The notes under the pieces: model-generated
Told to the model about the DNA's origin: nothing
Database searches by the model: none
The model's input: only the letters and a program-made list of their open reading frames with translations
Source of the DNA: an uncultured cyanobacterium
GTDB taxonomy: Bacteria > Cyanobacteriota > Cyanobacteriia > Cyanobacteriales > CAWCAG01
Length of the DNA stretch: 64,000 nucleotides
Assembly (NCBI GenBank): GCA_963803805.1
Contig: CAWDOD010000010.1
Coordinates: forward strand, 256,001-320,000
Direction of reading: 5' to 3'
Shown: one piece after another, positions 1 through 64,000 of the stretch
How the letters are laid out: each line of letters starts with the position of its first letter
Numbering within the stretch: the stretch's first letter is position 1
Made by a program: the position numbers and the translations under genes

Positions 1-563
1 CATTTATCTTGAAATTGGTTAGGACAACTTTCATAGCCCAACGTTTTCTGCATCACTTCACTCTTGTACATAGTACAAGCATTGCCCCAAACCCCATGAA
101 TAATCGTATTAAATCCTTGGGCGCGATAGTAACGAACTCTTTCTCTGATCATTTCTTCGCTAGCATTATTAGTAACTTGATAGCGACTTAAATAGATGCC
201 TCTAATCGCTTTTTTTTGCCAAGGAGTTTGCGGTATTGCTGTTGTTTTAAGGGCTGTTTGTTCAGGAGAAGGAGAATTTGTTTGTTGTGGGGATTGAGGT
301 GTAGTGACGGGAGAAATTGGTTGCTGATTGGATTGAGGAATTGGTGCTTTTGGTAAAGTAGTTGTTGGAGAAATTGCTGCTTCCGGGCTAGGAGAATTTA
401 CAAAAGGAATGTTGTCTGGCAAATTGCTTGATAAAAACTTATTTATGCCTAAACTTTCTCTTTGGGTAAATAGGAAATATCCCCCTGCTAACATAACCAG
501 AATCAGAGAAAAAGGGATACTTGAACAGCCACATCCCTTTGGTTCTTTTTTGTTGAGTGACAT
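1..563 (-). CDS. Glycoside hydrolase family 10-like (GHL10/DUF187) protein with N-terminal membrane anchor; runs off the window start
   Basis: Not in ORF track. ATG at 563 on minus strand, read by hand: MSLNKKEPKGCGCSSIPFSLILVMLAGGYFLF, Pro/Gln/Thr-rich linker, then WQKKAIRGIYLSRY...RVRYYRAQGFNTIIHGVWGN, resembling the GHL10 N-terminal strands; open to position 1. Confidence 0.7.
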   Translation of the reverse strand, partial: MSLNKKEPKGCGCSSIPFSLILVMLAGGYFLFTQRESLGINKFLSSNLPDNIPFVNSPSPEAAISPTTTLPKAPIPQSNQQPISPVTTPQSPQQTNSPSPEQTALKTTAIPQTPWQKKAIRGIYLSRYQVTNNASEEMIRERVRYYRAQGFNTIIHGVWGNACTMYKSEVMQKTLGYESCPNQFQDK

Positions 564-709
564 AATTAGGTAATAGCTAAAGAATATTTGAGGATGCGGT
601 TAATTCTTTAATACAAGTATAACTTAAGTTTCTTCATGTCTTTATAGTGATTGCTATGGTACATAATATCTACTTCAACAGCTTTAACTCAATTTCCGCA
701 GTTCCAGCA

Positions 710-752
710 AAATGAACAAGAAATGAACAGTTATTGACCTGGAAAACGAACA
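710..752 (+). promoter_or_regulatory. Phased direct repeats AAATGAACA / AAATGAACA / AAACGAACA upstream of the ferritin-like gene; candidate activator sites
   Basis: Copies at 710-718, 721-729 and 744-752 (spacing 11 and 23 bp). Confidence 0.4.
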
Positions 753-803
753 TTCCTCTTTTTAAAATGAAGTTAAGTAAATATTTACAACAAGGAAAAA
801 ACT

Positions 804-1454
804 TTGACTAATCCAGAACAAAAAGCCTTAATTGCTTCGCCACAAAGACGCAAATTCTTAAAACTTGGTGTGCTGACTGGGGCAACTAGTGCTTTCGCCT
901 TAGCGGCTGATAAAGTAATGGCTGCGGGCAAACCTAGCCGGGAAGCTGATGTAGAAATCCTTAACGGCGCAATCATGCTTGAGCAAAAAGCTATTAACAC
1001 CTATGTAGCGGCGGCTGAGAATAATTTGTTACCAACCAAAGCTTTCTTAGACGTGGCTGTACAATTTGCCGGAGATCATACCGAACATCGCGATCGCCTT
1101 AAAGATATTGTCTCAGGGGTATTTAAAGTAGAGCCGATGTCCACTGAAAATCTGGGTACTTTCCCCATTCCTGCCAATGTCTTAAATGGTAGTGAAGCTG
1201 ATGTACTAAGGTATGCTCTCACCCTAGAAATGCTTGCTTCTAAAAGTTACTTCGACTTCATCACCAAGGGGCTTACCTCCGAAGGAGCCAAGAATGTTGT
1301 TGCTAGCATCTTACCAATCGAAAATCAACACGTCGCTGTTTATCGCTCTGTATTACTAGTTCTGCTCAATGAACCTGCACTACCAGGAGATGATAAACTA
1401 GTCCCCTATCCTTTCTTAAATCAGCAACCAACTCCTCCTGTACCAGAAGCTTAG
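804..1454 (+). CDS. Tat-exported ferritin-like domain protein
   Basis: RRKFLK twin-arginine motif plus hydrophobic stretch; diiron-type helices LEQKAINTY, DHTEHRD, LEMLASKSY, IENQH. Confidence 0.75.
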   Translation: MTNPEQKALIASPQRRKFLKLGVLTGATSAFALAADKVMAAGKPSREADVEILNGAIMLEQKAINTYVAAAENNLLPTKAFLDVAVQFAGDHTEHRDRLKDIVSGVFKVEPMSTENLGTFPIPANVLNGSEADVLRYALTLEMLASKSYFDFITKGLTSEGAKNVVASILPIENQHVAVYRSVLLVLLNEPALPGDDKLVPYPFLNQQPTPPVPEA

Positions 1455-1458
1455 GTTA

Positions 1459-3555
1459 TTATAAATCTGTTCCCTGAATTTCTTGTTGCCACAAAATATC
1501 TGCTACTCGGATTATGCCATTCTTCAAATGACGGCGAAAAGTACTAAAGGGTATATCTAGGGACTCGGCAGCTTGTTCTTGGGTAGGTGCAGGTTCAAGG
1601 TAGGTTTGGTAAAGCGCTCGATAGTATTTAGCATGGCGAGGTGAGGAAAGTAAGGACTTTGCTGCATCCTCAACCAACCTCTGTAAGGTGGCAATTTGCT
1701 CTGCTTGATGTGCTTCTACTATTACCTTCTTCCTCACCAAACGCGACTGTAGTAAGGGGTTGCTATTTAGATCATTGGGACAAGTAAAATAGCGCAGGGC
1801 ATTCCATACCGCTTCTTTGAACTCAGCTTCACTCAAAACAACCAAGGGAGAGCTTACTTGAGAAGAGGAGATGGCTTGATCTGAGGCAGCAATTTCTCTT
1901 TGTGCCAAAAGTTCTTGCCATGCTTTAGCTGGTAGTACTCGCCAGTCGTGACCATAAATTCCGTAACATTGCTTTCCTATCTGAAAATCTGCTTCAGCAA
2001 TTCTGGTTAAGTCAGCATAAGCAAACATAGCTGCCCAGTCATCTGGTTCAGCACAAAGGAAGAAGCTGAAGGCTAATCCGGGGTCATTGCGGTGATATTG
2101 TATAAAGTTGATAAAAATGAGGCTTTGTACAGGAGAAACATCTTGATAGCTGTCCTGAGCCATCCAGAAACGAAAAAACGTAGCCCCTTCTCCTGAACGC
2201 AGGGGAGCATTTTTTTGTAGATACTGCCAAGCTTTATGGGTGGCTGGATCTGCCTTTAAGTCTTGGTCACTAGCTTGGTGTAAAGCGACTGTGAGCATAA
2301 ACCCGGCTAGGTGCTGTTTCTCATCGCGAAATACCCTTACACCTTGGGGTTGCAGTTTGAGCCAATGGGCAGCAATTTGAGCTGATTGAGAACCTTCATG
2401 CTTGTTTACCATAGCTAACAAAGCCTCCCTATCCCCTTTCCCTAGACTATCAGTGGTGAGGTCACTATTTTCTTGCCAAGTAAACCTTGGTTTGACGGCT
2501 GGATTGTCCCGGTGCAGGAAAATGTAGTCGAAGAGGTGGCGATGTTGTTCTTGCCCTTGAGTTTGCCCCAGACGCATTGTATAGTAGTTACGGGCGCGTT
2601 TATGAAGCTCACTGTACCAATCTGGATTACGCCAACGCAAGTCTGCCACCAAGACATCTCGAACTAAATCGTGAGGAAACAAACCCACAGGGGCAGGTTC
2701 TATAAATGATAAGCTACGCAACCAAGTAAATAGTTCGTGGGTATCAGCTTTTCCTAGCATCTGGGCTAGTAAAGTTTCGGTCACTGAACGGACTAAAGTA
2801 CAGGCTTCTAAGGCCTGACGATGAGTTCTACTAGGAACTTCTTGGACGAATTTTTCTAGCAATGCCTTAATAATATCTGGCATCGTTTCAGGTTGTAAAG
2901 TAAGTTTTTGACCTTGGGCCAAAACATCCCCTACTAAAGATAAAGCCAGAGGATGACCATGGGTAAAGTCGAGAATCCTTTGGTGTTGAGTTTTGGGTAT
3001 ATTGTGTTTAGCCAGGTATAGACAACTCTCTTCTGGTGAAAAATTGCGTAGAGGGAAAAAGTGAGTTAAAGTTTGCCAGCCAGGATCTGTATACCAAGGA
3101 ACCCCAGGAGAATGGCGGCTAGATATAACCATTAAAACCTTTTCTGGTAACTGGGGGAGAAAAACTTCCCGCAACCATTCATCCAGGTAAGTCAAGGTTT
3201 CATAGGTATCAAGTAAAATAACTTGGTTAGTTGGGTGATTAGCTAATGCCTGCAAGGGGGATTCCAAAGGCTGTAAATTCATCACAAAACGCAACCCCTT
3301 GAGAAAAGATTCAGGAGTAGCTTCGAGGTTGCGAGTATCTAAGTAAAAAGACTGGATTTGAGACTGTTGACAGATGAGGATAAACTCTCTGAGGAGAGTG
3401 GTTTTGCCAATGCCCCCTGGTCCGAAAATATGCAAAATATGAAAAGGTAATTTCGGTTTGGTGATCGCCTCTACAAATTTTTTCAACTCCTCTTTACGAC
3501 CAACAAAGTGGTGATGCCGTGCCAATTTCAAATGTTCTTCTAGGGGAAATGTCAT
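1459..3555 (-). CDS. AAA/STAND-type ATP-binding protein with C-terminal HTH; putative transcriptional regulator
   Basis: FVGRKEEL, Walker A GPGGIGKT, Walker B LLDTYE, GHPLAL motif, C-terminal TQEQAAESLDIPFSTFRRHL helix-turn-helix. Confidence 0.8.
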   Translation of the reverse strand: MTFPLEEHLKLARHHHFVGRKEELKKFVEAITKPKLPFHILHIFGPGGIGKTTLLREFILICQQSQIQSFYLDTRNLEATPESFLKGLRFVMNLQPLESPLQALANHPTNQVILLDTYETLTYLDEWLREVFLPQLPEKVLMVISSRHSPGVPWYTDPGWQTLTHFFPLRNFSPEESCLYLAKHNIPKTQHQRILDFTHGHPLALSLVGDVLAQGQKLTLQPETMPDIIKALLEKFVQEVPSRTHRQALEACTLVRSVTETLLAQMLGKADTHELFTWLRSLSFIEPAPVGLFPHDLVRDVLVADLRWRNPDWYSELHKRARNYYTMRLGQTQGQEQHRHLFDYIFLHRDNPAVKPRFTWQENSDLTTDSLGKGDREALLAMVNKHEGSQSAQIAAHWLKLQPQGVRVFRDEKQHLAGFMLTVALHQASDQDLKADPATHKAWQYLQKNAPLRSGEGATFFRFWMAQDSYQDVSPVQSLIFINFIQYHRNDPGLAFSFFLCAEPDDWAAMFAYADLTRIAEADFQIGKQCYGIYGHDWRVLPAKAWQELLAQREIAASDQAISSSQVSSPLVVLSEAEFKEAVWNALRYFTCPNDLNSNPLLQSRLVRKKVIVEAHQAEQIATLQRLVEDAAKSLLSSPRHAKYYRALYQTYLEPAPTQEQAAESLDIPFSTFRRHLKNGIIRVADILWQQEIQGTDL

Positions 3556-3731
3556 TGAGGATTATCTCTAATTTTCGGCAGAATTACTTAATCTTATAAG
3601 GTAACTGTCTGCCAAAATTCTGTCTAGGCGGCAATCTCTCCAGATTTTATAGCGAAGTTATATTAAATTCATTACGGTCAAGAATATTTTAGTTACAATT
3701 GCCCTTAAGTAGCGACAGGGATACCAAGAAA

Positions 3732-5441
3732 ATGATAGCTAATTTTCGAGACGTATTTAGGGAAGGCAACCCACAATTAATCAGGGAGCTGAAAGGAAAA
3801 CTAAAACCTGTTAATATGGCCATCGCCGTAGTAACTTCTCTATTTGGTCAATTTTTACTTTATTTATTTTTCCAAAAACTTTTACCAAATCCCCCTGGTT
3901 CCCTAGAAAAATTCAATCGTTATTGTCAGGGGAACGCACCAGACTTTTTAAATTATCATAGTTCTCCACACTGTACTATAGATAGCTTAGGTAACTTAGC
4001 TATTAACAGCCAGCTTTGGTGGTTAGATATGTTCATCTGCACCAGCATTCTTAGCATCTTTGCCCTGTGGCTAGGGGGAACTTATCTGTTGATCCGAGAC
4101 TTATCTCAAGAAGAGAGTCGGGGGACTTTAGGATTTATTCGCCTCTCTCCTCAACCCGCAGCAGGAATCTTAATGGGTAAGATGCTAGGAGTCCCCAGCT
4201 TACTATACTTATTTTGCGCCCTTGCCTTGCCCCTCAACTTTTATGCGGCACTACAAGCGAACATTCCCCCCCTTCTCATTGCCTCTTTCTATACAGTCTT
4301 AGCAGTTAGTTGTATATTCATCTACACCGCAGCTTTACTCTTTGCTTTAGTCAGTAACAAATTGGCAGTATTTTCCCCTTGGATTGGTAGCGGTATCGTT
4401 TTCGCCTTACTAGTCATCCCTAACTCCTTCTTTTTCTTTTCCCTCGGATATGCTGATGCATTAGCTATTACCCATACACCCTTTGATTGGTTTATGGTTT
4501 TTTATCCTGGTATCTTGCTACCTCACCTAGTTGAAGCAACTTCCTTAGCCTCAGCCTATAATTACTTTAATGTTGCCTACTTAACTCAATTAGAATGGTA
4601 CGGAATGCCTTTATGGAGTCATGGGGGAACAACAATAGCCTTTGTTTTAGCTAACTATCTTTTGTGGACAAATTGGCTGTGGCAAGGACTCAAACGCCGT
4701 TTCCACAACCCAACAAAAGCCTTAATCACCAGAAGACAAAGCTATTGGTTATCAGGTAGTTTCATCGTCACCATCATCGGCTTTGTCCCCCAACAACCGG
4801 AATTTGGTACTTACCAAGATGCCTTGTTTGAAAATTTCGGCTTTGTGATGGGGCTAACCTTAATTCTCTTCCTAGCTTTAATTCCGACCTTAAGTCCTCA
4901 ACGTCAAACCCTCCAAGATTGGGCTAGTTATCGCTACAAAAGTAAATATGATCGTTGGAGTTTGTGGAAAGATTTGGTTTGGGGAGAAAAAAGTCCGGCT
5001 ACAGTTGCGATCGCCCTTAATCTTTTTACCGCCACAGCCGTAATCTTGCCTGGAATCTTCATGCTACCCTTACAAGAATACAAACTGCCGGTTTTCTTCG
5101 GGATGTTATTTACCGCCAGTTTAATTTTGCTTTACGCTTGCATCTTCCAGTTAGCATTGCTCATGAAACGTCCTCAACATGGCATCTGGTTAGCAATGGC
5201 CGTCTTTGTCTCCACCATCTTACCTTTTATGACTTGGTGGCTACTTAAACTCAACCCCCATGCTGTACCAGGATTAGGCTTTTTCACCTTCGGCGCAACC
5301 ACAGCCATAGAATATACCCAAATTACAACTTTATGCTTCTCCCTACTTTTCCCCTGGTTAAGCATCGCCTTAGTTTCTTGGCAAACCAAACGTCAATTAC
5401 AAAAAGTGGGAGAGTCGGAAACGAAGGCTTTGTTAACTTGA
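3732..5441 (+). CDS. Multi-pass membrane protein, ABC-2 permease-like
   Basis: NPQLIRELKGKL and EESRGTLGFIRLSPQ...ILMGK motifs, many TM segments; ATG at 3732 preferred over TTG at 3699. Confidence 0.7.
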   Translation: MIANFRDVFREGNPQLIRELKGKLKPVNMAIAVVTSLFGQFLLYLFFQKLLPNPPGSLEKFNRYCQGNAPDFLNYHSSPHCTIDSLGNLAINSQLWWLDMFICTSILSIFALWLGGTYLLIRDLSQEESRGTLGFIRLSPQPAAGILMGKMLGVPSLLYLFCALALPLNFYAALQANIPPLLIASFYTVLAVSCIFIYTAALLFALVSNKLAVFSPWIGSGIVFALLVIPNSFFFFSLGYADALAITHTPFDWFMVFYPGILLPHLVEATSLASAYNYFNVAYLTQLEWYGMPLWSHGGTTIAFVLANYLLWTNWLWQGLKRRFHNPTKALITRRQSYWLSGSFIVTIIGFVPQQPEFGTYQDALFENFGFVMGLTLILFLALIPTLSPQRQTLQDWASYRYKSKYDRWSLWKDLVWGEKSPATVAIALNLFTATAVILPGIFMLPLQEYKLPVFFGMLFTASLILLYACIFQLALLMKRPQHGIWLAMAVFVSTILPFMTWWLLKLNPHAVPGLGFFTFGATTAIEYTQITTLCFSLLFPWLSIALVSWQTKRQLQKVGESETKALLT

Positions 5442-5445
5442 ATTG

Positions 5446-5480
5446 ACCTCTCCCCAACCCCTCTCCTAGCAAGAGAGGGG
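5446..5480. repeat. Short palindromic REP-like element CCTCTCCCCAACCCCTCTCCTAGCAAGAGAGGGG
   Basis: CCCCTCTC...GAGAGGGG stem just after the stop codon; resembles a common cyanobacterial dispersed repeat. Confidence 0.5.
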
Positions 5481-5490
5481 CTTAACATTG

Positions 5491-5648
5491 GGGAGCATCT
5501 CAAATTGGTAAATACAGGCTTTAGCCGTCAACTTGATATTAGCTTCACTGAAGCAGCAAGAAATGTATTCTTAAAGCTAACAGCTAACAGCTAATAGCTA
5601 ATAGCTAACTTCACAGACAAACTATTTCTGCAAAACTGAGATGCTCCC
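5491..5648. mobile_element. MITE (158 bp) with terminal inverted repeats and 8-bp target-site duplication
   Basis: GGGAGCATCTCA (5491-5502) / TGAGATGCTCCC (5637-5648), flanked by TAACATTG at 5483-5490 and 5649-5656; no coding capacity; internal (TAACAGC/TAATAGC)n. Confidence 0.85.
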
Positions 5649-5682
5649 TAACATTGTTAGTGTTTTTGGAGATATCTATTGA

Positions 5683-7367
5683 TTACTGCCACCCATTACG
5701 AGATTTAGCAATTCTCATACTCAAAAAAATCACCGGAATAATTCCTACTAAGACAATAGCTAAAGCTGGTGCAGATGCTTCTATTAACCTTTCATCAGAA
5801 GCATATTGATATACTTGCACTGCTAGGGTATCAAAATTAAAAGGACGCATTAATAAAGTTGCCGGTAACTCCTTCATCACATCCACAAATACTAACATCA
5901 CCGCCGTTAACATTCCCCCTAACATCAAGGGGGCATGAACTTTAACCAAAGTGCTGCTGGGACTATGACCCAAACTTCTGGCTGCATCATCTAAGCTGGG
6001 TTTAATCTTAGTTAAGCTAGATTCTACTGTATTGAAAGAAACAGCTAGGAAACGTACCAAATAGGCAAAGATTAAGGCCATAATTGTTCCTGTCAATAAT
6101 AACCCTGTGGAAATACCAAACATTGCTTCCATGCGACTATCTAACCAATTGTCAAACTGGGCTAAGGGAATCACTACACCCACGGCAATTACAGATCCAG
6201 GAATAGCATAACCCATAGAAGCAATGCGAACCGCTGAGTTCATGGTTATGTTACTATTGAGTCTGTGGCCATAGGCGATAATCAACGCAACTATGACAGC
6301 AACCCCAGCAGTAAGGGTGGCGAGGATGAAGCTATGGAAAGCTAATTGCCAAAAGTCTTGGTCAAGGGTTTCGGCCGCGTTTTCCCAGGTCATTTGCAAC
6401 AGTAGCCCTGCTGGAAGTATAAAACCGAGGGTTACAGGTAATAAACAAGTTAACCCCCCTAGAAGGCTACGCACTCCCTTTAACTGATAGGGATCGCAGG
6501 ATTGATGGGCATGACCCAAATCATAATAACGGGCTTGACGGCGAAACCATCTTTCTAAGGCAATCAGCATCAGCACAAACAGCATTAAAAAAGCCGCTAA
6601 TTGCGCGGCTGCCACAGGTTCACCCATACCTAACCAGGTACGATAGATACCGGTAGTGAAGGTGGTGACTCCGAAGTAATCTACAGTGCCGAAGTCCCCT
6701 AAAGTTTCCATTAATGCTAAGGCTAAACCCCCCATAATCGCCGCCTTGCTAAGGGTAAGGCGACGGTAAAAAAGCTACGCCAAGGGCCTCTGCCCAGGCT
6801 ACGAGAAGCTTCTAAGGTACGTACTGATTGTTCTAGGAAGGCAACCCTAGCAATTAAATAAACGTAGGGATATAAAACTAAGAATAACATGATGATTGCT
6901 CCCCCCAAAGAACGTACCGGAGGAAACCAATAGTCTTGTACACTTTGCCAACCAAAAGCATTCCTTAACCATGTCTGCACTGGGCCATAATAGTCTAGTA
7001 ATTCTGTGTAGGTATAAGCCAATAGGTATGCAGGTATGGCTAAGGGCAGTAATAATGCCCATTCAAAAATCTTACTGCCAGGAAAACGACAGGCGGTTAC
7101 TAGCCAAGCAGTACTAACCCCAATTAGTAAAACTCCGACCCCAACCCCCAACATTAAGCTGAGAGAATTGAGAATATAACCTGATAAAACTGTAGCTGCT
7201 AGATGAGTCCAAATTTCCTTAGCATCAGAGAATATACTACTTAAAACAAAAATAATTGGAGTGGCAATTAGTAGGGCGATCACCGTCACAAAAATAGTCC
7301 AGCCTTGTAAAACCTTGAGAAAAAAAGCTTTAAGGGATAATGGTTTTGCCAAGGAAAATGAAGACAC
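5683..7367 (-). pseudogene. futB: Fe(III) ABC transporter permease FutB, split by a 1-bp deletion (real or assembly error)
   Basis: ORFs 6723-7367 and 5683-6735 are the two halves; adding one C near 6742 (AGG C[C]G GCG ATT ATG) restores VALPLARPAIMGGLALALMETL; both EAA loops present. Confidence 0.85.
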
Positions 7368-7401
7368 TTTGACTTAAGCTCCAAAATGGGTTACAAGTTC
7401 T

Positions 7402-7420
7402 AATTAGGAATTAATCTCAA
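7402..7420. promoter_or_regulatory. Putative Fur box between divergent futB and futC
   Basis: AATTAGGAATTAATCTCAA resembles the AT-rich cyanobacterial Fur palindrome and lies just upstream of an iron permease gene. Confidence 0.5.
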
Positions 7421-7593
7421 GAAATACTTTACTATAAAAATCAGTAAAGGGCTAGATCAAAAGCTGCGTTTCTGATTCAACTAGTTGTTATCACTTAGTT
7501 ATCGTCACGCATTTTTTAGCCAAGATTTTGTTCAGGTCAGACAACTGCATTGCTTCATGTAACCCAAAATTGATAGCTTTTTTAGTTTAGAAT

Positions 7594-8670
7594 ATGGTAA
7601 TGACTGCACCTGTAATTTTGCACCTAGAAAAAGTAACCAAATACTTTCCTCGTTCTAGTTCCCCTGCTGTAGATAACGTGACTTTAAGTTTGCAAGAGGG
7701 GGAGTTATTGAGTTTTTTAGGCCCTTCCGGTTGCGGCAAAACAACTTTATTACGCATTGTTGCTGGATTTGAAGAACCCCAAACTGGCATAGTCAATTTA
7801 GCAGGACAAGTGGTTGCAGGAGAGGGAAAATGGGTTTCTCCGGAAAAACGAGATGTGGGGATGGTTTTCCAAGATTATGCTCTTTTCCCCCACTTAAATG
7901 TCGGAAAAAATATTGCTTTTGGTTTAATTAATTCCGGTAATGGTTTAAGCAGAGATACCAACAAGCGGGTAGGAGAAGTACTGAGGTTAGTTGGTTTAGA
8001 AGGTTTGGAGAAGCGTTATCCCCATGAATTATCTGGTGGGCAACAACAAAGGGTAGCTTTAGCGAGGGCGATCGCTCCCCGTCCTGCTTTAGTATTATTA
8101 GATGAACCTCTTTCTAACTTAGACGTGCAAGTTCGTTTACGCCTGCGTCAAGAACTACGAGAGATTATTAAAGCGGCGGGTACATCAGCAATTTTTGTTA
8201 CCCATGATCAAGAAGAAGCACTGTCTATTTCTGATCGCCTAGTGGTGATGCAAAATGGTCGTTTAGAGCAGTATGGCACTCCTGAACAGGTCTATCAAGA
8301 ACCTGCTACTCGTTTTGTTGCGGAGTTTGTCACCCAAGCTAATTTTATTCTCGCAGAACGCCAGGGGAGTTTTTGGCAGACAGAAATTGGTGATTTTCCT
8401 TGTCGTAAAGATCATTCTTTTAATCAAGGTGAATTAATGATTCGCCAAGAAGATTTAAAGTTAATACCAAAAGAAACAGGAAGTTTGTTAATCTGCGATC
8501 GCCAATTCCTGGGGCGAGAACATCGCTACGACTTGCAAACTCCCTCCGGAAAAAGAATTAGCGCCCGTACCACTGTTGGTAAGGTTTTACCTGTAGGTAC
8601 AAGGGTAGAAGTCTCTGTGGCAGCAGCTAATTTAAGGGTTTTTCCCTTGAATAATTTTTCTGTTGTATGA
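7594..8670 (+). CDS. futC: Fe(III) ABC transporter ATP-binding protein FutC
   Basis: GPSGCGKT, LSGGQQQR, LLDEP, C-terminal TOBE-like region; divergent from futB. Confidence 0.85.
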   Translation: MVMTAPVILHLEKVTKYFPRSSSPAVDNVTLSLQEGELLSFLGPSGCGKTTLLRIVAGFEEPQTGIVNLAGQVVAGEGKWVSPEKRDVGMVFQDYALFPHLNVGKNIAFGLINSGNGLSRDTNKRVGEVLRLVGLEGLEKRYPHELSGGQQQRVALARAIAPRPALVLLDEPLSNLDVQVRLRLRQELREIIKAAGTSAIFVTHDQEEALSISDRLVVMQNGRLEQYGTPEQVYQEPATRFVAEFVTQANFILAERQGSFWQTEIGDFPCRKDHSFNQGELMIRQEDLKLIPKETGSLLICDRQFLGREHRYDLQTPSGKRISARTTVGKVLPVGTRVEVSVAAANLRVFPLNNFSVV

Positions 8671-8785
8671 CTTAAGAGTTAATTGATTCAGTATTTCTCC
8701 ACTCCACTTGTTTACTTGTTATAGATGTTTCAGTTAAGGCTAAGTTTATAGAATTAAATTTGTCAATGTTATTAAAGGAAAAATC

Positions 8786-9010
8786 ATGAGTGATTATACT
8801 CCTGTAAGTTGCGAACTATACGATCGCCTAGAAGCTACAGCAACACTAAAAAAAGAATGTCATTTGACCTATTTAGGTGAAAACAATAAATTGAGCGAAG
8901 TACAGGGTCAAATAGTAGATGTTTATGCTGCTGATGGTGCAGACTGGTGTAAGTTAAGCGATGGTACGGTGATTCGTCTTGATAGGATTAAACAATTACA
9001 GCCAGAATAA
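8786..9010 (+). CDS. Rof/YaeO-like (Rho-binding antiterminator family) small protein
   Basis: YTPVSCELYDRLE...IRLDRI matches the Rof pattern YQPINCDDYDNLE...LRLDKI; AAGGAA RBS upstream. Confidence 0.7.
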   Translation: MSDYTPVSCELYDRLEATATLKKECHLTYLGENNKLSEVQGQIVDVYAADGADWCKLSDGTVIRLDRIKQLQPE

Positions 9011-9090
9011 TTTTTCATCCTGTAACCAGAGTGAGAGTTGCAATGCCCTCACTTTACTCATCCATTGGAAATTGACAGACCACTAGGTAA

Positions 9091-9393
9091 ATGAATCCAA
9101 ATCACTGGTTGACAGTCTTAGTCTTTAGTGCGATCGCAGTAGTAATTCAGCTAGGGAGTGAAATAGTTTTGAGCCGTATTTTGTGTAAAAGTGTGGTGGT
9201 AATAATTGGAGTGCTTTATACGGTTTTTCGGATTGCGCAACTATGGTTGGGCTTGGAGTTAATAACTGATTCTCAGCCTTGGTTAGGTTTATTTTGGTTG
9301 GTTTTGCTATTTTGGGTAGGCAATATCATGATGCTGAGTACAATGGCAATTCCAAGCATCTTACCTCAAAGGCATAGTCAGAACGAAAGTTAA
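9091..9393 (+). CDS. Hypothetical small membrane protein
   Basis: Three hydrophobic segments, 100 aa, no recognisable motif. Confidence 0.45.
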   Translation: MNPNHWLTVLVFSAIAVVIQLGSEIVLSRILCKSVVVIIGVLYTVFRIAQLWLGLELITDSQPWLGLFWLVLLFWVGNIMMLSTMAIPSILPQRHSQNES

Positions 9394-9514
9394 AAGTCAT
9401 TGTCGTAAGCCTTCTCTCAGAGTAAGTCATTATTTACTTAATTGGTTTGTCTATATGTTTCCTGCTCCCGGATAAACTTGGGTGTTTTATTTTCTGGAGT
9501 TCCCTAAGAACTAC

Positions 9515-9892
9515 CTAACTAGATGGTGCTGACCGAGAAGTTCCTGCTAAAGGAGCTTGACAAGCAAAACCGGGGCCAACAAAATCAGAAGAGATCCAAC
9601 CTGGGGCGCTAACAGCATTACCCGCTAAGGTTTCGTACATGGAGATACGCAACCACTTCCAGTTAGGATCATCAATCGGTACGTTATTTCTTTCTTCTAC
9701 CCGCACGATACTATCCTTGGGGATATTGCCAACATCCCGAAAGGCCGTACCTGGACCAGAACGGATATTGAGAGGGCCTCTGGCTACTTCTATTTTGGCA
9801 CAATAAACAGCCATAGCTTCAGTAGCACCAACTACAACTGTAGCTAGAGAGAGCATGGTTGCTATGGCGAGAGATTTTGATAAATTACTCAT
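9515..9892 (-). CDS. Secreted SH3b-domain protein
   Basis: Signal peptide ending AMA; PLNIRSGPGT...GWISSDF SH3_3 motif; two Cys. Confidence 0.8.
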   Translation of the reverse strand: MSNLSKSLAIATMLSLATVVVGATEAMAVYCAKIEVARGPLNIRSGPGTAFRDVGNIPKDSIVRVEERNNVPIDDPNWKWLRISMYETLAGNAVSAPGWISSDFVGPGFACQAPLAGTSRSAPSS

Positions 9893-10223
9893 TATTCGGA
9901 AATAATTACTCGGAATATTGTTCTATTTATGTTTGGTCATTCTAAAGTTAGTATTCACCATAAGCAAGAAAGATTCCTGAATTTTTATGACGGTTTGAAA
10001 ATAAAAACGCCATTAAATAAATAAAAAAGCGAGGTGATACGGATATAGTCTACTGGATTATTCAGGGAATTCAGCAACAAAGATATCTCGATTACCTTGG
10101 CGATCGCTTGCCCCTGATTAGAGATATTTCAGAAATGTTTTAGGGGAAAGAAGCCAGAAAGCAGGAAGAGGCGCACTCTCTTAAAGTTACGCCCCCTAAA
10201 ATGTCTTGCTCCTATTTTAATTT

Positions 10224-10391
10224 TTAAGAGTTCCTGAGAAGATTCTTGAAAAGATTATCTTTAACCATCATCTGACGTAGAACTTCTAACAAATATTCTT
10301 GGGCTTGCTCCTGGGTTAAACCTTTGACTTGATCTCGGAAAACTTGCAGTTTGAATTGCTGCTCCAAAGTTAATTTTCCTGATGTTTCCAT
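10224..10391 (-). CDS. nblA: Phycobilisome degradation protein NblA (55 aa)
   Basis: Below ORF-track cut-off; METSGKLTLEQQFKLQVFRDQVKGLTQEQAQEYLLEVLRQMMVKDNLFKNLLRNS carries the NblA LTLEQQF and QMMVKDN motifs; AAGGAG RBS. Confidence 0.93.
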   Translation of the reverse strand: METSGKLTLEQQFKLQVFRDQVKGLTQEQAQEYLLEVLRQMMVKDNLFKNLLRNS

Positions 10392-10649
10392 AAGTTCACT
10401 CCTTAATCGGTGACTGAGCTTTAGCGATATTTAGGGCTAATTACCCCTTTAAGCATTGGTTCTTTGAGATTGAATATTATGTTTCTGTGCTTTTCAAAAG
10501 CTTAACACTACAACTATAAAATGTCTACCATGTCAAGCAATAACTAATTTTAGTAATAAATATTTACAAAAAGTTTAAGGTAAATAGCTTATCTCTGTCA
10601 AAATGAAAACAAAATAAGAAAATCATCTAAGATAATTTGGAGAGTCGCC

Positions 10650-11240
10650 ATGGATGCTAAAGAATTTTTTCAGCATAGTGCTGGTCAATGGAAATCTCAA
10701 CGCACTACCCATCATTTACCCTTTAGACGTGCGGAGACAGGAGGATCAGATATTTATGTGGAGTATTTAGACAAAGCTCATCCTAAAGTTGTGGAAATTT
10801 GTGAGATCCATGACACAGATCCTAACTTAACAGTAGGGGGAGCCTTTGTTAGTTGGAATGGTTCTATGGCTTGGGATAAAGAAGATGAAAATCACGAAGG
10901 AACCACTGTGTTTGCCCTTGTACCTGAAGCAGAAGATCCTCGTAAAGGAAAACTACTACGAGAAAGAGGTTACGCCGAAATTGTTCCTGTGGCAGGACAT
11001 TATGAGATGGACGATGAAGAGGGATTAGTTCTAGTAACGGAATATGAAACCATGAGCATTATTGAGCGTTTTTGGTTTGCTAGTCCTGATATTCGGATGC
11101 GAACTAGTACGGTAAAAAGATTTGGTGGTTTCAATACTGCTACTTTCTGTATAGAAGTTCGGGCAAAACCTGAAGAAAATGAATCACCTCAAAGCAATAA
11201 CCTTACCGAAGAGCCAATCTATAGTTTAAGCGGCTGGTAG
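10650..11240 (+). CDS. cpcS: Phycobiliprotein lyase CpcS/CpeS family
   Basis: EFFQHSAGQWKSQRTTHHL, LLRERGYAE, ERFWFASPDIRMR. Confidence 0.92.
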   Translation: MDAKEFFQHSAGQWKSQRTTHHLPFRRAETGGSDIYVEYLDKAHPKVVEICEIHDTDPNLTVGGAFVSWNGSMAWDKEDENHEGTTVFALVPEAEDPRKGKLLRERGYAEIVPVAGHYEMDDEEGLVLVTEYETMSIIERFWFASPDIRMRTSTVKRFGGFNTATFCIEVRAKPEENESPQSNNLTEEPIYSLSGW

Positions 11241-11411
11241 GAACAACGATGCTGTACCTGTTATCGGAAGATTTGAGTAAAGATAAGTAACGATAGGTAA
11301 AGTTAATTCAAGAATCAAGATTGTCATTCCCCAGTAAATCCGTAGAGAGTCCCTTCCTAGCTTATGATTGGGATTAAACTTTGCAAACTTTTATAAGATT
11401 TTGGAGGTTCA

Positions 11412-12167
11412 TTGGTGGCTATTCCACTTTTAGAATACGCGCCCAAAAGTCAAAATCAGCGTGTAGCTGGATATCTTGTGCCAGGTGACGAACAGCCGAA
11501 GATTTATTCTACAGAAGATATACTTTCTTCTGTGGCGATGGATGAGCTAATTGAAGCAGCCTATCGTCAGATATTCTTCCATGCTTTCAAATCAGATCGT
11601 GAGTCTGTTCTAGAGTCACAACTTCGTAATGGTCAGATTACAGTACGGGATTTCATTCGCGGACTGTTGCTTTCTGAAACCTACAGAAATAGCTTCTATG
11701 AGAAAAACAGCAACTATCGCTTTGTAGAACACTGCATCCAAAAAGTTTTGGGGCGTGAACCCTACAATGAGCGGGAGAAAATTGCTTGGTCTATTGTAGT
11801 TGCTACTAAAGGAATCAAGGGATTGGTTGATCAGCTTCTAGATAGCGATGAGTATTTAGAAAACTTTGGTTATGATACTGTTCCTTTCCAACGCCGTCGG
11901 ATACTTCCTGGGCGAGAAGAGGGGGAACGACCTTTTAATATCAAATCTCCTCGCTACGATGCTTATCATCGCGCCCAGTTGAATTTCCCCCAAATCATCT
12001 GGCAAAACCAAGTGCGTAGCTTCACTCCCCAAGATAAGAAGGCTGTGGCTGGTTCTCCTACTCAATTTTTGGATATGGCACGCAATATCAACCCCAAGGG
12101 TGGTAATATACCCAGGGTTTCTGCGATGAATATCAGCCTTGATAAAGTACCTTATCGTGGTTCTTAA
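11412..12167 (+). CDS. cpcG: Phycobilisome rod-core linker CpcG (CpcG1 type)
   Basis: [44 protein letters not shown]; hydrophilic C-terminus, so not CpcL; the true start may be GTG at 11415. Confidence 0.95.
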
Positions 12168-12215
12168 AAATTGAATTGAGCAATCTCTATTAATCCTTTC
12201 TGGATTGAAACAAGC

Positions 12216-12303
12216 GAGGTAGTTGGCAATTGGTAGGATAGTTTGTGGCTAGTTTAAACACTAGTTAAACAAATTATCTTGTGGATTACCGGCTACCTCT
12301 TTT
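12216..12303 (+). terminator. Long imperfect hairpin after cpcG (terminator or mRNA-stability element)
   Basis: GAGGTAGTTGGCAAT pairs with ATTACCGGCTACCTC, inner AGGATAGTTTG / CAAATTATCTT, followed by T run. Confidence 0.55.
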
Positions 12304-12351
12304 GGTAAGCTGAAAACTCTACAAAGTTAAGCTCAAATATTTATTTTAATT

Positions 12352-13179
12352 ATGACTAATGAATCTCCTATTCCTGTAGTTATTAACGGTGCAGCAGGTA
12401 AAATGGGACGCGAAGTAGTTCGGGCTGTTTCCCAAGCAGAAGATATGATTTTGTTGGGGGCAGTGGATAGAAACCCCAATGTTCAAGGGCAAGATGTGGG
12501 GGAAGTGGCTGGGTGTGGAGAGTTGGAAGTACCTATTGTTAATGATTTACAAAGTATTCTGGTTTTAGCCACCCAAGAGAAAGTTCAAGGGGTGATGGTA
12601 GATTTTACTCATCCTGATGGTGTTTATGAGAATGTTAGATCTGCGATCGCCTATGGAGTTCGTCCAGTGGTGGGGACAACGGGATTGAGTGAGAAGCAAA
12701 TTCAAGAGTTAGGAGAGTTTGCTGAAAAAGCAAGTACGGGGGCATTAATTGTACCTAATTTTTCTATTGGTATGGTGTTGTTACAACAAGCAGCCATCCA
12801 AGCTTCTCAACATTTTGATCATGTGGAAATTATTGAGTTACACCACAACCAAAAAGCAGATGCCCCCAGTGGTACAGCGATTAAGACAGCGCAAATGTTA
12901 TCTGGTTTAGGTAAAACTTATAATCCGGCGGAAGTGGCAGAAAGTGAGAAGTTACCAGGGGCGAGGGGTAGCATTGCTGATGATAATATCCGCATTCATA
13001 GCGTCCGCTTACCCGGTTTAATTGCCCACCAAGAGGTGATTTTTGGTGCGCCAGGGCAAATTTATACCCTACGTCACGATACTTCCAATCGTTCCTGTTA
13101 TATGCCTGGTGTTCTTTTATCAATTCGCAAGGTTACTCAACTTAAGTCTTTGGTTTATGGTTTGGAGAAAATACTTTAA
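12352..13179 (+). CDS. dapB: 4-hydroxy-tetrahydrodipicolinate reductase
   Basis: [34 protein letters not shown]. Confidence 0.97.
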
Positions 13180-13211
13180 CTTGCTAGTTGCTAGTCGCTA
13201 ATGGCTAATGG

Positions 13212-13511
13212 TTAGAAGTAGAAGCTTCTGTGGATACTGGGGTTTAGTTTGGCTTTGACTTGCTGGTTTTTGCGGAGGTTTTCTTCGACAATTAGGGGAA
13301 CATCTTCTGGTTTGACTCGACAATACCAAGTTTCTTCTGGGAGGATTCTTACCGTCGGGCTAACGCTACATTGTCCCTGACAACCAGAAGCAATTATCTC
13401 AACTCCTTCTGGTAAGTCAGCAGCTTGAAAGGCAGCTAAAACTTCTGCTGAACCCTTTTCAACACAAGAACAGTGTTGGCAAACCATTACTGTTTTCTTA
13501 TTTTGAGTCAT
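13212..13511 (-). CDS. Thioredoxin-like [2Fe-2S] ferredoxin
   Basis: VCQHCSC...SGCQGQC..SPTV; start taken at MTQNKK (13511). Confidence 0.85.
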   Translation of the reverse strand: MTQNKKTVMVCQHCSCVEKGSAEVLAAFQAADLPEGVEIIASGCQGQCSVSPTVRILPEETWYCRVKPEDVPLIVEENLRKNQQVKAKLNPSIHRSFYF

Positions 13512-13621
13512 ATAAAATCTGCTTGAATAGCTACGGTGATCAAAAAGCCTATATAACATTCAGCCAAAAAATGTTTTAAACCCTTCTGCCTGCTCCCTAC
13601 TCCCTACCCTAGCAGTACAAT

Positions 13622-14077
13622 CTAAATACCTGACAGCTTAACTGAAGTAACCCAAGTAGAAGCACCATCCTGCCAATACTCTTTTTTCCAAATTGGCGCA
13701 TTATACTTCAATGTATCAATAGCATAGCTGCAAGCAGCAAAGGCTGCTGCTCTGTGGGGAGAGCCAATGGCGATTAAGACACTAATTTCCCCAATTTTTA
13801 GTTTGCCGATGCGATGGTGAATGACTACTTTTTTTACTTCTGGCCATTTTTGGCGAATTTGGTTAGCAATTTGCTCAAATACTTGTAGTGCCATCGGTTC
13901 GTAGGCTTGATAGTCAAGGTAAGCAACGGTGCGATCGCCTGTTTTGTTGCGTACCATACCACTCATAAGCACAACCGCCCCGTTTCCTGGCTCATCTGCT
14001 AGTTGATAAACTTGCTCAAGGGATAAAGGTTGAGGGGTGATGACCAAGTTATCAGAAGATGATGCTTCTAAATTCAT
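13622..14077 (-). CDS. moaE: Molybdopterin synthase catalytic subunit
   Basis: GAVVLMSGMVR, YQAYEPMA, HRIGKL, SPHRAAAF, APIWKKE. Confidence 0.95.
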   Translation of the reverse strand: MNLEASSSDNLVITPQPLSLEQVYQLADEPGNGAVVLMSGMVRNKTGDRTVAYLDYQAYEPMALQVFEQIANQIRQKWPEVKKVVIHHRIGKLKIGEISVLIAIGSPHRAAAFAACSYAIDTLKYNAPIWKKEYWQDGASTWVTSVKLSGI

Positions 14078-14423
14078 AGAAAGTATTTGCTAAGTAAGGA
14101 TTTTAAGATTTTGATATCATTTCTGCCATATATCATAAACAGCTTTTTTCGTCAAAAAAACTTTTTCAACCACCCTGAAAATTTGTTAAACCTAAAACTT
14201 CTATTAACTAAATTCTGCCGCCAAATACTAACTAAATTAACGGTTTATCAAGGTTATAGGGATTGAGTTTGAATTTTAGATATAAAAAGAGCAGTATGAT
14301 TTTCTTGATTTTACCATCAAACGACGCAAATACGTCTTTTTCAGAACAATTTCCCCCTTGACATTTATGAAGATGAAGTTGTGTAAATTCAGGATGTTTA
14401 ATAACAACATCCATCAAGCAAAA

Positions 14424-14456
14424 TTATTACTTATTACTTATTACTTATTACTTATC
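14424..14456. repeat. Heptamer tandem repeat (TTATTAC)n, STRR-type
   Basis: About 4.5 copies read directly. Confidence 0.8.
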
Positions 14457-14534
14457 AGACGCTGCTCCCTATCTTTTTCGGATAAATCAGGTTAAATTAA
14501 CTTGTAGCTATGTAAGTAAGGCGAAGCTCATCTT

Positions 14535-15788
14535 ATGGATGCAAATAATTTTGCTGAACTGAAGTTTTTGTTAGAGTTGGCTTCTTATTCTAACCAAGAA
14601 GCATCTCTTAGTTCTTTTTTAACAAAATCCAAGAGCAAACGAAACAAACTTGACAGTAAACAAAGGGACGAAATTTGTCAGAAGTTAAGGGAAAGGGGGA
14701 TAGTCGATTTTAGCCGTGAGATTGATACTGTTGAAATTGCCCCTCCAGGAAATGCTTTACTAAATTTAGAAGCAAAGGAATTACCAATTTCAGTTGAGGA
14801 GTTTGAAGTATTAGAAAAGATTGCTAAAAAGGGTAAGGCTAAGTTAAGCGACCTGACAACTAAAAAGTTTAAGGCGGCGGCGAGAGATAAAATTCTCCAA
14901 GTTCTTTTGGAGAAAAATTTAGTTTCGGCAGAGATGGAATTAAATATTATCACTGTAGAAATTGCTCCTCCCGGAACTGCTTTATTGGAGTTGGAAACTG
15001 AGGAATTGCCACTTTCAGAAAAGGAATTTAAAGTATTAGAGCAAGTTGCTAAAAAAGGTAATACGAAGCCAAGCAAGATTACTTTTAAGATTGACAAAAA
15101 AAGTCTCGCAGCAGCAGAAAGAGATGAGATTTTGCAAGACTTTTTGGATAAAGGTTTAGTTACCGCGGAGATAGAAAAAAATATCGCCACTGTAGAAGTT
15201 GCTCCTCCGGGAAGTGATTTACTAAACTCTCAAGGGAATAAACCACCAATTTCAGAAAAAGAGTTTAAAGTATTAGAAAAAATTGCTAAAACAGGCAAAA
15301 TAAAGCCTAGTGAAATTAAAAGTCCTAAAGCCGCAGCAAGAGATAAAATTCTGCAAGATTTCTTGGATAAGGGTTTAGTTACGGCGGAAATGAAAGTTAA
15401 GCGCCAAGGGGCAAAAGTTTGGTTAACTGACCAAGGAAAAGATTGTTTAGAGAAAGTTAATCAACATTTCTTCTCTTTGCAAGAAGTTGCAGAAAAGAGA
15501 GTAGAAGTTGAAGAGAGTAAACCTACAGATGAAGAGATTTTCCAAGCGATTAAAGATTTAGATCATAAAATGAGTTTGGATAATTATTTACCAATTTTTT
15601 ACCTGCGAGACAAGTTTCAACCGCCCCTTTCTAGGGAAGAGTTAGATCAAGCACTTTATCGCCTATCAAAAGATGACCGGATTGAGTTGGGTGCGTTGCA
15701 GGAAACGAGAGTTTATAACTCTACAGAACTGAGTGCTGGTATTCCTCAAGATATTGGTGGACCTCTGTTTTTTATCTCTGTTAGCTAA
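14535..15788 (+). CDS. rcaD: RcaD-like putative DNA-binding protein with three tandem ~75-79 aa repeats
   Basis: ELKFLL N-terminus and C-terminal NYLPIFYLR...PPLSREELDQALYRL...GIPQDIGGPLFFI recalled from cyanobacterial RcaD-family proteins; repeats start at 14727, 14952 and 15189. Confidence 0.65.
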   Translation: MDANNFAELKFLLELASYSNQEASLSSFLTKSKSKRNKLDSKQRDEICQKLRERGIVDFSREIDTVEIAPPGNALLNLEAKELPISVEEFEVLEKIAKKGKAKLSDLTTKKFKAAARDKILQVLLEKNLVSAEMELNIITVEIAPPGTALLELETEELPLSEKEFKVLEQVAKKGNTKPSKITFKIDKKSLAAAERDEILQDFLDKGLVTAEIEKNIATVEVAPPGSDLLNSQGNKPPISEKEFKVLEKIAKTGKIKPSEIKSPKAAARDKILQDFLDKGLVTAEMKVKRQGAKVWLTDQGKDCLEKVNQHFFSLQEVAEKRVEVEESKPTDEEIFQAIKDLDHKMSLDNYLPIFYLRDKFQPPLSREELDQALYRLSKDDRIELGALQETRVYNSTELSAGIPQDIGGPLFFISVS

Positions 15789-15817
15789 TTTTGCAGTAAA
15801 CCAAATTTTTTCTTCCT

Positions 15818-17869
15818 ATGACTCCTATAGATCAGCTTATTGCCCAGGAAGCTAATCCTTTTGATACCATAACTTTAACGCCCGGTAATTTTTGGAAAGA
15901 AGAACAGAAGCAAGAGTTAGTTGTTGATTCTATTCATCAAGAATTAGTTGTTGAAATAGAAAAATATCTTGATCTTGTAGCTAAGGATGGTCGTAGTCGT
16001 AGTTTACTTTTAATTGGAGATTCTGGTACAGGTAAAAGCTATTTATTAGGGCGAGTTAAGAAGTTATTTAACACTAAAGCTTTCTTTGCTTATATTGGCC
16101 CTTGGCCCGATGGTAATTATATTTGGCGACATACATTACGCTATTTAGTTGATAGTTTGATGTATGTGCCAGAAAACCAAGAGCAATCACAACTTTTACT
16201 TTGGCTCAATGGTTTGCTGCAAGGAAAAGAACAAAGTGTTGTTACTAAGTTGCTTGGGGAACGTAAACTTTTCGTCAACAACCTTAGAGCAGCTTATCCT
16301 ACTGGTATTTACAAGGCCAAAGAGTTTTTTACTGTTCTTTATAATCTTACTCAACCTGAACTATATACCCTTTGTTGTGACTGGTTAAAAGGAGATGATT
16401 TAGATGAAGAAGATAGAAAAAGAATTGGAGTTAAACGTAGTATTGATAATGAAGAAGCGGCACAAAATATTGTTGATAATTTTGGTGGAATTGCTAAGGA
16501 TACACAACCGATTGTCCTTTGCTTTGATAATTTAGATAATATCCCCCTCGCTAATAACGGTTTATTGGATTTACAACCTTTATTCAGAGTTAATTCAACT
16601 ATTCACAACCAGTATCTCAAGAACTTTCTGATCATTATTAGTTTTGTTAAAAGTACTTGGCAACTAAATAGTACATCTGTCCAATCAGCAGATAGAGTTA
16701 GAATTGCAGCTAAGTTAGCTCTCAAACCAATTAATTTAGACCAAGCAGAAGACCTTTGGCGAAACCGACTTTATCCTCTTCATCAAAAAGTCAGGTCTAA
16801 ACCTCAATCGCCTATTTTTCCTTTGAGCAAACAAGCTTTAGAACAAAAACATCCTGACAGTAAAACTAAGCCTCGTTCGGCGCTGAAGTTAGGAAAAGAA
16901 TTATATCAGGAGTATAAAAATCAACTCAAGGATAATCTGATTGTTGAGGCTAATCAAGTTACTAGTGAAAAACAACTTGGTGAGGAAAATAAAGTTAGTG
17001 AAGGCAATCAAGTTGGTAAGGATAATAACTCTAGTAATGAAAAAGAGCAATACTTAGGGGCATTTAAGCTTATTTGGCAAAAAGAGTTCAATAAAATCAA
17101 AAAACAAGTAACAAAAGTATCGCAATTCTCATCGCCAGAATTGATTAAAATGTTACAGGAAGCTTTAACTGCTTCGCGGGTTACTAATATTGAAACCAAG
17201 CTTTTAGCGGGGAAGTATAGTAGTTATTCTTTTAAATTTGCCAAAGAGAATGGTACAGAAATAGGAGTAGTTTGGAGTGAAGATGCTAACTTATCAAGCT
17301 TTTCCTTTTTAATGAAGGCTTGTAAGAAAGCTCTCAAAGATAAGCGATGCCAAAATCTCTTTTTAATTCGCGACAATAAATTGGGAAACCCTCAAAATCG
17401 AGGATACAAAGACTACAAACAGATTTTTATTGACTCCCCTCACCAACATCATAAACCTAATCAAGAGTCTGTTTGCTATCTGGCAACTTATCATAGTTTA
17501 GTTAACTCTGCTCGTTCAGGAGAATTAGTTGTGGGGGACGAAACTCCTGACTTAATAGAGTTAGAGAATTTAATTTCCCAAACCAAAGTTCTAGATAATT
17601 GTGATTTGTTGCAGAGACTTTTAGAAAAGGTTGTAGTGACAACACCGCCATCTGACAGAATCAAAGAGATTTTCTTGAACTTAATGATGAGCCAACAACT
17701 TATGGGTAAACCCACTTTGCTTGAAAATGCTAATGTTCAGTTTGCCGAAGCCAGTCCTGAGCAATTAGAAATAGCTATTAAAGAACTTTGTCAAGAACAG
17801 AAACTTAAAATTCTTGACCCCAATGCCAAGCCGGAAGCACAACTAATTTGTTGGGTTCCTCAAAAATAA
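15818..17869 (+). CDS. P-loop/AAA+ ATPase (RcaG-like) with C-terminal extension
   Basis: NPFD N-terminus, Walker A GDSGTGKS, Walker B LCFDNLD, ADRVRI; 29 bp downstream of the rcaD-like gene. Confidence 0.8.
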   Translation: MTPIDQLIAQEANPFDTITLTPGNFWKEEQKQELVVDSIHQELVVEIEKYLDLVAKDGRSRSLLLIGDSGTGKSYLLGRVKKLFNTKAFFAYIGPWPDGNYIWRHTLRYLVDSLMYVPENQEQSQLLLWLNGLLQGKEQSVVTKLLGERKLFVNNLRAAYPTGIYKAKEFFTVLYNLTQPELYTLCCDWLKGDDLDEEDRKRIGVKRSIDNEEAAQNIVDNFGGIAKDTQPIVLCFDNLDNIPLANNGLLDLQPLFRVNSTIHNQYLKNFLIIISFVKSTWQLNSTSVQSADRVRIAAKLALKPINLDQAEDLWRNRLYPLHQKVRSKPQSPIFPLSKQALEQKHPDSKTKPRSALKLGKELYQEYKNQLKDNLIVEANQVTSEKQLGEENKVSEGNQVGKDNNSSNEKEQYLGAFKLIWQKEFNKIKKQVTKVSQFSSPELIKMLQEALTASRVTNIETKLLAGKYSSYSFKFAKENGTEIGVVWSEDANLSSFSFLMKACKKALKDKRCQNLFLIRDNKLGNPQNRGYKDYKQIFIDSPHQHHKPNQESVCYLATYHSLVNSARSGELVVGDETPDLIELENLISQTKVLDNCDLLQRLLEKVVVTTPPSDRIKEIFLNLMMSQQLMGKPTLLENANVQFAEASPEQLEIAIKELCQEQKLKILDPNAKPEAQLICWVPQK

Positions 17870-17877
17870 ATAAAACA

Positions 17878-20637
17878 ATGCCTTACTTAAGCGACTCTCA
17901 AGCCATTTGGCAAACAATTAACAAACTAACCCAAGCAAAAGTCCTGTGGTTAGATACAGAAGTGGCTGATTGGCGAACCAGAAATCCTCGACTTTCTCTG
18001 ATTCAAGCTTTAGTTGATGCTAAAGATTTTACAGGAGAAACTGCTTATGTTTTAGATGTTTTGCAAACACCAGAATTAATCAACTATTTTATTAGCCAAA
18101 TTATGGCTAATCCTCAGATTGAAAAAGTTTTTCATAACGCAAGTTACGATTTAAGATTTTTAGGGGGAAACAAAGCTAAGAATATTACTTGTACTTTAAA
18201 GTTAGCTAAAAGTAATCGTCACTTATTGCCAGAAGTAACCAACTTACAACTAAAAACCTTAGCCACAGAATTATGTAACTTTCCCGTAGCCGATGTCGAA
18301 CCTCAAGGGAGTGATTGGGGAAAACGTCCTTTAACAGCGACGCAGTTAAAGTATGCTCAAATGGATGTAGTTTATTTGGCACAGTTACATAATTACTTTC
18401 TCAAACTAACTCCCATAAATGTCAGGAAAAGACCTCTTTCTTCCCTCACTGTCACCAAAGTTTGTTTAGCTTTTGAATGTCCCCGTCTTTTTTATCTCGG
18501 ACATAAATCCGGCGGAAAAACCATGTTCGTCCCTGCTAATAAAGCCCCCGGTATTGGTAAAACCTTTCATCAATTGTCTGATCGCTTCGTCAAACTAATC
18601 AAACAAGAAGCTCAATTTCAACAACTATTAATAGCTACTCCACAACAACTAAATGCCACAGAAGTAGCTCAGAAAATGCAAGAATTATTATATGAATTAG
18701 CATTCTTTCCCTATTTACAAAATGCCATTAGAGTTGATCCGGCTAAAGCACAGCCTCTGTATACAATTTGGCAAGGATTACAAAATCTCATTGCACGTTG
18801 GGCAGAATTATTAGTTAGTAACCGTGCCTTTTGCCCTGCCGAAGAAGTTGTCAGTAAAACGTTCATCTCCCAAGAACTAGACATTAGTTACAAATTTATT
18901 TTAAACAACAATGAAGAACAATTAGTTAAAGGCAGATTTGATAGTTTAGTTTATGACTTTTCCCAACATCGGCTTTGTGTTGTCGATTATAAAACCTACC
19001 ATAGCCCCGACAAATCTGCTCAATTAGCTCAAGTTGCTCTCTATGGTTATATGCTTAAAAATAGAGTGGGAGTTCCCATAAATTCAGCCGTTTATACTGT
19101 CTTACCTAGCTGGGAAGAATCAACCTTAACCTGGGAACAATTAGAAGCAACCATTCATCAACTTATTCCCGAAAAACTCAAACAAATACAACAGTGGTTA
19201 AACTGGCAACAACCTCAAACCAATCCACCACCACCTACCTCTCAACCAGAATTACTTTGTCCTCTCTGCCCGCAACAACAAAAGTGTCAAACTTTCTTCC
19301 CAAATCCTCCTTTAATTGAAGGAAAATCTACTACTGCTAATCCCATTCCTAAACCCAAATTTGCTCCTCCACAAAAATCAACTCTTCCTACTAATCTAAC
19401 TGAAGCAAAAACACCAATTACAGAATCTCAATCTACTGTAGAAGCTAATATTCCTGAAACCAAAACAACACCTCAAACTGAGCCAATTATCGCCCCACAA
19501 GTAATTCTTAAAAATGAGCCAACAACTACAGCAAAACCAGTTGAGAAAACTAACCCAAATACAGAACCTCAACCAACTATAGAAGCCGATAAAATTGGTG
19601 AACAAGTAGTAACAATTTTAAAATCATTTAAAACCGATGTTGAATACTTAGGTGCAGATATTGGACCAGCTTTTATTAGAGTTAAACTCAAACCTAACTT
19701 AGGAGTTAAAGTAAGTTCTTTATTGAAATTAGCTGATGACTTACAAGTACAACTAGGCATTAGCAACCCTCCTTTAATTGCTCCGCAAGCTGGTTATGTT
19801 AGCGTTGACTTACCCCGCTCAAAAAGAATAATTGCCCACTTCAAAACTTATATACAACCAGAAAATTCTTCCCCCACAGCCCCAGTTAAAATCGCCATTG
19901 GCATCAACTTAAACAACCAATTAATAGAAGCCAACTTAGCTGACTCCAACACTTGCCATTTCTTAGTAGGAGGAACTACAGGTAGTGGCAAAAGTGAATT
20001 TTTAAGAGCATTACTCCTCAGTCTTTTATATCGCCATCCCCCTAACCAACTAAAAATTGCTTTAGTAGATCCTAAACGAGTCACCTTTCCAGAATTTGAA
20101 AAAATGCCCTGGCTACTTTCCCCGGTAGTTAAAGATAGCGATCGCGCCATTGAATTAATGGAAACATTAGTCATAGAAATGGAACGTCGCTACCAACTTT
20201 TTGAACTCAATTCCTGCCCTAACTTAACTGCCTATAACCAACACCTAGCACAACAGCAAAAAAAACCAGAACCTCCCATCGTTTGCATCTTTGATGAATA
20301 TGCAGACTTTATGGTAGAAAAAGAAACTCGCCAAACCCTAGAACAAAGTATCAAGCGTTTAGGGGCAATGGCAAGGGCGGCTGGTATTCATTTAATCATT
20401 GCTACTCAACGCCCAGAAGCCAGGGTTGTCACCCCCATCATTCGCTCTAACTTACCTGGTAGAATTGCCCTACGTACTGCAAGCGAAGCAGATTCAGAAA
20501 TCATTTTAGGAGGCAAACAAAAAGAAGCAGCTTGTTTATTAGGCAAAGGAGATTTATTGTTTTTAAATAATAGTAAATTAGAACGATTGCAGAGTTTGTA
20601 TGCTCAAGAAATCAAGCTTAATTTAGTTAATAGTTGA
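17878..20637 (+). CDS. Fusion of DEDDy 3'-5' exonuclease, Fe-S PD-(D/E)XK nuclease and FtsK/SpoIIIE ATPase (no TM or gamma domain)
   Basis: WLDTE / FHNASYDL / YAQMD; ECPRLFY, GRFDSL, VVDYKT, QVALY, CPLCPQQQKC; GGTTGSGKS, VDPKRV, IFDEYAD, ATQRP, LLGKGDLL; ATG at 17878, 8 bp after the upstream stop. Confidence 0.88.
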   Translation: MPYLSDSQAIWQTINKLTQAKVLWLDTEVADWRTRNPRLSLIQALVDAKDFTGETAYVLDVLQTPELINYFISQIMANPQIEKVFHNASYDLRFLGGNKAKNITCTLKLAKSNRHLLPEVTNLQLKTLATELCNFPVADVEPQGSDWGKRPLTATQLKYAQMDVVYLAQLHNYFLKLTPINVRKRPLSSLTVTKVCLAFECPRLFYLGHKSGGKTMFVPANKAPGIGKTFHQLSDRFVKLIKQEAQFQQLLIATPQQLNATEVAQKMQELLYELAFFPYLQNAIRVDPAKAQPLYTIWQGLQNLIARWAELLVSNRAFCPAEEVVSKTFISQELDISYKFILNNNEEQLVKGRFDSLVYDFSQHRLCVVDYKTYHSPDKSAQLAQVALYGYMLKNRVGVPINSAVYTVLPSWEESTLTWEQLEATIHQLIPEKLKQIQQWLNWQQPQTNPPPPTSQPELLCPLCPQQQKCQTFFPNPPLIEGKSTTANPIPKPKFAPPQKSTLPTNLTEAKTPITESQSTVEANIPETKTTPQTEPIIAPQVILKNEPTTTAKPVEKTNPNTEPQPTIEADKIGEQVVTILKSFKTDVEYLGADIGPAFIRVKLKPNLGVKVSSLLKLADDLQVQLGISNPPLIAPQAGYVSVDLPRSKRIIAHFKTYIQPENSSPTAPVKIAIGINLNNQLIEANLADSNTCHFLVGGTTGSGKSEFLRALLLSLLYRHPPNQLKIALVDPKRVTFPEFEKMPWLLSPVVKDSDRAIELMETLVIEMERRYQLFELNSCPNLTAYNQHLAQQQKKPEPPIVCIFDEYADFMVEKETRQTLEQSIKRLGAMARAAGIHLIIATQRPEARVVTPIIRSNLPGRIALRTASEADSEIILGGKQKEAACLLGKGDLLFLNNSKLERLQSLYAQEIKLNLVNS

Positions 20638-20646
20638 TAATTAAAA

Positions 20647-21690
20647 ATGGAACAAGAAAACATTAGTTGGTCAGGACTGCTACAACAGTTATTAGATCAA
20701 GAGTCTCTTTCTCAAAATCAAGCCTCTATTCTCATGGAAGGTTGGTTACAAGAAAAAATTCCCCCTGTCCTTTCTGGGGCGATTTTAGCGGCACTCCAAG
20801 CTAAAGGCGTATCGGCTGCTGAATTAGCGGGAATGGCCAAAGTCTTAAAATCTCAGTCTTTGCAACAAGAAACTCTGCAACATAACCAACCTGTTATTGA
20901 TACTTGCGGTACAGGAGGGGACGGGGCAGCCACTTTTAATATTTCCACAGCAGTAGCCTTTGTTTGTGCTGCTGCTGGGGTTGCTGTAGCTAAACATGGC
21001 AATCGTTCAGCTTCTAGCAAAGTTGGTTCTGCGGATGTCTTAGAAGCATTAGGCATCAATCTTTCTGCCCCTGCCGCAAAAGTACAAGCTGCCCTACAAG
21101 AAGTAGGTGTCACCTTCCTTTTCGCCCCTGGTTGGCATCCTGCCATGAAGAGTGTTGCTTCCCTACGCCGCACCTTAAAAATTAGAACAGTGTTTAATCT
21201 CCTTGGCCCTTTAGTCAATCCCTTAAGCCCCACGGGACAAGTGATTGGCGTTTCCAACCCTGAATTTCTCACCCCAATGGCAGAAGCCCTCAACCAAATA
21301 GGTATACCTAAAGCTATGGTTTTACATGGTCGGGAAAAACTAGATGAAGCAGGATTAGCAGATGCCACAGATTTAGCCTTAGTTGCCCAAGGAAAGACTG
21401 AAACCACCAGTATCAATCCCTCCGAGTTAGGTTTAGCTTACGCCCCTACAACAGCCTTACAAGGCGGTGACATAGCCGAAAACACGACTATTCTCACAAA
21501 CATTTTGCAAGGTAAAGGAACTAAGGCACAACAGGATGTTGTCGCCTTGAATACTTCCTTAGCTTTGCAAGTTGCTGATGCTGTTCCTTGGGGAGAATAT
21601 CAACAAGGCATCAAGTTAGCCAAGGATATTCTGGGTAGTGGGGAAGCTTGGTTAAAAGTAGAAGAATTAGCCAAGTTTCTAGCTGCCTAA
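20647..21690 (+). CDS. trpD: Anthranilate phosphoribosyltransferase
   Basis: [32 protein letters not shown]. Confidence 0.97.
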
Positions 21691-21713
21691 TTTCTACTCT
21701 AAAATTTTAATCA

Positions 21714-21742
21714 CCATTAGCCATTAGCCATTAGCTATTAGC
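21714..21742. repeat. Heptamer tandem repeat (CCATTAG/CTATTAG)n
   Basis: Four copies; related TAGC-core heptamer runs near 13180, 24341, 26622, 34525, 48870 and 56704. Confidence 0.75.
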
Positions 21743-21755
21743 AAAACTATCAATT

Positions 21756-22577
21756 GTGCAAAAAAAACTAACTATGGCGATTACGCTCCGCGTAGCAGCA
21801 AAGCTGAGCGCAACTATTTTTATCTTCCTGCAAACGGGCTGTGATTTTCTCTTAGGGTTTGATACCCCAACCAACCCTCACTTACTATTGGGTAATCCTA
21901 GCAATGCTGGATTAGAACCAAATAATTATTTAATAGAAAAGCCTCAATATGTTTTATCCTACAATCGAGAACGGGGAACAGCTAATTGGGTAGCTTGGCA
22001 GCTTAACCAAAGTTGGTTAGGTAAAGTAGAAAGACAAGATGATTTTCGTCCCGATGCCACCTTACCAGAAGATTGGTATCAAGTCAGACCAAACGACTAT
22101 AGAGGAAGCGGCTATGATCGTGGTCATCTTACCCCTTCAGCAGATCGCACAGACACTATAGAAGATAACTCAGCGACTTTTTTAATGACCAACATTGTAC
22201 CCCAAACCCCAAATAACAATCGGGGTGCATGGCGAGAGTTAGAAGAATATTGTCGAGAATTAGTAGAGGAAGGGAAAGAACTTTACATCATTGCTGGAGT
22301 TTATGGGGAAAGGGAAAAAATTGGCCCTGATAGACAAATAACCGTACCAACCTATACTTGGAAAGTTATCGTGGTTTTAGATGAACCAGGAGCAGGTTTA
22401 AATAATATCTCCGAAAATACTAGAATTATCGCTGTAGATGTGACCAATCGTGTCAATACCAGTTCAGATTGGGAAAACTATCAAGTCAGTGTCGATCAAC
22501 TAGAAGCTAAAACTGGCTACGACTTCCTTAATCGTGTTCCCGTCTCAATTCAAGATGTGATTGAAAGTAGAAGGTAG
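21756..22577 (+). CDS. Sugar-non-specific DNA/RNA endonuclease (NucA-like), probable lipoprotein
   Basis: LLLGNPS, YDRGHLTPSAD, FLMTNIVPQ, NRGAW; lipobox-like LQTGC. Confidence 0.9.
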   Translation: MQKKLTMAITLRVAAKLSATIFIFLQTGCDFLLGFDTPTNPHLLLGNPSNAGLEPNNYLIEKPQYVLSYNRERGTANWVAWQLNQSWLGKVERQDDFRPDATLPEDWYQVRPNDYRGSGYDRGHLTPSADRTDTIEDNSATFLMTNIVPQTPNNNRGAWRELEEYCRELVEEGKELYIIAGVYGEREKIGPDRQITVPTYTWKVIVVLDEPGAGLNNISENTRIIAVDVTNRVNTSSDWENYQVSVDQLEAKTGYDFLNRVPVSIQDVIESRR

Positions 22578-22675
22578 AGAAATTAAATTTGTAACTTAGA
22601 TCAGGTGATTCTCTTCCGGAGACGCTACGCGATCGCTCTTGGAAAAAAATTAAACGAAAGAATACCAGCCAAGCC

Positions 22676-24304
22676 ATGAATCTTATCTCCCTTCTGCTGC
22701 GTACTTCCTGGTTAACAGTGGTTTTAGCGGTTATTACAGGCTTATTAAGTGGGGCTAGTAGTACAGGCTTAATTGCCTTAACTAACACTGCCTTAACTAA
22801 TAGTCGTTGGTCTGAACAACAACTTTTACTCAGCTTTATTGGGTTATGCTTTACTCTATTAATAGCTAATTTATGCTCGCAAATTCTGCTTGCCCGTCTT
22901 TCCCAAGGAGCTGTATTCGACTTAAGAATTTACCTCAGCCGTCGCATTCTCGCCTCACCTTTACGGAAGTTAGAAGAAGTTGGTACAGCTAGTTTACTGG
23001 CAACCCTAATTGATGATGTGCAATCGGTTTCTTTACTTCTATCGCGCTTACCTTTCATCTTCACCAACTTAGCCATTTTAGTTAGCTGTTTGATTTATTT
23101 AGGCTGGCTTTCTTTATCAGTCTTTTGGTTAATGTTAGTTGTTCTGGTAGTAGCTGTAGTTAGTGTTGAATTACTAATTTCTCAAGGGGGAAAAATGTTC
23201 TCCTTAGCTAGGGAGGAACAAGATTCTCTATTTCAGCACTTTCGTACTATTACAGAAGGAATCAAAGAACTTAAATTACATCAACCCCGTCAAGAAGCCT
23301 TTTTTAAACAAGATTTAGTAGCTACAGCAGACGCTTCTAGGTGTTACAAAATCAAAGCCTTTACCACTTTTTCCTTTGCTTCAAGTTGGGGGCTGATGAA
23401 TCTATTTATTGCCTTGGGGATAATTGTTTTTCTTGTCCCCAAAATTGTAGCAACAACTCCAGAGATTTTATCGGGTTATGCTTTAATCACTATTTATTTG
23501 ACCTTGCCTTTAAATGCCATAATTAATACCCTTCCTGACTTTACCACAGCAGCGATCGCCCTAAATAAGATCGACTCATTAGGTTTATCCTTAACAGCAG
23601 ATACCAAAGAAAAAGAAGCACCTGATTTAGCTCCTATCCAAAACTCCTGGCAACACTTACACCTTGCTAATATTACCCATAGCTACCATAACGAAAAAGA
23701 AGATAGTAACTTTACTTTAGGTCCAATTAATCTCACCATTAAAGCCGGAGAACTAATTTTTATTGTGGGAGGCAACGGTAGCGGCAAATCTACCTTAGCC
23801 AAACTAATTACCGGGCTATATTCTCCTGAATCTGGAGTTATTTCTTTGGATCAACAACCTATCAAAGATCATAATCGGGGGTGGTATCGCCAACATTTTG
23901 CCGTTGTTTTTGCTGATTTTTATCTTTTTGAGCGTCTTATTGGCATCAACAAACCTGAGTTTTTGAAAACAGCCCAGGAGTTTTTGAGAAAACTACAACT
24001 CGAACATAAAGTAAAAATTGAGCAAGGAAAGCTTTCTACCACTGCTTTATCTCAAGGGCAGCGCAAAAGATTAGCCCTGTTAAATGCTTATTTAGAAGAT
24101 CGCCCCATTTATTTATTTGATGAATGGGCTTCAGATCAAGATCCTGCGTTTCGAGAGATTTTTTATAGCCAATTATTGCAGGAACTAAAAAACAGAGGCA
24201 AAACTCTACTAGTAATAAGTCATGATGATCATTATTTCCATTTAGCAGACAGAATCATCAAATTAGATTATGGTCAAGTTGAATACGACAATTATCAAAG
24301 ATAA
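22676..24304 (+). CDS. Cyclic peptide export ABC transporter (SyrD/PvdE/YojI family)
   Basis: TMD plus NBD, GGNGSGKS, LSQGQRKRL, FDEWASDQDP, ISHDD. Confidence 0.92.
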   Translation: MNLISLLLRTSWLTVVLAVITGLLSGASSTGLIALTNTALTNSRWSEQQLLLSFIGLCFTLLIANLCSQILLARLSQGAVFDLRIYLSRRILASPLRKLEEVGTASLLATLIDDVQSVSLLLSRLPFIFTNLAILVSCLIYLGWLSLSVFWLMLVVLVVAVVSVELLISQGGKMFSLAREEQDSLFQHFRTITEGIKELKLHQPRQEAFFKQDLVATADASRCYKIKAFTTFSFASSWGLMNLFIALGIIVFLVPKIVATTPEILSGYALITIYLTLPLNAIINTLPDFTTAAIALNKIDSLGLSLTADTKEKEAPDLAPIQNSWQHLHLANITHSYHNEKEDSNFTLGPINLTIKAGELIFIVGGNGSGKSTLAKLITGLYSPESGVISLDQQPIKDHNRGWYRQHFAVVFADFYLFERLIGINKPEFLKTAQEFLRKLQLEHKVKIEQGKLSTTALSQGQRKRLALLNAYLEDRPIYLFDEWASDQDPAFREIFYSQLLQELKNRGKTLLVISHDDHYFHLADRIIKLDYGQVEYDNYQR

Positions 24305-24436
24305 AAGGTAGTGATGATGAGATGATAATGAAGAAACAATTAGCTATTAGCTATTAGCCATTAGCCACTAGCTATTAACTGTTTCAATATCTGTAACGGC
24401 GAACTTAATAGCTTTGTATTTGTTTAATCTATATTT

Positions 24437-25024
24437 ATGCAGCCCACCGTGACGACGTATCCGTCTGTTCCCCAGTGGGAGGAATTGTCCCTCGCCCAAG
24501 CACCCAATGCTAAGCAACTCGACAATATAAAATCCCACTTGGACTTAGTATTACTCGCCCTAGAAGCCCTTACCGCCATTGGATCTGAGGCTATGCTCAA
24601 AGCAGCCACAGATTTGGGGTTAGAGTCGGTTATTGGCGATCGCGTAGCCCTTTGGCGGTTGCGCCAAGCTAACCCGCAACGTAAAAGTTCAGGAGGCAGG
24701 AAAAAACTTGATGTAGAAGAAGCGCGATCGCTAGTTCTGATTATTTGTCACTTAGCCCAAGAGTACCAAGAGTTAATTCGCCGTGCTGTGAGCTTACTTG
24801 AACAAATGGCAGAACAAAATCAAGAACCTCATCGTAGTGCTTTATTAGGAGACTATCTAGATGTGTTCAGTAATACCTATCAAGAACGCATGGAAGACGG
24901 CGAGGAGATATCTTCTACCTTTTTGTCTCAGTTGGCATTCAAACTTTTAATTGATTTACTATTCTATAGCGCCCCCAAGGGGCATCGTCGTCTCTGGTTA
25001 GCTTTATTAGATTATGCCAAATAA
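24437..25024 (+). CDS. DUF3038 family protein
   Basis: LDLVLLALEAL, DRVALWRLRQANPQR, LLIDLLFYS...RLW. Confidence 0.85.
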   Translation: MQPTVTTYPSVPQWEELSLAQAPNAKQLDNIKSHLDLVLLALEALTAIGSEAMLKAATDLGLESVIGDRVALWRLRQANPQRKSSGGRKKLDVEEARSLVLIICHLAQEYQELIRRAVSLLEQMAEQNQEPHRSALLGDYLDVFSNTYQERMEDGEEISSTFLSQLAFKLLIDLLFYSAPKGHRRLWLALLDYAK

Positions 25025-25126
25025 AGGTTTTTGCTATTAGCTAGCTGAAGATATCTTACAAATCTAAAAACTATTCTATTCTATGTTTCTCTTGCTCCGC
25101 TTATCCATATTCTCACTTCTTCGGCG

Positions 25127-26620
25127 ATGGTAATTTCTAACTCAGTTGTCAGAATTTATACCCCTCCTACTTGTACCCTCAAAATTGTGGGTAAAAGTTC
25201 TCCCTTAGCACGTTGGGTAGGGGGAACAGTGTTGAAAAAAATGCGTTTCGAGTTGCGCTTCGATGATCCTCGTAAGCATAAAGATGAGCAGATTAAAGTT
25301 AAAGGAGAACAAGAAGAATTAGAGTTGTTGTGCGAAGTTGTCACAGAGTATATACAAAAATTCCTCCATCGTTCAGCTTTAGATTTACCTTTATTAACTC
25401 CAGAAACAACCACCTTAGAACGTTCTTTTTCTGAGGTCTTAAATCATCAAAGTGATAAAGTAGTTCCTTTCCCGGAAACTAATAATTCCGAAACTGAAAC
25501 AGAAGCAGAAGAATCACAAACATCCTCTCTCAGCCCTCCTCCTTTCGCCAGAGGACCTCGTTTAGAGTCAAAGGGTTTATTAGCTCACCAATTCCATTTA
25601 GGCTATTTGGGAAGCGAGGAAGCAAGGGAAAATGTTACTTTAAGTACTACACAACTATTTGATTTGGCTACAGCTTTAGATGAGTATGCCGAAGATATCG
25701 TCGCTTTGCCTTTTCTTAAAGATAGCGATCGCTCCGTAATCCCATATTGGGCAGGCACTGCGGCTGCGGTGGTAATAGCTGTGGGTTTAACTGCTGTTGG
25801 TATGAGGATGTTAGACAATTCTCCAGACGGACAAACCGTCGCTGATGTCAACGAGAGTTCCAACTCCCAAGCCCCCATTGGCATTGTACCCCCTCCTTCT
25901 GTTCCAGCAGTTTCTCCTACCCCTACCCCCACTCTTCCCTCAGCTTTAAAATCGAAAGAAAAACTAAAACCTCCTGGGGCTGTAAAAAGAGGCAGCGACG
26001 GAACCTCAACTCAACCTAGCAGCAGTAGTGGCACTAATATAGGAGCTACCGGCCCTAGCCAACCACCAAAAACTCCTAATTCAAGTAAAACTACTATTCC
26101 ATCTGTGGGGCCAGCACAACCAGCTAAGGCTCCTAGTGTAGCACCAGAAAAAACAGTTATACCCCCAACTGTAAGACCAGCACCTCCAGAAGTAAAGCCT
26201 TCTGTCCCCTCTAGAATAGATGGAACACCAACTATACCAGGTTTGCCACCCCTTGGGAATGATGATAAACGTACCGCCGGATTAGAAGAATCTCAAGGTG
26301 ATACTGCTTTGAGGCTTCCTCCTCAAGATCGTCTGTCTGATGTCATACCTCAAGTAGCTGAAGTTAGAAACTATTTCCAAGGAAATTGGAACCCTCCCCA
26401 GGATGTTACTAAACCTTTGGAGTATCAGTTAGTGTTAAATAGCGATGGTTCTCTAAGAACTGTTGTTCCTGTAGGGCAAGCTGCAACTACCCATATAGAA
26501 TCTACTAGTATGCCAATATTAGGGCAACAATTTGTTTCACCACTTTCAGGGGCGCAAAGCCGTATAATTCGCCTAGTGCTTTATCCTGATCGTAAGGTAG
26601 AAACTTTTTTAGAGCGGTGA
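25127..26620 (+). CDS. DUF4335 domain membrane protein
   Basis: RIYTPPTCTL, LSTTQLFDLATALDEY, one TM segment, Pro-rich linker; usual neighbour of DUF3038. Confidence 0.8.
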   Translation: MVISNSVVRIYTPPTCTLKIVGKSSPLARWVGGTVLKKMRFELRFDDPRKHKDEQIKVKGEQEELELLCEVVTEYIQKFLHRSALDLPLLTPETTTLERSFSEVLNHQSDKVVPFPETNNSETETEAEESQTSSLSPPPFARGPRLESKGLLAHQFHLGYLGSEEARENVTLSTTQLFDLATALDEYAEDIVALPFLKDSDRSVIPYWAGTAAAVVIAVGLTAVGMRMLDNSPDGQTVADVNESSNSQAPIGIVPPPSVPAVSPTPTPTLPSALKSKEKLKPPGAVKRGSDGTSTQPSSSSGTNIGATGPSQPPKTPNSSKTTIPSVGPAQPAKAPSVAPEKTVIPPTVRPAPPEVKPSVPSRIDGTPTIPGLPPLGNDDKRTAGLEESQGDTALRLPPQDRLSDVIPQVAEVRNYFQGNWNPPQDVTKPLEYQLVLNSDGSLRTVVPVGQAATTHIESTSMPILGQQFVSPLSGAQSRIIRLVLYPDRKVETFLER

Positions 26621-26636
26621 TGCTAGTTGCTAATGG

Positions 26637-27630
26637 CTACGATTTATTAACCATTATCTTCCCAAAAGCCATCACTGCTTTAGTTAAAGCAGCAAGCAAA
26701 AGAACAATTTCCACTTCTCTGCCATAAAGCTTTTGAGAAATTTGCAAATTTTGACATAAGATCATGCTTTCCCAAGAAAAAAGGTTTGATTTCACCTTTG
26801 GTTTCTAATTGATAAAGACACAGTTCTAAATCAGCTTCTAAACCCCAACAACTTTGATAACGATCTTCAGCATTTTTTGCCAATAATTTCATGACAATCT
26901 CAGAGATAATTGGTGGGATTTTGGAGTTAATATAATGAGGAGGAATTGGCTGTTTAGCTATGTGAGCATATACCAACTCTCCGGCATCTTTGCTATCAAA
27001 AGGAAGCTGTTGAGTAAGTAGTTCGTAAAAGGTTACTCCCAGAGAATAAAAATCAGTGCGGTAGTCCACCACTCGATTTATTTTTCCCGTTTGTTCGGGA
27101 GATAAATAAGCAAGGGTAGATTCAATTTCTTGGGGGGCTTTAAATTGAGACTTTTCTGTATTTAAGATTGTCGCAATACCAAAATCAATAATTTTGAGTA
27201 AACCATTTTGGCCATTGTAAATAAGATGGTTAGGATTAATATCTTGATGAATAATCTTTTTAGCATGAATCAAACCTAAACTAGCTGTAATTTTACTTGC
27301 CGTTGTCAAGAATGCCTGGAGAGAAATGGGTTCACTGCGATTCTTCAACAAAGTCTTCAAAGATTCCCCTCCAAAGTCCTCTAAAACAATGACGAAACCC
27401 CTTTGGTAGGTTTCTAAACTATAAGCTCTAATTACCCCTTCTAAATTCAAAGAAGAGATGATTTCATACTCTTGTTTATATCTAGTTAGTTCCTGGCGAG
27501 TAGGATATTCTTGCTTTAGTACTTTGATAATTACTGATTTGGCATCATCTTCTCTCATACCGCGATATACCCGCGAACGAGAACCTTCATATATTTGCTC
27601 AGTAATTCGATAATTAGCAAGAGTAATCAT
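26637..27630 (-). pseudogene. Truncated Ser/Thr kinase, N-terminal remnant of a kinase-AAA-sensor multidomain gene
   Basis: KIIDFG, YLSPEQTG, DFYSLG; after a frameshift near 26745 the alternative frame reads QISQKLYGREVEIVLLLAA (start of the AAA module) and then stops; catalytic loop HQDINPNH is degenerate. Confidence 0.75.
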
Positions 27631-27634
27631 AAAA

Positions 27635-27991
27635 TCACTTCTCTAAAGTGAGAACTGTGAGTTCAGGAGTTTGGATGAATTTGCCATCTTCATCAGGCTC
27701 AAAATTCATAACACCAAACACCGCATCTGTATTTAGGGAACCATAAATGTGGGGAAAGTAACCTTCTTGATCGTTTCCTTCATAACGAACTTCTGCTTGC
27801 AGTTTTTCTGAATTTATTAATAAAAGTAATAGTCTGGGCTGGCCCCTAAAAAAGTTATTAGCTGTTGCCACAACTTGTTTCGGTGTTGAACAATGAATGA
27901 AACCTTCACGCTTCAGGGTATCACTACGATAAACCCCTGTTAATTGAGCTTCTTCCCACTGTTGAATCTCTGCAATATGTAAGATAGTCAT
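27635..27991 (-). CDS. DUF952 family protein
   Basis: EGFIHCST, FPHIYGSLN. Confidence 0.9.
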   Translation of the reverse strand: MTILHIAEIQQWEEAQLTGVYRSDTLKREGFIHCSTPKQVVATANNFFRGQPRLLLLLINSEKLQAEVRYEGNDQEGYFPHIYGSLNTDAVFGVMNFEPDEDGKFIQTPELTVLTLEK

Positions 27992-28776
27992 GATTATAGG
28001 GTCTAATTACAATATCTTTTAGGATATCTCCAGACTTCTACTTGGAGCTAAATAAATTTGTCAGAAACTAGTTTCTCTATAGTTTTTTACTCAGGAAATG
28101 CTTAAAGGTAAAAGATATTACATAAACCTGACAGGAATTATTTACTTATTGATAGAATTTGCTGTGGTTAGTAATTAGATAAGCTAGCTGTTTGTGAAGT
28201 ATAGACATCAATCTACGTCTTCTTGCGTAAGAGAATTTGCCGTTTCCGCCATAAATAAACTACCATGAAGAAAAAGTAAGCAAATTACCTCTTCAACTAG
28301 CTTACAAAACCTTTAAAAAAGAATTATCGATTAAGAAATAAAAGTTATACAAAACAAACGCAATCTTATACCTCACGACATACATGGATGAATAAATATA
28401 GTCATAAGAGCAAATTAAATAGATGTGTTATCTAACTTAAAGTCAGTAGGTGCAGCTACAAATATATTTTCATCTTGATACTTATTAATAAGCCGAGGAG
28501 GTATTCAAAAAGCTATATTCCATGTCTCAAAGCAAGAGTTTTGTTGCAACAAGGGTAAAAGATGTTTTAAGTTCTCAGACCTTACCATCAATGAAGATTG
28601 CTTTTAGAGTAAAGGGCCATACTTTAAAAGGTTAACTTCAACTCAGTTTTGCCTAAGTAAATTAAGGTGCAAAGCTTACACAGACTATGTGTGAGAGGGA
28701 TTCTCATGTCTAAAAATTCCTTTTTCACTAACAATTTGGTTCCATTTCTTTAACGTAAATAATACCAGGTAAATCG

Positions 28777-29598
28777 ATGATTAATTTCAAACAAATTCTC
28801 GCTAGTACCAGCTTAGTTACTGGAGCAGTTGTTTCTATTTCTACCGGTTCTGCTCAAGCTTTCAGTTTCCAAACAGGTGAGGATCTCGGAGGTTGCAATC
28901 CTCTACGCCAAGAAGTTATTGATAAAAACGCTCCCTCTACAAACCTCACAAGCTGTGAAACTACTGATGGTTTTAAGTTAACTGCTGGTTTTGAAGGCAA
29001 TCCTGGCAACGAAACTGATTCACCTCTTCTTGCTGCCAAGAAAGTCAAGGATACTATCGGGCTTGGAGTCAACTTTGACAAAGATCTTAGTAGCAGTAAC
29101 CCAGGAGATTATGGCACAGATGGAGAAATTGATGCTGGGGAATATATCACTTTAGAAGCAACTAAAGGCCCATCTATCTTTGACTATATTGAGCTATCTT
29201 TTCTCTATCAGCCAGGAGTACATAACGATGCTGTCTATGAAATTGCTCTTTTAGAAACTTCCCAAGGGAAAACTGGTACTTTAAGAATTACTGGCAATAA
29301 TACAGCAGAGTACTTATTTAATGGTCAAACAACAATTATTAATGCCCTAAGTTCTTCTACAAAGAATGGTGGTGGTTACTACCGTATTGATAATCCTTTT
29401 GGTGATATCAAAGTTGGTCAAGTCAAGTTCACTGCACCCGGAAATCCTAGTGATAATTCTACTCAGCATGACTACTCTCTCGTAGCAGCTAAAGCTACCC
29501 AAGTTCCTGAACCGGGAAGTGCAGCAGCAGTTTTAGGCTTAGGTGCTTTGTTTGCTAGACGCTCTCGCCGCAAGGAATCAGTTAGTAATATAAAATAG
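28777..29598 (+). CDS. PEP-CTERM sorting-domain exported protein
   Basis: Signal peptide ending SAQA; C-terminal VPEP, hydrophobic helix, RRSRRK. Confidence 0.9.
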   Translation: MINFKQILASTSLVTGAVVSISTGSAQAFSFQTGEDLGGCNPLRQEVIDKNAPSTNLTSCETTDGFKLTAGFEGNPGNETDSPLLAAKKVKDTIGLGVNFDKDLSSSNPGDYGTDGEIDAGEYITLEATKGPSIFDYIELSFLYQPGVHNDAVYEIALLETSQGKTGTLRITGNNTAEYLFNGQTTIINALSSSTKNGGGYYRIDNPFGDIKVGQVKFTAPGNPSDNSTQHDYSLVAAKATQVPEPGSAAAVLGLGALFARRSRRKESVSNIK

Positions 29599-29666
29599 TT
29601 CAATGTCTGCTGTGGATGATGTGATGATGGGAACCACTAGCATCTAATCTCAGTTGATCAGTAATT

Positions 29667-29703
29667 AAAAAAGAGAGTGGGGTTAGACCCTACTCTCTTT
29701 TTT
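29667..29703. terminator. Bidirectional intrinsic terminator
   Basis: AAAAAAGAGAGTGGGG-TTAG-ACCCTACTCTCTTTTTT between convergent genes. Confidence 0.8.
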
Positions 29704-29791
29704 GTAGGTCAAAAGTTATCTAGTTCAGAATAACTTTATCTCTTGCTCTGAGCAATAACTGATAACTGTTCATTGATCATTGAACATTAAT

Positions 29792-30757
29792 TCAATATCC
29801 CGTTTCCTCCTCATATTCCGGAGTTTTAGTTTTCTCTGGAATATTTACCTTTGGTGGGTTGTAGGGTTCATTTTCTACATCGTCGTCCCAAACATCCCCT
29901 TCCACTTCAACAGGTTCGGGTTCGATATAGGCTTCTTGTTCGTAAGTAACCATAGGTTCATCCCCCCAATTACCTTCTTCTTCATATTCTTCCTCTTCAT
30001 AGGGTAAAGGGGCTTCCTGGCGGCGGCGTAAAGGTTGACGTTCTGTATCTTCCCAAGCATCTTCGTCCCAAGTTTCCTCTGGTACTCGCGATCGCGCTTC
30101 AATAGGGCGGGGGGCTTTGGCTGGTACGTCTACAGGTATGCCAGTACCTAATTGATTTTCAGGGTTAGCGACGCGAGGTGATGAGTACATATCTTCTTCT
30201 TGGCTTTCCCAAGGAGGTCTGCCAATACCAACCCTTTCTAAAACTCCTACGGTGAGTTGGCTAAGACGTTCTTCAGAGCCTTCAAAAACGATTAAACGGT
30301 TGGGACCACTGCTAACAATTTCTTCAATGGGTAAAGAGTAGGTACTAAGTACTTGGTCAGGAATTTGTGGTAAACCGATAGAAGCCAGAATCAAAGAAGA
30401 AACTTTACCATCAGCAAGATCAAATTGAAAGTCCCGAACCCGACCAAGAAGTTCACCAGTTTCAGTAATTACTTCGCTATTAATAAGTCGGCTGTAGGCT
30501 TCGACATCTACATCATCAATGACATCTTCGTCTTCTACGAGGATGACATCGCCAGTTTGGATGATACTAGTAAGATACATATACCTGGGCATCCCAGATA
30601 AGGAAATAATACTATCTCGCAAACCAAGGGCCACGACTTCCCTTTGGTCAACATCAACAAGGAGATCCTTGACCACTCCTAGGCGTTTGCCTGTATTGCG
30701 AGTAATGACCTGGGTGTTTAAAAATTCAGCGCGTAGACGGATGTTATCTATTGTCAT
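29792..30757 (-). CDS. PRC-barrel domain protein with acidic tail
   Basis: Two PRC barrels (VITRNTGKRLGVVKD; VITETGELLGRVRD); immediately downstream of smc. Confidence 0.88.
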   Translation of the reverse strand: MTIDNIRLRAEFLNTQVITRNTGKRLGVVKDLLVDVDQREVVALGLRDSIISLSGMPRYMYLTSIIQTGDVILVEDEDVIDDVDVEAYSRLINSEVITETGELLGRVRDFQFDLADGKVSSLILASIGLPQIPDQVLSTYSLPIEEIVSSGPNRLIVFEGSEERLSQLTVGVLERVGIGRPPWESQEEDMYSSPRVANPENQLGTGIPVDVPAKAPRPIEARSRVPEETWDEDAWEDTERQPLRRRQEAPLPYEEEEYEEEGNWGDEPMVTYEQEAYIEPEPVEVEGDVWDDDVENEPYNPPKVNIPEKTKTPEYEEETGY

Positions 30758-30806
30758 TTTTTCCTACAGTGGAAGCTCCCAATCCAATTTCAATATGAAT
30801 AATTGT

Positions 30807-33800
30807 TTAAAGTTTAATTCCTAAAACTTGAGTATAAGCGCCCCTGGCTTGGGTAACACCGATGGTACGTTCGGAAGATTCGATCATCGGTCGTCGCAAG
30901 CTTACCACAATAAATTGTGCTTGTTGGGCCTGCTTTTTGATCATTCTAGCTAATCGTTCGACATTTGCGCCGTCTAAGAACATATCCACTTCATCAAAGG
31001 CATAAAAAGGGGAGGGGCGATAACGCTGTAAGGCGAAGATGAAGCTGAGGGCGGTGAGGGATTTTTCTCCCCCAGACATGGAACTAAGACGTTGTACTGG
31101 TTTCCCTTTGGGGTGGGCAACTAAGTTGAGTCCCCCAGAAAAAGGATCTTCGGTGTTATCTAGTTGCAAGTAACCGTCTCCTTGGGAAAGGGTAGCAAAA
31201 GTGCTTTGAAAGTTTTCGTTAACTGCGTCAAAGGCTTCTTTAAAAGCCCGTAATCTTAAGGTGGTGAAGTTTTCCACCCTTAATAATAATTCAGTACGTT
31301 CTGCTTCTAAGGTGGTTAATTTTTCTGTGAGTTCTTGTAAGCGAGTTTGGGTACGATCATATTCTTCTAAAGCCAGCATATTTACAGGTTCCATGTCCTG
31401 GAGGCGCTTTCCGGAATTACGCAAGTCTTTTTGTAATTTCTCTAGTTGTTCTGTAACGTTAGCAAAAGTGATACCTCCCCCTCCTTGGGGATCAACTAGG
31501 AAAGGAATCTCTGGTAAAGGATTGGGAAGTTCTGCTATTTGGCTAGCTATTTTTTCTTGCAACTCCTGTAATAATTTTCTTTGTTCTTGTTGAGTTTCTT
31601 GAAGTTTTTGGTTACTCCAGGTTTTCTTTTGTTGTTTTAGTTGTAGCGATCGCAGTTTTTCTTCTGCCTGATCCCTAGCTTGTTTAGCGGTTTGTAATTT
31701 TGTGGATAATTGAGCAAGTAATTCTTGAGTTGCCGCAATTTCTTCAGTTACAGCAACAATTCCAGCTTCTACTTCCCCTTCTTTATTAGTAATATTCAAT
31801 TTCTGTTGCTCAATTTCTCCGATTCTCTGTTGAGATTCTTGAGTTTTCTCGGCTAAGCGTTGTGCTTGATTGACTAAATCTTTCAACCGTCCTTCACTAT
31901 CGCGTAAAGTTATCTCCTTTTGCTGTAAACTATGTTCCTGTTCTTGAATAGCTTTACGCATCATCTGCCACTCACTATGGCTTTGAGACTCTTCTAAGGC
32001 AGTCAAACTTTCTTGCTTGTTTTGTAAATCGGCTTCTTGTTGAGGAATCTCTGTCGTTAAAATTTGCAGGCGTTTTTGCAACTCTGCTAATTCCTGATTA
32101 TATTGACTTAGTTGAGTTTCTCTTTGCAGTTGTTGTTGGGCGAGGCGTTTAATTTCTGTCTCCGCTTGTTCTTGCCGCAGTTGTTTTTCCTGATGGCTTT
32201 GTCTGGCTTCATTTAATTTTCTACTCAATTCCTGGGCCAAACTTAACTTCTGCTGACTTTCTTGTTGGCAGCGTTCCAAAACAATACCAATTTCCTGCAA
32301 GCGTTGTCTCAAAGCAGCTAATTCCCCTGATTCTTGTAAACTAGCTGTACCAAAATGCACTGAGGCACGGAAAGAACTACTGCCCCCAGTCATTGCCCCA
32401 CTACTTTCTAATAATTCTCCTTCTAAGGTAACGATACGAGTTTTACCAACATGAGGGCGGGCATCATGGAGGCTAGCGAAAACCACTGTACTACCAAAGA
32501 CATAATCAAAAATATTTTGATAACGAGGTTGAAAATCTACTAATTCTACAGCGTAGTCAATAAAACCAGGGGCGTTGCGGAGGAACATCACCTGATTCAT
32601 CCGAGGGGGCTTAATCTTGTTTAAAGGTAAGAAAGTTGCCCGCCCGCCACGCTTTTGTTTCAGCAGTTCAATACCTTGGGCAGCCACCCCATCATTTTCC
32701 ACCACTACAAACCCCAGACGACCTCCTGCGGCTGTTTCCAAGGCTAATTGGTAGCGGGGGTCAACCTGTCCGAGTTGGGCAACTAAACCGCAAACTCCTG
32801 GCAAGTTGGCTTGTAAAATTGCTTTGGTAGCGTAGGTTCCTTGTGCCTCCTGTTGGGCTTGGTTAGTAGCTTCTAATTTATCTAACTGCCGTTGTTTATT
32901 TCTTTGTTCAGTAAGTAGGCGGTTTAAGGTATCTTCTTGTAATTGACGTTCTTGTTCCGCCGCCGCGAGTTGTTGTACCAAAGATTGGCTATTTTGTTGG
33001 GAACTATCAACCTGGGTAGCTAAATTAGTAGCTTCTGCTTGCTTAAGTTGAATTTCTGCTTGGTTAATAGCTAAGAACTCCTGCCCTTCAGTAATTTTGC
33101 TTTCTAACTGGCTGTAGCGTTCCTTAAGTTGTGCCTGTTCTGTACGTTGAGGATTAAGGCTTTTTTGTAAGGCAGCTATCGCTTTACTCAGGGCTGTTTG
33201 TTCCTGTATCCACGCCTCAGAAGCAGAAGCGAGACTATTAGCTGCTTCGCGACTTGTTTCTAAAACTTCCTTGGCGCGAACACATTCTTGTTTTAAATTA
33301 GGTAAAATTTCTTTTTCTTGTTGAGATTTTTCTTCTTCAAGTTCTGCCAAACTATGGCAATATTGTTGTCCTTGCTGATTAAGCTGAACTATCTCTGCTT
33401 CTGCTTGTTCTTTTGCTGTAGCTAACTCCTCTCGACGTTGGCGTAATTGATTTTGCTTCGCTTCTTGGGTAGCAAGTTGGGCAGCCACCGAAAGTTGTTC
33501 ATCTTCTCCTAAAGCTTTGACGTGGCGATTCAACTGGGCTAATTCTGCCTCTGCTTGGTTAATTTCCCCAGCTAACTTTGTTAACTCCTCTTCTAACTGG
33601 CTTGCCTTCTTCTCCCCTTCGGAAATTTTCCCTTGCAACTCCTGTTCTTGATGTTGTAGCGATCGCCAAATTAATACCGCCTCCCACTGTTGCTTTTGGT
33701 GAATTTCTGTCTTCAGTTTCTGGTACTTTTCTGCTTTAATCCGATCCGCAGCTAGGCGATCGCGGGCTTTAATCAGTTCTTGTTTAATAATGTGACAACG

Positions 33801-34400
33801 TTCTTCCCTTTCTTGTACCTCCTCAAAAGTTTTCCTTACCCGCTCAATTTTGCGATCAAAAGCAGCAACTCCTGCTAGTTCATCAATAATCTCCCGCCTT
33901 TCTTTAGAATTCATGGTAATGATGCGGGTAACATCCCCTTGCAACACCACGTTATACCCTTCAGGATAGATGCGTAGGCGGTTAAGTTGTTCGTGAAGTT
34001 CTGTAGCGGTAGAAGGTTCGCCATTAATAAAATAACTAGAAGAGTAACTTCCTCCTTTAGTCACCCTCAACCGCCGGGTAACAGTCCATTCTTGCCCCTC
34101 AAAGTTAGCAGCAATATCATCTTCTGAATCCTCAGTTTCTGTGAGATCAAAAGTTACACTAACACTAGTTTCAACAGTACCGCGATGTTCCTTATTATGG
34201 TTAACCAAATCCGGGAGTCGTTCTGCCCGCATCCCTTTAGAACTTGCTAAACCGAGGGCAAACAACAAAGCATCAAGAATGTTAGACTTTCCAGAGCCAT
34301 TAGGGCCAGAAACCACTGTAAAACCAGGTAATAGAGGAATTGTACTTGTTCCTCCGAAAGATTTAAACCGGGAAAGTTCTACACACTTGATATGAACCAT
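30807..34400 (-). CDS. smc: Chromosome segregation protein SMC
   Basis: FKSF, GPNGSGKSN, hinge GGRATFLPL, MSGGEKS, FDEVDMFLD. Confidence 0.98.
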   Translation of the reverse strand: MVHIKCVELSRFKSFGGTSTIPLLPGFTVVSGPNGSGKSNILDALLFALGLASSKGMRAERLPDLVNHNKEHRGTVETSVSVTFDLTETEDSEDDIAANFEGQEWTVTRRLRVTKGGSYSSSYFINGEPSTATELHEQLNRLRIYPEGYNVVLQGDVTRIITMNSKERREIIDELAGVAAFDRKIERVRKTFEEVQEREERCHIIKQELIKARDRLAADRIKAEKYQKLKTEIHQKQQWEAVLIWRSLQHQEQELQGKISEGEKKASQLEEELTKLAGEINQAEAELAQLNRHVKALGEDEQLSVAAQLATQEAKQNQLRQRREELATAKEQAEAEIVQLNQQGQQYCHSLAELEEEKSQQEKEILPNLKQECVRAKEVLETSREAANSLASASEAWIQEQTALSKAIAALQKSLNPQRTEQAQLKERYSQLESKITEGQEFLAINQAEIQLKQAEATNLATQVDSSQQNSQSLVQQLAAAEQERQLQEDTLNRLLTEQRNKQRQLDKLEATNQAQQEAQGTYATKAILQANLPGVCGLVAQLGQVDPRYQLALETAAGGRLGFVVVENDGVAAQGIELLKQKRGGRATFLPLNKIKPPRMNQVMFLRNAPGFIDYAVELVDFQPRYQNIFDYVFGSTVVFASLHDARPHVGKTRIVTLEGELLESSGAMTGGSSSFRASVHFGTASLQESGELAALRQRLQEIGIVLERCQQESQQKLSLAQELSRKLNEARQSHQEKQLRQEQAETEIKRLAQQQLQRETQLSQYNQELAELQKRLQILTTEIPQQEADLQNKQESLTALEESQSHSEWQMMRKAIQEQEHSLQQKEITLRDSEGRLKDLVNQAQRLAEKTQESQQRIGEIEQQKLNITNKEGEVEAGIVAVTEEIAATQELLAQLSTKLQTAKQARDQAEEKLRSLQLKQQKKTWSNQKLQETQQEQRKLLQELQEKIASQIAELPNPLPEIPFLVDPQGGGGITFANVTEQLEKLQKDLRNSGKRLQDMEPVNMLALEEYDRTQTRLQELTEKLTTLEAERTELLLRVENFTTLRLRAFKEAFDAVNENFQSTFATLSQGDGYLQLDNTEDPFSGGLNLVAHPKGKPVQRLSSMSGGEKSLTALSFIFALQRYRPSPFYAFDEVDMFLDGANVERLARMIKKQAQQAQFIVVSLRRPMIESSERTIGVTQARGAYTQVLGIKL

Positions 34401-34575
34401 ACACTCTGGTCAACAGCAGTTCCTTAAATATCTAAGTATATGCAAAAATACCGAATTTGGGTTGATTCATAGGTAATAGGTGATTAGGAGAGAGCCAAGA
34501 AAAGACTTAATCCAAAAGCGATAAGCTAATGGCTAGTTGCTAGTTGCTAGTCGCTAAAGTCTTATACATAATAAT

Positions 34576-35901
34576 TTAGCTCTCCCTAAATAAAGCTGAA
34601 TCTTTCGCTTCTCTAGCTTTTTTCACATCAACTGAACCAAGAAGAAGCAAACCTAAAATAAAGAAAATAATTAAAGAAATAATCGCTGTCCTAGAAGTTC
34701 CTGTAACTTGACGAATAATAGCAAATAATAAAGGACCGAAAATAGCTGAACCTTTATTAAATACAGAATAAAAACCGTAAAACTCTGCTGAAGCTTGGGG
34801 AGGAATCAAAGAACCATAAAAGGAACGACTTAGGGATTGGGAACCACCTTGAACTAAACCAACTATTCCTCCTAAAATGAAATACTCTGTAGGTGTTTGT
34901 AAAAAGTAAGCGTAAATAACCACAAAAGACCAACCAACTAAAGTTACCATTAAGGCATTTTTAGCTGAGATGATTTCTGCTAATTTACTAAAAGCTAATG
35001 CCCCAATGATACTAACAAATTGAATTACCAAAAGTGTTACCATCAAAACGTTAGTGGTAAAACCCAACTCTTCTGTGCCATAAATCGTTGCTAAGGTGAT
35101 AACAGTTTGAATGCCGTTGTTATAAATAAGATAGGCGATTAAAAACAGTAGTAAATGCTTAAATAATTTGACTTTTTTTAAAGTAACCCAAGTTCGTAAT
35201 AGTCCTACTTTTGTGTAAGCTTGCCACTGGGGCAAATTTCTATATTCCTGGGGTAATTTTTGCCCCCTTTGAGACTCTTTTAAATAGAGAAATGTTATTA
35301 AAGCAAAACCTCCCCACCATAAACCTGCCATCAAAATAGCTAACTTAGCAGCTAAAGCCGCAGAAATACCAATTTGTTCATGGAGAGCAATTAATCCTAA
35401 AGAAAGGGCAAACTGTAAACCTCCCCCAATGTAACCACAAGCAAAACCTTGCCCAGAAACCCAATCTAGTTTATCTTCAGCAACAATTTCTGGTAAAAAA
35501 GCATCATAAAAAATGTTGGCAGCCACAAAGCCAATTTGGGCAATAATAAACAACCCCAAAGTTTGCCAAACATCTCCTGCCCCAGAGAAAAAAAGCAAAC
35601 AAGCAGCTAGACTACCAAGATAACAAAAAGTTAGTAAAAACTTCTTTTTTGCTGCGGAGAAATCGGCGATCGCGCCCATAATTGGCGCAATAAGTAAAAC
35701 CAAAAAAGCCGAAAAACTAATTGCCAAAGCCCAAAGACTAGTGGCACTAAAGGTAGCATTACCAATAGTTACTCCTCCTTCCGGCACTACCACAGAAGCA
35801 AAATAAGCAGGCAATACAGCAACAACTACCGTAGTAACATAGGCAGAGTTAGCCCAATCGTACATTACCCAACCGAAAATTTGTTTTTTGTTGTTATTCA
35901 T
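34576..35901 (-). CDS. MFS transporter (UMF1/Atg22-like)
   Basis: WVMYDWANSAY, FYDAFLP, QSLSRSFY, 12 TM pattern. Confidence 0.88.
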   Translation of the reverse strand: MNNNKKQIFGWVMYDWANSAYVTTVVVAVLPAYFASVVVPEGGVTIGNATFSATSLWALAISFSAFLVLLIAPIMGAIADFSAAKKKFLLTFCYLGSLAACLLFFSGAGDVWQTLGLFIIAQIGFVAANIFYDAFLPEIVAEDKLDWVSGQGFACGYIGGGLQFALSLGLIALHEQIGISAALAAKLAILMAGLWWGGFALITFLYLKESQRGQKLPQEYRNLPQWQAYTKVGLLRTWVTLKKVKLFKHLLLFLIAYLIYNNGIQTVITLATIYGTEELGFTTNVLMVTLLVIQFVSIIGALAFSKLAEIISAKNALMVTLVGWSFVVIYAYFLQTPTEYFILGGIVGLVQGGSQSLSRSFYGSLIPPQASAEFYGFYSVFNKGSAIFGPLLFAIIRQVTGTSRTAIISLIIFFILGLLLLGSVDVKKAREAKDSALFRES

Positions 35902-36094
35902 TAATTGAGGAAATGAGAAATAGGGGTCACGGATTTTGTTACTTTAGGCTACAAAGAAGAAAATGAAAATGCCAATTTCCTGATGATACCCTTAATGAAA
36001 CTCGCCCCCCATTTATAACTGTTCGGCTTGCCCTTGCCCCAGGCATGGTTAATAACGGTTCATTGTAGGGCTTGCCCTTGCCCTTAGACATCAT

Positions 36095-36126
36095 TGATAA
36101 CTGATAACTGATAACTGATAATTGAT
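36095..36126. repeat. Heptamer tandem repeat (TGATAAC)n
   Basis: About four copies just before the ATG at 36127; related run near 29754. Confidence 0.75.
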
Positions 36127-38236
36127 ATGAGGACTATAGAAACAAAAGCTATTGTTAGTGCTGATGGTAAAGTAACTGTGGAATGCGCCTCCGGGTTTAC
36201 CACCGGGAGAACATAAAGTTACCATTATTGTCGAAGATATTCCCCCCAGAACTTTTTCTGATCTTGCTAATCATTGGGGGAAACCTTTTATAGAAGGTTT
36301 GGCTCAAAAAAGAATTGTTAATGGCTTTCCTGATGGTACATTTCGCCCTGATGTAACTATGAGTCGGGCGCAATTTGCTGCTGTGGTGGGGACAGCTTTT
36401 AGTTTGCCCCGCAAGCGAGAGAAGATTGCTTTCAAGGATGTACCTGTCGGTTATTGGGCTGTACCTGGTATTGAAAAAGCTTATGAAATGGGTTTTATTT
36501 CTGGTTTCCCTGGAGAAGAATTTCGCCCCAATGAACCCGTTACAGCAGTACAAATAATTCTTTCTTTGGTTAATGGCTTAGGGATTCAAGCTGCTGGGGC
36601 AGAAGATGTGCAGTTATGGCAGGTTTATCAAGATTGGACAGAAATTCCTGATTATGCCAAAAAGCAAGTGGCGATCGCCACTTTAAAAGGTTTAGTGGTA
36701 GATGGGCAAGGGCAACAAACCTTCAAACCTAATTCCCCAGCAACTAGGGCTGAAGTTGTGGCTTTTATTTATCAAGCTTTAACCTTAGTAGGGGGTGTAC
36801 CGAAAATTAACTCAGATTTAATTGTCACCTATCCTCCAAAAAAGCCCTTACCCCAAACCCTTAAATTACAACATCGTCGGGAGTTTCGCGGAGTTTGGGT
36901 AGCAGGTATTTGGAACATTAACTGGCCTTCCAAACGGGGGCTTTCTAGCAACGAACAAAAGCAAGAATTAATCACCATCCTAGATCGCATCAATAGCCTT
37001 AACCTCAATGCCCTTATTCTCCAGGTACGTCCGGAAGGAGATGCTTTCTATGCCTCCCAGCTTGAACCCTGGAGTGCCTGGTTAACGGGAACCCAAGGCA
37101 AAGCCCCTAATCCCTATTATGACCCCCTAGAATTCGCTGTTACAGAGGGTCACAAGCGGGGTATCGAAATCCATGCTTGGTTTAATCCTTACCGGGCAAA
37201 AACTTCTTCGCAAACTTCCCCTAATGTCAAACCTCACCTCGATGCAGTTTATCCTAGCGCCGTTTATCAATATGGAACTCAACGTTGGATGGACCCAGGC
37301 TTAAAGGTTGTACAAGACCGCACCTACAATGTGATTATGGATGTGGTGCAACGCTATGATGTGGATGGCATCCATTTGGATGATTATTTTTATCCCTATC
37401 CCATTTCCGACAAGCCTTTCCCCGACGACAATAGCTACAATGCCTACAAAGCTAGTGGAGGCAAGCTATCTAGGGATGACTGGCGTAGGGACAATGTTAA
37501 CAAAATGGTTAAACGCCTTAGTGAGGGCATCCACGCTGTTAAGCCTCACATCCGTTTTGGCATCAGTCCTTTTGGTATCTATCGTCCTGGGCAACCTCCC
37601 GGTATTAGCGGGCTTGATCAGTTTGGTGATCTTTATGCCGACCCCAAAAAATGGCTTGCAGAAGGTTGGGTAGATTATATTGCACCGCAACTCTATTGGT
37701 CAATTGCTCAAAGGCAACAAAGTTATCCGGTGTTATTAAAATGGTGGACAGAAAATAACCCCAGAGGTAAAGATATTTATGCGGGTAATAACCTAGCAAA
37801 GTTAGAAGGAAATGCTTGGTCTGTAACAGAAATTGAACAGCAAATTAAGCTTACCCGTGACTCTTTTCTTCAAAAAGCGACAGGGAATATTTACTACAAT
37901 ATGAAGCCTTTCGCGAGGAATTTGCAAGGAGTAAACGAGCGTTTCCAAATAGCTATTTATCCTCAAGCTACCTTAGTACCTATTTTGCCAGATACTAAGT
38001 TGACTCCTCCAGAAATACCGACAGGAGTTAAGGTAGAAAATGGTCGAGTTAGTTGGAATCCCGGCAACCAAGGTTTAAAAGGTTGGACTCTTTATCAACA
38101 GGTTTCTGGTAGTTGGAAGTTAGAGCAAGTTTTGCCTTTGCAAGTTACGGAAATTAAGTTAAGTTCTGGTACTTATGCTGTTTGTGCGGTTAATCGGGTA
38201 TCTCAAGAAAGTGCAGGGGTAGTATTTTCTATTTAG
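36127..38236 (+). CDS. SLH-domain plus GHL10 glycoside hydrolase; 5' end interrupted by a 1-bp insertion
   Basis: Three SLH repeats and REFRGVW, HAWFNPYR, DGIHLDDYFYPY, YIAPQLYW; the tracked TTG at 36299 falls inside the first SLH repeat; ATG 36127 joins the frame if one base near 36184 is removed. Confidence 0.85.
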
Positions 38237-38288
38237 CTTTTCTACAATCGATATTAAAAAAACATTTATTCTTGCCCACCGCAACTAA

Positions 38289-38326
38289 AGCAAGGGGGTA
38301 GAGTTAGCTTGCTCTACCCCCTTGCT
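38289..38326. terminator. Strong 15-bp hairpin, probable terminator
   Basis: AGCAAGGGGGTAGAG / CTCTACCCCCTTGCT. Confidence 0.75.
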
Positions 38327-38327
38327 G

Positions 38328-38413
38328 TATAATGCTAGTGTGTCATGCAATTTGCCTGGTAGTCGGTTTGGATTGACTATCAGGCTTTCCTGGCACATTG
38401 TAGCATTTTTTTT
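38328..38413. ncRNA. Candidate structured small RNA
   Basis: Nested stems AATGCTA/TAGCATT, GTGTGTCA/TGGCACAT and GCCTGGTAGTCGGT/ATTGACTATCAGGC with G-U pairs, followed by T8. Confidence 0.4.
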
Positions 38414-38556
38414 AAGATCAACTTGACTCTTAGTTAGTGAATGAGTCATATTTTTATGCGATCGCTTCGCTGCACATTAAGGGTATCCCACAGTTCAAAG
38501 GCGATCGCAATCTATTCATTTTCTTATAAAATAAAGGAATCAGTTGGAACAAAGTA

Positions 38557-38781
38557 ATGGAAGTTTTTAAGCTTACTACTGAAATTGATCAAAAAGGGCA
38601 GCTCAATATCAATCTACCTACTAATTTAACGGAGGGCAAGGTTGATTTAGTGGTAATTATTAATCCTGTGACAGAAAAGGATAAAAGACCTAATACCTAT
38701 GATTTTTCCGATTTGGTAGGTAAGCTTTCTTGGCAAGGAAACCCAGTAGCAGAACAGAGAAAGTTAAGGGATGAGTGGTAA
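38557..38781 (+). CDS. Putative antitoxin of type II TA pair
   Basis: 74 aa ending EQRKLRDEW, overlapping the downstream PIN gene. Confidence 0.75.
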   Translation: MEVFKLTTEIDQKGQLNINLPTNLTEGKVDLVVIINPVTEKDKRPNTYDFSDLVGKLSWQGNPVAEQRKLRDEW

Positions 38782-39148
38782 TCGTTATTTATTAGATACA
38801 AATGCCATTATTGCCCTGTTGCAAGGAGATTCTAACCTCATTAAACTACTTCATAATACGGAATGGATTGGTATTTCTGTCATCAGTCATTTAGAATTTC
38901 TTGCTTTTAGTGGCTTAACGGAAGCAGATAAACGACTATTTCAACAATTTTTGCAGCGAGTGGAAGTCATCGATTTATCTAGTCAAGATAAATCCCTCAT
39001 CAAGCAAATTATTTCCATTCGCCAACAATATCGCTTAAAACTACCGGATGCAATTATTGCTGCAATGGCAAGTCAAAAATCCGCAAAACTAGTAACCCGT
39101 GATGTTCAATTAAACAAGATTACCGATTTAACAGTTATCAATTGGTGA
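38771..39148 (+). CDS. vapC: PIN-domain toxin VapC
   Basis: YLLDTNAII, ISHLE, LKLPDAIIAA, LVTRD. Confidence 0.92.
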   Translation: MSGNRYLLDTNAIIALLQGDSNLIKLLHNTEWIGISVISHLEFLAFSGLTEADKRLFQQFLQRVEVIDLSSQDKSLIKQIISIRQQYRLKLPDAIIAAMASQKSAKLVTRDVQLNKITDLTVINW

Positions 39149-39482
39149 TCACAAATCCAGTTACAAAAAATCTGTTATGAAATCTAGAGGGTAAAGCTTT
39201 CTAACCCCTTTGCCCCTTCCCTATTAGTAAGACCAAGTGAATTGCTAAAAACTAGTTTGTTGATAAAAAAGAGGCTTTTTCTTACTTGATTTTCTTTTTC
39301 TTTGCTGATAGTATGGTTTAAGGGAGAATAGATGGTTTTGAAAATAAAATTGCGTCTATTCCCATTATTCAAAATAATTTTATCTTATCAAGGTAAAACC
39401 CGATTAAAGTTTAAAAAAACTTAACAACTTCTCTTTACTATGTGAGCGCTTCACTGCACCTGAAGGGTATTGCACTCCTCGC

Positions 39483-39557
39483 GTAGGTTGGGTTGAGGTA
39501 ACGAAACCCAACACCCATAGGTCTTTGTTGGGTTTGACTTTGTGCAACCCAACCTAC
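39483..39557. repeat. REP-like palindromic element GTAGGTTGGGTTG...CAACCCAACCTAC
   Basis: 13-bp perfect terminal IR starting with GTAG, inner AAACCCAAC/GTTGGGTTT IR. Confidence 0.75.
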
Positions 39558-39566
39558 AGAAGAATC

Positions 39567-42500
39567 TTATTCCTCATTCCCTGCCAGCAAATCCTGCAAA
39601 GTTGTCGGGTCAGCAATGCCCTGTAAAATAGCACGGATGGTAACAGCATCCTCATAATTCAAATCCTCAAGAAAAACATCTTCATCCCTTTCCCCTGCAA
39701 GGATTTGTCGAATTGCTGTTACTAAATTAACCCAACCTTTATTCACATAGGGTTCCAACAGTTCTTCCAACTGCTGCCTACGCTCACTATCACTCACCGT
39801 AGCCACAACCATGCCAATTAACTTACTATAGTTCCGTAACTCATACCTCGTACCAGTAAAATTCCACTTCGCTTCCCTGGCTAAACGGCTATACTCCCTG
39901 GCTTGGGAGCTTTTTCCTTGCTTCTGTGCAATTCGAGCCAATAGTTCGTAAATGTTCCAAATTTCTGCTACTGCGGGGTCTAAAGTTTTGCTTATTGTTA
40001 AGGCTTCCTCTGCTAACTGGCAAGCTTCTGAAAGGTTTTGAGTTTTTTTATAGAGAAAAAAGGCTAATCTAAAAAGTCTTGTTGACACCCTCACCATGTC
40101 ACCTACCTCTTTCCCTGCTTTAATCGATTTCCGAAACCAAGCTTCTGCATCTTTCAACTTCCCTATACCTATACAAAGCTGAGCTAAATTATGCCAAGTT
40201 CCTGCAGCTCCAGCTAAATTCCCTTGACTCTCACTAATCTGAGCAGACTGCCGATAGGCAAACTCTGCTGCTTCCCAAGCCTTAGCCTCATAGTGTACAT
40301 TACCTAGTTGATTCCAAGAACTTGCTTCTAATTCCGGTGCCTCTATCTTTTGGAAATTTTCTAGAGCAGCTTGGTAAAACTTATGTGCTTCTAGGAGTTT
40401 GCCTTGCTTTAGTGCAAGAGTTCCTAGATTCGCCTGAACCAGAGCTTCGTCTCTCTCATTACCTATTTTCTGATAAGTAGTCAGTGATAGCTCGTAGTTT
40501 TTTCTCGCATCCTCAAGCTTTCCCATTTGCATCATTACCTCAGCTAACTCGGAATGCAAAGCTCCTATCATTGTCTGTATTGTTTGGCTTTGTTCTGATT
40601 CTGATGCTACATCTAAAGCCTGGCGATACTTTACTGTGGCTAGATTTACTTTTCCCTGAGCTTGTAAACAGCTACCCAGCATATATAAAAGAGCGCATAG
40701 CTCATCATTGTAAATATTGCCTATGTTTGCCAAGATAGATTTACATACCAAAGTGGCTTCTTGATAGTGTCCAGCATAGAATAGCTCTTCAACCTTATAG
40801 CTTTGGGCAAGATACCAACTCCGGGAGTTTACACCTTGAACTAGTTGTTGAACTTTCTCTATTAGTTGCAAAATTTTAAAAGTCAATCCTAAAACACGGA
40901 GAAAATGACTTACACTATCAACAAACTGCACAACATAGTTTGCCTTAAGTATTAAAGTCTCCTCTACAGCATTGAGGAGGTTAGGTAGTTCCCGTTTAGC
41001 AATAGCGCGGGCTTGGTGAGGGTTTTTCTCATCTTCATCGTAAAGGTAGCCAGCAAGTTGATAATAAGCCTGACAGTAACTCTCCTGTAGAGAGGCAATG
41101 TTGCTACTTCCATCCTGGCGTAAAATAGGGGTTAAAGTCGGATGAAACTTGAGGTATGGTGATTTCCATCCTGGAAGTATTTCCGCTTTAATCAAACCTG
41201 CATTTTCCAAAGCTGGGCGTAACTGCTGCCATTGTTCTTCAGTAAATAATTTCATCACCCCAGTAATCATAAATTCCCAAACCCCACCCTGAAAAACCCC
41301 CAACTTCGGCAACAATCCCTGCACCTCCTCCGGTAACATCTGTAAAGACAACCGCAAAGAAGCTAGCAAACTAACATTCTTATCCTCACTATTCGCCGTC
41401 GCTGCGATCGTCTCCTCAATCAACTTCTCCAAACTTCCTTCCACTTCCCCTATTCGTCGCACTTTCAACTGATTAGCTAACAAACCAATAGACAAAGGAT
41501 GAAAATCCACTAGACGGAATAGTTTTAACAACTCCCTCCGTTGTGGTAAAGCAAATAAAGGTTCTGAGGGTAACTTCATTAACTCCTGAAAATAACTCAA
41601 AGCATCTTCTCTCCCCAATCCTGACAAAGCCAAAGGAATATGTTTGCGACTACCAGAATTAGGATAACCAGGATGGTTTAAACTTCCTTGCCTGGTAGTG
41701 ATCAGCAAGCGATTCTCCCCAATTTCTGACCATTGCTGCGCCACTGTCAGCAACTCTTGTAAAGCTTCAGGAGAGAGTGTTTCTAAATTGTCTAGGATTA
41801 ATAGTAGAGAGCGGTTTTTGTGGTGCGATCGCAAATAATTCCCCACCGCCCCAACATCGACAAAACTATTTTCCAAAACCACTCCCAAACTACTAACCGC
41901 CCAACCTACCGCATCAATACCTTGAAAAGCGGCGTAATCCACAAAACAAACATGACTAAACATTCCTGTACGCTGTAACCATCGCCCTGCTTCCTGTACC
42001 AGATAGGTTTTTCCCTGTCCCCCAAAACCAGTAACGGTGATACGCTTTGTACCTCTGACAAAAGCCGTTTCAATCTGCCATAATTCCTCGCTCCTACCCC
42101 AAAATCCTGCTTCTTGTACCTCTGGCAAATTATGGTTAAGGGTTTCTTCTTCTTCCTCCGCAACTTCCCCCGGTTGCAACAAAGGTGTATCCACTCCAGA
42201 CTGATACAAAGTCGGCAAAAACCAATCCTGCATCTTCATAGTAATTCGGTCTTGCCCTCGCTGCCTTTCTCCCCTGCCAGTATTACGGTACAAATTCCGT
42301 CGGGCATTATCCAAAGCTTCTCCAGTACCTTCCCCAGCTACTAAACGAGTATAAAACTCAGCAAAAAACTGCTGGGCTGTTTTCACCAAAACTGAATAAC
42401 TCATAGCAATAACTGAAGGAATCCCCGCATGGGTTAACCTTGCCGCGATAGTTCCCATGGCATCTTCCCCTGCTACTTGGGACGATTGACAAGCAGAGAG

Positions 42501-43376
42501 TACCATCAAACCTACTTCCTCTTCATTGAGCATATCTGCTAAGGTAATAGCGCTTACTAAGGCTGATTTTCCTTCAGAATCTTCAAAGAGGAGATAACCT
42601 AGATTACCTTTTTTCCCTTCTCCTTTTGTTGCCGCAGCCGGGTCAGTATTTTTAGCCAGTTCCCAAAGTCTACCATCAGAGTCAAAAGTACCATGACCAT
42701 CAAAATGAATCATATCTACAGCCGGCTTACGGCGATCCTCTAACCTTTTCGTCAGGCTATCCAAGGTTGCTGGACGTAAAAACTCAACCTCAACAATACC
42801 TGGAGCGTTTTCATCAATAGCATCTAAAACAGGTTTAGCCTCACCACGGGGATCAATAAAACCTGCATCGCTAGGACGACTGACAATATAAAGAATCCGT
42901 AGTTTCTGCTTTGGCTCCACTTCAAAAGGTAAATCCCCACCACCAGCCCCAGCTAAACGCCTACGGATAGGCATACGAGGTTTAGAATGGAGCAGATAGG
43001 TTTTTTCTGGATCGTGGAGTAGTTCCCAGGGCAAAGAAAGAATAGCTGGATGTTCAGCACTGATAGTAATGAAACCAACTTCTCTGTTTTCCTTTCTTTT
43101 CCTTTTAAAATTCTCAAACAGCCTTTGGGCAGTTAAACTCGGAAATGCAGCTTCAAATAGGGCTTTTCCCCACTGAGGTAGCTTTTCCTCAATGCGCCTA
43201 GCACTCTCATCATCCACATCAGTAGTGTAGCTGCTAGCATAAACTTCAAGATACCAACGAATATCCTCGTAGTCTTCCGGTTGTAAGGGAGAAACAAATT
43301 CTAAGGTTTTGGTTTCTTGTTCAGCAAATTGAACTATTACTTGTTGAGGAGAAGGGAAACGGAGATTAAGTTTCAT
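39567..43376 (-). CDS. CHAT (caspase-like protease) + STAND NTPase + TPR protein
   Basis: LPWELL, HFDGHG and LSACQS (His/Cys dyad); FWGRSEEL, GFGGQGKT, LILDNLE, ITTR, HPLSI; multiple TPRs; start taken at MKLNL (43376), alternative 43415. Confidence 0.9.
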   Translation of the reverse strand: MKLNLRFPSPQQVIVQFAEQETKTLEFVSPLQPEDYEDIRWYLEVYASSYTTDVDDESARRIEEKLPQWGKALFEAAFPSLTAQRLFENFKRKRKENREVGFITISAEHPAILSLPWELLHDPEKTYLLHSKPRMPIRRRLAGAGGGDLPFEVEPKQKLRILYIVSRPSDAGFIDPRGEAKPVLDAIDENAPGIVEVEFLRPATLDSLTKRLEDRRKPAVDMIHFDGHGTFDSDGRLWELAKNTDPAAATKGEGKKGNLGYLLFEDSEGKSALVSAITLADMLNEEEVGLMVLSACQSSQVAGEDAMGTIAARLTHAGIPSVIAMSYSVLVKTAQQFFAEFYTRLVAGEGTGEALDNARRNLYRNTGRGERQRGQDRITMKMQDWFLPTLYQSGVDTPLLQPGEVAEEEEETLNHNLPEVQEAGFWGRSEELWQIETAFVRGTKRITVTGFGGQGKTYLVQEAGRWLQRTGMFSHVCFVDYAAFQGIDAVGWAVSSLGVVLENSFVDVGAVGNYLRSHHKNRSLLLILDNLETLSPEALQELLTVAQQWSEIGENRLLITTRQGSLNHPGYPNSGSRKHIPLALSGLGREDALSYFQELMKLPSEPLFALPQRRELLKLFRLVDFHPLSIGLLANQLKVRRIGEVEGSLEKLIEETIAATANSEDKNVSLLASLRLSLQMLPEEVQGLLPKLGVFQGGVWEFMITGVMKLFTEEQWQQLRPALENAGLIKAEILPGWKSPYLKFHPTLTPILRQDGSSNIASLQESYCQAYYQLAGYLYDEDEKNPHQARAIAKRELPNLLNAVEETLILKANYVVQFVDSVSHFLRVLGLTFKILQLIEKVQQLVQGVNSRSWYLAQSYKVEELFYAGHYQEATLVCKSILANIGNIYNDELCALLYMLGSCLQAQGKVNLATVKYRQALDVASESEQSQTIQTMIGALHSELAEVMMQMGKLEDARKNYELSLTTYQKIGNERDEALVQANLGTLALKQGKLLEAHKFYQAALENFQKIEAPELEASSWNQLGNVHYEAKAWEAAEFAYRQSAQISESQGNLAGAAGTWHNLAQLCIGIGKLKDAEAWFRKSIKAGKEVGDMVRVSTRLFRLAFFLYKKTQNLSEACQLAEEALTISKTLDPAVAEIWNIYELLARIAQKQGKSSQAREYSRLAREAKWNFTGTRYELRNYSKLIGMVVATVSDSERRQQLEELLEPYVNKGWVNLVTAIRQILAGERDEDVFLEDLNYEDAVTIRAILQGIADPTTLQDLLAGNEE

Positions 43377-43467
43377 GGCGATGGCATCAGAGTTTGTTGT
43401 ATCTCTATTCCTCATGTTGCCATAACTAATTTTCCAGTTCTGTAGGAAAACTCTTAGCTAAGTTATT

Positions 43468-43881
43468 TTAAGCTATAGCTTTAGAACTGTTCTCAAGTGG
43501 TAAAAATACTGCTTGAGGTAACTTAAAAAATTTGGCTAACTCTTGAATATGGCGCACCGTTAATTTTCTTTTCCCATTTAAAATATCAGAAACAATAGAC
43601 TCAGTTTTAAATATGGGTACAAGGTCTTTTTGAAGCAAATCTCTTTCGGCTATTAAAACCTTTAATAGTTCTACCCCACTCAGATCAGGTACTGGTTCTG
43701 TTCTTCGTTCATAATCAAAAACCAGTGTTCCTAAAACATTGAGATAATCTGATTCTTCCGAACTTAAAGACGGACGATCCAATAACTTATCTATAACTGC
43801 AACTGTTTTATCCCATTCTTCATCTGAATTAATGGTATGAGGCGGGAATGTTTGTAGTAGCTGAAGATATTTGTCGGTCAT
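43468..43881 (-). CDS. higA: HigA-type antitoxin (HTH)
   Basis: FPPHTINSDEE, LVFDYE, QKDLVPIFKTESIVSDILNGKRKLT. Confidence 0.9.
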   Translation of the reverse strand: MTDKYLQLLQTFPPHTINSDEEWDKTVAVIDKLLDRPSLSSEESDYLNVLGTLVFDYERRTEPVPDLSGVELLKVLIAERDLLQKDLVPIFKTESIVSDILNGKRKLTVRHIQELAKFFKLPQAVFLPLENSSKAIA

Positions 43882-43972
43882 AAAAAGAGATATTTTTACA
43901 AAAAAGCTAGAAGAAATAAAGCATATTAAATAGATAAAGAGCTTGTTTTAATTACCTTAAACAGGCTATCGA

Positions 43973-44275
43973 TTACTGAGACCAATCATCTTTTTTCCAA
44001 TTTTCTTTGTCATATTCGGCATGAGTTGAAACATCTCGGATAAACACTTTGCTTTGATCGTAATCAATATAAGTAATTAAGCGAAAATTATTCCCTCCAA
44101 TGTTGAATACAACGAAGTTTTTTACCCGATCTGCTGAAGGAAAAGTTTGAACAATATCGTTAAAACACTGCCATTTATCAACAGTTGTTAATTTGTACCA
44201 ATACCGTAAACTTGCCTCCGCAGTAGGATGAGATTGCCAAAACTGCCTTAGCTTTTTAAGTGAGATGACGTGCAT
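43973..44275 (-). CDS. higB: HigB-type mRNA interferase toxin
   Basis: MHVISLKKLRQFW, FPSAD, VFNIGGNNFRLI, THAEYDK; toxin upstream of antitoxin. Confidence 0.92.
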   Translation of the reverse strand: MHVISLKKLRQFWQSHPTAEASLRYWYKLTTVDKWQCFNDIVQTFPSADRVKNFVVFNIGGNNFRLITYIDYDQSKVFIRDVSTHAEYDKENWKKDDWSQ

Positions 44276-44404
44276 TCAGTTTCCTTATTTTATAAGTTTA
44301 AGGGTTGCATCATCTCTTCTAGCTATTTTAAGCTCATTTCTCCAACTTCGCAATTTGCTAAGTTGGAGTCAATGGAAATATAGCTTGCTAATTTCCTAAC
44401 TGAC

Positions 44405-45646
44405 TTAAGTAGCAAATTCGTCTAAAAGAAAATCCCATAACCGACAAGCCAACGCTAACTTAGAACAAGGTGCAATAGTTTGCTTCTTACCATCAGCCGT
44501 AATAATCATCCCTTCATTAATATCACTAGCAAAACCAGATTCGGCTTTATCTATAGGATTAGCAACAATGGCATCAAGCTTCTTTCTTTGTAACTTTTCC
44601 CAAGCTGGGGTAACAATCTCCCCTGTTTGTGCGGCAAAACCAATTAACTTTTGCTGAGACTGTTTGCGTTGCCCCAATTCTGCCACAATATCCGTTACAG
44701 GAGTTAAAGGTAAGCTAGCGGGTAAAGACTTTTTTGGTAACTTTTCTGAACTATACTCGGTTGGTTTAACATCAGCCACCGCCGCCGCCATAACTGTCCA
44801 ATCTGCATCTGGAAATGCAGCTAACATCGCTTCTTGCATTTCTGCTGCACTGACTACCCCTATAGTTTTTACCTGTTGAGGTAAATGAGTTAGTAACTCC
44901 TTTCCCATGGGACTATGAACAAAGGTTACTGCTGCCCCACGATAGAAGGCAGCTTGTGCTAAAGCTAAACCCATTTTACCAGTGGAAGGGTTGCCCAAAA
45001 AGCGTACAGGATCTAAATATTCCCTTGTACCTCCAGCACTAATTAAAATCGACTTGCCGACTAAATCTTTTTCACCTTGAGGCAATAAACATTGTATCGC
45101 AGTCAATATTGCTTCTGGTTCTGCCATTCTACCTGCACCGACGCGATCGCAAGCTAGCAATCCTGAATTAGGACTTAAACTAAGATAACGTTTCTGCTCG
45201 GTTAATTGTTGCCAGTTGCGTTGCACCGTCACTTGTTGCCACATTTCCGTATTCATCGCCGGAGCAAGAAGTACCGGGCAAGTGGAAGCGAGGATAATAT
45301 TAGTTAAAAGGTTATCTGCCAAACCATAATTTAACTTAGCCAAAGTGTTAGCAGTTAAGGGAGCAATGATGATAATTTCTGCCCATTCTCCTAATTCAAT
45401 ATGCAAAGGGCGTTCATATAAAGGTTGCCAAAAATCCTCATCTCGATAAGCACGATGACGACTTAAGGTAGATACGGTTAAAGGGGTAATAAATTCTTCA
45501 GCAGCCGAGGTTAAAACTACTCTTACTTCCGCCCCAGCTTGGAAAAGTTGGGAAATTAAAGTACAAACTTTATAAGCGGCAATTCCCCCACCTATCAAGA
45601 GTAAAATTCGTTTTCCGCGTAATAATTCTGAAGCAGTGTTTGACAT
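44405..45646 (-). CDS. coaBC: Bifunctional phosphopantothenoylcysteine decarboxylase/ligase
   Basis: [47 protein letters not shown]. Confidence 0.97.
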
Positions 45647-45822
45647 TACGAGGAGACAACCAGAAACGCTACTATAAATGTTAAATGATCAACGCCAAAT
45701 GATGCCAAATCCGGTTATCAAAAAACTAGCGTAAAATCTCAGGACAAAGTTCTCTCTTCTCCCTGCTGCCTACTTCCTACTCCCTATCCTAACAATACAA
45801 TCTAAATACCTGACAACTTAGT

Positions 45823-46632
45823 ATGATTTCCCCCTTCCCTGGCATGAATCCTTATTTAGAAAATCCGCGACTTTGGCCACAAGTTCACAAACGGCTAATT
45901 GTTGAGATAGCTGATGCCATGAATCCCCAACTACTACCTCAGTATTGGATGTCTATTGAAGAAAGGGTTTATCAAACTACAGCAACCAACGGCGAAGATT
46001 CTTTACTTGTGGGTATTCCTGATAATGTAGTTATCCAAACTTCTACTACAAAAACTTACCCTAGGGCAACCGCAACCGCAAGTATAGCCAAAGTACAACC
46101 CCAGATAATTAAGTTACCAACACCCCAGCCAGTTAAGGAATGGTATTTAGAGTTACAAGATGCAGAAAGTAAGAAAGTTGTTACCGTAATTGAGATACTT
46201 TCTCCTAAGAATAAAAGAGTAGGGGAAGGTCGTCAAAGTTATCAAAGCAAACGTCAACAGATTTTAGCAAGTAATACTCATTTAATTGAAATTGATTTGT
46301 TACGGCAAGGCAAAAGTTTGCCGATGGGAAGCGAAGATATTACAAGTGATTACCGCATCTTGGTTAGTAGAAGTTACCAACGTCCCCAAGCAGATTTGTA
46401 CGCTTTTGACCTTATGACAGAAATTCCGGCTATTCCTCTACCCATAGCACAACAGGAAAAACAAATAACTGAACCAATAATTCCTTTACAAGAAATACTT
46501 AACTCAATCTATCAAAAAGCAGGCTATGGATTAGTTATTGATTATAATCTCAATCCAACCCCTCGCCTAAGTAAATCGGCAACTACTTGGCTAGAAGAAC
46601 TATTAAAGGAGAAAGGTTTGAGAAATATTTAA
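45823..46632 (+). CDS. DUF4058 family protein (restriction-endonuclease-like fold)
   Basis: SPFPGMNPYLE, VIEILSPKNK, HLIEIDLLR. Confidence 0.9.
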   Translation: MISPFPGMNPYLENPRLWPQVHKRLIVEIADAMNPQLLPQYWMSIEERVYQTTATNGEDSLLVGIPDNVVIQTSTTKTYPRATATASIAKVQPQIIKLPTPQPVKEWYLELQDAESKKVVTVIEILSPKNKRVGEGRQSYQSKRQQILASNTHLIEIDLLRQGKSLPMGSEDITSDYRILVSRSYQRPQADLYAFDLMTEIPAIPLPIAQQEKQITEPIIPLQEILNSIYQKAGYGLVIDYNLNPTPRLSKSATTWLEELLKEKGLRNI

Positions 46633-46832
46633 AAAAGATTAGACATTGCCTCAATCACTGCTGCGTTTAACTGACTCTTCTTTACTGTCGCTTCTTTTTC
46701 TGGCTTCGGCAATTGTGGTTTAGCTGCGGTAACGACATCTTCAAATAAGCAATCTTTTGACTCTTTTGCGTTACCAAAAAGCTTGTTTTCGTTAGGAAAA
46801 AAGGCAGAATTCGCTGTGGTTGAAATATTCAT
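46629..46832 (-). CDS. Small hypothetical protein
   Basis: 67-aa ORF with AGAGAAG upstream; no recognisable motif. Confidence 0.4.
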   Translation of the reverse strand: MNISTTANSAFFPNENKLFGNAKESKDCLFEDVVTAAKPQLPKPEKEATVKKSQLNAAVIEAMSNLF

Positions 46833-47072
46833 ATCTTCTCTGTGCCAGGTATGCTTAACTTGTATATTTACATTTTCTCTAACTTATGTTTGCGATCGCG
46901 GTCATACACAAGTATATTTTTGGTGTTATGTGTATAACTTAGGTATGATTTTTTGTAAATAGAGATATTCAGCCTAAATTCACATTTTCATAGATCACAT
47001 AAAATCTTCATACGAGGCTCTCAAAGTAATTTCAGCAACAAAATTAGGCTCAATTTTGCAATTAAACAATTT

Positions 47073-48779
47073 TTATAGAGAAGTGGTGGCATAATCTACC
47101 AACTCTAAAAGTTTATGGCGTAAAGTTGCAAAACCCAGGCGATCGCTTGCCGACACAAACACTGCCAAAGGAAATTCTTCTGCTGCCTGGTTGATAACTT
47201 GTGCATCTACTTGGTCAATTTTATTAAAGACAATCAGCATTGGCCCTGGAGTAATGGGCATATCAGCAAGAATACTCGTTACAGAACGAATCTGACTTTG
47301 CCATGCTGGGTGAGACAAATTTACTAAATGAACCAAAGCATCAGCTTCTGTAACTTCTTCTAAGGTAGCCCGGAAAGCATCTACTAAAGCTGGGGGCAAT
47401 TCTTGAATAAATCCCACTGTATCTGTAAGTAAAATGTTACGGGATTGGCTTGTGGCTTTTTCACTAACAGCTAAGCGACGGGTAGTCGGGTCTAAGGTGG
47501 CAAAAAGCTGGTCGGCTGTATAAACTGTCCCTCCTGTTAAGGCATTGAGGAGAGTAGATTTACCTGCATTAGTATAACCAACAATCGCTACTGTCGGCAC
47601 TTCCTTTTGTTGTCTTCGCTGTCGCAGGCGAGAACGATGTGCTTGTAGTTGATTAACTTCTTTTTGCAACCTGGCTAAACGAGTTTGGATACTACGGCGT
47701 TCGGTTTCCAACTTTGTTTCCCCTGGCCCCCTTGTACCGATTCCTCCTCCTAAGCGGGACATAGCTTGACCACGCCCAGTAAGACGGGGCAACATATACT
47801 CTAATTGAGCCAATTCCACCTGCAATTTTCCGGCGCGAGATTGGGCCCGTTGAGCAAAAATATCAAGGATAACTTCTGTCCTATCCACCACCCGAATACC
47901 CATACGAGTTTCTAAATTACGAACTTGGGCGGGGGATAAGTCCCGATCAAAAGCTACCAAGTTTGCCCCTAATACCTGTGCGGTAAGGGCTATTTCTTGT
48001 ACTTTACCGGAACCAATTACAGTTTGGGGATGAGGGCGAGAACGTTTTTGCTTGATAGTTTCTAATACTTCACCCCCAGCAGTATTTACCAATCTAATTA
48101 ATTCGTCTAAACCGCGCTCAAATTGAGGTAGGGAAAGATTGTCTGTCATTAGCCCTACCAACACTACTCGTTCTTTATCTACATCAACATCCCTAGCTAT
48201 GTATTCGCGACGAAATTCAGATTCTAACCCTTCTACAAGATCGAGGAAATCTTGTTTATACAAGGCATCTAAACTTAAAGGAGGAGATAAATACCAACAA
48301 GCAAGATTACTATCATCAGTATCTTGTTGGGGAATGAGGTGAGCAAGATAAGCTTGTTTAACATAACCAGTTCCTCCCCCACCTCGACGTTGGAAACCTT
48401 CACCACTTAAGGTTAACATCACCAAAGCATCCAGTCTTTGCATCGCCATTGCTGTCAAGCTCGATTCTTTAGGAGTTTCAGCTTTAAGTTTAGTCGCAAT
48501 ACAACGAATACCAGATAGTCTCTCTGCACCATAACGAGGAAGTTCTAAGGGAGGAATTTGAGTTTGATGAGGACTACCAATTCCCACTCGCATGACCTGT
48601 CCTCGACGATTAATATAGACACAAACAGGTTGCTGTATTTCTTGGCTAATAGCTCCTAAGCGCTGAGCAAATTCTGGCGTAACCAAAAGTTCACGAGGGT
48701 TACGCTGATTATAAAGTCGTTGTAGTTGCTTAATCTGATTGGACTTGAGTCCTTTAAGATTACCGTAGATGGTATCGAT
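47073..48779 (-). CDS. hflX: Ribosome-splitting GTPase HflX (long cyanobacterial form) with probable ATC/ATT start
   Basis: LDIFAQRA, GPGETKLE, GYTNAGKS, LFATLDPT, DTVG, NKID; frame extends 31 codons upstream of the tracked TTG to IDTIYGNLKGLKSNQIKQLQRLY. Confidence 0.93.
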   Translation of the reverse strand: MDTIYGNLKGLKSNQIKQLQRLYNQRNPRELLVTPEFAQRLGAISQEIQQPVCVYINRRGQVMRVGIGSPHQTQIPPLELPRYGAERLSGIRCIATKLKAETPKESSLTAMAMQRLDALVMLTLSGEGFQRRGGGGTGYVKQAYLAHLIPQQDTDDSNLACWYLSPPLSLDALYKQDFLDLVEGLESEFRREYIARDVDVDKERVVLVGLMTDNLSLPQFERGLDELIRLVNTAGGEVLETIKQKRSRPHPQTVIGSGKVQEIALTAQVLGANLVAFDRDLSPAQVRNLETRMGIRVVDRTEVILDIFAQRAQSRAGKLQVELAQLEYMLPRLTGRGQAMSRLGGGIGTRGPGETKLETERRSIQTRLARLQKEVNQLQAHRSRLRQRRQQKEVPTVAIVGYTNAGKSTLLNALTGGTVYTADQLFATLDPTTRRLAVSEKATSQSRNILLTDTVGFIQELPPALVDAFRATLEEVTEADALVHLVNLSHPAWQSQIRSVTSILADMPITPGPMLIVFNKIDQVDAQVINQAAEEFPLAVFVSASDRLGFATLRHKLLELVDYATTSL

Positions 48780-49016
48780 AATGCTTTGATTATAGTAATT
48801 AAGGTTTCTTTAATTTCATTGTACTTACAGATAGTCACTCTGGGGTAATTGGTAATTGGTAATTGCTATTTGCTAGTTGCTAATCGCTAATGGTTGCTTT
48901 AGTACCAGAAGAAAAGTAAGAAGCAACATAACTTATTACTTATGGAGGGCGACCCAATTTGAACCCTGATTTGTCAATCATATTTGGGAAACGGGCCGCC
49001 TCTACTTAATTACTTA

Positions 49017-50180
49017 TTACTTACCCATACCCAGTTGCTGAGCTTTTTGGTAAACTTTTCCTTCTGTTAATAGAGAGGGGGCAATTATCACTTCAACTTG
49101 CTGCATTTCCTTAATATTTTTCGCTCCTAAAGTTCCCATACTGGTTTTCAGAGCGCCGAGTAAGTTATGAGTGCCATCATCTAGTTTCGCTGGACCAGTA
49201 AGAATTTCTTTTATACTTCCTGTTGTCCCCACATTAATGCGAGTTCCCCGTGGTAAAACAGGACTTGGAGTTGCCATACCCCAATGATAATCTTGACCGG
49301 GGGATTCTGCTGCCCTAGCGATAGGAGAACCAATCATCACCCCGTCAGCACCACAGGCGATACATTTACAAATATCCCCTCCGGTTACAATACCACCATC
49401 AGCTATTACTGGGACATATTTACCTGTTTCTTGGTAAAAATCGTCTCTAGCTGCGGCACAATCTGCTGTTGCTGTTGCTTGGGGAACCCCCACACCTAAA
49501 ACACCGCGAGAAGTACAAGCTGCACCAGGCCCAATTCCTACTAACACAGCAGCAGCCCCTGCTTTCATTAAATTCAGGGCAACTTCATAGGTGACGCAGT
49601 TACCTAAAACTACCGGCATCGGCATCTCTCGGCAAAATTGTCCTAAATCTAGAGGTGTTACCGATTCTGGAGAAAGATGAGCTGTTGAAACTACTGTTGC
49701 TTGTATAAAAAGTAAATCTGCCTCAGCAGAGGCGATCGCCTCACCATATTTCATCGCTCCTACAGGAGTAACACTAACGGCGGCAATCCCCCCGGCTTCT
49801 TTAATTTCCTTAATTCTTTGCTTAATCAGTTCTGGCTTGATAGATTCAGCATATAATTCTTGCATCAAACCCACAAACTCGGATTTCCCGACCCCAGCAA
49901 TGCGATTCAATACTGGTTTAGGGTCGCTATAGCGAGTTTGAATGCCTTCTAAGTTAAGCACTCCCATAGCTCCTAATTCCGATAGGAGTGTTGCCATTTT
50001 GACATCCACTACACTATCCATAGCGCTGGCAATAATGGGGATACTTCGCTTAATACCGCCTATTTCCCAGCTAGTGTCAGCTAAATTGGGGTCTAATGTT
50101 CTTAAACCCGGAACTAAAGCAATTTCATCAATTCCGTAGGCTCGACGAGCAGATTTACCCTGACCAATTAAAATATCCAC
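49017..50180 (-). CDS. guaB: IMP dehydrogenase family protein (GuaB3 type, no CBS domains)
   Basis: [29 protein letters not shown]. Confidence 0.92.
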
Positions 50181-50332
50181 GCTTTTTTTTACCCTATCCC
50201 AAATCTATTAGGATAGGCTATCAAATTTTTGCAGAAATTGGGGATAGGGGTCTAGGTTATTTCTCTATAGGCAACAGAGTCAGACAGAGACAATATTGTC
50301 TGTCAAAAAGAGAAAACTATTCTCGATAAAAA

Positions 50333-50419
50333 CGGAGAGGGAGGGATTCGAACCCTCGTTAAAGTTGCCCCTAAACAGCATTTCCAGTGCTGCGCCTTCA
50401 ACCACTCGGCCACCTCTCC
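50333..50419 (-). tRNA. trnS: tRNA-Ser(GGA)
   Basis: GGAGAGGTGGCCGAGTGG...CAGCA CT GGA AA TGCTG, long variable arm, GGTTCGAATCC, acceptor stem closes; CCA not encoded. Confidence 0.97.
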
Positions 50420-50499
50420 AGGTGGTGTCGCGATTTACTATGATACAACAAGCTTGCTTCTTTATGGGCAATTTAGGAGAAAAACTTTCCTTGGCTCCC

Positions 50500-51168
50500 T
50501 CAATTTCTTTTCCAAGCTAAAGTTAAACCATCGGCGATCGCTAACATACTTATAGTTACTCTGGTATCTTTATGAAGCTTCTTATTAAAAGCACCGATGG
50601 CTAAGGTTTGAGGATCTTGAACTTCAGCATCGGCAACCTTCCCTGCCCAAAGTACATTATCAATGGCAATGATTCCCCCTGCTCGTAGTAGTTGCAGAGA
50701 TTTTTCGTAATAAATATCGTAATTTCTTTTATCAGCATCAATAAAAACGAAATCAAAGCTCCCTGCCTCTCCTAAGTCGAGGAGTTGTTGCAAAGTTTCT
50801 AAAGCTGGGGCTAGGCGTAAGTCTATTTTGTGGTTAACTCCTGCTTGTTGCCAATAATGCTGGGCAATGGCGGTGGATTCTTCATTAACATCGCAGGCGA
50901 TTACTTTACCATCAGCAGGTAAAGCCAGGGCAACACATAAAGAACTGTAACCTGTAAACACACCAATTTCTAAGGTTTTCTTTGCCCCTAAAAGCTGCAC
51001 TAACAAAGCCATAAATTGACCTTGTTCAGGAGCTATTTGCATCCTAGACCCAGGCAGCTTAGCAGTTTCTTGGCGCAGTTGAGTAAGAACTTTGGCTTCC
51101 CGCAAAGAAACAGAAAGTAGGTATTCATAAAGGCGATCACTAATACCGAGGTTTTTATTATTTGTCAT
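50500..51168 (-). CDS. SAM-dependent O-methyltransferase (CCoAOMT-like)
   Basis: LEIGVFTGYS, FIDADK, IDNVLW. Confidence 0.93.
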   Translation of the reverse strand: MTNNKNLGISDRLYEYLLSVSLREAKVLTQLRQETAKLPGSRMQIAPEQGQFMALLVQLLGAKKTLEIGVFTGYSSLCVALALPADGKVIACDVNEESTAIAQHYWQQAGVNHKIDLRLAPALETLQQLLDLGEAGSFDFVFIDADKRNYDIYYEKSLQLLRAGGIIAIDNVLWAGKVADAEVQDPQTLAIGAFNKKLHKDTRVTISMLAIADGLTLAWKRN

Positions 51169-51176
51169 TGTTTGCT

Positions 51177-51308
51177 TTATTTAGGTTGCCAAAAATCTTC
51201 TGATTTAGGACGACTATCGTATTCCTTGATTGAAGCCTCAACATCGCAAATGTGTTGATATGCCCATTCTCCCAAAACTGCTAGAGGTTTGGCTAATGAT
51301 TCTCCTAT
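51177..51308 (-). pseudogene. 3' remnant of an HxlR-family transcriptional regulator
   Basis: Frame reads GESLAKPLAVLGEWAYQHICDVEASIKEYDSRPKSEDFWQPK*, preceded directly by an in-frame TAA with no start codon. Confidence 0.55.
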
Positions 51309-51405
51309 TTAACAAAAATGATTTATTGTCTTCATAATAAGACGGCTTTTCCTTTAGTTAACTTACTAACTTACTAGGTTTAGAGAAATTTAGAAAATAA
51401 GCTAG

Positions 51406-51455
51406 TTTTCCACAGAAATCTTTAATTTTCCACAGATTTCCTTGACTTTTCCACA
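51406..51455 (+). promoter_or_regulatory. Three phased DnaA-box-like 9-mers TTTTCCACA
   Basis: Exact copies at 51406, 51426 and 51447 in an AT-rich intergenic region. Confidence 0.6.
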
Positions 51456-51530
51456 AGCTGACCCTTTCTAATAAGTTTAAGGGATGAGAAAATAACAAAA
51501 GAAGAAAATCAACTTATTACCTATTGCTTA

Positions 51531-52511
51531 TCACTTATTATTTTCCTGCGGCACTCCACTAACTTTAAGAACATCCCTAAAAGTGGGACAATAAGTGGGC
51601 AAACCAAAGGTAGAAGGGTTAACAGGATTTTGATAGTTGAAGTGACGGTATTGCAAACTGAAACGGTCCCAAGCTGCCATTTGGATGTTGAATATTTTAA
51701 TGAAAATATTCGCTAACCATAGGGGTAAAGGAATACGGAAATAAATTTTCTGCCCCACATAGGCGCAAAATTGTTCTACTGCTTGATTAACAGTGATACA
51801 TTCATTACCCAATACTAATTGTTGCCCAGCAATACCCTCTTTTTCTGCTGCTTCAGGGGGATTGTCAACTAGATAATAGACAACTTTAGCGATATCTTGG
51901 GCATGGATAAAGTGAAAACTACCATCAGCTTTAAACCAACGCACTAAACTAGCCCATTTCGCTACTTCTGGTAGCCCTGAAGAAACATGGGATATGGGTT
52001 TATTTTCGTCTCCTCCTAATACCAAAGTAGGAAAGAGAGTGGTTATTTTGGGGTAAATAGCTAATTTATTTAACTGACGGAAACAATCATATTTTGTACG
52101 GATATAATCTGTTCCCAATTGTCCTGCTTGGGGTAGTAAATTGTTACTACGGTCTAAAATACTTGCTGTGGAAAAATAGATAACCTGCTCGCAAGTTTGA
52201 GGATCGAGCAGGCTTATTAAACGGGTGGTTTTAGCTACGTTAATATCAAAGGATTCTGCGGCTCCTCCCCAGGCTGCGGCAGTGAGGATGGCAACATTGA
52301 CTGTTTTGAGTAATTGAGCAAAACCCTCAATGTCCTGCAAGTCTCCCTGGATCACTCTCACTCCAGGTCGTGTTTCCCAGTCAAAGCCTAGCTTATCGGG
52401 GTTTCTGACAAAGAGGAGTAGTTCGTGTTCTGTGTCTTGGATTAAAGTTTCGGCGATGTAGTGACCAATGCAGCCACTAGCGCCAGTTAGCAAAATCCGC
52501 TTGGGATTCAT
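51531..52511 (-). CDS. NAD-dependent epimerase/dehydratase family protein
   Basis: ILLTGASGCIG, FSTAS, YIRTK; follows hemE. Confidence 0.88.
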   Translation of the reverse strand: MNPKRILLTGASGCIGHYIAETLIQDTEHELLLFVRNPDKLGFDWETRPGVRVIQGDLQDIEGFAQLLKTVNVAILTAAAWGGAAESFDINVAKTTRLISLLDPQTCEQVIYFSTASILDRSNNLLPQAGQLGTDYIRTKYDCFRQLNKLAIYPKITTLFPTLVLGGDENKPISHVSSGLPEVAKWASLVRWFKADGSFHFIHAQDIAKVVYYLVDNPPEAAEKEGIAGQQLVLGNECITVNQAVEQFCAYVGQKIYFRIPLPLWLANIFIKIFNIQMAAWDRFSLQYRHFNYQNPVNPSTFGLPTYCPTFRDVLKVSGVPQENNK

Positions 52512-52586
52512 GGGATTTTAGATTGTGGATTTTAGTAGATTTTAAACCACGCTTTGGTTAAGGTGGTCACCACCCGGATAGAAGTT

Positions 52587-53651
52587 TTAGGCGTGAACGG
52601 CTAAAAGCTGATCTGCTTGTTTCGCAGTTTCAAAGAAGAAGGCCGCGTTTTCTTCTGGAGTTCCCGGTAAGATCCCGTGACCTAAATTGAGAATATGACC
52701 TGTTGGCCCTGCTTTACGGATGGTATCAATGATGCGATCGCGGATAAATTCCTTAGAACCAAATAGTACTCCAGGATCGATGTTACCTTGAACTTTCATG
52801 TCTTTACCAAGGCGCTTTCTGGCATCGGCCATATCTACTGTCCAATCAACACTGACAATATCGGCTCCAGATTGTCCCATGCGTTCTAATACTCCCGCAC
52901 TACCGCTAATGTACATAATAAAAGGAGTGTCAGGGTGAGTTGCTTTCACTTTCCTAATTACTTGTTGATGATAGGGTAAAGCGAAGTTGTCGTAATCTTG
53001 GGGGCTTAGTTGTCCTGCCCAAGAATCAAACATTTGTACCACCTGGGCCCCACAATCAATTTGGTAGCAAACATAGTCGGCGATCGCCTCAGCTATCTTA
53101 CTCAGAAAAGAGTGCAACATGGCTGGTTGAGCAAAGGCCATGTTTTTAATCACAGCATAGTTTTTAGAGCTTTTCCCTTCAATAGCATAAGCTGCTAAAG
53201 TCCAAGGAGCGCCCACAAAACCTAAAACCGCAGCTTCATTACCAACTTCTGAGCGTAGGGTTTGTAAAATTGTTTTGATGAAGGGTAAAGATTCCTCTGG
53301 TTCTAAGGCATGGAGGTTATCAATTTGTTCTTGAGTCCGAATCGGATCAGGGATAATTGGCCCTTTGCTTTCAACAATTTCAAAGGGAATACCTAATCCT
53401 GGTAAAGGAGTGAGGATATCAGAGAACATAATCACCCCATCGGGTCTAAATGCCCGCCAAGGTTGCAAGGAAATTTCAATGGCTAGCTCCGGATTTTCCG
53501 AACGCTCTCGGAAGCTAGGATACTTTTCTCTTAAGTCTCGATAAACTTTCATATAACGCCCCGCCTGACGCATCATCCAAACAGGAGGGCGATCTAATTT
53601 TTCACCACGAGCTGCCCTGAGAAGATAGGGGATTTGGGTTGAACCCACCAT
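52587..53651 (-). CDS. hemE: Uroporphyrinogen decarboxylase
   Basis: [36 protein letters not shown]. Confidence 0.98.
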
Positions 53652-53796
53652 ATAAACTCCACCTTACTATACAAAATATTTTTATTGTATTTGTTAGCTT
53701 ATCATTCGGCTGTTGTTGTTGGTTATTTAAGAAATTATTAGTTGTTTATTCGGGAAAATCAGGTAACACAACTTTACAATTATCAGTTATCAATAA

Positions 53797-54708
53797 TTAA
53801 TGATCAGTGCTTTTCAAAGTTCCTTTATTTCCATCTAACTCTACTAATTGTCCTACTTGTAAAGCAGCGTTAACTCCATCGTGGCCAAAAGGAAGATTGG
53901 CTACTACGGGAATATTTAAGTCTGTTAAGCGATCACGCAACATTTGCCCTACTGTCCAACCGCTTTTTGAGCCTTCACAATCACTAAAACGACCTAAAGC
54001 TATTGCTTTAACCCCTTGAAATGCTCCCATCATTCGCCATTGAGTTAGCATCCTATCTAAGCGATAGGGGGCTTCTCCTACATCTTCAAAGGCGAGGATT
54101 GTACCAGTTAAAGGGGGTTGAAGGGGAGTTCTTAATAGGTTAGTAGCTACGGCCAAGTTGGCAGGTAAGAGGACTCCTGTAGCCTTACCACCCACCCAAC
54201 CTTCCCCGGATAAGGGAGCTAAGGGACGACCTTCTACAGCGTCAAAGAGGCGTTGCCTAGACCATTTTGGTTCCTGTGCCAAGGTGGTTAAAACGGGGCC
54301 ATGAATTGAGGAAACACCGACCGTAGCTAAACTCCACAACAAACCAGTGACATCAGAAAAACCCACCAACCATTTAGGGGTAGTCAGATTATTTTCTGGC
54401 CACCATTGCCAATCTTCCAATAACCTGGTACTACCGTATCCTCCTCTGGCACAAAGGATACCTTGAGATTCTTTTTCTTGCCAAGCTGCTGCTAAACTTT
54501 GGCGACGTTGTAGATCCGTTCCGGCTAAATAACCGTAGCAAGAATCCCAATACTGGCCAAATTCTACTCGATAACCCCGCGATCGCCAAATTTCTACTCC
54601 CTGGTTAAATGCTTCTAATTCTTTTAAAGCACCACAAGGAGCAACGACTCGCAACAAATCTCCTGGTTTGAGAGGAGGGGGAAGAGTTAAACCTTGAACA
54701 TCAAACAT
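53797..54708 (-). CDS. ldcA: LD-carboxypeptidase (peptidase S66)
   Basis: ARGGYG, GFSDVT, FEDVGE, PFGH catalytic triad motifs. Confidence 0.9.
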   Translation of the reverse strand: MFDVQGLTLPPPLKPGDLLRVVAPCGALKELEAFNQGVEIWRSRGYRVEFGQYWDSCYGYLAGTDLQRRQSLAAAWQEKESQGILCARGGYGSTRLLEDWQWWPENNLTTPKWLVGFSDVTGLLWSLATVGVSSIHGPVLTTLAQEPKWSRQRLFDAVEGRPLAPLSGEGWVGGKATGVLLPANLAVATNLLRTPLQPPLTGTILAFEDVGEAPYRLDRMLTQWRMMGAFQGVKAIALGRFSDCEGSKSGWTVGQMLRDRLTDLNIPVVANLPFGHDGVNAALQVGQLVELDGNKGTLKSTDH

Positions 54709-54824
54709 TAAACATAGACGTATTATTGAATTGGTTAAAATAAGCTGTGAATCTTATAGGTGTAACACTTTCGCAAACTCCACTCCCCATTCCCTCACTC
54801 CCTAACCTAAATAAGTAATTTTTT

Positions 54825-55982
54825 ATGCCTGACAGCTTTATGTCAAATCCCCAAGCTCCTCAACAACAACCCCTTGCTGATCTTACTCCAGAAGAAGAAG
54901 ATTACTTTGAATATTTCTTTGATAAACCTGGAAGTGAACCAGGAACACTCCGTATTGATCCTGATGCCAAGCCTTCTTTTATTGTTTTAATTGACTACAA
55001 CCTTAACCAAGCCATTCGTAAAGTTAATCTTTCCCCTTCTGAATGTATCAACTATCGAGAAGCAACCTCAGTTTCTTGGGTTGATATTCAAGGTTTGGGT
55101 AGCGAGGATGTTTTAAAACAGCTTGGAGAAATCTTTGAGTTACATCCTTTACTTCTAGAAGATGTGGTTAATGTTCCTCAACGCCCCAAAGTAGAAGACT
55201 ACAATGAGCAGTTGATTATTATTGCTCAAATGGTCATGCCAAAATCTGATGAAGAAGGTTTTGATAGTGAACAGGTTAGTTTTATTTTAGGTAAACATTA
55301 CCTACTTACCTTTCAAGAAGAACCAGAACGTGACTGTTTCAATTATGTACGCGATCGCCTGCGTTCTGGCAAGGGTAAAGTCCGTCAATTAGGTGCTGAC
55401 TATCTTGCTTATGCTTTATTAGACTCAATTATTGATGGTTTTTTTCCGGTGTTAGAAGATTATGGCGAAAGGATTGAAGCCCTAGAAGATGAGGTGGTAC
55501 TTAACCCTAGTCGCCGTACTCTGGCCAAAATCTATGATGTGCGACGAGAATTATTAGCCTTGCGTCGAGCAATTTGGCCCCAACGCAATGCGATTAATTC
55601 CTTAATTCGCGATAGAAATCAGCTTATTAGTTCAGAAGTACAAATTTATTTTCGTGATTGTTATGACCACATCATTCAATTATTGGATATTGTCGAAACC
55701 TATAGAGAGTTGTCTTCTGGTTTAATGGATGTTTATATGTCTTCAGTTAGTAATAAAATGAATGAGGTGATGAAAGTATTGACGGTAATTTCTACTATTT
55801 TCATTCCTCTTTCGTTTTTAGCCGGAGTTTATGGTATGAACTTTAGCTATATACCAGAATTAAGTTATAAATGGAGTTATTTTATTTTTTGGGGTGTGAT
55901 CATCATCATTTCTACGAGCTTAGTTTCTTTGTTTTGGCGACAAGGTTGGTTTGAAAACTTTTATAAAATTGAAGATGATTGA
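54825..55982 (+). CDS. corA: Magnesium/cobalt transporter CorA
   Basis: LHPLLLED, QRPK, NEVMKVLT, YGMNF. Confidence 0.96.
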   Translation: MPDSFMSNPQAPQQQPLADLTPEEEDYFEYFFDKPGSEPGTLRIDPDAKPSFIVLIDYNLNQAIRKVNLSPSECINYREATSVSWVDIQGLGSEDVLKQLGEIFELHPLLLEDVVNVPQRPKVEDYNEQLIIIAQMVMPKSDEEGFDSEQVSFILGKHYLLTFQEEPERDCFNYVRDRLRSGKGKVRQLGADYLAYALLDSIIDGFFPVLEDYGERIEALEDEVVLNPSRRTLAKIYDVRRELLALRRAIWPQRNAINSLIRDRNQLISSEVQIYFRDCYDHIIQLLDIVETYRELSSGLMDVYMSSVSNKMNEVMKVLTVISTIFIPLSFLAGVYGMNFSYIPELSYKWSYFIFWGVIIIISTSLVSLFWRQGWFENFYKIEDD

Positions 55983-56042
55983 AATTTAGGTAATTAATAG
56001 AACTTTAGCTTTAAATTATCGCACTATTTCTGACTAAAAGTA

Positions 56043-56681
56043 ATGAATGACAGGTATTGGAATTTACTTATCGTAGTTGTTTATCTAATTTGTATTATTC
56101 TTGTTTTTTATCAAGTTGCTCAATCTTTAGATAAATATGTCGGTGTAAGGGCAGATAAAGAAGACATTGACCAGAATATCGCTAAAAAGAAGTTAGAAGA
56201 TACAATTGATCTCAAGTTTGCTCTTCCTGATATGCGGGAAATGGACAAATTTCGAGACATTGGTATTGTTATTCAAAATCTGTCTCCTACTCGTTCTTTG
56301 GCCATAAACTGGCAGCAAAGTACCTTGTCTAATCTCAAAGGGAAATCTCAACGAGTAATTAGAGAAGTACCAGGGATGAAGATTGATCTTTCCCAACCCC
56401 AAACCTTTACTACGGTGGGGCCAAGTCAAAACATTGCTGCAAAGATTACTACAGAAACAACCCTCAAACCTGGTTCAGAAGGTTCTTTGGAATTAGCTAA
56501 ACCTTTGTTTAGTCCCGAAGAATTAAAAAGCCTTCCGGAAGAAGGTGGGGAGTTTAAACTAAACTTAAGTATCCAAGTATCTGGGCCAGGAGAAAAAGCG
56601 GGAAAAGGGACTGTTTATGTTATTCCTTGCAGATTTATTGTCTCCAAAACGCCAAGGACGAAGGTGGCTTATTGGCATTAA
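56043..56681 (+). CDS. Hypothetical protein with N-terminal TM helix
   Basis: 212-aa ORF; hydrophobic residues 6-26. Confidence 0.65.
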   Translation: MNDRYWNLLIVVVYLICIILVFYQVAQSLDKYVGVRADKEDIDQNIAKKKLEDTIDLKFALPDMREMDKFRDIGIVIQNLSPTRSLAINWQQSTLSNLKGKSQRVIREVPGMKIDLSQPQTFTTVGPSQNIAAKITTETTLKPGSEGSLELAKPLFSPEELKSLPEEGGEFKLNLSIQVSGPGEKAGKGTVYVIPCRFIVSKTPRTKVAYWH

Positions 56682-56703
56682 GAAGGGAGTGGGGAGTAAC
56701 AGA

Positions 56704-56738
56704 TAGCAACTAGCAACTAGCAACTAGCAACTAGCAAC
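56704..56738. repeat. Heptamer tandem repeat (TAGCAAC)5
   Basis: Five perfect copies between convergent genes. Confidence 0.85.
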
Positions 56739-58261
56739 TAGCCATTATCAATTACTTCCTGTCTTTTCAAGTTCAAAGTATAGCCCCGTAAATCTGCTGC
56801 TACTTCATTGGAAAGTAGATAGGCTCCGATTAGGTTAGGAAAAGACATGGCGAATAACATTGCGTCGCTAAAATCAAGTACTGAGGCAGGGTTGCTGACA
56901 GAGCCGACAAAGATAGCCATTAAGAATAAAATTTTATAGACAATTACGCTGCTTTCACCAAAGCGAGAACTAAATAGATAGTCCCAAGCCTTTTCTCCGT
57001 AGTAACTCCAGGAAATCATTGTGGAGAAAGCGAAGAAGAAAACCGAGATAGAAAGTAAGATGGGGAACCAGTCAATTACTGTACCAAAAGCAACGGAAGT
57101 TAATGCTGCCCCGGCACTATCTTCTACTAAAGCAGCATTGGCAGGATCGTTATAAACTCCGGTGATAATAATTACCAAAGCCGTCATGTTACAAACAACT
57201 ACTGTGTCGATAAAAGGTTCTAGTAAAGCAACTAAACCTTCTTTGATAGGCACATCAGTTTTAGCGGCGGAGTGGGCGATGGCGGCGGAACCAAGCCCTG
57301 CTTCATTAGAAAAAGTAGAACGCCTTAAACCTTGTACCATCACCCCAATAAAGCCCCCAGCTACAGCTTGTCCTGAAAAAGCCCCTTGAAAAATAGCGGC
57401 GATCGCATTAGGAAATTCACTAATATTACTAAAAATAATCCATACCGAAGCGAGGACATAAAGAATACACATAATAGGAACAATGGTTCCTGCAACTTGA
57501 CCAATGCGGCGAATACCACCAATAATGACCATTCCTACCAAACCAGCTAAGATTAAGCCGTAAAGCCAGCCCCTCCCTTCAAATAAGGGTACAACTTCAG
57601 AAACCGCCACAAAAGACTGTTTGGCTTGGAACATATTCCCGCCGCCAAAAGCCCCACCAATACAAGCAACGGCAAAAATAACTGCTAAAACTTTACCTAA
57701 CGCCCTTTGTCCTAATCTGGCTAAACCTTGGGACAAATAATACATACCGCCCCCAGAAATACTACCATCAGGTTTGACGACTCGATATTTCTGACCGAGG
57801 GTGCATTCCACAAATTTACTACTCATCCCCAACAAGCCCCCCAGAGTCATCCAAAAACTAGCCCCAGGACCCCCAACGCTAATAGCGATCGCAACTCCGG
57901 CAATGTTACCTAAACCGACGGTAGCAGACAGCGCCGCAGCAAGGGCTTGGAAATGAGAAACTTCTCCTGGTGAATTAGGATCATCGTATTTTCCCCGGAC
58001 AATATTGATGGCGTGGCCAAACATTCGCACATTAACAAATTTCATGCGAATGGTGAAGAAAATTGCTGCAACTAGCAGCCAAAGAACAATTAGAGGAAAA
58101 CCACCAATTTCAAAGAAGAGAATGGCAAAAAGGACTTCAGTTACTTGAGAAAAAACTTGATCAATACCGCTAAGAAAAGCATTCCCTGTTTCTTTCTCTT
58201 GGGCTAGTACAACAGTAGGAATCAAACAAAATAAGCTCGCTAATAGCCAGGATCGCTTCAT
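56738..58261 (-). CDS. agcS: Alanine/glycine:cation symporter
   Basis: ATVGLGNIAGVA, GGPGASFWM, FSNEAGLGS, EPFIDT. Confidence 0.93.
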   Translation of the reverse strand: MKRSWLLASLFCLIPTVVLAQEKETGNAFLSGIDQVFSQVTEVLFAILFFEIGGFPLIVLWLLVAAIFFTIRMKFVNVRMFGHAINIVRGKYDDPNSPGEVSHFQALAAALSATVGLGNIAGVAIAISVGGPGASFWMTLGGLLGMSSKFVECTLGQKYRVVKPDGSISGGGMYYLSQGLARLGQRALGKVLAVIFAVACIGGAFGGGNMFQAKQSFVAVSEVVPLFEGRGWLYGLILAGLVGMVIIGGIRRIGQVAGTIVPIMCILYVLASVWIIFSNISEFPNAIAAIFQGAFSGQAVAGGFIGVMVQGLRRSTFSNEAGLGSAAIAHSAAKTDVPIKEGLVALLEPFIDTVVVCNMTALVIIITGVYNDPANAALVEDSAGAALTSVAFGTVIDWFPILLSISVFFFAFSTMISWSYYGEKAWDYLFSSRFGESSVIVYKILFLMAIFVGSVSNPASVLDFSDAMLFAMSFPNLIGAYLLSNEVAADLRGYTLNLKRQEVIDNG

Positions 58262-58453
58262 AATTATCAGATTATAGGTTTAGCAATTAATTGAGTTTAA
58301 ACCAAATCAGGTTGTGTAACAGCTTATTAGGGGGAGAATACTTTTGTTTCTTAACTACCGGAAAATCTTCTAGGATTGCTTCTGATGCCAACTCCCAGCC
58401 GAAATTGGTATTTTTTAATACAGCTTTGAGCATGAAGGATACTTTTTGTTATA

Positions 58454-58774
58454 TTATTTCTTGGAACTTCTAAACCTTTGAGTTGCTAGAATTTCAAACC
58501 CCTTGAACTTCTGCAAAGGCATTTCTTTAATCGCCACTATCTCGACTTCTGCTGCTGGTGATCCTTGATGGAACCACTGCACCATTTCATTAACTTGAAG
58601 AGAATCTCCCTCGACCATAGCCTCTACCTGACCATTAGTTAAGTTACGAACCCAGCCTACCAAACCCAGTGCCTGTGCCTTTTTTTGAGTTGTATAGCGA
58701 TAGCCTACCCCTTGTACTCGTCCTGAAATTAAAGCATGGAAACAAACCGTGGAGTCTAAATTTTTATTATTCAT
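58454..58774 (-). CDS. acyP: Acylphosphatase
   Basis: GRVQGVGYR, GWVRN; start taken at MNNKN (58774). Confidence 0.92.
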   Translation of the reverse strand: MNNKNLDSTVCFHALISGRVQGVGYRYTTQKKAQALGLVGWVRNLTNGQVEAMVEGDSLQVNEMVQWFHQGSPAAEVEIVAIKEMPLQKFKGFEILATQRFRSSKK

Positions 58775-58884
58775 ATATGGCAGTTTTATTTGAGATGTGA
58801 ACAAAGAATTCAATATTTGAGAGAATTGTCAATAGTCAATGATAAATGTTATAAGCTTGTTTCCTATTTCCTATTCCCTATTTA

Positions 58885-61320
58885 ATGATTAATGAAAAGT
58901 GGATTTTAGTTGCTATTTGGTTAATAGCAGTATTGCGCGATCGCCTATGGTTAGCATTAGATAAAAGTGTGCCAGCTTGGGATCAAGGCAACCATCTGAC
59001 GGGTTCACTCAATTATTTAAACGCTCTCCAAAATGCTCAATTATTTTCTTTATTTTCTTCGACTTGGTGGCAAAGTTTATGGATGCTCTCAAAAAAGTAT
59101 CCTCCCCTCACCTATATTAGTACTGCACCTTGGCAACAGATTTTCGGTAGTAGTCCTGATAATGCCTTGTTGGTTAATGTGTTTTTTAGTGGTATTTTAC
59201 TTACCTCAGTTTATCTATTAGGTAAGGAACTTTTCAACCCCCAGGCAGGGCTTTGGGGGGCAGGTATTTGTGTTTTGTTGCCAGCTTTTTATATTCTCCG
59301 TCTTAATTACTTAGTAGACTATTCCTTAGTTGCTCTGGGGATAGCTAGCTTTACTTGTTTGACAATTTGGTACAGGAAAAAAAGTTGGTATTGGGCATTA
59401 GGTTTTGGCTTTTGCTTCGGTTTAGCCATGTTAGCCAAACCAACTGTGTTAATCTTTTTTTGTTGCCCACTTTTATGGATAGGTGCAACAATTATTTGGC
59501 AAACAAAATGGGGTGCGATCGCTCAATTAATCACAGCTTTCTTCCTTAGTTTACTCATTTGTGGCCCTTGGTATCGCACCAATTGGCTTTTTGCCATTAG
59601 TAGTTATGAAAGGGGCATCGTCGGCGGGGCAATGGCAGAAGGAGATCCTCCCCTCAATACCTTAGCTGCTTGGACTCATTACTTACAAACTCTCCCTGTT
59701 GCCTTTACCTTCCCTTTGCTCATCGTTCCCATAGTTGGTTTCCTTCTCTATCTACCCCGTTGGTGGCGCAAATTCCCGCAAATAGAGACTTTGCGTTGGC
59801 TACTAATTTTTTTCCTCCCCGCCTATTTAATTAATTCAGCCATTGTTAATAAAGATACCCGCTATGTTATGGTTGCTTATCCAATTTTGGCGGTGATACT
59901 AGGTTATGGCTTAACCTTGTATCCTAAACGTTGGCGGGGAGTAGCTTGGGGGACAATGGGTTTAAGCTTTTTATTAATGTGTTTAAATCTCTTTCCTATT
60001 GGTAGTGGGGCAGGAACATATATAGCCCGGCTTTTCAGCCCCAATGCCCAATATCATCCTTATTTAGGTGCAACTTGGCCCCATGAGGAAGTAATTGCCG
60101 AAATTAACCGCACAACTCCCCACCTCCAAACTAACTTGGGGGTATTAATGAGTACTCCACAACTAAATAACCACAATATTAATTACTACGGGGCATTGAC
60201 AAACTTCCAAGTTTATGGGCGGGAAGTTTCAGGAAAAGAAGAATTTATTGCTACTGATGCCCGTGCCTTTGATTGGTTTATTACTAAAACTGGCGATTTA
60301 GGTAGTGTCCCTTCCTCCCAAACGCAAATGGTACAAAGGATTGAATCAGGACAAGATTTCTCCGTGGCAAAAACCTGGACTTTACCCGATGCTACCACCC
60401 TCAAACTTTACCATAAAAAGGTTCCCAACCTTGCAGTGCAACCTCTCTCCAACCAAGAAACCCAAGTTAAACTAACAAGTATAAATATTCCCTCACAAGG
60501 GCCCCCAGGTCAACCTATCCCCGTTACCTATCAATGGTCTGGTTCTGGGCAGCAATTGCAAAATGGTTTGGTATTATTAACCTGGCAGCATCGGCAAAAT
60601 GTCGGTGCAAATACTTTTTGGTTGCATGATCATGGCATCGGTTTAGGGCAGTTGTACCTCAAAGAGTTAGAGAAGAACTTTCAAGTTACTGAACGTACAG
60701 CCATGCTGCCCCCAAAACAATTAAAGCCGGGAGAATATCAACTTCAAGCTACTTACCTGAACCGTAAAACAGGAAACAGTTACCCTTTAAAAGTTCCAAA
60801 CGTCAACATCAACATTAACCCCGAAGCTACTGTTATAGCTGCCCCAGAGTTGGATTTAGTCACTCAATTGCGTAATGTTGCCCCCAACTTAAGTCAAGGT
60901 ACAACAGGCTTAGAACCAATTTTTGCCCAAACAGGTCGCATTAACCAATACGACCCCACCCAAGACTATCTAGCCCAAGCTGAGACAACTTTTGTTTATA
61001 GATTGCAGCAAGAAAAAAACCTCAACTATGCCTATGGTTTAGCCCTAGCTAGGGCTTTGCAAAGGGATGTAGCGGGAACCAAGAAAGCTTTACAACAAAT
61101 CATTATCCTAGAACCTCAAAATCCTTATCCCTATGCTTACTTAGCTTTTGTTAACCTCTACGACTTCCATCCCCACGCAGCCCAAGAAGCGATTCAACCA
61201 GCTTTGCAACAAAATCCTAATTCTGAAGAGTTTCAAGCCCTAAATGGCATTGCTGCCTTAATGCAGGGTAATATTTTCCGCGCTTGGCAAAATCTTTATC
61301 CCTTAGTCGATAATAATTAG
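58885..61320 (+). CDS. Membrane glycosyltransferase (GT39/PMT-like) with C-terminal TPR
   Basis: PAWDQGNH, YPPL, many TM helices, NKDTRY, terminal TPR-like helices. Confidence 0.85.
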   Translation: MINEKWILVAIWLIAVLRDRLWLALDKSVPAWDQGNHLTGSLNYLNALQNAQLFSLFSSTWWQSLWMLSKKYPPLTYISTAPWQQIFGSSPDNALLVNVFFSGILLTSVYLLGKELFNPQAGLWGAGICVLLPAFYILRLNYLVDYSLVALGIASFTCLTIWYRKKSWYWALGFGFCFGLAMLAKPTVLIFFCCPLLWIGATIIWQTKWGAIAQLITAFFLSLLICGPWYRTNWLFAISSYERGIVGGAMAEGDPPLNTLAAWTHYLQTLPVAFTFPLLIVPIVGFLLYLPRWWRKFPQIETLRWLLIFFLPAYLINSAIVNKDTRYVMVAYPILAVILGYGLTLYPKRWRGVAWGTMGLSFLLMCLNLFPIGSGAGTYIARLFSPNAQYHPYLGATWPHEEVIAEINRTTPHLQTNLGVLMSTPQLNNHNINYYGALTNFQVYGREVSGKEEFIATDARAFDWFITKTGDLGSVPSSQTQMVQRIESGQDFSVAKTWTLPDATTLKLYHKKVPNLAVQPLSNQETQVKLTSINIPSQGPPGQPIPVTYQWSGSGQQLQNGLVLLTWQHRQNVGANTFWLHDHGIGLGQLYLKELEKNFQVTERTAMLPPKQLKPGEYQLQATYLNRKTGNSYPLKVPNVNININPEATVIAAPELDLVTQLRNVAPNLSQGTTGLEPIFAQTGRINQYDPTQDYLAQAETTFVYRLQQEKNLNYAYGLALARALQRDVAGTKKALQQIIILEPQNPYPYAYLAFVNLYDFHPHAAQEAIQPALQQNPNSEEFQALNGIAALMQGNIFRAWQNLYPLVDNN

Positions 61321-61377
61321 CCTCCAGGATGGGAATCATAGAAAATACTCATTCAAAATTAGCAAAGGAGGACAATC

Positions 61378-61977
61378 ATGTTTAAGTATTCTTTCAAATT
61401 TCTCCTATCTCTGGGAGTGATTTTCAGCTTAGGGGCAGGTTCGGCACAAGCTTTACCCGGTGAAAAAAAATCAATGGTGGTAGCTTGGATCAATGGTAAC
61501 AGTAGTTTGCGACCTACTGTAGGAGATGGATTAACTGTACGCAGAAACAACACTGCTTTCCAAAGCTTTGAGTTTCATGCTTCTGTTATACCCCCTTTAG
61601 GAGCATATGAAGCCAACAAAAATCTAATCCGTTCCGAAAAGTTTTCCTTTTACGACAGGGTTAATGGGGTAAACCGAGACAGGCTAGAGGAAGCTTTGCG
61701 AGTAATTTACGACATCAGCCTCTACCAAGATTATCAAAACGCCCGTACCATCTACGCTTACCCTACCAGGGAAATGCAAGAAATTGCCAGACGTAAAAAC
61801 CTCCCTCTCCTCGCTGCCACGAAAGGAGAATTACGCTTAGGGGATCGCTATGCTTATTGGTTAGAGATGGTAGAAGAAATGGCTGGGGAACACAAAGGTA
61901 GAACTTTTACTGGGAAAATGACTATTTTCCTTAAAGAAGATTTGGATCTTGTGGAAACAGAACTTCGCGCCAGATGA
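61378..61977 (+). CDS. Hypothetical exported protein
   Basis: AAGGAGG RBS, signal peptide ending AQA-LPG. Confidence 0.75.
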   Translation: MFKYSFKFLLSLGVIFSLGAGSAQALPGEKKSMVVAWINGNSSLRPTVGDGLTVRRNNTAFQSFEFHASVIPPLGAYEANKNLIRSEKFSFYDRVNGVNRDRLEEALRVIYDISLYQDYQNARTIYAYPTREMQEIARRKNLPLLAATKGELRLGDRYAYWLEMVEEMAGEHKGRTFTGKMTIFLKEDLDLVETELRAR

Positions 61978-62051
61978 TCTCTTAACCTAAAATGAGGTAA
62001 CGGGATAATGAGGAGAAAACTATTACCTGTTGCCTTCTAACTTACTTTGTC

Positions 62052-62366
62052 ATGACTGGCGAACAACTGCATCAACTATTGCTCAATAAATGGGGACATT
62101 CCTATGATGTTCAACTACGGCGTACCAAAGGAAAGATTTTTTTTCAAGTAATGTGGAAATACTTAGAACAAGCCTCTTTTCCTCTTTCTGAAACAGAGTA
62201 TTTAGCCCACCTCGATACAGTCTCCGCTTATCTCAACGCTTGGGGAGGAGTATCTCAAGTACAAACCTTCATTACCAAAACTAGCGATCGCCCTCGTTTA
62301 GGTAAGGCAGTTAGTCTACCATTAGATTTGGGAGAGCGGGAGTCAGAATGGATTTTAGATAATTAG
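62052..62366 (+). CDS. DUF3067 family protein
   Basis: KWGHSYDVQ, QVMWKYLEQASFP, RPRLGKAVS. Confidence 0.9.
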   Translation: MTGEQLHQLLLNKWGHSYDVQLRRTKGKIFFQVMWKYLEQASFPLSETEYLAHLDTVSAYLNAWGGVSQVQTFITKTSDRPRLGKAVSLPLDLGERESEWILDN

Positions 62367-62494
62367 TGATCATACTTTGTCCATTTAAAAAAATTGCTAT
62401 CTAGTTGGGAATTTAAACACTACATTATACGTTGCTAAAACATATTGTAAACCAAAAGAAAAACAGACATTCTCCAAAATGTTCTTAGGCAGCA

Positions 62495-62791
62495 ATGCTT
62501 AAGCCTCTACTCAATTTTCCCGGAGAAGTTATGAAAGCTAACTGTTTTTCTAAGTCTATAGCTATGGCGATCGCAACTGGTTGGCTTTTATCTGGTATTG
62601 TACCTGTTAATGTTAATCCTGATTCTATTTTTAGCTCCTCAACATCTAGGTTTGAAGGGAATAGCAAAGTAAATGCAGCAATTATTATTTCTTCCCCCAG
62701 CCAGTTATTAATTAAATATCAAAAAGCTAGTAAACCGCGTTTTTCTTCCCAGATTATGATTTTCAATCAACAAAAAATTCTTTCTAGATAA
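62495..62791 (+). CDS. Possible small hypothetical protein
   Basis: ORF only, weak signal-like segment. Confidence 0.3.
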   Translation: MLKPLLNFPGEVMKANCFSKSIAMAIATGWLLSGIVPVNVNPDSIFSSSTSRFEGNSKVNAAIIISSPSQLLIKYQKASKPRFSSQIMIFNQQKILSR

Positions 62792-62865
62792 TAAGCTGCT
62801 ACGCATTTAGATGAGTTGTGAGGGGCAGGTTATAATCAATACTTATATTACTCAGAACAAATCCT

Positions 62866-64000
62866 ATGAAATGGAAGTTTTTCGCTGATCGCGGCGGGAC
62901 ATTTACTGATTTAGTTGCCATTACTCCTAATTCTCAGGTACTTATTCACAAACTACTCTCAGAAAACCCCGAATGCTACGACGATGCAGTTATTCAAGGT
63001 ATTCGGGACTGTCTCAAACTTCCTAGGGATGCACCTATCCCCTCAGAAAAGATTGAAGTGGTAAAAATGGGAACTACTGTTGCTACCAATGCCTTATTGG
63101 AAGGCAAAGGCGATGCTACTTTGTTACTGATAACGGAGGGGTTTAAGGATGCGTTGCGAATTGGTTATCAAAACCGCCCTGATATTTTTGCCCAGCAAAT
63201 TATTTTACCCGAAATGCTTTACAAACGGGTAATTGAAGTTAAGGAGCGTTATAGTGCTAAGGGAAAGGAGTTACAACCTCTTGAGACAAAAGAGTTAGTT
63301 CCTGCTTTAGAAACTGCCTATGAAGATGGCATTCGCAGTTGTGCCATTGTCCTCTTACATAGTTATCGCTATCCCCTTCACGAACAACAACTAGCAGCAT
63401 TGGTGAAGAAAATGGGTTTTACTCAAGTTTCTGTTTCTCACCAAGTCAGCCCTTTAATGAAATTAGTTAGCCGTGGAGACACAACGGTTGTGGATGCTTA
63501 CCTATCACCAATTCTACGTCGCTATGTTAACCAAGTTAGTAGTAAATTAGGACAAACAGCCACAGCATCACCTCAACTAATGTTCATGCAATCCAACGGT
63601 GGCTTAATTGCTGCTAACCAGTTTCAAGGCAAAGATAGCATTTTATCTGGGCCGGCAGGGGGCATTGTGGGAGCAGTACAAACGAGTAAATTAGCGGGGT
63701 TTGAGAAGATTATCACCTTTGACATGGGAGGAACCTCCACCGATGTTGCTCATTTTAACGGAGAATACGAAAGGCAAGGAGAAACAGAGATTGCTGGAGT
63801 AAGGTTGCGGACTCCCATGCTAGCGATTCATACTGTTGCTGCTGGGGGGAGTTCTTTAGTTACATTTGATGGTTTTCGGTATCGAGTTGGTCCAGAGTCT
63901 GCTGGCGCAAATCCAGGGCCTGCCTGCTATCGTCGTGACGGAAGTTTAGCTATTACTGATTGTAATGTGATGTTGGGAAAAATTCAACCCCAGTTTTTTC
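62866..64000 (+). CDS. Hydantoinase / 5-oxoprolinase (ATP-hydrolysing), partial; runs off the window end
   Basis: Not in ORF track. MKWKFFADRGGTFTD, KMGTTVATNALLE, SILSGPAGG, FDMGGTSTD, HTVAAGGSS, SAGANPGPACY. Confidence 0.93.
   Translation, partial: MKWKFFADRGGTFTDLVAITPNSQVLIHKLLSENPECYDDAVIQGIRDCLKLPRDAPIPSEKIEVVKMGTTVATNALLEGKGDATLLLITEGFKDALRIGYQNRPDIFAQQIILPEMLYKRVIEVKERYSAKGKELQPLETKELVPALETAYEDGIRSCAIVLLHSYRYPLHEQQLAALVKKMGFTQVSVSHQVSPLMKLVSRGDTTVVDAYLSPILRRYVNQVSSKLGQTATASPQLMFMQSNGGLIAANQFQGKDSILSGPAGGIVGAVQTSKLAGFEKIITFDMGGTSTDVAHFNGEYERQGETEIAGVRLRTPMLAIHTVAAGGSSLVTFDGFRYRVGPESAGANPGPACYRRDGSLAITDCNVMLGKIQPQFF

Follow-up and report, generated by a model that had tools for sequence, protein, structure and literature searches.

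On the forward strand of the window, the 64,000-nucleotide stretch of cyanobacterial DNA analysed here, lies a compact three-gene operon. Its genes encode an RcaD-like protein (D; ORF 14535-15788, 417 aa), an RcaG-like protein (G; ORF 15818-17869, 683 aa) and an exonuclease-nuclease-FtsK fusion (F). The ORF list gives F a TTG start (17848-20637), while the ATG at 17878 agrees with the start of F homologues and yields a protein of 919 aa. The D-G gap is 29 nt and the G-F gap 8 nt. Upstream is the divergent moaE (13622-14077, minus strand, PF02391), and trpD (20647-21690, PF00591 and PF02885) follows F after 9 nt, so that ORF coordinates and Pfam neighbours agree with the original prediction of three co-oriented, closely spaced genes between moaE and trpD. 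The flanks in the window (moaE, dapB and trpD) count against a role in defence. Genes for a CpeS-like protein and a phycobilisome linker are found 2.4-3.9 kb upstream of the operon.

The intergenic region upstream of D contains a tandem repeat (TTATTAC, 4.6 copies, 14424-14455), and a scan for promoter-like sequences gave no excess over chance, with 21 matches compared with 16.8 +/- 4.6 in shuffled sequence. GC content is lower in the operon than in the window (0.366 versus 0.404), with values as low as this in 6 of 290 overlapping, and hence not independent, 6.1-kb segments. An absence of HIP1 sites had been taken as slight support for an accessory origin. The gap is real, as none of the 38 sites (GCGATCGC) in the window falls between 13938 and 20138, but it carries no weight, since a largest gap of this length is expected by chance (simulated P = 0.62).

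Domain Architecture of the Three Proteins

The features of the operon and its upstream region are as follows.

14078-14534, + strand: upstream intergenic region, common to the operon and the divergent moaE
14535-15509, + strand: D residues 1-325, N-terminal helix, then a chain of MarR/PadR-like winged-helix units
15513-15785, + strand: D residues 327-417, C-terminal domain with a winged-helix fold
15818-16927, + strand: G residues 1-370, ORC/Cdc6-clade AAA+ ATPase
17105-17635, + strand: G residues 430-606, middle alpha/beta domain (from secondary structure)
17636-17866, + strand: G residues 607-683, C-terminal winged helix
17890-18405, + strand: F residues 5-176, DEDDy 3'-5' exonuclease (DNA_pol_A_exo1, PF01612, E = 2e-27)
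18445-19290, + strand: F residues 190-471, RecB/Cas4/AddB-type PD-(D/E)XK nuclease (PDDEXK_1, PF12705, E = 2e-13)
19291-19545, + strand: F residues 472-556, Pro/Thr/Gln-rich linker (from translation)
19546-20637, + strand: F residues 557-919, FtsK alpha domain and RecA-like beta motor (PF17854, PF01580)

Pfam matches to D were all sub-threshold and all to winged-helix families (MarR, SarA/Rot, HTH_45 and ScpB). The C-terminal domain is the most conserved portion of RcaD proteins, while the winged-helix chain is expanded in the window, so that D has 417 aa where its counterparts in 72 other loci have 245-311 aa. With homologues named RcaD by NCBI, identity is 38-51% across roughly half the length of D, the longer protein. 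A Tolypothrix protein of 285 aa (P0220) is 42% identical to D and has the length stated for RcaD in PMC2799420; it is likely RcaD itself, although the original RcaD accession is not among the four shown for it. Calothrix (Tolypothrix) PCC 7601 offers homologues of both D and G in the same order, rcaD then the ATPase gene, and D exceeds Calothrix RcaD in length through extra winged-helix repeats.

The ATPase of G has intact Walker A (GDSGTGKS) and Walker B (CFDNLD) motifs and matches AAA_16 (33.6 bits, cut-off 32.6). Its middle domain, which separates the AAA+ module from the C-terminal winged helix, has conserved residues W486, E488 and L516-I517-R518 but no Pfam match at E values up to 10. 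PMC10853773, published in 2024, places an inactive REase at this position; such an identity could not be confirmed, and the domain shows no profile likeness to the PD-(D/E)XK domain of F (hhalign probability 0.3).

Two nucleases on an FtsK motor had been proposed for F, and Pfam recovers exactly this: DNA_pol_A_exo1, PDDEXK_1, FtsK_alpha (residues 557-646, E = 4e-9) and FtsK_SpoIIIE (667-846, E = 2e-42). Across 38 sequences, the exonuclease residues D26, E28, D91 and Y159 are invariant and D163 nearly so (at least 90%). In the nuclease, which carries a four-cysteine (Fe-S) cluster and is matched at domain level by Cas4 models of PADLOC and NCBIfam, D355, K372, Q382, Y389, C461, C464 and C470 are invariant, with C201 and E/D370 nearly so. 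The motor has a Walker A motif (GGTTGSGKS), a Walker B DE and a TQRP arginine, and residues 699-706, D806, E807 and R845 are invariant in the same set. All catalytic motifs of the operon are intact. Sequence is far less constrained in the linker (mean pairwise identity 0.11). There is no N-terminal membrane domain, the exonuclease beginning at residue 5, and no Ftsk_gamma match in Pfam at E <= 0.01.

Distribution and Inheritance

The phylum was sampled with 200 genomes besides the window's own (64 of the same order, 13 of the same class and 123 others). The fusion was present in 23, comprising 22/64, 1/13 and 0/123 of these groups. By coordinates, an RcaG-like gene was directly upstream of the fusion in 21 of the 23, and an RcaD-like gene directly upstream of that in all 21. 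Among 80 fetched cyanobacterial loci, 72 have D-G-F in the same order and strand, with median gaps of 56 nt (D-G) and 33 nt (G-F); five others end at a contig edge after G, a further one is truncated at F, and D and G are missing from L034 and L049. That the three genes form a conserved unit, as was originally suggested, is thus borne out. D-G pairs also multiply and occur without F, and in orphan G genes the Walker motifs are degenerate.

An accessory origin does not hold for the cyanobacterial copies, since the F tree tracks taxonomy and the neighbours are mostly housekeeping genes. In that tree, a single clade holds 31 of the 32 Nostocales, and 18 label changes are needed, where the minimum is 12 and shuffling gives a mean of 32.2. 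Most defence genes do not behave in this way, which counts against a defensive role, and the mean pairwise identity of F (0.63) is high for an immune gene. In the 43 loci with full flanks, neighbours included glycosyltransferases (18 and 13 loci), a ParA-like gene (24) and IleRS (12), while 10 had a defence- or toxin-antitoxin-type domain within two ORFs of the cassette on either side, by an inclusive criterion without a baseline. The cyanobacterial branch is therefore mostly vertical and set in ordinary chromosomal contexts, but it decays in place in some lineages: in some Nostocaceae F has been lost or has decayed, with remnants of it beside the ParA-like gene in G032, G044 and G059.

Other occurrences are more scattered. 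A copy of F resides on a 329-kb conjugative plasmid of Pseudanabaena PCC 7367, and REase-FtsK relatives lacking the exonuclease (29-37% identity) were found in Myxococcota, Ca. Magnetomorum and Methanospirillum. A Methanospirillum-like contig (L101) has, flanked by thermosome and PAP2 genes, a 291-aa ORF, a homologue of G (hhalign probability 98.1, E = 1.2e-13) and a gene for PDDEXK+FtsK. No phage with the fusion was found: of 300 matching records, none reaches 80% coverage of it. Within the cassette the winged helices evolve fastest (0.34 for the C-terminal winged helix of G, the fastest of all its folded parts, and 0.49 for those of D, against 0.72 for the motor).

Relationship to Known Systems

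The operon had been regarded as uncharacterised, but its architecture and an anti-invader role are already predicted by Rakesh, Aravind and Krishnan (NAR 2024, PMC10853773), who described Orc/CDC6-coupled 'HerA/FtsK capture systems', a model repeated in PMC12839542. As described there, these systems share with the operon an Orc/CDC6 AAA+ ATPase whose C-terminal wHTH is preceded by an inserted domain, an active REase, a HerA/FtsK motor bearing an FtsK alpha domain, and a separate multi-wHTH protein (2-4 wHTH in section 22); the 3'-5' exonuclease fused to the motor, present in F, is optional among them. They are described as 'mobile gene neighborhoods', whereas the cyanobacterial branch is mostly vertical and chromosomal. 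The main text contains no occurrence of cyanobacteria or Nostoc, and the paper was absent from a literature search for papers with both 'RcaD' and 'RcaG'.

Likeness to DndFGH/SspFGH lies in the combination of an FtsK/HerA-type motor, a nuclease and multi-wHTH recognition proteins. The SspH models of PADLOC match F strongly (E = 1e-65), but only through their C-terminal FtsK part (profile positions 1339-1737 of 1766, against 919 aa for F), and the window flanks hold no phosphorothioate modification genes. With HerA-NurA and AddAB/RecBCD the operon shares an ATP-driven motor that would pass DNA to nucleases and, in the PD-(D/E)XK domain, the cysteines that form the Fe-S 'iron staple' in AddB and Cas4. 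It differs in having no NurA or SF1 helicase, in its FtsK alpha-beta motor with fused nucleases, and in being dispensable and patchy. BREX BrxC and Tn7/CAST TnsC, ORC/Cdc6-clade ATPases of conflict or mobile systems, resemble G at the level of fold only, and no BREX or Tn7 partner genes are near the operon. No PADLOC model recognises the whole system; G had no match, and matches to F were to single domains.

Probable Function

The best explanation is that the operon is a cyanobacterial Orc/CDC6-coupled HerA/FtsK 'capture' cassette, whose likeliest role would be to destroy invading or selfish DNA, a reading to which we assign a probability of about 0.5. Candidate targets are plasmids, conjugating DNA and phage genomes. 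The parts suit the recognise, load, translocate-and-cut machine first proposed, with winged helices in D, an ATPase in G, and a motor with nucleases in F. The RcaD-like protein would read DNA via its winged-helix chain and work with the RcaG-like ORC/Cdc6-type ATPase, which may bind DNA in an ATP-dependent manner through its own C-terminal winged helix, and together they would recruit or license F. The latter, a soluble FtsK alpha-beta motor and presumably a hexamer, would reel in double-stranded DNA and pass it to the Cas4/AddB-like Fe-S nuclease and the DEDDy 3'-5' exonuclease of the same protein, which between them would degrade the captured molecule on both strands. To the observed gene order and linkage, domain content, intact catalytic residues, fold assignments and phyletic pattern, this scheme adds complex formation, loading, direction of DNA flow and biological target, which we infer. 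A D-G contact is weakly supported by a complex prediction run on alignments built for this analysis: it scored 0.59 (best of three controls, 0.01). Of 80 solved complexes 58 passed the mark used, as did 2 of 110 mismatched pairs; among those passing, scores of 0.60 or below belong to 7 of the solved complexes and to both mismatches. Runs agreed in at least 88% of contacts, and partner pLDDT was at least 75.

Pointers to a role in conflict are the scattered relatives, the plasmid copy, decay in place, the degenerate Walker motifs of orphan G genes, the fast winged helices, and a motor that matches SspH and mad8 models of PADLOC at domain level. Defence is the leading role, though unproven, as a prediction of comparative genomics. 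The conserved triad includes no methylase or other self-marking gene by which self could be told from non-self, which counts against this role.

The strongest competitor, less probable but still a serious one, is that the cassette is a host machine for end processing or DNA clearing, like HerA-NurA or AddAB, rather than for immunity. Its task would be to resect double-strand breaks, to rid the cell of damaged or surplus copies of the chromosome, or to clear away trapped DNA, with RcaD and RcaG targeting or licensing it on chromosomal DNA. A hexameric FtsK/HerA-type pump with nucleases of both polarities does functionally resemble HerA-NurA, and vertical inheritance in stable housekeeping contexts, high conservation and intact active sites all suit such a role. 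RecC is absent from the window's genome, as is any PDDEXK_1 protein of AddAB or RecB size, the only PDDEXK_1 matches being F and a 264-aa protein. However, no core process depends on the fusion, since it occurs in just 22 of 64 genomes of the order and has decayed in situ in some lineages; relatives are scattered over bacteria and archaea, D-G pairs multiply and occur without F, and nothing in this analysis links the genes to damage responses. A ParA-like gene just downstream in 33 of the 80 loci could also be cited in favour, but it is near-universal in the order with or without F, and is unlinked in the window's genome. RcaD reportedly binds host DNA (PMC2799420), which also suits a host role.

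That observation also underlies a less probable reading, in which RcaD and RcaG are a transcription factor and helper ATPase for phycobiliprotein operons, and F is unrelated and accidentally co-transcribed. The account in PMC2799420 describes transcriptional control of phycobiliprotein genes, with RcaD binding the cpc2 promoter and altering red-light operon expression (citing Noubir 2002), which counts against defence too, and with RcaG proposed to assist binding; it draws no link to a downstream nuclease-FtsK gene. NCBI calls D homologues 'transcription factor RcaD', and D-G pairs without F are in keeping with this reading. Yet the genes so labelled are nearly always followed by a nuclease-translocase gene: in 72 of 80 loci, from many orders of cyanobacteria, D-G-F remain linked, and even on an archaeal-type contig a G homologue adjoins an REase-FtsK gene. 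Many carriers are not known as chromatic adapters, and G belongs to the DNA-loading or remodelling ATPases of ORC/Cdc6 type, which do not usually serve as transcription cofactors. A CpeS or linker homologue was within the flanks in 0 of 80 loci, and the proximity of such genes in the window is therefore a coincidence.

Least probable is that F is the cell's own FtsK, a division-site translocase for chromosome segregation and dimer resolution: public annotations ('DNA translocase FtsK', 'cell division protein FtsK'), alpha and beta domains of the cellular FtsK/SpoIIIE type with Walker A/B and arginine finger, and its status as the sole PF01580 match in the 97%-complete genome of the window invite this, but F has neither the transmembrane N-terminus nor the gamma (KOPS/XerD) domain, two active nucleases would be hazardous on a segregation pump, PF01580 matches over cut-off occur in only 39 of 201 sampled cyanobacterial genomes and not in the Synechococcus elongatus control, and a review (PMC7766704) names no true FtsK in model strains except a plasmid-borne Anabaena gene. 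According to PMC10853773, such motor versions were captured from cellular FtsK.

To the 2024 prediction this analysis adds a mostly vertical, chromosomal cyanobacterial branch that decays in place in some lineages, and relatives without the exonuclease; it also shows that the 'FtsK' label misleads, since most sampled cyanobacteria have no FtsK-family gene, and that the HIP1 gap is not significant. In cyanobacteria, the system would appear to be kept as a long-resident, mostly vertically inherited but dispensable module of the chromosome.

Results

An operon conserved as a unit

The operon comprises three co-oriented genes, here called D, G and F, with protein lengths taken from the ORF list:

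14535-15788, co-oriented with G and F: D, RcaD-like winged-helix protein, 417 aa
15818-17869, co-oriented with D and F: G, RcaG-like ORC/Cdc6-type AAA+ ATPase, 683 aa
17848/17878-20637, co-oriented with D and G: F, exonuclease-nuclease-FtsK fusion; the ATG at 17878 gives 919 aa, the length of the closest public homologues

The gaps are 29 nt (D-G) and 8 nt (G-F), and the third gene carries two nuclease domains on an FtsK-type motor, all as originally predicted (ORF list, Pfam). F is followed after 9 nt by trpD, and a divergent moaE lies upstream of D. GC content is a little lower in the operon (0.366) than in the window (0.404), and promoter and terminator scans gave chance-level results only. 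The original prediction had also seen weak support for an accessory origin in a lack of HIP1 sites (GCGATCGC). The lack itself was confirmed, as none of the 38 sites in the window lies within 13938-20138, but a gap of that size or larger is the longest one in 62% of random placements (P = 0.62), so that it is uninformative on origin and was rejected as a sign of foreign DNA. A perfect heptamer repeat (TTATTAC, 4.6 copies) lies at 14424-14455, about 80 nt 5' of the D start codon. Two genes 3' of F, past trpD, is a gene for a secreted-type DNA/RNA non-specific endonuclease (Endonuclease_NS, E 2e-61; 21756-22577), which does not recur beside the cassette elsewhere.

Linkage was surveyed in a phylum sample of 200 genomes, searched with each of the three proteins. 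The fusion F occurred in 23 genomes besides that of the window: 22/64 of the same order, 1/13 of the same class, and 0/123 of the rest, 73 of which are small genomes from a single family. In 21 of the 23 carriers the gene immediately upstream of F is G, the exceptions (G071 and G162) having D-G elsewhere, and D is directly upstream of G throughout the sample. A genome collection yielded 315 stretches with an F relative, and among the best 80 of these, which were fetched, 72 showed D-G-F in the same order and strand. Of the remaining eight, five break off at a contig end after G, one breaks off at F, and two (L034, L049) have other upstream genes; the 467-aa ORF upstream of F in L049 is not a G homologue. 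Median gaps across loci were 56 nt (D-G) and 33 nt (G-F). The flanking genes of the window are not conserved beside the triad in the 80 loci, moaE being found nearby in L040 only. The D-G-F triad is a unit, and the gene linkage on which the original prediction depended was borne out.

D-G pairs also occur without F, either as second copies or as D-G-G' arrays with two G genes. No effector was conserved after D-G or D-G-G' loci, the downstream genes being of IS605 transposase, ABC protein, hydrolase and ThiE types. Walker A and B are kept in both G copies of the D-G-G' loci, which rules these out as the variant with a disrupted Walker B plus KAP described in PMC10853773. Extra G or D-G copies stand in tandem upstream of the triad in L044 and L073 (also in genome G026), and in L044 both extra G copies have intact Walker A and B motifs.

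The fusion protein F

Four domains were recognised in F:

residues 5-176: DEDD 3'-5' exonuclease (PF01612, E 2e-27)
residues 190-471: PD-(D/E)XK nuclease, or REase (PF12705, E 2e-13)
residues 557-646: FtsK alpha domain (PF17854)
residues 667-846: FtsK/SpoIIIE motor (PF01580)

In an alignment of 38 homologues, the functional residues of each catalytic part were invariant or nearly so: D26, E28, D91, Y159 and D163 of the DEDDy exonuclease; the RecB-type motifs D355, E/D370, K372 and Q382..Y389; four cysteines (C201, C461, C464, C470) arranged as in AddB/Cas4 iron-sulfur nucleases; and Walker A (699-706), Walker B (D806, E807) and R845 of the motor. With neither a membrane anchor nor a gamma domain, F is predicted to be a soluble pump of the FtsK alpha-beta type whose two nucleases are both live. 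The exonuclease is absent from 3 of the 23 sampled carriers and from a Pseudanabaena plasmid copy. Stand-alone exonucleases of about 307 aa, sharing 50-59% identity with F residues 1-180, are common in the order (e.g. G020:C1:6076885-6077418); none was found in the window's own genome with an F-based query.

With the cellular FtsK, F has in common the alpha-beta translocase motor. The former, however, carries a septum-anchoring N-terminal membrane domain, where F begins with the exonuclease from residue 5, and a C-terminal gamma winged helix for KOPS reading and XerD activation, for which F has no Ftsk_gamma match at E <= 0.01; F ends 73 residues past the Pfam motor match. F is the sole PF01580 match in the window's 97%-complete genome, and only 39 of 201 sampled cyanobacterial genomes have a match over the cut-off, the Synechococcus elongatus control having none. 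The 'FtsK' entries of model strains are YjgR/HerA-clade proteins or plasmid-borne (reviewed in PMC7766704). The 'FtsK' label on F is wrong in the functional sense.

The DndH/SspH proteins are giants (>1500 aa) that carry additional N-terminal modules and are encoded next to DndFG or SspFG, unlike the 919-aa F. The PADLOC match of SspH to F involves the motor alone (profile positions 1339-1737 of 1766), and G had no PADLOC match. Three sampled genomes contain giant ORFs of 1774-1815 aa whose C-terminal FtsK motor shares 32-39% identity with F (G004:C13:39475-40656, G196:C19:14488-15246, G198:C1:4052517-4053341); these are probably DndH/SspH-type proteins of other systems. Among 300 matching phage records, the closest were the FtsK motors of Cylindrospermopsis phages MH636380.1 and OQ625504.1, about 40% identical to F residues 592-912, and none carried the fusion (0/300 at 80% coverage).

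Proteins D and G

The G protein matches AAA_16 (Pfam) and its predicted fold is confident (pLDDT 86.3), with TnsC, BrxC, MuB and STAND NTPases close behind among the fold matches. For D, the Pfam winged-helix matches were all sub-threshold, but the predicted fold is a chain of MarR/PadR-like winged helices. Foldseek with D returned nothing at E <= 0.001, profile searches of PDB sequences with D and G gave P-loop or weak MarR/Z-alpha-like matches only, and no likeness of D to DndG, SspB or FokI was seen in the top 50 fold matches or by PADLOC. There was no recent tandem duplication in D at the DNA level.

Complex prediction for G with D residues 193-417, from custom alignments, scored 0.59 against 0.01 for the best of three controls, in a range (0.60 or under) where 7 of the 80 solved complexes and both passing mismatches reached the mark. 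Overall, 58 of the 80 solved complexes reached that mark, as did 2 of 110 mismatched pairs. With contact agreement of at least 88% between runs and a partner pLDDT of at least 75, the modelling lends weak support to a D-G contact.

Mean pairwise identity over 34 shared loci was 0.72 for the F motor, 0.64 for the D C-terminal domain, 0.62 for the F exonuclease, 0.58 for the F REase, 0.55 for the G AAA+ module, 0.49 for the winged-helix part of D and 0.34 for the C-terminal winged helix of G. The DNA-reading parts of the cassette are the most variable.

Distribution and inheritance

Trees of 77 F sequences (FastTree, IQ-TREE) placed 31 of 32 Nostocales in one clade, and order labels required 18 changes (minimum 12; shuffled mean 32.2; 0/200 shuffles as low). 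The cyanobacterial branch of the cassette has been mostly vertical, and this agreement with taxonomy runs counter to the accessory origin hinted at originally. The clearest outlier was the F of Aetokthonos hydrillicola (L035), which groups with Leptolyngbya-like sequences apart from the other 31 Nostocales and may reflect transfer or replacement.

The cassette sits in ordinary genomic surroundings. In the 43 loci with complete 10-kb flanks, the recurrent neighbours were two glycosyltransferases (18 and 13 loci), a 294-aa ParA-like ATPase (24) and IleRS (12); a defence- or TA-type domain was present among the two nearest ORFs per side in 10/43, a raw count by an inclusive criterion without a baseline. 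In 33 of the 80 loci, across several orders, the ParA/MinD-like gene (AAA_31) comes just 3' of F in the same orientation (e.g. L036:12929-13810). It was rejected as a dependent fourth component, since it occurs in 58 of 201 sampled genomes, many without F, and in the window's genome forms a tandem pair on another contig (G000:C2:150969-153365), unlinked to the cassette; its association with F has the look of an old synteny block. In one Nostocaceae genus, three genomes retain only C-terminal F fragments, beside the ParA-like gene, and three others have a lone diverged G with degenerating Walker motifs, remnants that point to loss of the cassette in place. An HSDR_N-ParA fusion (~457 aa) and a ParB_N/Rho_N protein (~245 aa) adjoin the cassette in L011, L015, L032 and L078, and the same pair stands at the place of F, beside the lone diverged G, in three Nostocaceae genomes (L095-L097; G104, G160, G166).

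The wider family is scattered across bacteria and archaea. All-against-all phmmer gave many REase-FtsK proteins of 600-710 aa with 29-37% identity, the named relatives being from Myxococcota, Ca. Magnetomorum and Methanospirillum. On a Methanospirillum-like contig (L101), a 291-aa ORF, a G homologue (hhalign probability 98.1) and an REase-FtsK gene lie between thermosome and PAP2 genes; the 291-aa ORF showed no likeness to RcaD. The exonuclease-less copy of Pseudanabaena PCC 7367 is on a conjugative 329-kb plasmid, and on the Pseudanabaena plasmid a phycobiliprotein lyase gene follows F (L083:12344-12970).

Discussion

Jones et al. (2009, PMC2799420) report that the cpc2 promoter is bound by RcaD in Calothrix PCC 7601, that the product of the downstream gene, the putative ATPase RcaG, is thought to aid this binding, and that the pair likewise occurs in Lyngbya majuscula 3L. 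Homologues of D that NCBI names 'transcription factor RcaD' matched at E 1e-49 to 1e-56, and several of them lie upstream of G and F in the studied loci (e.g. on the contigs of L017, L032, L046, L061 and L081), so that both the homology and the adjacent ATPase gene are established through them. Locus L059, from Moorena producens 3L, carries the whole D-G-F. RcaD is tied in PMC2799420 to phycobiliprotein promoters and chromatic acclimation. Phycobilisome genes were found near the cassette in 0/80 loci. CpeS-like lyase and phycobilisome-linker genes do lie in the window at 10650-12167, 2.4-3.9 kb upstream of the rcaD-like gene; a link with the cassette was rejected, and their proximity is probably coincidence, because 0/80 other loci have such genes in their flanks.

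Rakesh, Aravind and Krishnan (NAR 2024, PMC10853773, section 22) describe neighbourhoods in which an Orc/CDC6 ATPase is combined with an active REase, wHTH domains and a HerA/FtsK domain, with an FtsK-alpha domain 'captured from the cellular versions' in one set. These capture systems are presented there as mobile neighbourhoods and predicted to be directed against invaders, the Orc/CDC6 part localising the apparatus on DNA and the motor intercepting selfish DNA; the model is repeated in a 2026 paper of the same group (PMC12839542). Part for part, the operon fits that description. G is the Orc/CDC6-family AAA+ ATPase, and D the separate protein of several winged helices, which are less conserved than its C-terminal domain (0.49 versus 0.64). 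F would supply the active REase effector (PF12705, conserved motif residues, four cysteines), the motor with the FtsK-alpha domain of one subset (PF17854, PF01580) and the 3'-5' exonuclease that a subset fuses to the motor protein (PF01612, DEDDy residues kept). In PMC10853773, an inactive REase sits between the AAA+ core and the C-terminal wHTH of the ATPase; G has an alpha/beta domain in this position (residues 430-606), with no Pfam match and no likeness to the REase of F. By its domain make-up, the operon is a new member of this computationally predicted kind, and the original prediction does not hold in so far as it took the system to be undescribed. The PADLOC and NCBIfam matches were at domain level only, and PADLOC gave none for G. 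The mechanism originally proposed, of recognition, loading, and translocation with cutting, is a reasonable one and agrees with this independently published prediction.

PMC10853773 was not among the papers holding both 'RcaD' and 'RcaG', and the words 'cyanobacteria' and 'Nostoc' are absent from its main text, although its supplements may list cyanobacterial examples. Literature searches returned no experimental work on a cassette of this kind or on the fusion of cyanobacteria, and no cyanobacterial nuclease-FtsK study.

From the established properties of these families and their tight linkage, a three-step machine may be envisaged. The winged helices would recognise DNA; the ORC/Cdc6-type ATPase would bind it and then recruit or license F; and the ring-shaped FtsK pump would drag duplex DNA past the 5'-end-processing Fe-S nuclease and the 3'-5' exonuclease.

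Anti-invader defence is put first as the biological role, with a probability of about 0.5, on the grounds that the family is scattered, that one copy is on a plasmid, that the cassette is dispensable and decays, that D-G pairs have multiplied and that the recognition domains evolve faster. Set against it are the vertical inheritance, the housekeeping genes nearby and the high sequence conservation. The conserved triad also includes no self-marking gene, and RcaD is reported to bind host promoters (PMC2799420). Host DNA processing, by end resection or by removal of damaged or surplus chromosome copies, is a tentative alternative that deserves consideration; the window's genome is without RecC and without a PD-(D/E)XK protein of AddAB size, a weak pointer in its favour. 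It is doubtful, but conceivable, that the cyanobacterial cassette is no longer, or never was only, immune, and is a domesticated, vertically inherited machine eliminating whole DNA molecules of the cell itself, chosen by RcaD and RcaG. The 2002 'transcription factor' phenotype of rcaD mutants would then be a side effect of action at the DNA level, or of polarity on the nuclease-translocase. The targets could be resident plasmids, damaged chromosome copies or, in these polyploid cells, surplus ones, whose removal would lower ploidy or recycle phosphorus. A literal 'transcription factor' reading, which the reported promoter binding would suit, leaves both the conserved nuclease-translocase and the archaeal cassette unexplained and is improbable. 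That F is a cell-division FtsK is very improbable, as two defining features, the membrane N-terminus and the gamma domain, fail.

The RcaD 'transcription factor' and 'FtsK' genes are parts, with RcaG, of one conserved nuclease-translocase cassette, and both labels are misleading in the annotation of cyanobacteria, with hundreds of genomes affected (the genome collection gave 315 matching loci). Inheritance of a vertical, housekeeping-like kind is unusual for an immune system and compatible with the handling of self DNA. The cyanobacterial branch offers both tractable carriers and model strains that naturally lack the cassette, and is suited to gain- and loss-of-function tests of the predicted capture systems. 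Defence versus self-DNA handling, what RcaD reads, and the reason for the housekeeping-like inheritance are all questions testable in tractable cyanobacteria. If an anti-plasmid role proves true, it would bear on why some cyanobacteria resist transformation or conjugation.

Follow-up and report, generated by a model that had tools for sequence, protein, structure and literature searches.

Three genes on the same strand follow one another closely in the window, the 64,000-nucleotide stretch of cyanobacterial DNA that was analysed (Table 1). They code for an rcaD-like multi-winged-helix protein (RcaD), an rcaG-like AAA+ ATPase (RcaG) and a fusion protein, named here FtsK-nuclease, in which two nuclease domains precede an FtsK-type motor; the trio is referred to as the cassette. 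The stop of the upstream ORF lies 9 nt before the ATG of the fusion gene at 17878, and this start is backed by the family alignment, where M1 is nearly invariant and Y3 invariant.

Table 1. Genes of the cassette and domains of FtsK-nuclease, in positions of the window.
Feature	Position	Strand	Details
rcaD-like multi-winged-helix DNA-binding protein, first cassette gene	14535..15788	+	417 aa
rcaG-like Orc/Cdc6-fold AAA+ ATPase, second cassette gene	15818..17869	+	683 aa
FtsK-nuclease fusion gene, third cassette gene	17878..20637	+	919 aa plus stop
DEDDy 3'-5' exonuclease domain, residues 5-176	17890..18405	+	PF01612 DNA_pol_A_exo1, E 2.1e-27
Cas4/AddB-like PD-(D/E)XK nuclease with 1+3 cysteine set, residues 190-471	18445..19290	+	PF12705 PDDEXK_1, E 2.2e-13
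Pro/Thr-rich low-complexity linker, residues 475-555	19300..19542	+	81 residues, including 16 Pro and 15 Thr
FtsK alpha domain, residues 557-646	19546..19815	+	PF17854, E 3.8e-09
FtsK/SpoIIIE beta (RecA-like) motor, residues 667-919 (C-terminus)	19876..20634	+	PF01580

All four Pfam matches of the FtsK-nuclease protein exceed the curated cut-offs, and we scored the conservation of its motifs in an alignment of 52 full-length homologues. The exonuclease domain reaches 96.5 bits against PF01612 (cut-off 23.6), with D26, E28, D91 and Y159 invariant and D163 present in at least 90% of the sequences. Profile searches of the PDB matched this domain to an "ancestor of diDNase" (9qrf, 5.7e-17), NanoRNase C, RNase D and Rrp6, and Foldseek returned RNase D, Rrp6 and diDNase. 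The PD-(D/E)XK domain (51.1 bits against PF12705, cut-off 22) carries both the D...(D/E)xK core and the QxxxY motif: D355, K372, Q385 and Y389 are invariant in 52/52 sequences, and position 370 is D in the window protein and E in most other homologues. Its Foldseek matches are ACE1 (9iac/9iab), AddB (4cej_B), AdnAB, Dna2 and RecE. One N-terminal cysteine (C201) and three C-terminal ones (C461, C464 and C470) are likewise invariant in 52/52 sequences. A 1+3 cysteine pattern is the iron staple of AddB and Cas4, and the pattern alone predicts a 4Fe-4S site of this type in FtsK-nuclease. In the structure model of the N-terminal part, pLDDT is below 50 from residue 445 to the end of the model at residue 480.

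The linker that joins the nucleases to the motor varies in length and sequence among homologues, and the alignment contains stretches without a consensus residue. Behind it, the alpha domain scores 37.1 bits against PF17854 (cut-off 22.9) and residues 667-846 match PF01580 FtsK_SpoIIIE (E 2.3e-42, 145.3 bits, cut-off 24). Walker A (G698-S706), D806-E807 and Q844-R845 are invariant in the 52 homologues, and a profile search with the alpha and beta motor matched the FtsK structure 2iuu with an E of 2.1e-64. Division FtsK has N-terminal transmembrane helices and a C-terminal gamma domain. No membrane helix was predicted in FtsK-nuclease, where the top 19-residue Kyte-Doolittle mean is 1.03, and FtsK_gamma (PF09397) had zero matches both in the protein and across the 97%-complete source genome, while the control search gave matches in 8 of 14 genomes. 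A sequence-only reading of this DNA had assigned the DEDDy exonuclease, the Cas4/AddB-like nuclease and the FtsK motor, and had pointed to the cysteine set, the Pro/Thr-rich linker and the absence of both transmembrane helices and gamma domain. Profile searches for all three domains, fold searches and the conservation of every motif that it named bear these assignments out, and its coordinates were correct to within a few bases.

The same reading had called the fusion unusual and had pointed to an assembly join as what would overturn it. The fusion stands, since the set of four Pfam domains is common to 119/120 homologues among the matches listed; the word unusual does not, as the fusion is common in filamentous cyanobacteria and the cassette widespread. 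An origin of the fusion in an assembly join or in a frameshift artefact has next to no probability and is, for practical purposes, refuted. The gene is a single open frame, the domain order recurs in those 119/120 listed homologues, which come from many separate assemblies including complete genomes, and relatives are encoded at 316 genome loci. In addition, short metagenome contigs cross the junction of exonuclease and nuclease (18003-18559, 0 differences) and that of linker and alpha domain (19303-19818); these contigs come from 4 DNA metagenome runs of one study and may derive from the source sample. The nuclease half found no match among the 50,697 records of the phage collection searched.

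We also looked at the two partner genes. The RcaD protein has weak winged-helix Pfam matches, all under the cut-offs (MarR, SarA/Rot, HTH_45 and ScpB), its nearest ESM Atlas clusters are named "Transcription factor RcaD" (score 0.92), and a PDB profile search with the RcaD alignment had as its single match the Z-alpha-like winged helix of 1sfu (E 0.0013). Compared with orthologues of about 280 aa, the window protein has some 160 additional aa inserted at residues 77-237. RcaG consists of an AAA+ core (about 40-385), a middle domain of alpha/beta type (about 430-590) and, at the C-terminal end, a winged helix (607-681). At the level of sequence it matches Pfam AAA_16 marginally above the cut-off, and its alignment had no match under E 0.15 among PDB profiles. 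The fold was identified from an AlphaFold model (pLDDT 82.4), for which the best Foldseek matches were ORC4, Cdc6 and Orc1 and VIA-align gave Cdc6 7jgr_G (Z 13.9), 2qby_B (Z 12.8) and 1fnn (Z 12.8); the winged helix was aligned with a Z of 11.8 and an rmsd of 2.1 over 71 residues. Walker A residues G67, D68, G72 and K73 and the Walker B residue D237 are invariant in 30 sequences. The position of the canonical Walker-B glutamate is Asn both in the window protein and in the consensus ("FDNLD"), therefore RcaG may act as a switch and not as a motor. A complex prediction of full-length RcaG with PD-(D/E)XK residues 190-480 gave no verdict in either direction (score 0.03, mark 0.32). NCBI/UniRef calls the Tolypothrix tenuis PCC 7101 orthologue of the first protein "transcription factor RcaD" and that of the second "Orc1-like AAA ATPase domain-containing protein"; their best-segment identities to the window proteins are 41% and 42%, respectively.

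The three genes form a conserved operon. The colinear rcaD-rcaG-ftsK/nuclease trio is present at 73/80 related loci, and 4 of the 7 exceptions are interrupted by contig ends; an rcaD homologue was found at 74/80 loci and in 74/80 the FtsK-nuclease gene is preceded by an rcaG homologue whose end is at most 500 nt away. Across 401 sampled genomes of the phylum, the nuclease-FtsK part occurs in 39, belonging to 27 of 156 genera, and 38 of these 39 also have an RcaG homologue, which is found as well in 11 genomes without the nuclease-FtsK part. The effectors behind rcaD-rcaG are modular and can be exonuclease, PDDEXK and FtsK together, PDDEXK with FtsK, PDDEXK alone or exonuclease alone. The cassette is accessory and patchily distributed: within genera the nuclease-FtsK part was counted in 1/8, 0/19 and 7/9 genomes, and in one genus two species have about 1.1 kb in place of the 6.15-kb cassette at the identical chromosomal site. 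Its GC content is 0.366, versus 0.409 for the remainder of the window, and the conjugative plasmid pPSE7367.01 bears the same trio. On Nostocales chromosomes, the cassette is constantly located between glycosyltransferase genes and a ParA-like gene, and this fixed place looks like vertical descent with loss more than frequent transfer.

The surroundings were searched as well. A Pfam scan of 100 of the 149 listed flanking ORFs, from 13 of 20 chosen loci, found mostly housekeeping genes with a handful of mobile or restriction-like ones (Uma2, IS200, DDE_3, PDDEXK_2 and HSDR_N-ParA); the scanned flanks are not defence islands and lend no guilt-by-association support to a defence role. A scan for promoters and terminators gave no more sites than shuffled sequence, and an 18-base motif guessed from loose contig ends was not found in the window. 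Metagenome coverage is very deep at 14234-14467, which is explained by a (TTATTAC) tandem repeat. PADLOC-DB v2.0.0 contains no model for the system; it gave domain-level matches only (SspH motor end, mad8, HerA, Cas4 and DEDDh) and 0 matches for the RcaG-like protein.

On balance we consider it somewhat probable that FtsK-nuclease is the effector of an accessory rcaD-like/rcaG-like/ftsK-nuclease cassette, a predicted ATP-driven DNA shredder directed by RcaD and RcaG and probably aimed at invaders. Judging from the protein families, RcaD and the Orc/Cdc6-fold ATPase RcaG would bind DNA, select or mark the target, and recruit or license the motor, which may have been captured from the segregation machinery of the cell. 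By homology, the motor would be a hexameric ring dsDNA translocase pumping duplex DNA at the expense of ATP, and the tethered nucleases would digest the DNA as it passes, the DEDDy domain working 3'-5' and the predicted Fe-S Cas4/AddB-like domain taking the opposite strand or acting as an endonuclease. The outcome would be the processive destruction of non-self or linear DNA, in a manner similar to RecBCD/AddAB or HerA-NurA. Homology is the basis for what we propose on oligomerisation, on Fe-S content and on the polarity of the nucleases. Defence against plasmids, phages and other invading DNA is the most likely role predicted for the cassette. We advance more tentatively, and with less than even confidence, that RcaD-RcaG-FtsK/nuclease could be an immune system of a new mechanistic type, in which an ORC-like loader and a multi-winged-helix reader would license a hexameric FtsK pump whose two nucleases, opposite in polarity, would shred the duplex DNA of invaders; the "chromatic-adaptation regulators" RcaD and RcaG would then be its DNA-sensing module. 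Both the effector role within a conserved operon and the earlier computational description discussed below were overlooked by the sequence-only reading.

Most database names would make the protein the FtsK of cell division and chromosome segregation, a reading that we regard as extremely improbable. Homologues are indeed labelled "DNA translocase FtsK" or "cell division protein FtsK", the gene is the sole FtsK_SpoIIIE match in the source genome, and the E for the match of its alpha and beta domains to solved FtsK is 2e-64; with the division proteins of E. coli and P. aeruginosa (PDB 2ius and 2iuu) FtsK-nuclease shares the alpha/beta motor, intact Walker A and Walker B, and the Q-R sensor/finger motif. 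Unlike them, it has neither the N-terminal membrane anchor nor the gamma (KOPS/XerD) domain, it carries two N-terminal nucleases, it lies in an operon with Orc/Cdc6-like and winged-helix genes, and its distribution is patchy, being absent from 362/401 sampled genomes of the phylum. Moreover, it scores 167.7 bits against the NCBIfam FtsK equivalog NF007615, whose cut-off is 1566, and the control set includes Synechococcus elongatus, which matches PF12705 but is not among the genomes that match PF01580. The Anabaena protein All7666, treated as "FtsK" in the literature, is plasmid-borne. The proposal first made from the sequence, a soluble dsDNA translocase distinct from the division FtsK and equipped with two nucleases, therefore stands on architecture, equivalog score and distribution. 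The division names are misleading in these cyanobacteria, since this is their only FtsK-family motor and yet no feature ties it to the septum. We also considered whether All7666 was itself an FtsK-nuclease and rejected this, as the Nostocales plasmid copies match the motor only, at 35-37% identity. A housekeeping enzyme resecting double-strand breaks, analogous to RecBCD/AddAB or HerA-NurA in cyanobacteria without RecBCD, would account for the likeness of the nuclease fold to AddB, AdnAB and Dna2 in Foldseek and for the lack of any RecC (PF04257) match in the 97%-complete source genome, and a motor with nucleases of two polarities would suit end resection. However, just 39/401 genomes have the nuclease-FtsK part and near relatives manage without it; being dispensable in most genomes, the cassette is unlikely to serve core repair, and Orc/Cdc6 and multi-winged-helix partners are foreign to known resection machines, so that we judge this role unlikely.

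Similarly unlikely, in our opinion, is that RcaD and RcaG tune phycobiliprotein operons in chromatic acclimation and that FtsK-nuclease, transcribed together with them, acts there on chromosomal DNA by remodelling or processing it. The idea has published ground, as PMC2799420 presents a role of RcaD/RcaG in phycobiliprotein gene expression: it relates that in Noubir et al. 2002 RcaD bound the cpc2 promoter and altered red-light operons, with RcaG as the downstream ATPase, and that a promoter fragment served to pull down an RcaD homologue of Lyngbya. The name of the Tolypothrix tenuis orthologue and the fixed position on Nostocales chromosomes agree with it. On the contrary, promoter regulation poorly accommodates a DNA pump with two active-looking nucleases, most sampled cyanobacteria, congeners included, lack the cassette, and RcaD homologues were obtained by DNA affinity, an approach that recovers general DNA binders as well; in the searched literature, "RcaD" and "FtsK" co-occur in no paper. 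Still less probable is that the cassette belongs to a mobile element, as a functional part or as a remnant, its Orc/Cdc6-like initiator and FtsK/TraB-like pump serving replication, partition or transfer. The trio is carried by a conjugative plasmid, a ParA-like gene (at least 50% identity) is next after it in 43/80 loci, and such neighbourhoods are called mobile in PMC10853773. But transfer does not need intact nucleases, the chromosomal site in Nostocales is fixed, and no integrase, relaxase or repeats flank the cassette within the window; the ParA-like gene, at 77-94% identity, is far better conserved than the cassette and stays in sites without it.

Coming back to the predicted DNA shredder, several known machines resemble parts of it. 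As in AddAB, AdnAB and RecBCD, an ATP motor would be coupled to nucleases able to treat both strands of a duplex, and archaeal HerA-NurA, an end-processing machine with an ATP motor coupled to nucleases, is a mechanistic analogue. The relation in sequence to AddAB, AdnAB and RecBCD is confined to the nuclease domain, whose fold and cysteine pattern resemble AddB, AdnAB and Dna2. Their motor is an SF1 helicase whereas that of FtsK-nuclease is an FtsK ring translocase, and the fusion of motor and nucleases in one polypeptide sets it apart from all of them and from HerA-NurA. The best structural match of the PD-(D/E)XK domain is ACE1 (TM-score 0.46-0.51 normalised to the target, probability 1.00), and both are cyanobacterial Cas4-family nucleases at 14-16% identity; ACE1 is stand-alone and works with pAgo, while the cassette domain shares one polypeptide with an exonuclease and a motor and lacks a linked Argonaute gene. 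The CRISPR Cas4 equivalog TIGR00372 gives 27 bits against a cut-off of 65, and the cassette contains no cas genes. In DndH, too, a restriction-fold nuclease is combined with a captured HerA/FtsK motor, and PADLOC SspH models match FtsK-nuclease residues 508-895 (E 1.4e-65), a match restricted to the motor end of a 1766-position profile; the cassette has neither the other DndH/SspH domains nor Dnd/Ssp genes. With the RcaD-RcaG pair of Calothrix/Tolypothrix (Fremyella) sp. PCC 7601, the likeness is drawn through the named orthologues of Tolypothrix tenuis PCC 7101, which have the same order and orientation; the searched literature regards the pair as regulators of phycobiliprotein operons and does not mention a third gene.

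If the prediction is true, the cassette would represent a kind of ATP-driven DNA destruction not yet demonstrated and the 2002 result on pigment regulation by RcaD/RcaG would have to be reread. The cassette could also account for gene-transfer barriers in laboratory filamentous cyanobacteria. It unites three ideas that have been studied separately: marking of DNA by an ORC/Cdc6-type protein, pumping by an FtsK ring, and nucleases of the Cas4/AddB and DEDDy types. The novelty is limited, as the class of architecture is already in print as a prediction, namely the Orc/CDC6-HerA/FtsK capture systems, which comparative genomics predicted to act against invaders (Nucleic Acids Res 2024, PMC10853773); for the capture systems and for the cassette alike, the anti-invader function is a prediction.

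As far as the description in PMC10853773 goes, the cassette matches this class. Both have an Orc/CDC6-type AAA+ ATPase with a C-terminal winged helix, and assignment of RcaG to this clade agrees with Foldseek, VIA-align and its upstream adjacency in 74/80 loci. Both have a restriction-fold nuclease that is active, as predicted from sequence and fold in the cassette; section 22 of that article names two active nuclease families and does not mention an Fe-S Cas4-like one, the type predicted in the cassette. The Orc/CDC6 subunit is described there as invariably containing an inactive restriction-fold domain between the AAA+ core and the C-terminal winged helix. RcaG has its alpha/beta domain in the corresponding position, and this domain gave no restriction-fold match, whole-model structure searches being dominated by the AAA+ core; it lacks a conserved D/ExK motif, and hhalign found no similarity between RcaG and the active nuclease half. 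The remaining features of the capture systems as given in PMC10853773 have their counterparts in the cassette: the additional fast-evolving gene for a protein with 2-4 winged helices corresponds to the rcaD-like gene, the 3'-5' exonuclease optionally fused to the motor is fused in FtsK-nuclease, and the FtsK alpha domain "captured" from cellular FtsK by the HerA/FtsK motor of one subset is likewise found in the motor of the cassette.

The sequence-only reading had described a single gene joining a DEDDy exonuclease, a Cas4/AddB-like Fe-S nuclease and a soluble FtsK motor. Results showed that this description holds, as the four Pfam domains found in the product lie above their curated cut-offs and the motifs are conserved in an alignment of 52 full-length homologues. 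The ATG of the gene is placed 9 nt past the stop of the upstream frame, and we consider it the real start because almost all of these homologues share M1 and all of them share Y3. The exonuclease residues D26, E28, D91 and Y159 are invariant, and D163 is found in at least 90% of the homologues. In the nuclease, the pattern of one plus three cysteines that had been noticed (C201, then C461, C464 and C470) is invariant, as are the catalytic D355 and K372 and the QxxxY residues Q385 and Y389; the same is true, in the motor, of Walker A (G698-S706), Walker B (D806-E807) and Q844-R845. The expected Pro/Thr-rich linker corresponds to residues 475-555, with 16 Pro and 15 Thr in 81 residues. Moreover, the protein has no membrane-spanning stretch (no 19-residue segment exceeds a Kyte-Doolittle mean of 1.03), and a gamma domain was found neither in it nor elsewhere in its 97%-complete genome, as the same reading had proposed for the protein. 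The fusion is genuine and was aptly described.

Coordinates of the cassette, its domains and the other features discussed (window positions, protein residues, or positions in related loci, L, and in contigs, C, of sampled genomes, G)
Feature	Position	Strand	Detail
rcaD-like gene	14535-15788	+	417 aa
rcaG-like gene	15818-17869	+	683 aa
Open frame of FtsK-nuclease gene	17848-20637	+	ATG at 17878
DNA_pol_A_exo1	residues 5-176		E 2.1e-27
PDDEXK_1	residues 190-471		E 2.2e-13
FtsK_alpha	residues 557-646		E 3.8e-09
FtsK_SpoIIIE	residues 667-846		E 2.3e-42
(CCCTACT) array	13581-13607		x 3.9
(TTATTAC) array	14424-14455		x 4.6, perfect, intergenic
NucA-like DNA/RNA endonuclease, non-specific	21756-22577		273 aa; Endonuclease_NS, E 2e-61
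Other PDDEXK_1 gene	G000:C2:1057814-1058509		264 aa; E 3.7e-30
Extra RcaG-type ATPase copies	G014:C84:14414-18518		also G008, G092, G328, G194, G394, G364
ParA/MinD-like ATPase	L002:10722-11636		294 aa
Helicase and SWIM genes, Pseudanabaena plasmid	L121:253-3435	opposite to cassette	NC_019690.1
DnaB-like helicase, long copy	L089:1851-5987		1378 aa; G152
DnaB-like helicase, congener	L090:8257-9618		453 aa; G368
Stand-alone exonuclease paralogues	L019:13547-14479; L070:15094-16014		307-311 aa

The profile of the FtsK-nuclease family matched solved FtsK motors (E 2.1e-64), while the N-terminus fell, in profile search, in the NrnC, diDNase, RNase D and Rrp6 group of DEDDy exonucleases. Residues 1-480 were modelled with AlphaFold at a mean pLDDT of 72.5, with high confidence over 225-440 and poor confidence over 110-187 and 445-480. 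By Foldseek (probability 1.00), its nuclease part resembled AddB, AdnAB, Dna2, RecE and ACE1, a cyanobacterial Argonaute-associated Cas4-family enzyme (9iac/9iab, TM-score 0.46-0.51 normalised to target). Considering these matches, "Cas4/AddB-like Fe-S nuclease" appears a fair description of the fold and the cysteine pattern, the metal cluster itself being predicted. Cas4 proper was rejected for this domain, which scored 27 bits against the 65-bit equivalog cut-off. The sole other PDDEXK_1 gene of the window's genome (G000) may encode a stand-alone Cas4/ACE1-like nuclease.

The fusion is neither an artefact nor rare. The domain-architecture search that had been suggested returned the same four Pfam families in 119 of the 120 best homologues listed (52-89% identity), carried by many filamentous cyanobacterial genera, complete genomes included, and a scan of species-representative genomes found relatives encoded at 316 loci. 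In a phylum-wide sample of 401 genomes, the nuclease-FtsK part was present in 39 genomes, spread over 27 of 156 genera; with one exception these belong to the window's order, and presence within single genera was 1/8, 0/19 and 7/9. The full-length query matched 103 of the 401 genomes, because a stand-alone exonuclease paralogue is also matched.

We also looked at gene order in 80 related loci. In 74 of them, a homologue of the 683-aa ATPase is encoded on the same strand as FtsK-nuclease and ends at most 500 nt upstream of it, and the full colinear trio, headed by a homologue of the 417-aa protein, is found in 73; among the seven exceptions, four are cut by contig ends and three, in Hormoscilla or Iningainema, are partial or exonuclease-less. 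The other neighbours in the window (cpeS, a phycobilisome linker, dapB and moaE upstream; trpD, the NucA-like endonuclease and DUF3038 downstream) were not seen at any of the 80 loci. In the 401-genome sample, an RcaG-type ATPase accompanies the nuclease-FtsK part in 38 of 39 genomes, the exception having only a 233-aa fragment, and occurs in 11 genomes without that part; since related genomes do not count as independent cases, this is a strong pattern and not a statistic. Two or three RcaG-type genes, in some cases in tandem, are present in certain genomes at a distance from FtsK-nuclease, and look like paralogous modules of the rcaD-rcaG type that have a different effector or lack one.

Around the cassette of the window, the NucA-like gene lies 1.1 kb downstream, past trpD. 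Upstream of the rcaD-like gene, two heptamer arrays resemble the short tandemly repeated sequences of filamentous cyanobacteria, and the (TTATTAC) array draws very deep metagenome cover.

The model of the RcaG-like ATPase (pLDDT 82.4) was nearest to Cdc6, Orc1 and ORC4, then to TnsC, MuB, BrxC and STAND ATPases, with Foldseek E-values from 1.4e-04. VIA-align gave Z 13.9 for Cdc6 7jgr_G and Z 12.8 each for 2qby_B and 1fnn; a C-terminal winged helix (residues 607-681) aligned with Z 11.8 and rmsd 2.1 over 71 residues, and an alpha/beta domain, for which no restriction-fold match was obtained, spans about residues 430-590. Walker A is invariant, and the usual glutamate past the Walker-B D237 is Asn ("FDNLD"), which hints at a switch-like ATPase. 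The RcaD-like protein gave several winged-helix Pfam matches, all sub-threshold, and is the fastest-evolving of the trio (mean column identity 39%, versus 52% for the ATPase and 62% for FtsK-nuclease), with an extra segment of about 160 aa in the window's lineage. Its ESM Atlas clusters are called "Transcription factor RcaD" (score 0.92), and an exact look-up in NCBI/UniRef gave "transcription factor RcaD" for the orthologue of Tolypothrix tenuis PCC 7101. The second gene of PCC 7101 is an "Orc1-like AAA ATPase domain-containing protein", and the third "cell division FtsK/SpoIIIE" or "PD-(D/E)XK nuclease family protein". As reported in excerpts of PMC2799420, RcaD is a phycocyanin-2 promoter-binding protein purified from Calothrix PCC 7601, and the ATPase RcaG is encoded by the next gene downstream (Noubir et al. 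2002). No paper naming both "RcaD" and "FtsK" was found in the literature searched.

The effector behind rcaD-rcaG is modular: exonuclease, nuclease and motor in the window; nuclease and motor (about 690 aa) in four sampled genomes and on a plasmid; elsewhere a 301-aa nuclease or a 186-aa exonuclease alone. In two genera FtsK-nuclease is unlinked from rcaD-rcaG. It had also been asked whether the exonuclease is a separate gene in relatives, and indeed the fused domain has a stand-alone cyanobacterial paralogue, encoded by frames of about 304-437 aa and sharing 50-59% identity with residues 1-180. A tree of 54 rows grouped 21 of 23 stand-alone copies in one supported clade (99/93), with the fused copies on the other side; the 186-aa exonuclease beside rcaG nested in the fused copies (100/99), indicating a remnant, and the window's domain branched deep. 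In the window's genome no close stand-alone copy is present (best match 28%). At two non-Nostocales loci, the motor gene of the cassette already has the fused exonuclease and the stand-alone paralogue follows only 3-4.5 kb downstream.

The cassette behaves as an accessory unit. In the genus with 1/8 presence, the carrier's trio is flanked on one side by FKBP/phasin-like genes and on the other by a ParA-like gene; of four non-carrier congeners examined, two share both flanks and have, in place of 6.15 kb, about 1.1 kb with a 136-aa 2TM ORF. The exonuclease-less trio is on a 329-kb conjugative plasmid of Pseudanabaena PCC 7367, where DEAD/DEAH helicase and SWIM zinc-finger genes precede it, and the GC content of the window's cassette is 36.6% versus 40.9% for the rest. 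On the other side, the one constant chromosomal place in Nostocales and the mainly housekeeping flanks count against frequent mobility: a ParA-like gene (at least 50% identity) lies downstream in 43 of the 80 loci, and glycosyltransferase genes upstream in 28-30. This 294-aa ParA/MinD-like ATPase, which the window lacks, is just downstream on the same strand, is 77-94% identical among Nostocales and stays in place in congeners without the cassette. A DnaB-like helicase ORF next to the cassette has 1378 aa in one species and 453 aa in a congener, which suggests an intein or other insertions in the longer copy.

What was observed is the set of domains with intact active sites, the operon and its distribution; the mechanism proposed here follows from the protein families. 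FtsK alpha/beta motors are hexameric rings pumping duplex DNA, a property established with the E. coli and P. aeruginosa proteins; nucleases of the Cas4/AddB/Dna2 type attack single strands or ends from the 5' side, and DEDDy exonucleases have 3'-5' polarity. By analogy with these families, FtsK-nuclease would form a ring to which both nucleases are tethered sixfold by flexible linkers and, by combining the motor with cutting from the 5' side and 3'-5' exonuclease activity, would digest both strands of whatever DNA it is loaded on, with RcaD and RcaG likely serving as the target-choice and loading module. The reading that we favour, with moderate confidence, is a directed DNA shredder that probably acts against invaders. 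A role in regulation or in the nucleoid agrees with the RcaD literature and seems to us unlikely. RecC was not found in the window's genome, as a RecBCD-like repair role would have it, but a core repair function would hardly be as dispensable as this cassette, and we regard this role as improbable too.

A mobile-element module is a quite remote reading. That the protein is a true division FtsK, as most database names have it, is highly implausible given the missing membrane helices and gamma domain. An assembly join, which the earlier reading had considered, is hardly credible with the architecture repeated in the homologues and two domain junctions bridged by short metagenome contigs, which may come from the source sample.

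The directed-shredder reading has a counterpart in print. [quoted passage not shown] Each of these features could be confirmed here except the inactive insert, and the FtsK-nuclease cassette is a member of this already published class, whose function is a prediction: its authors propose that it acts against selfish elements, with Orc/CDC6 localising the restriction apparatus and the motor intercepting the element.
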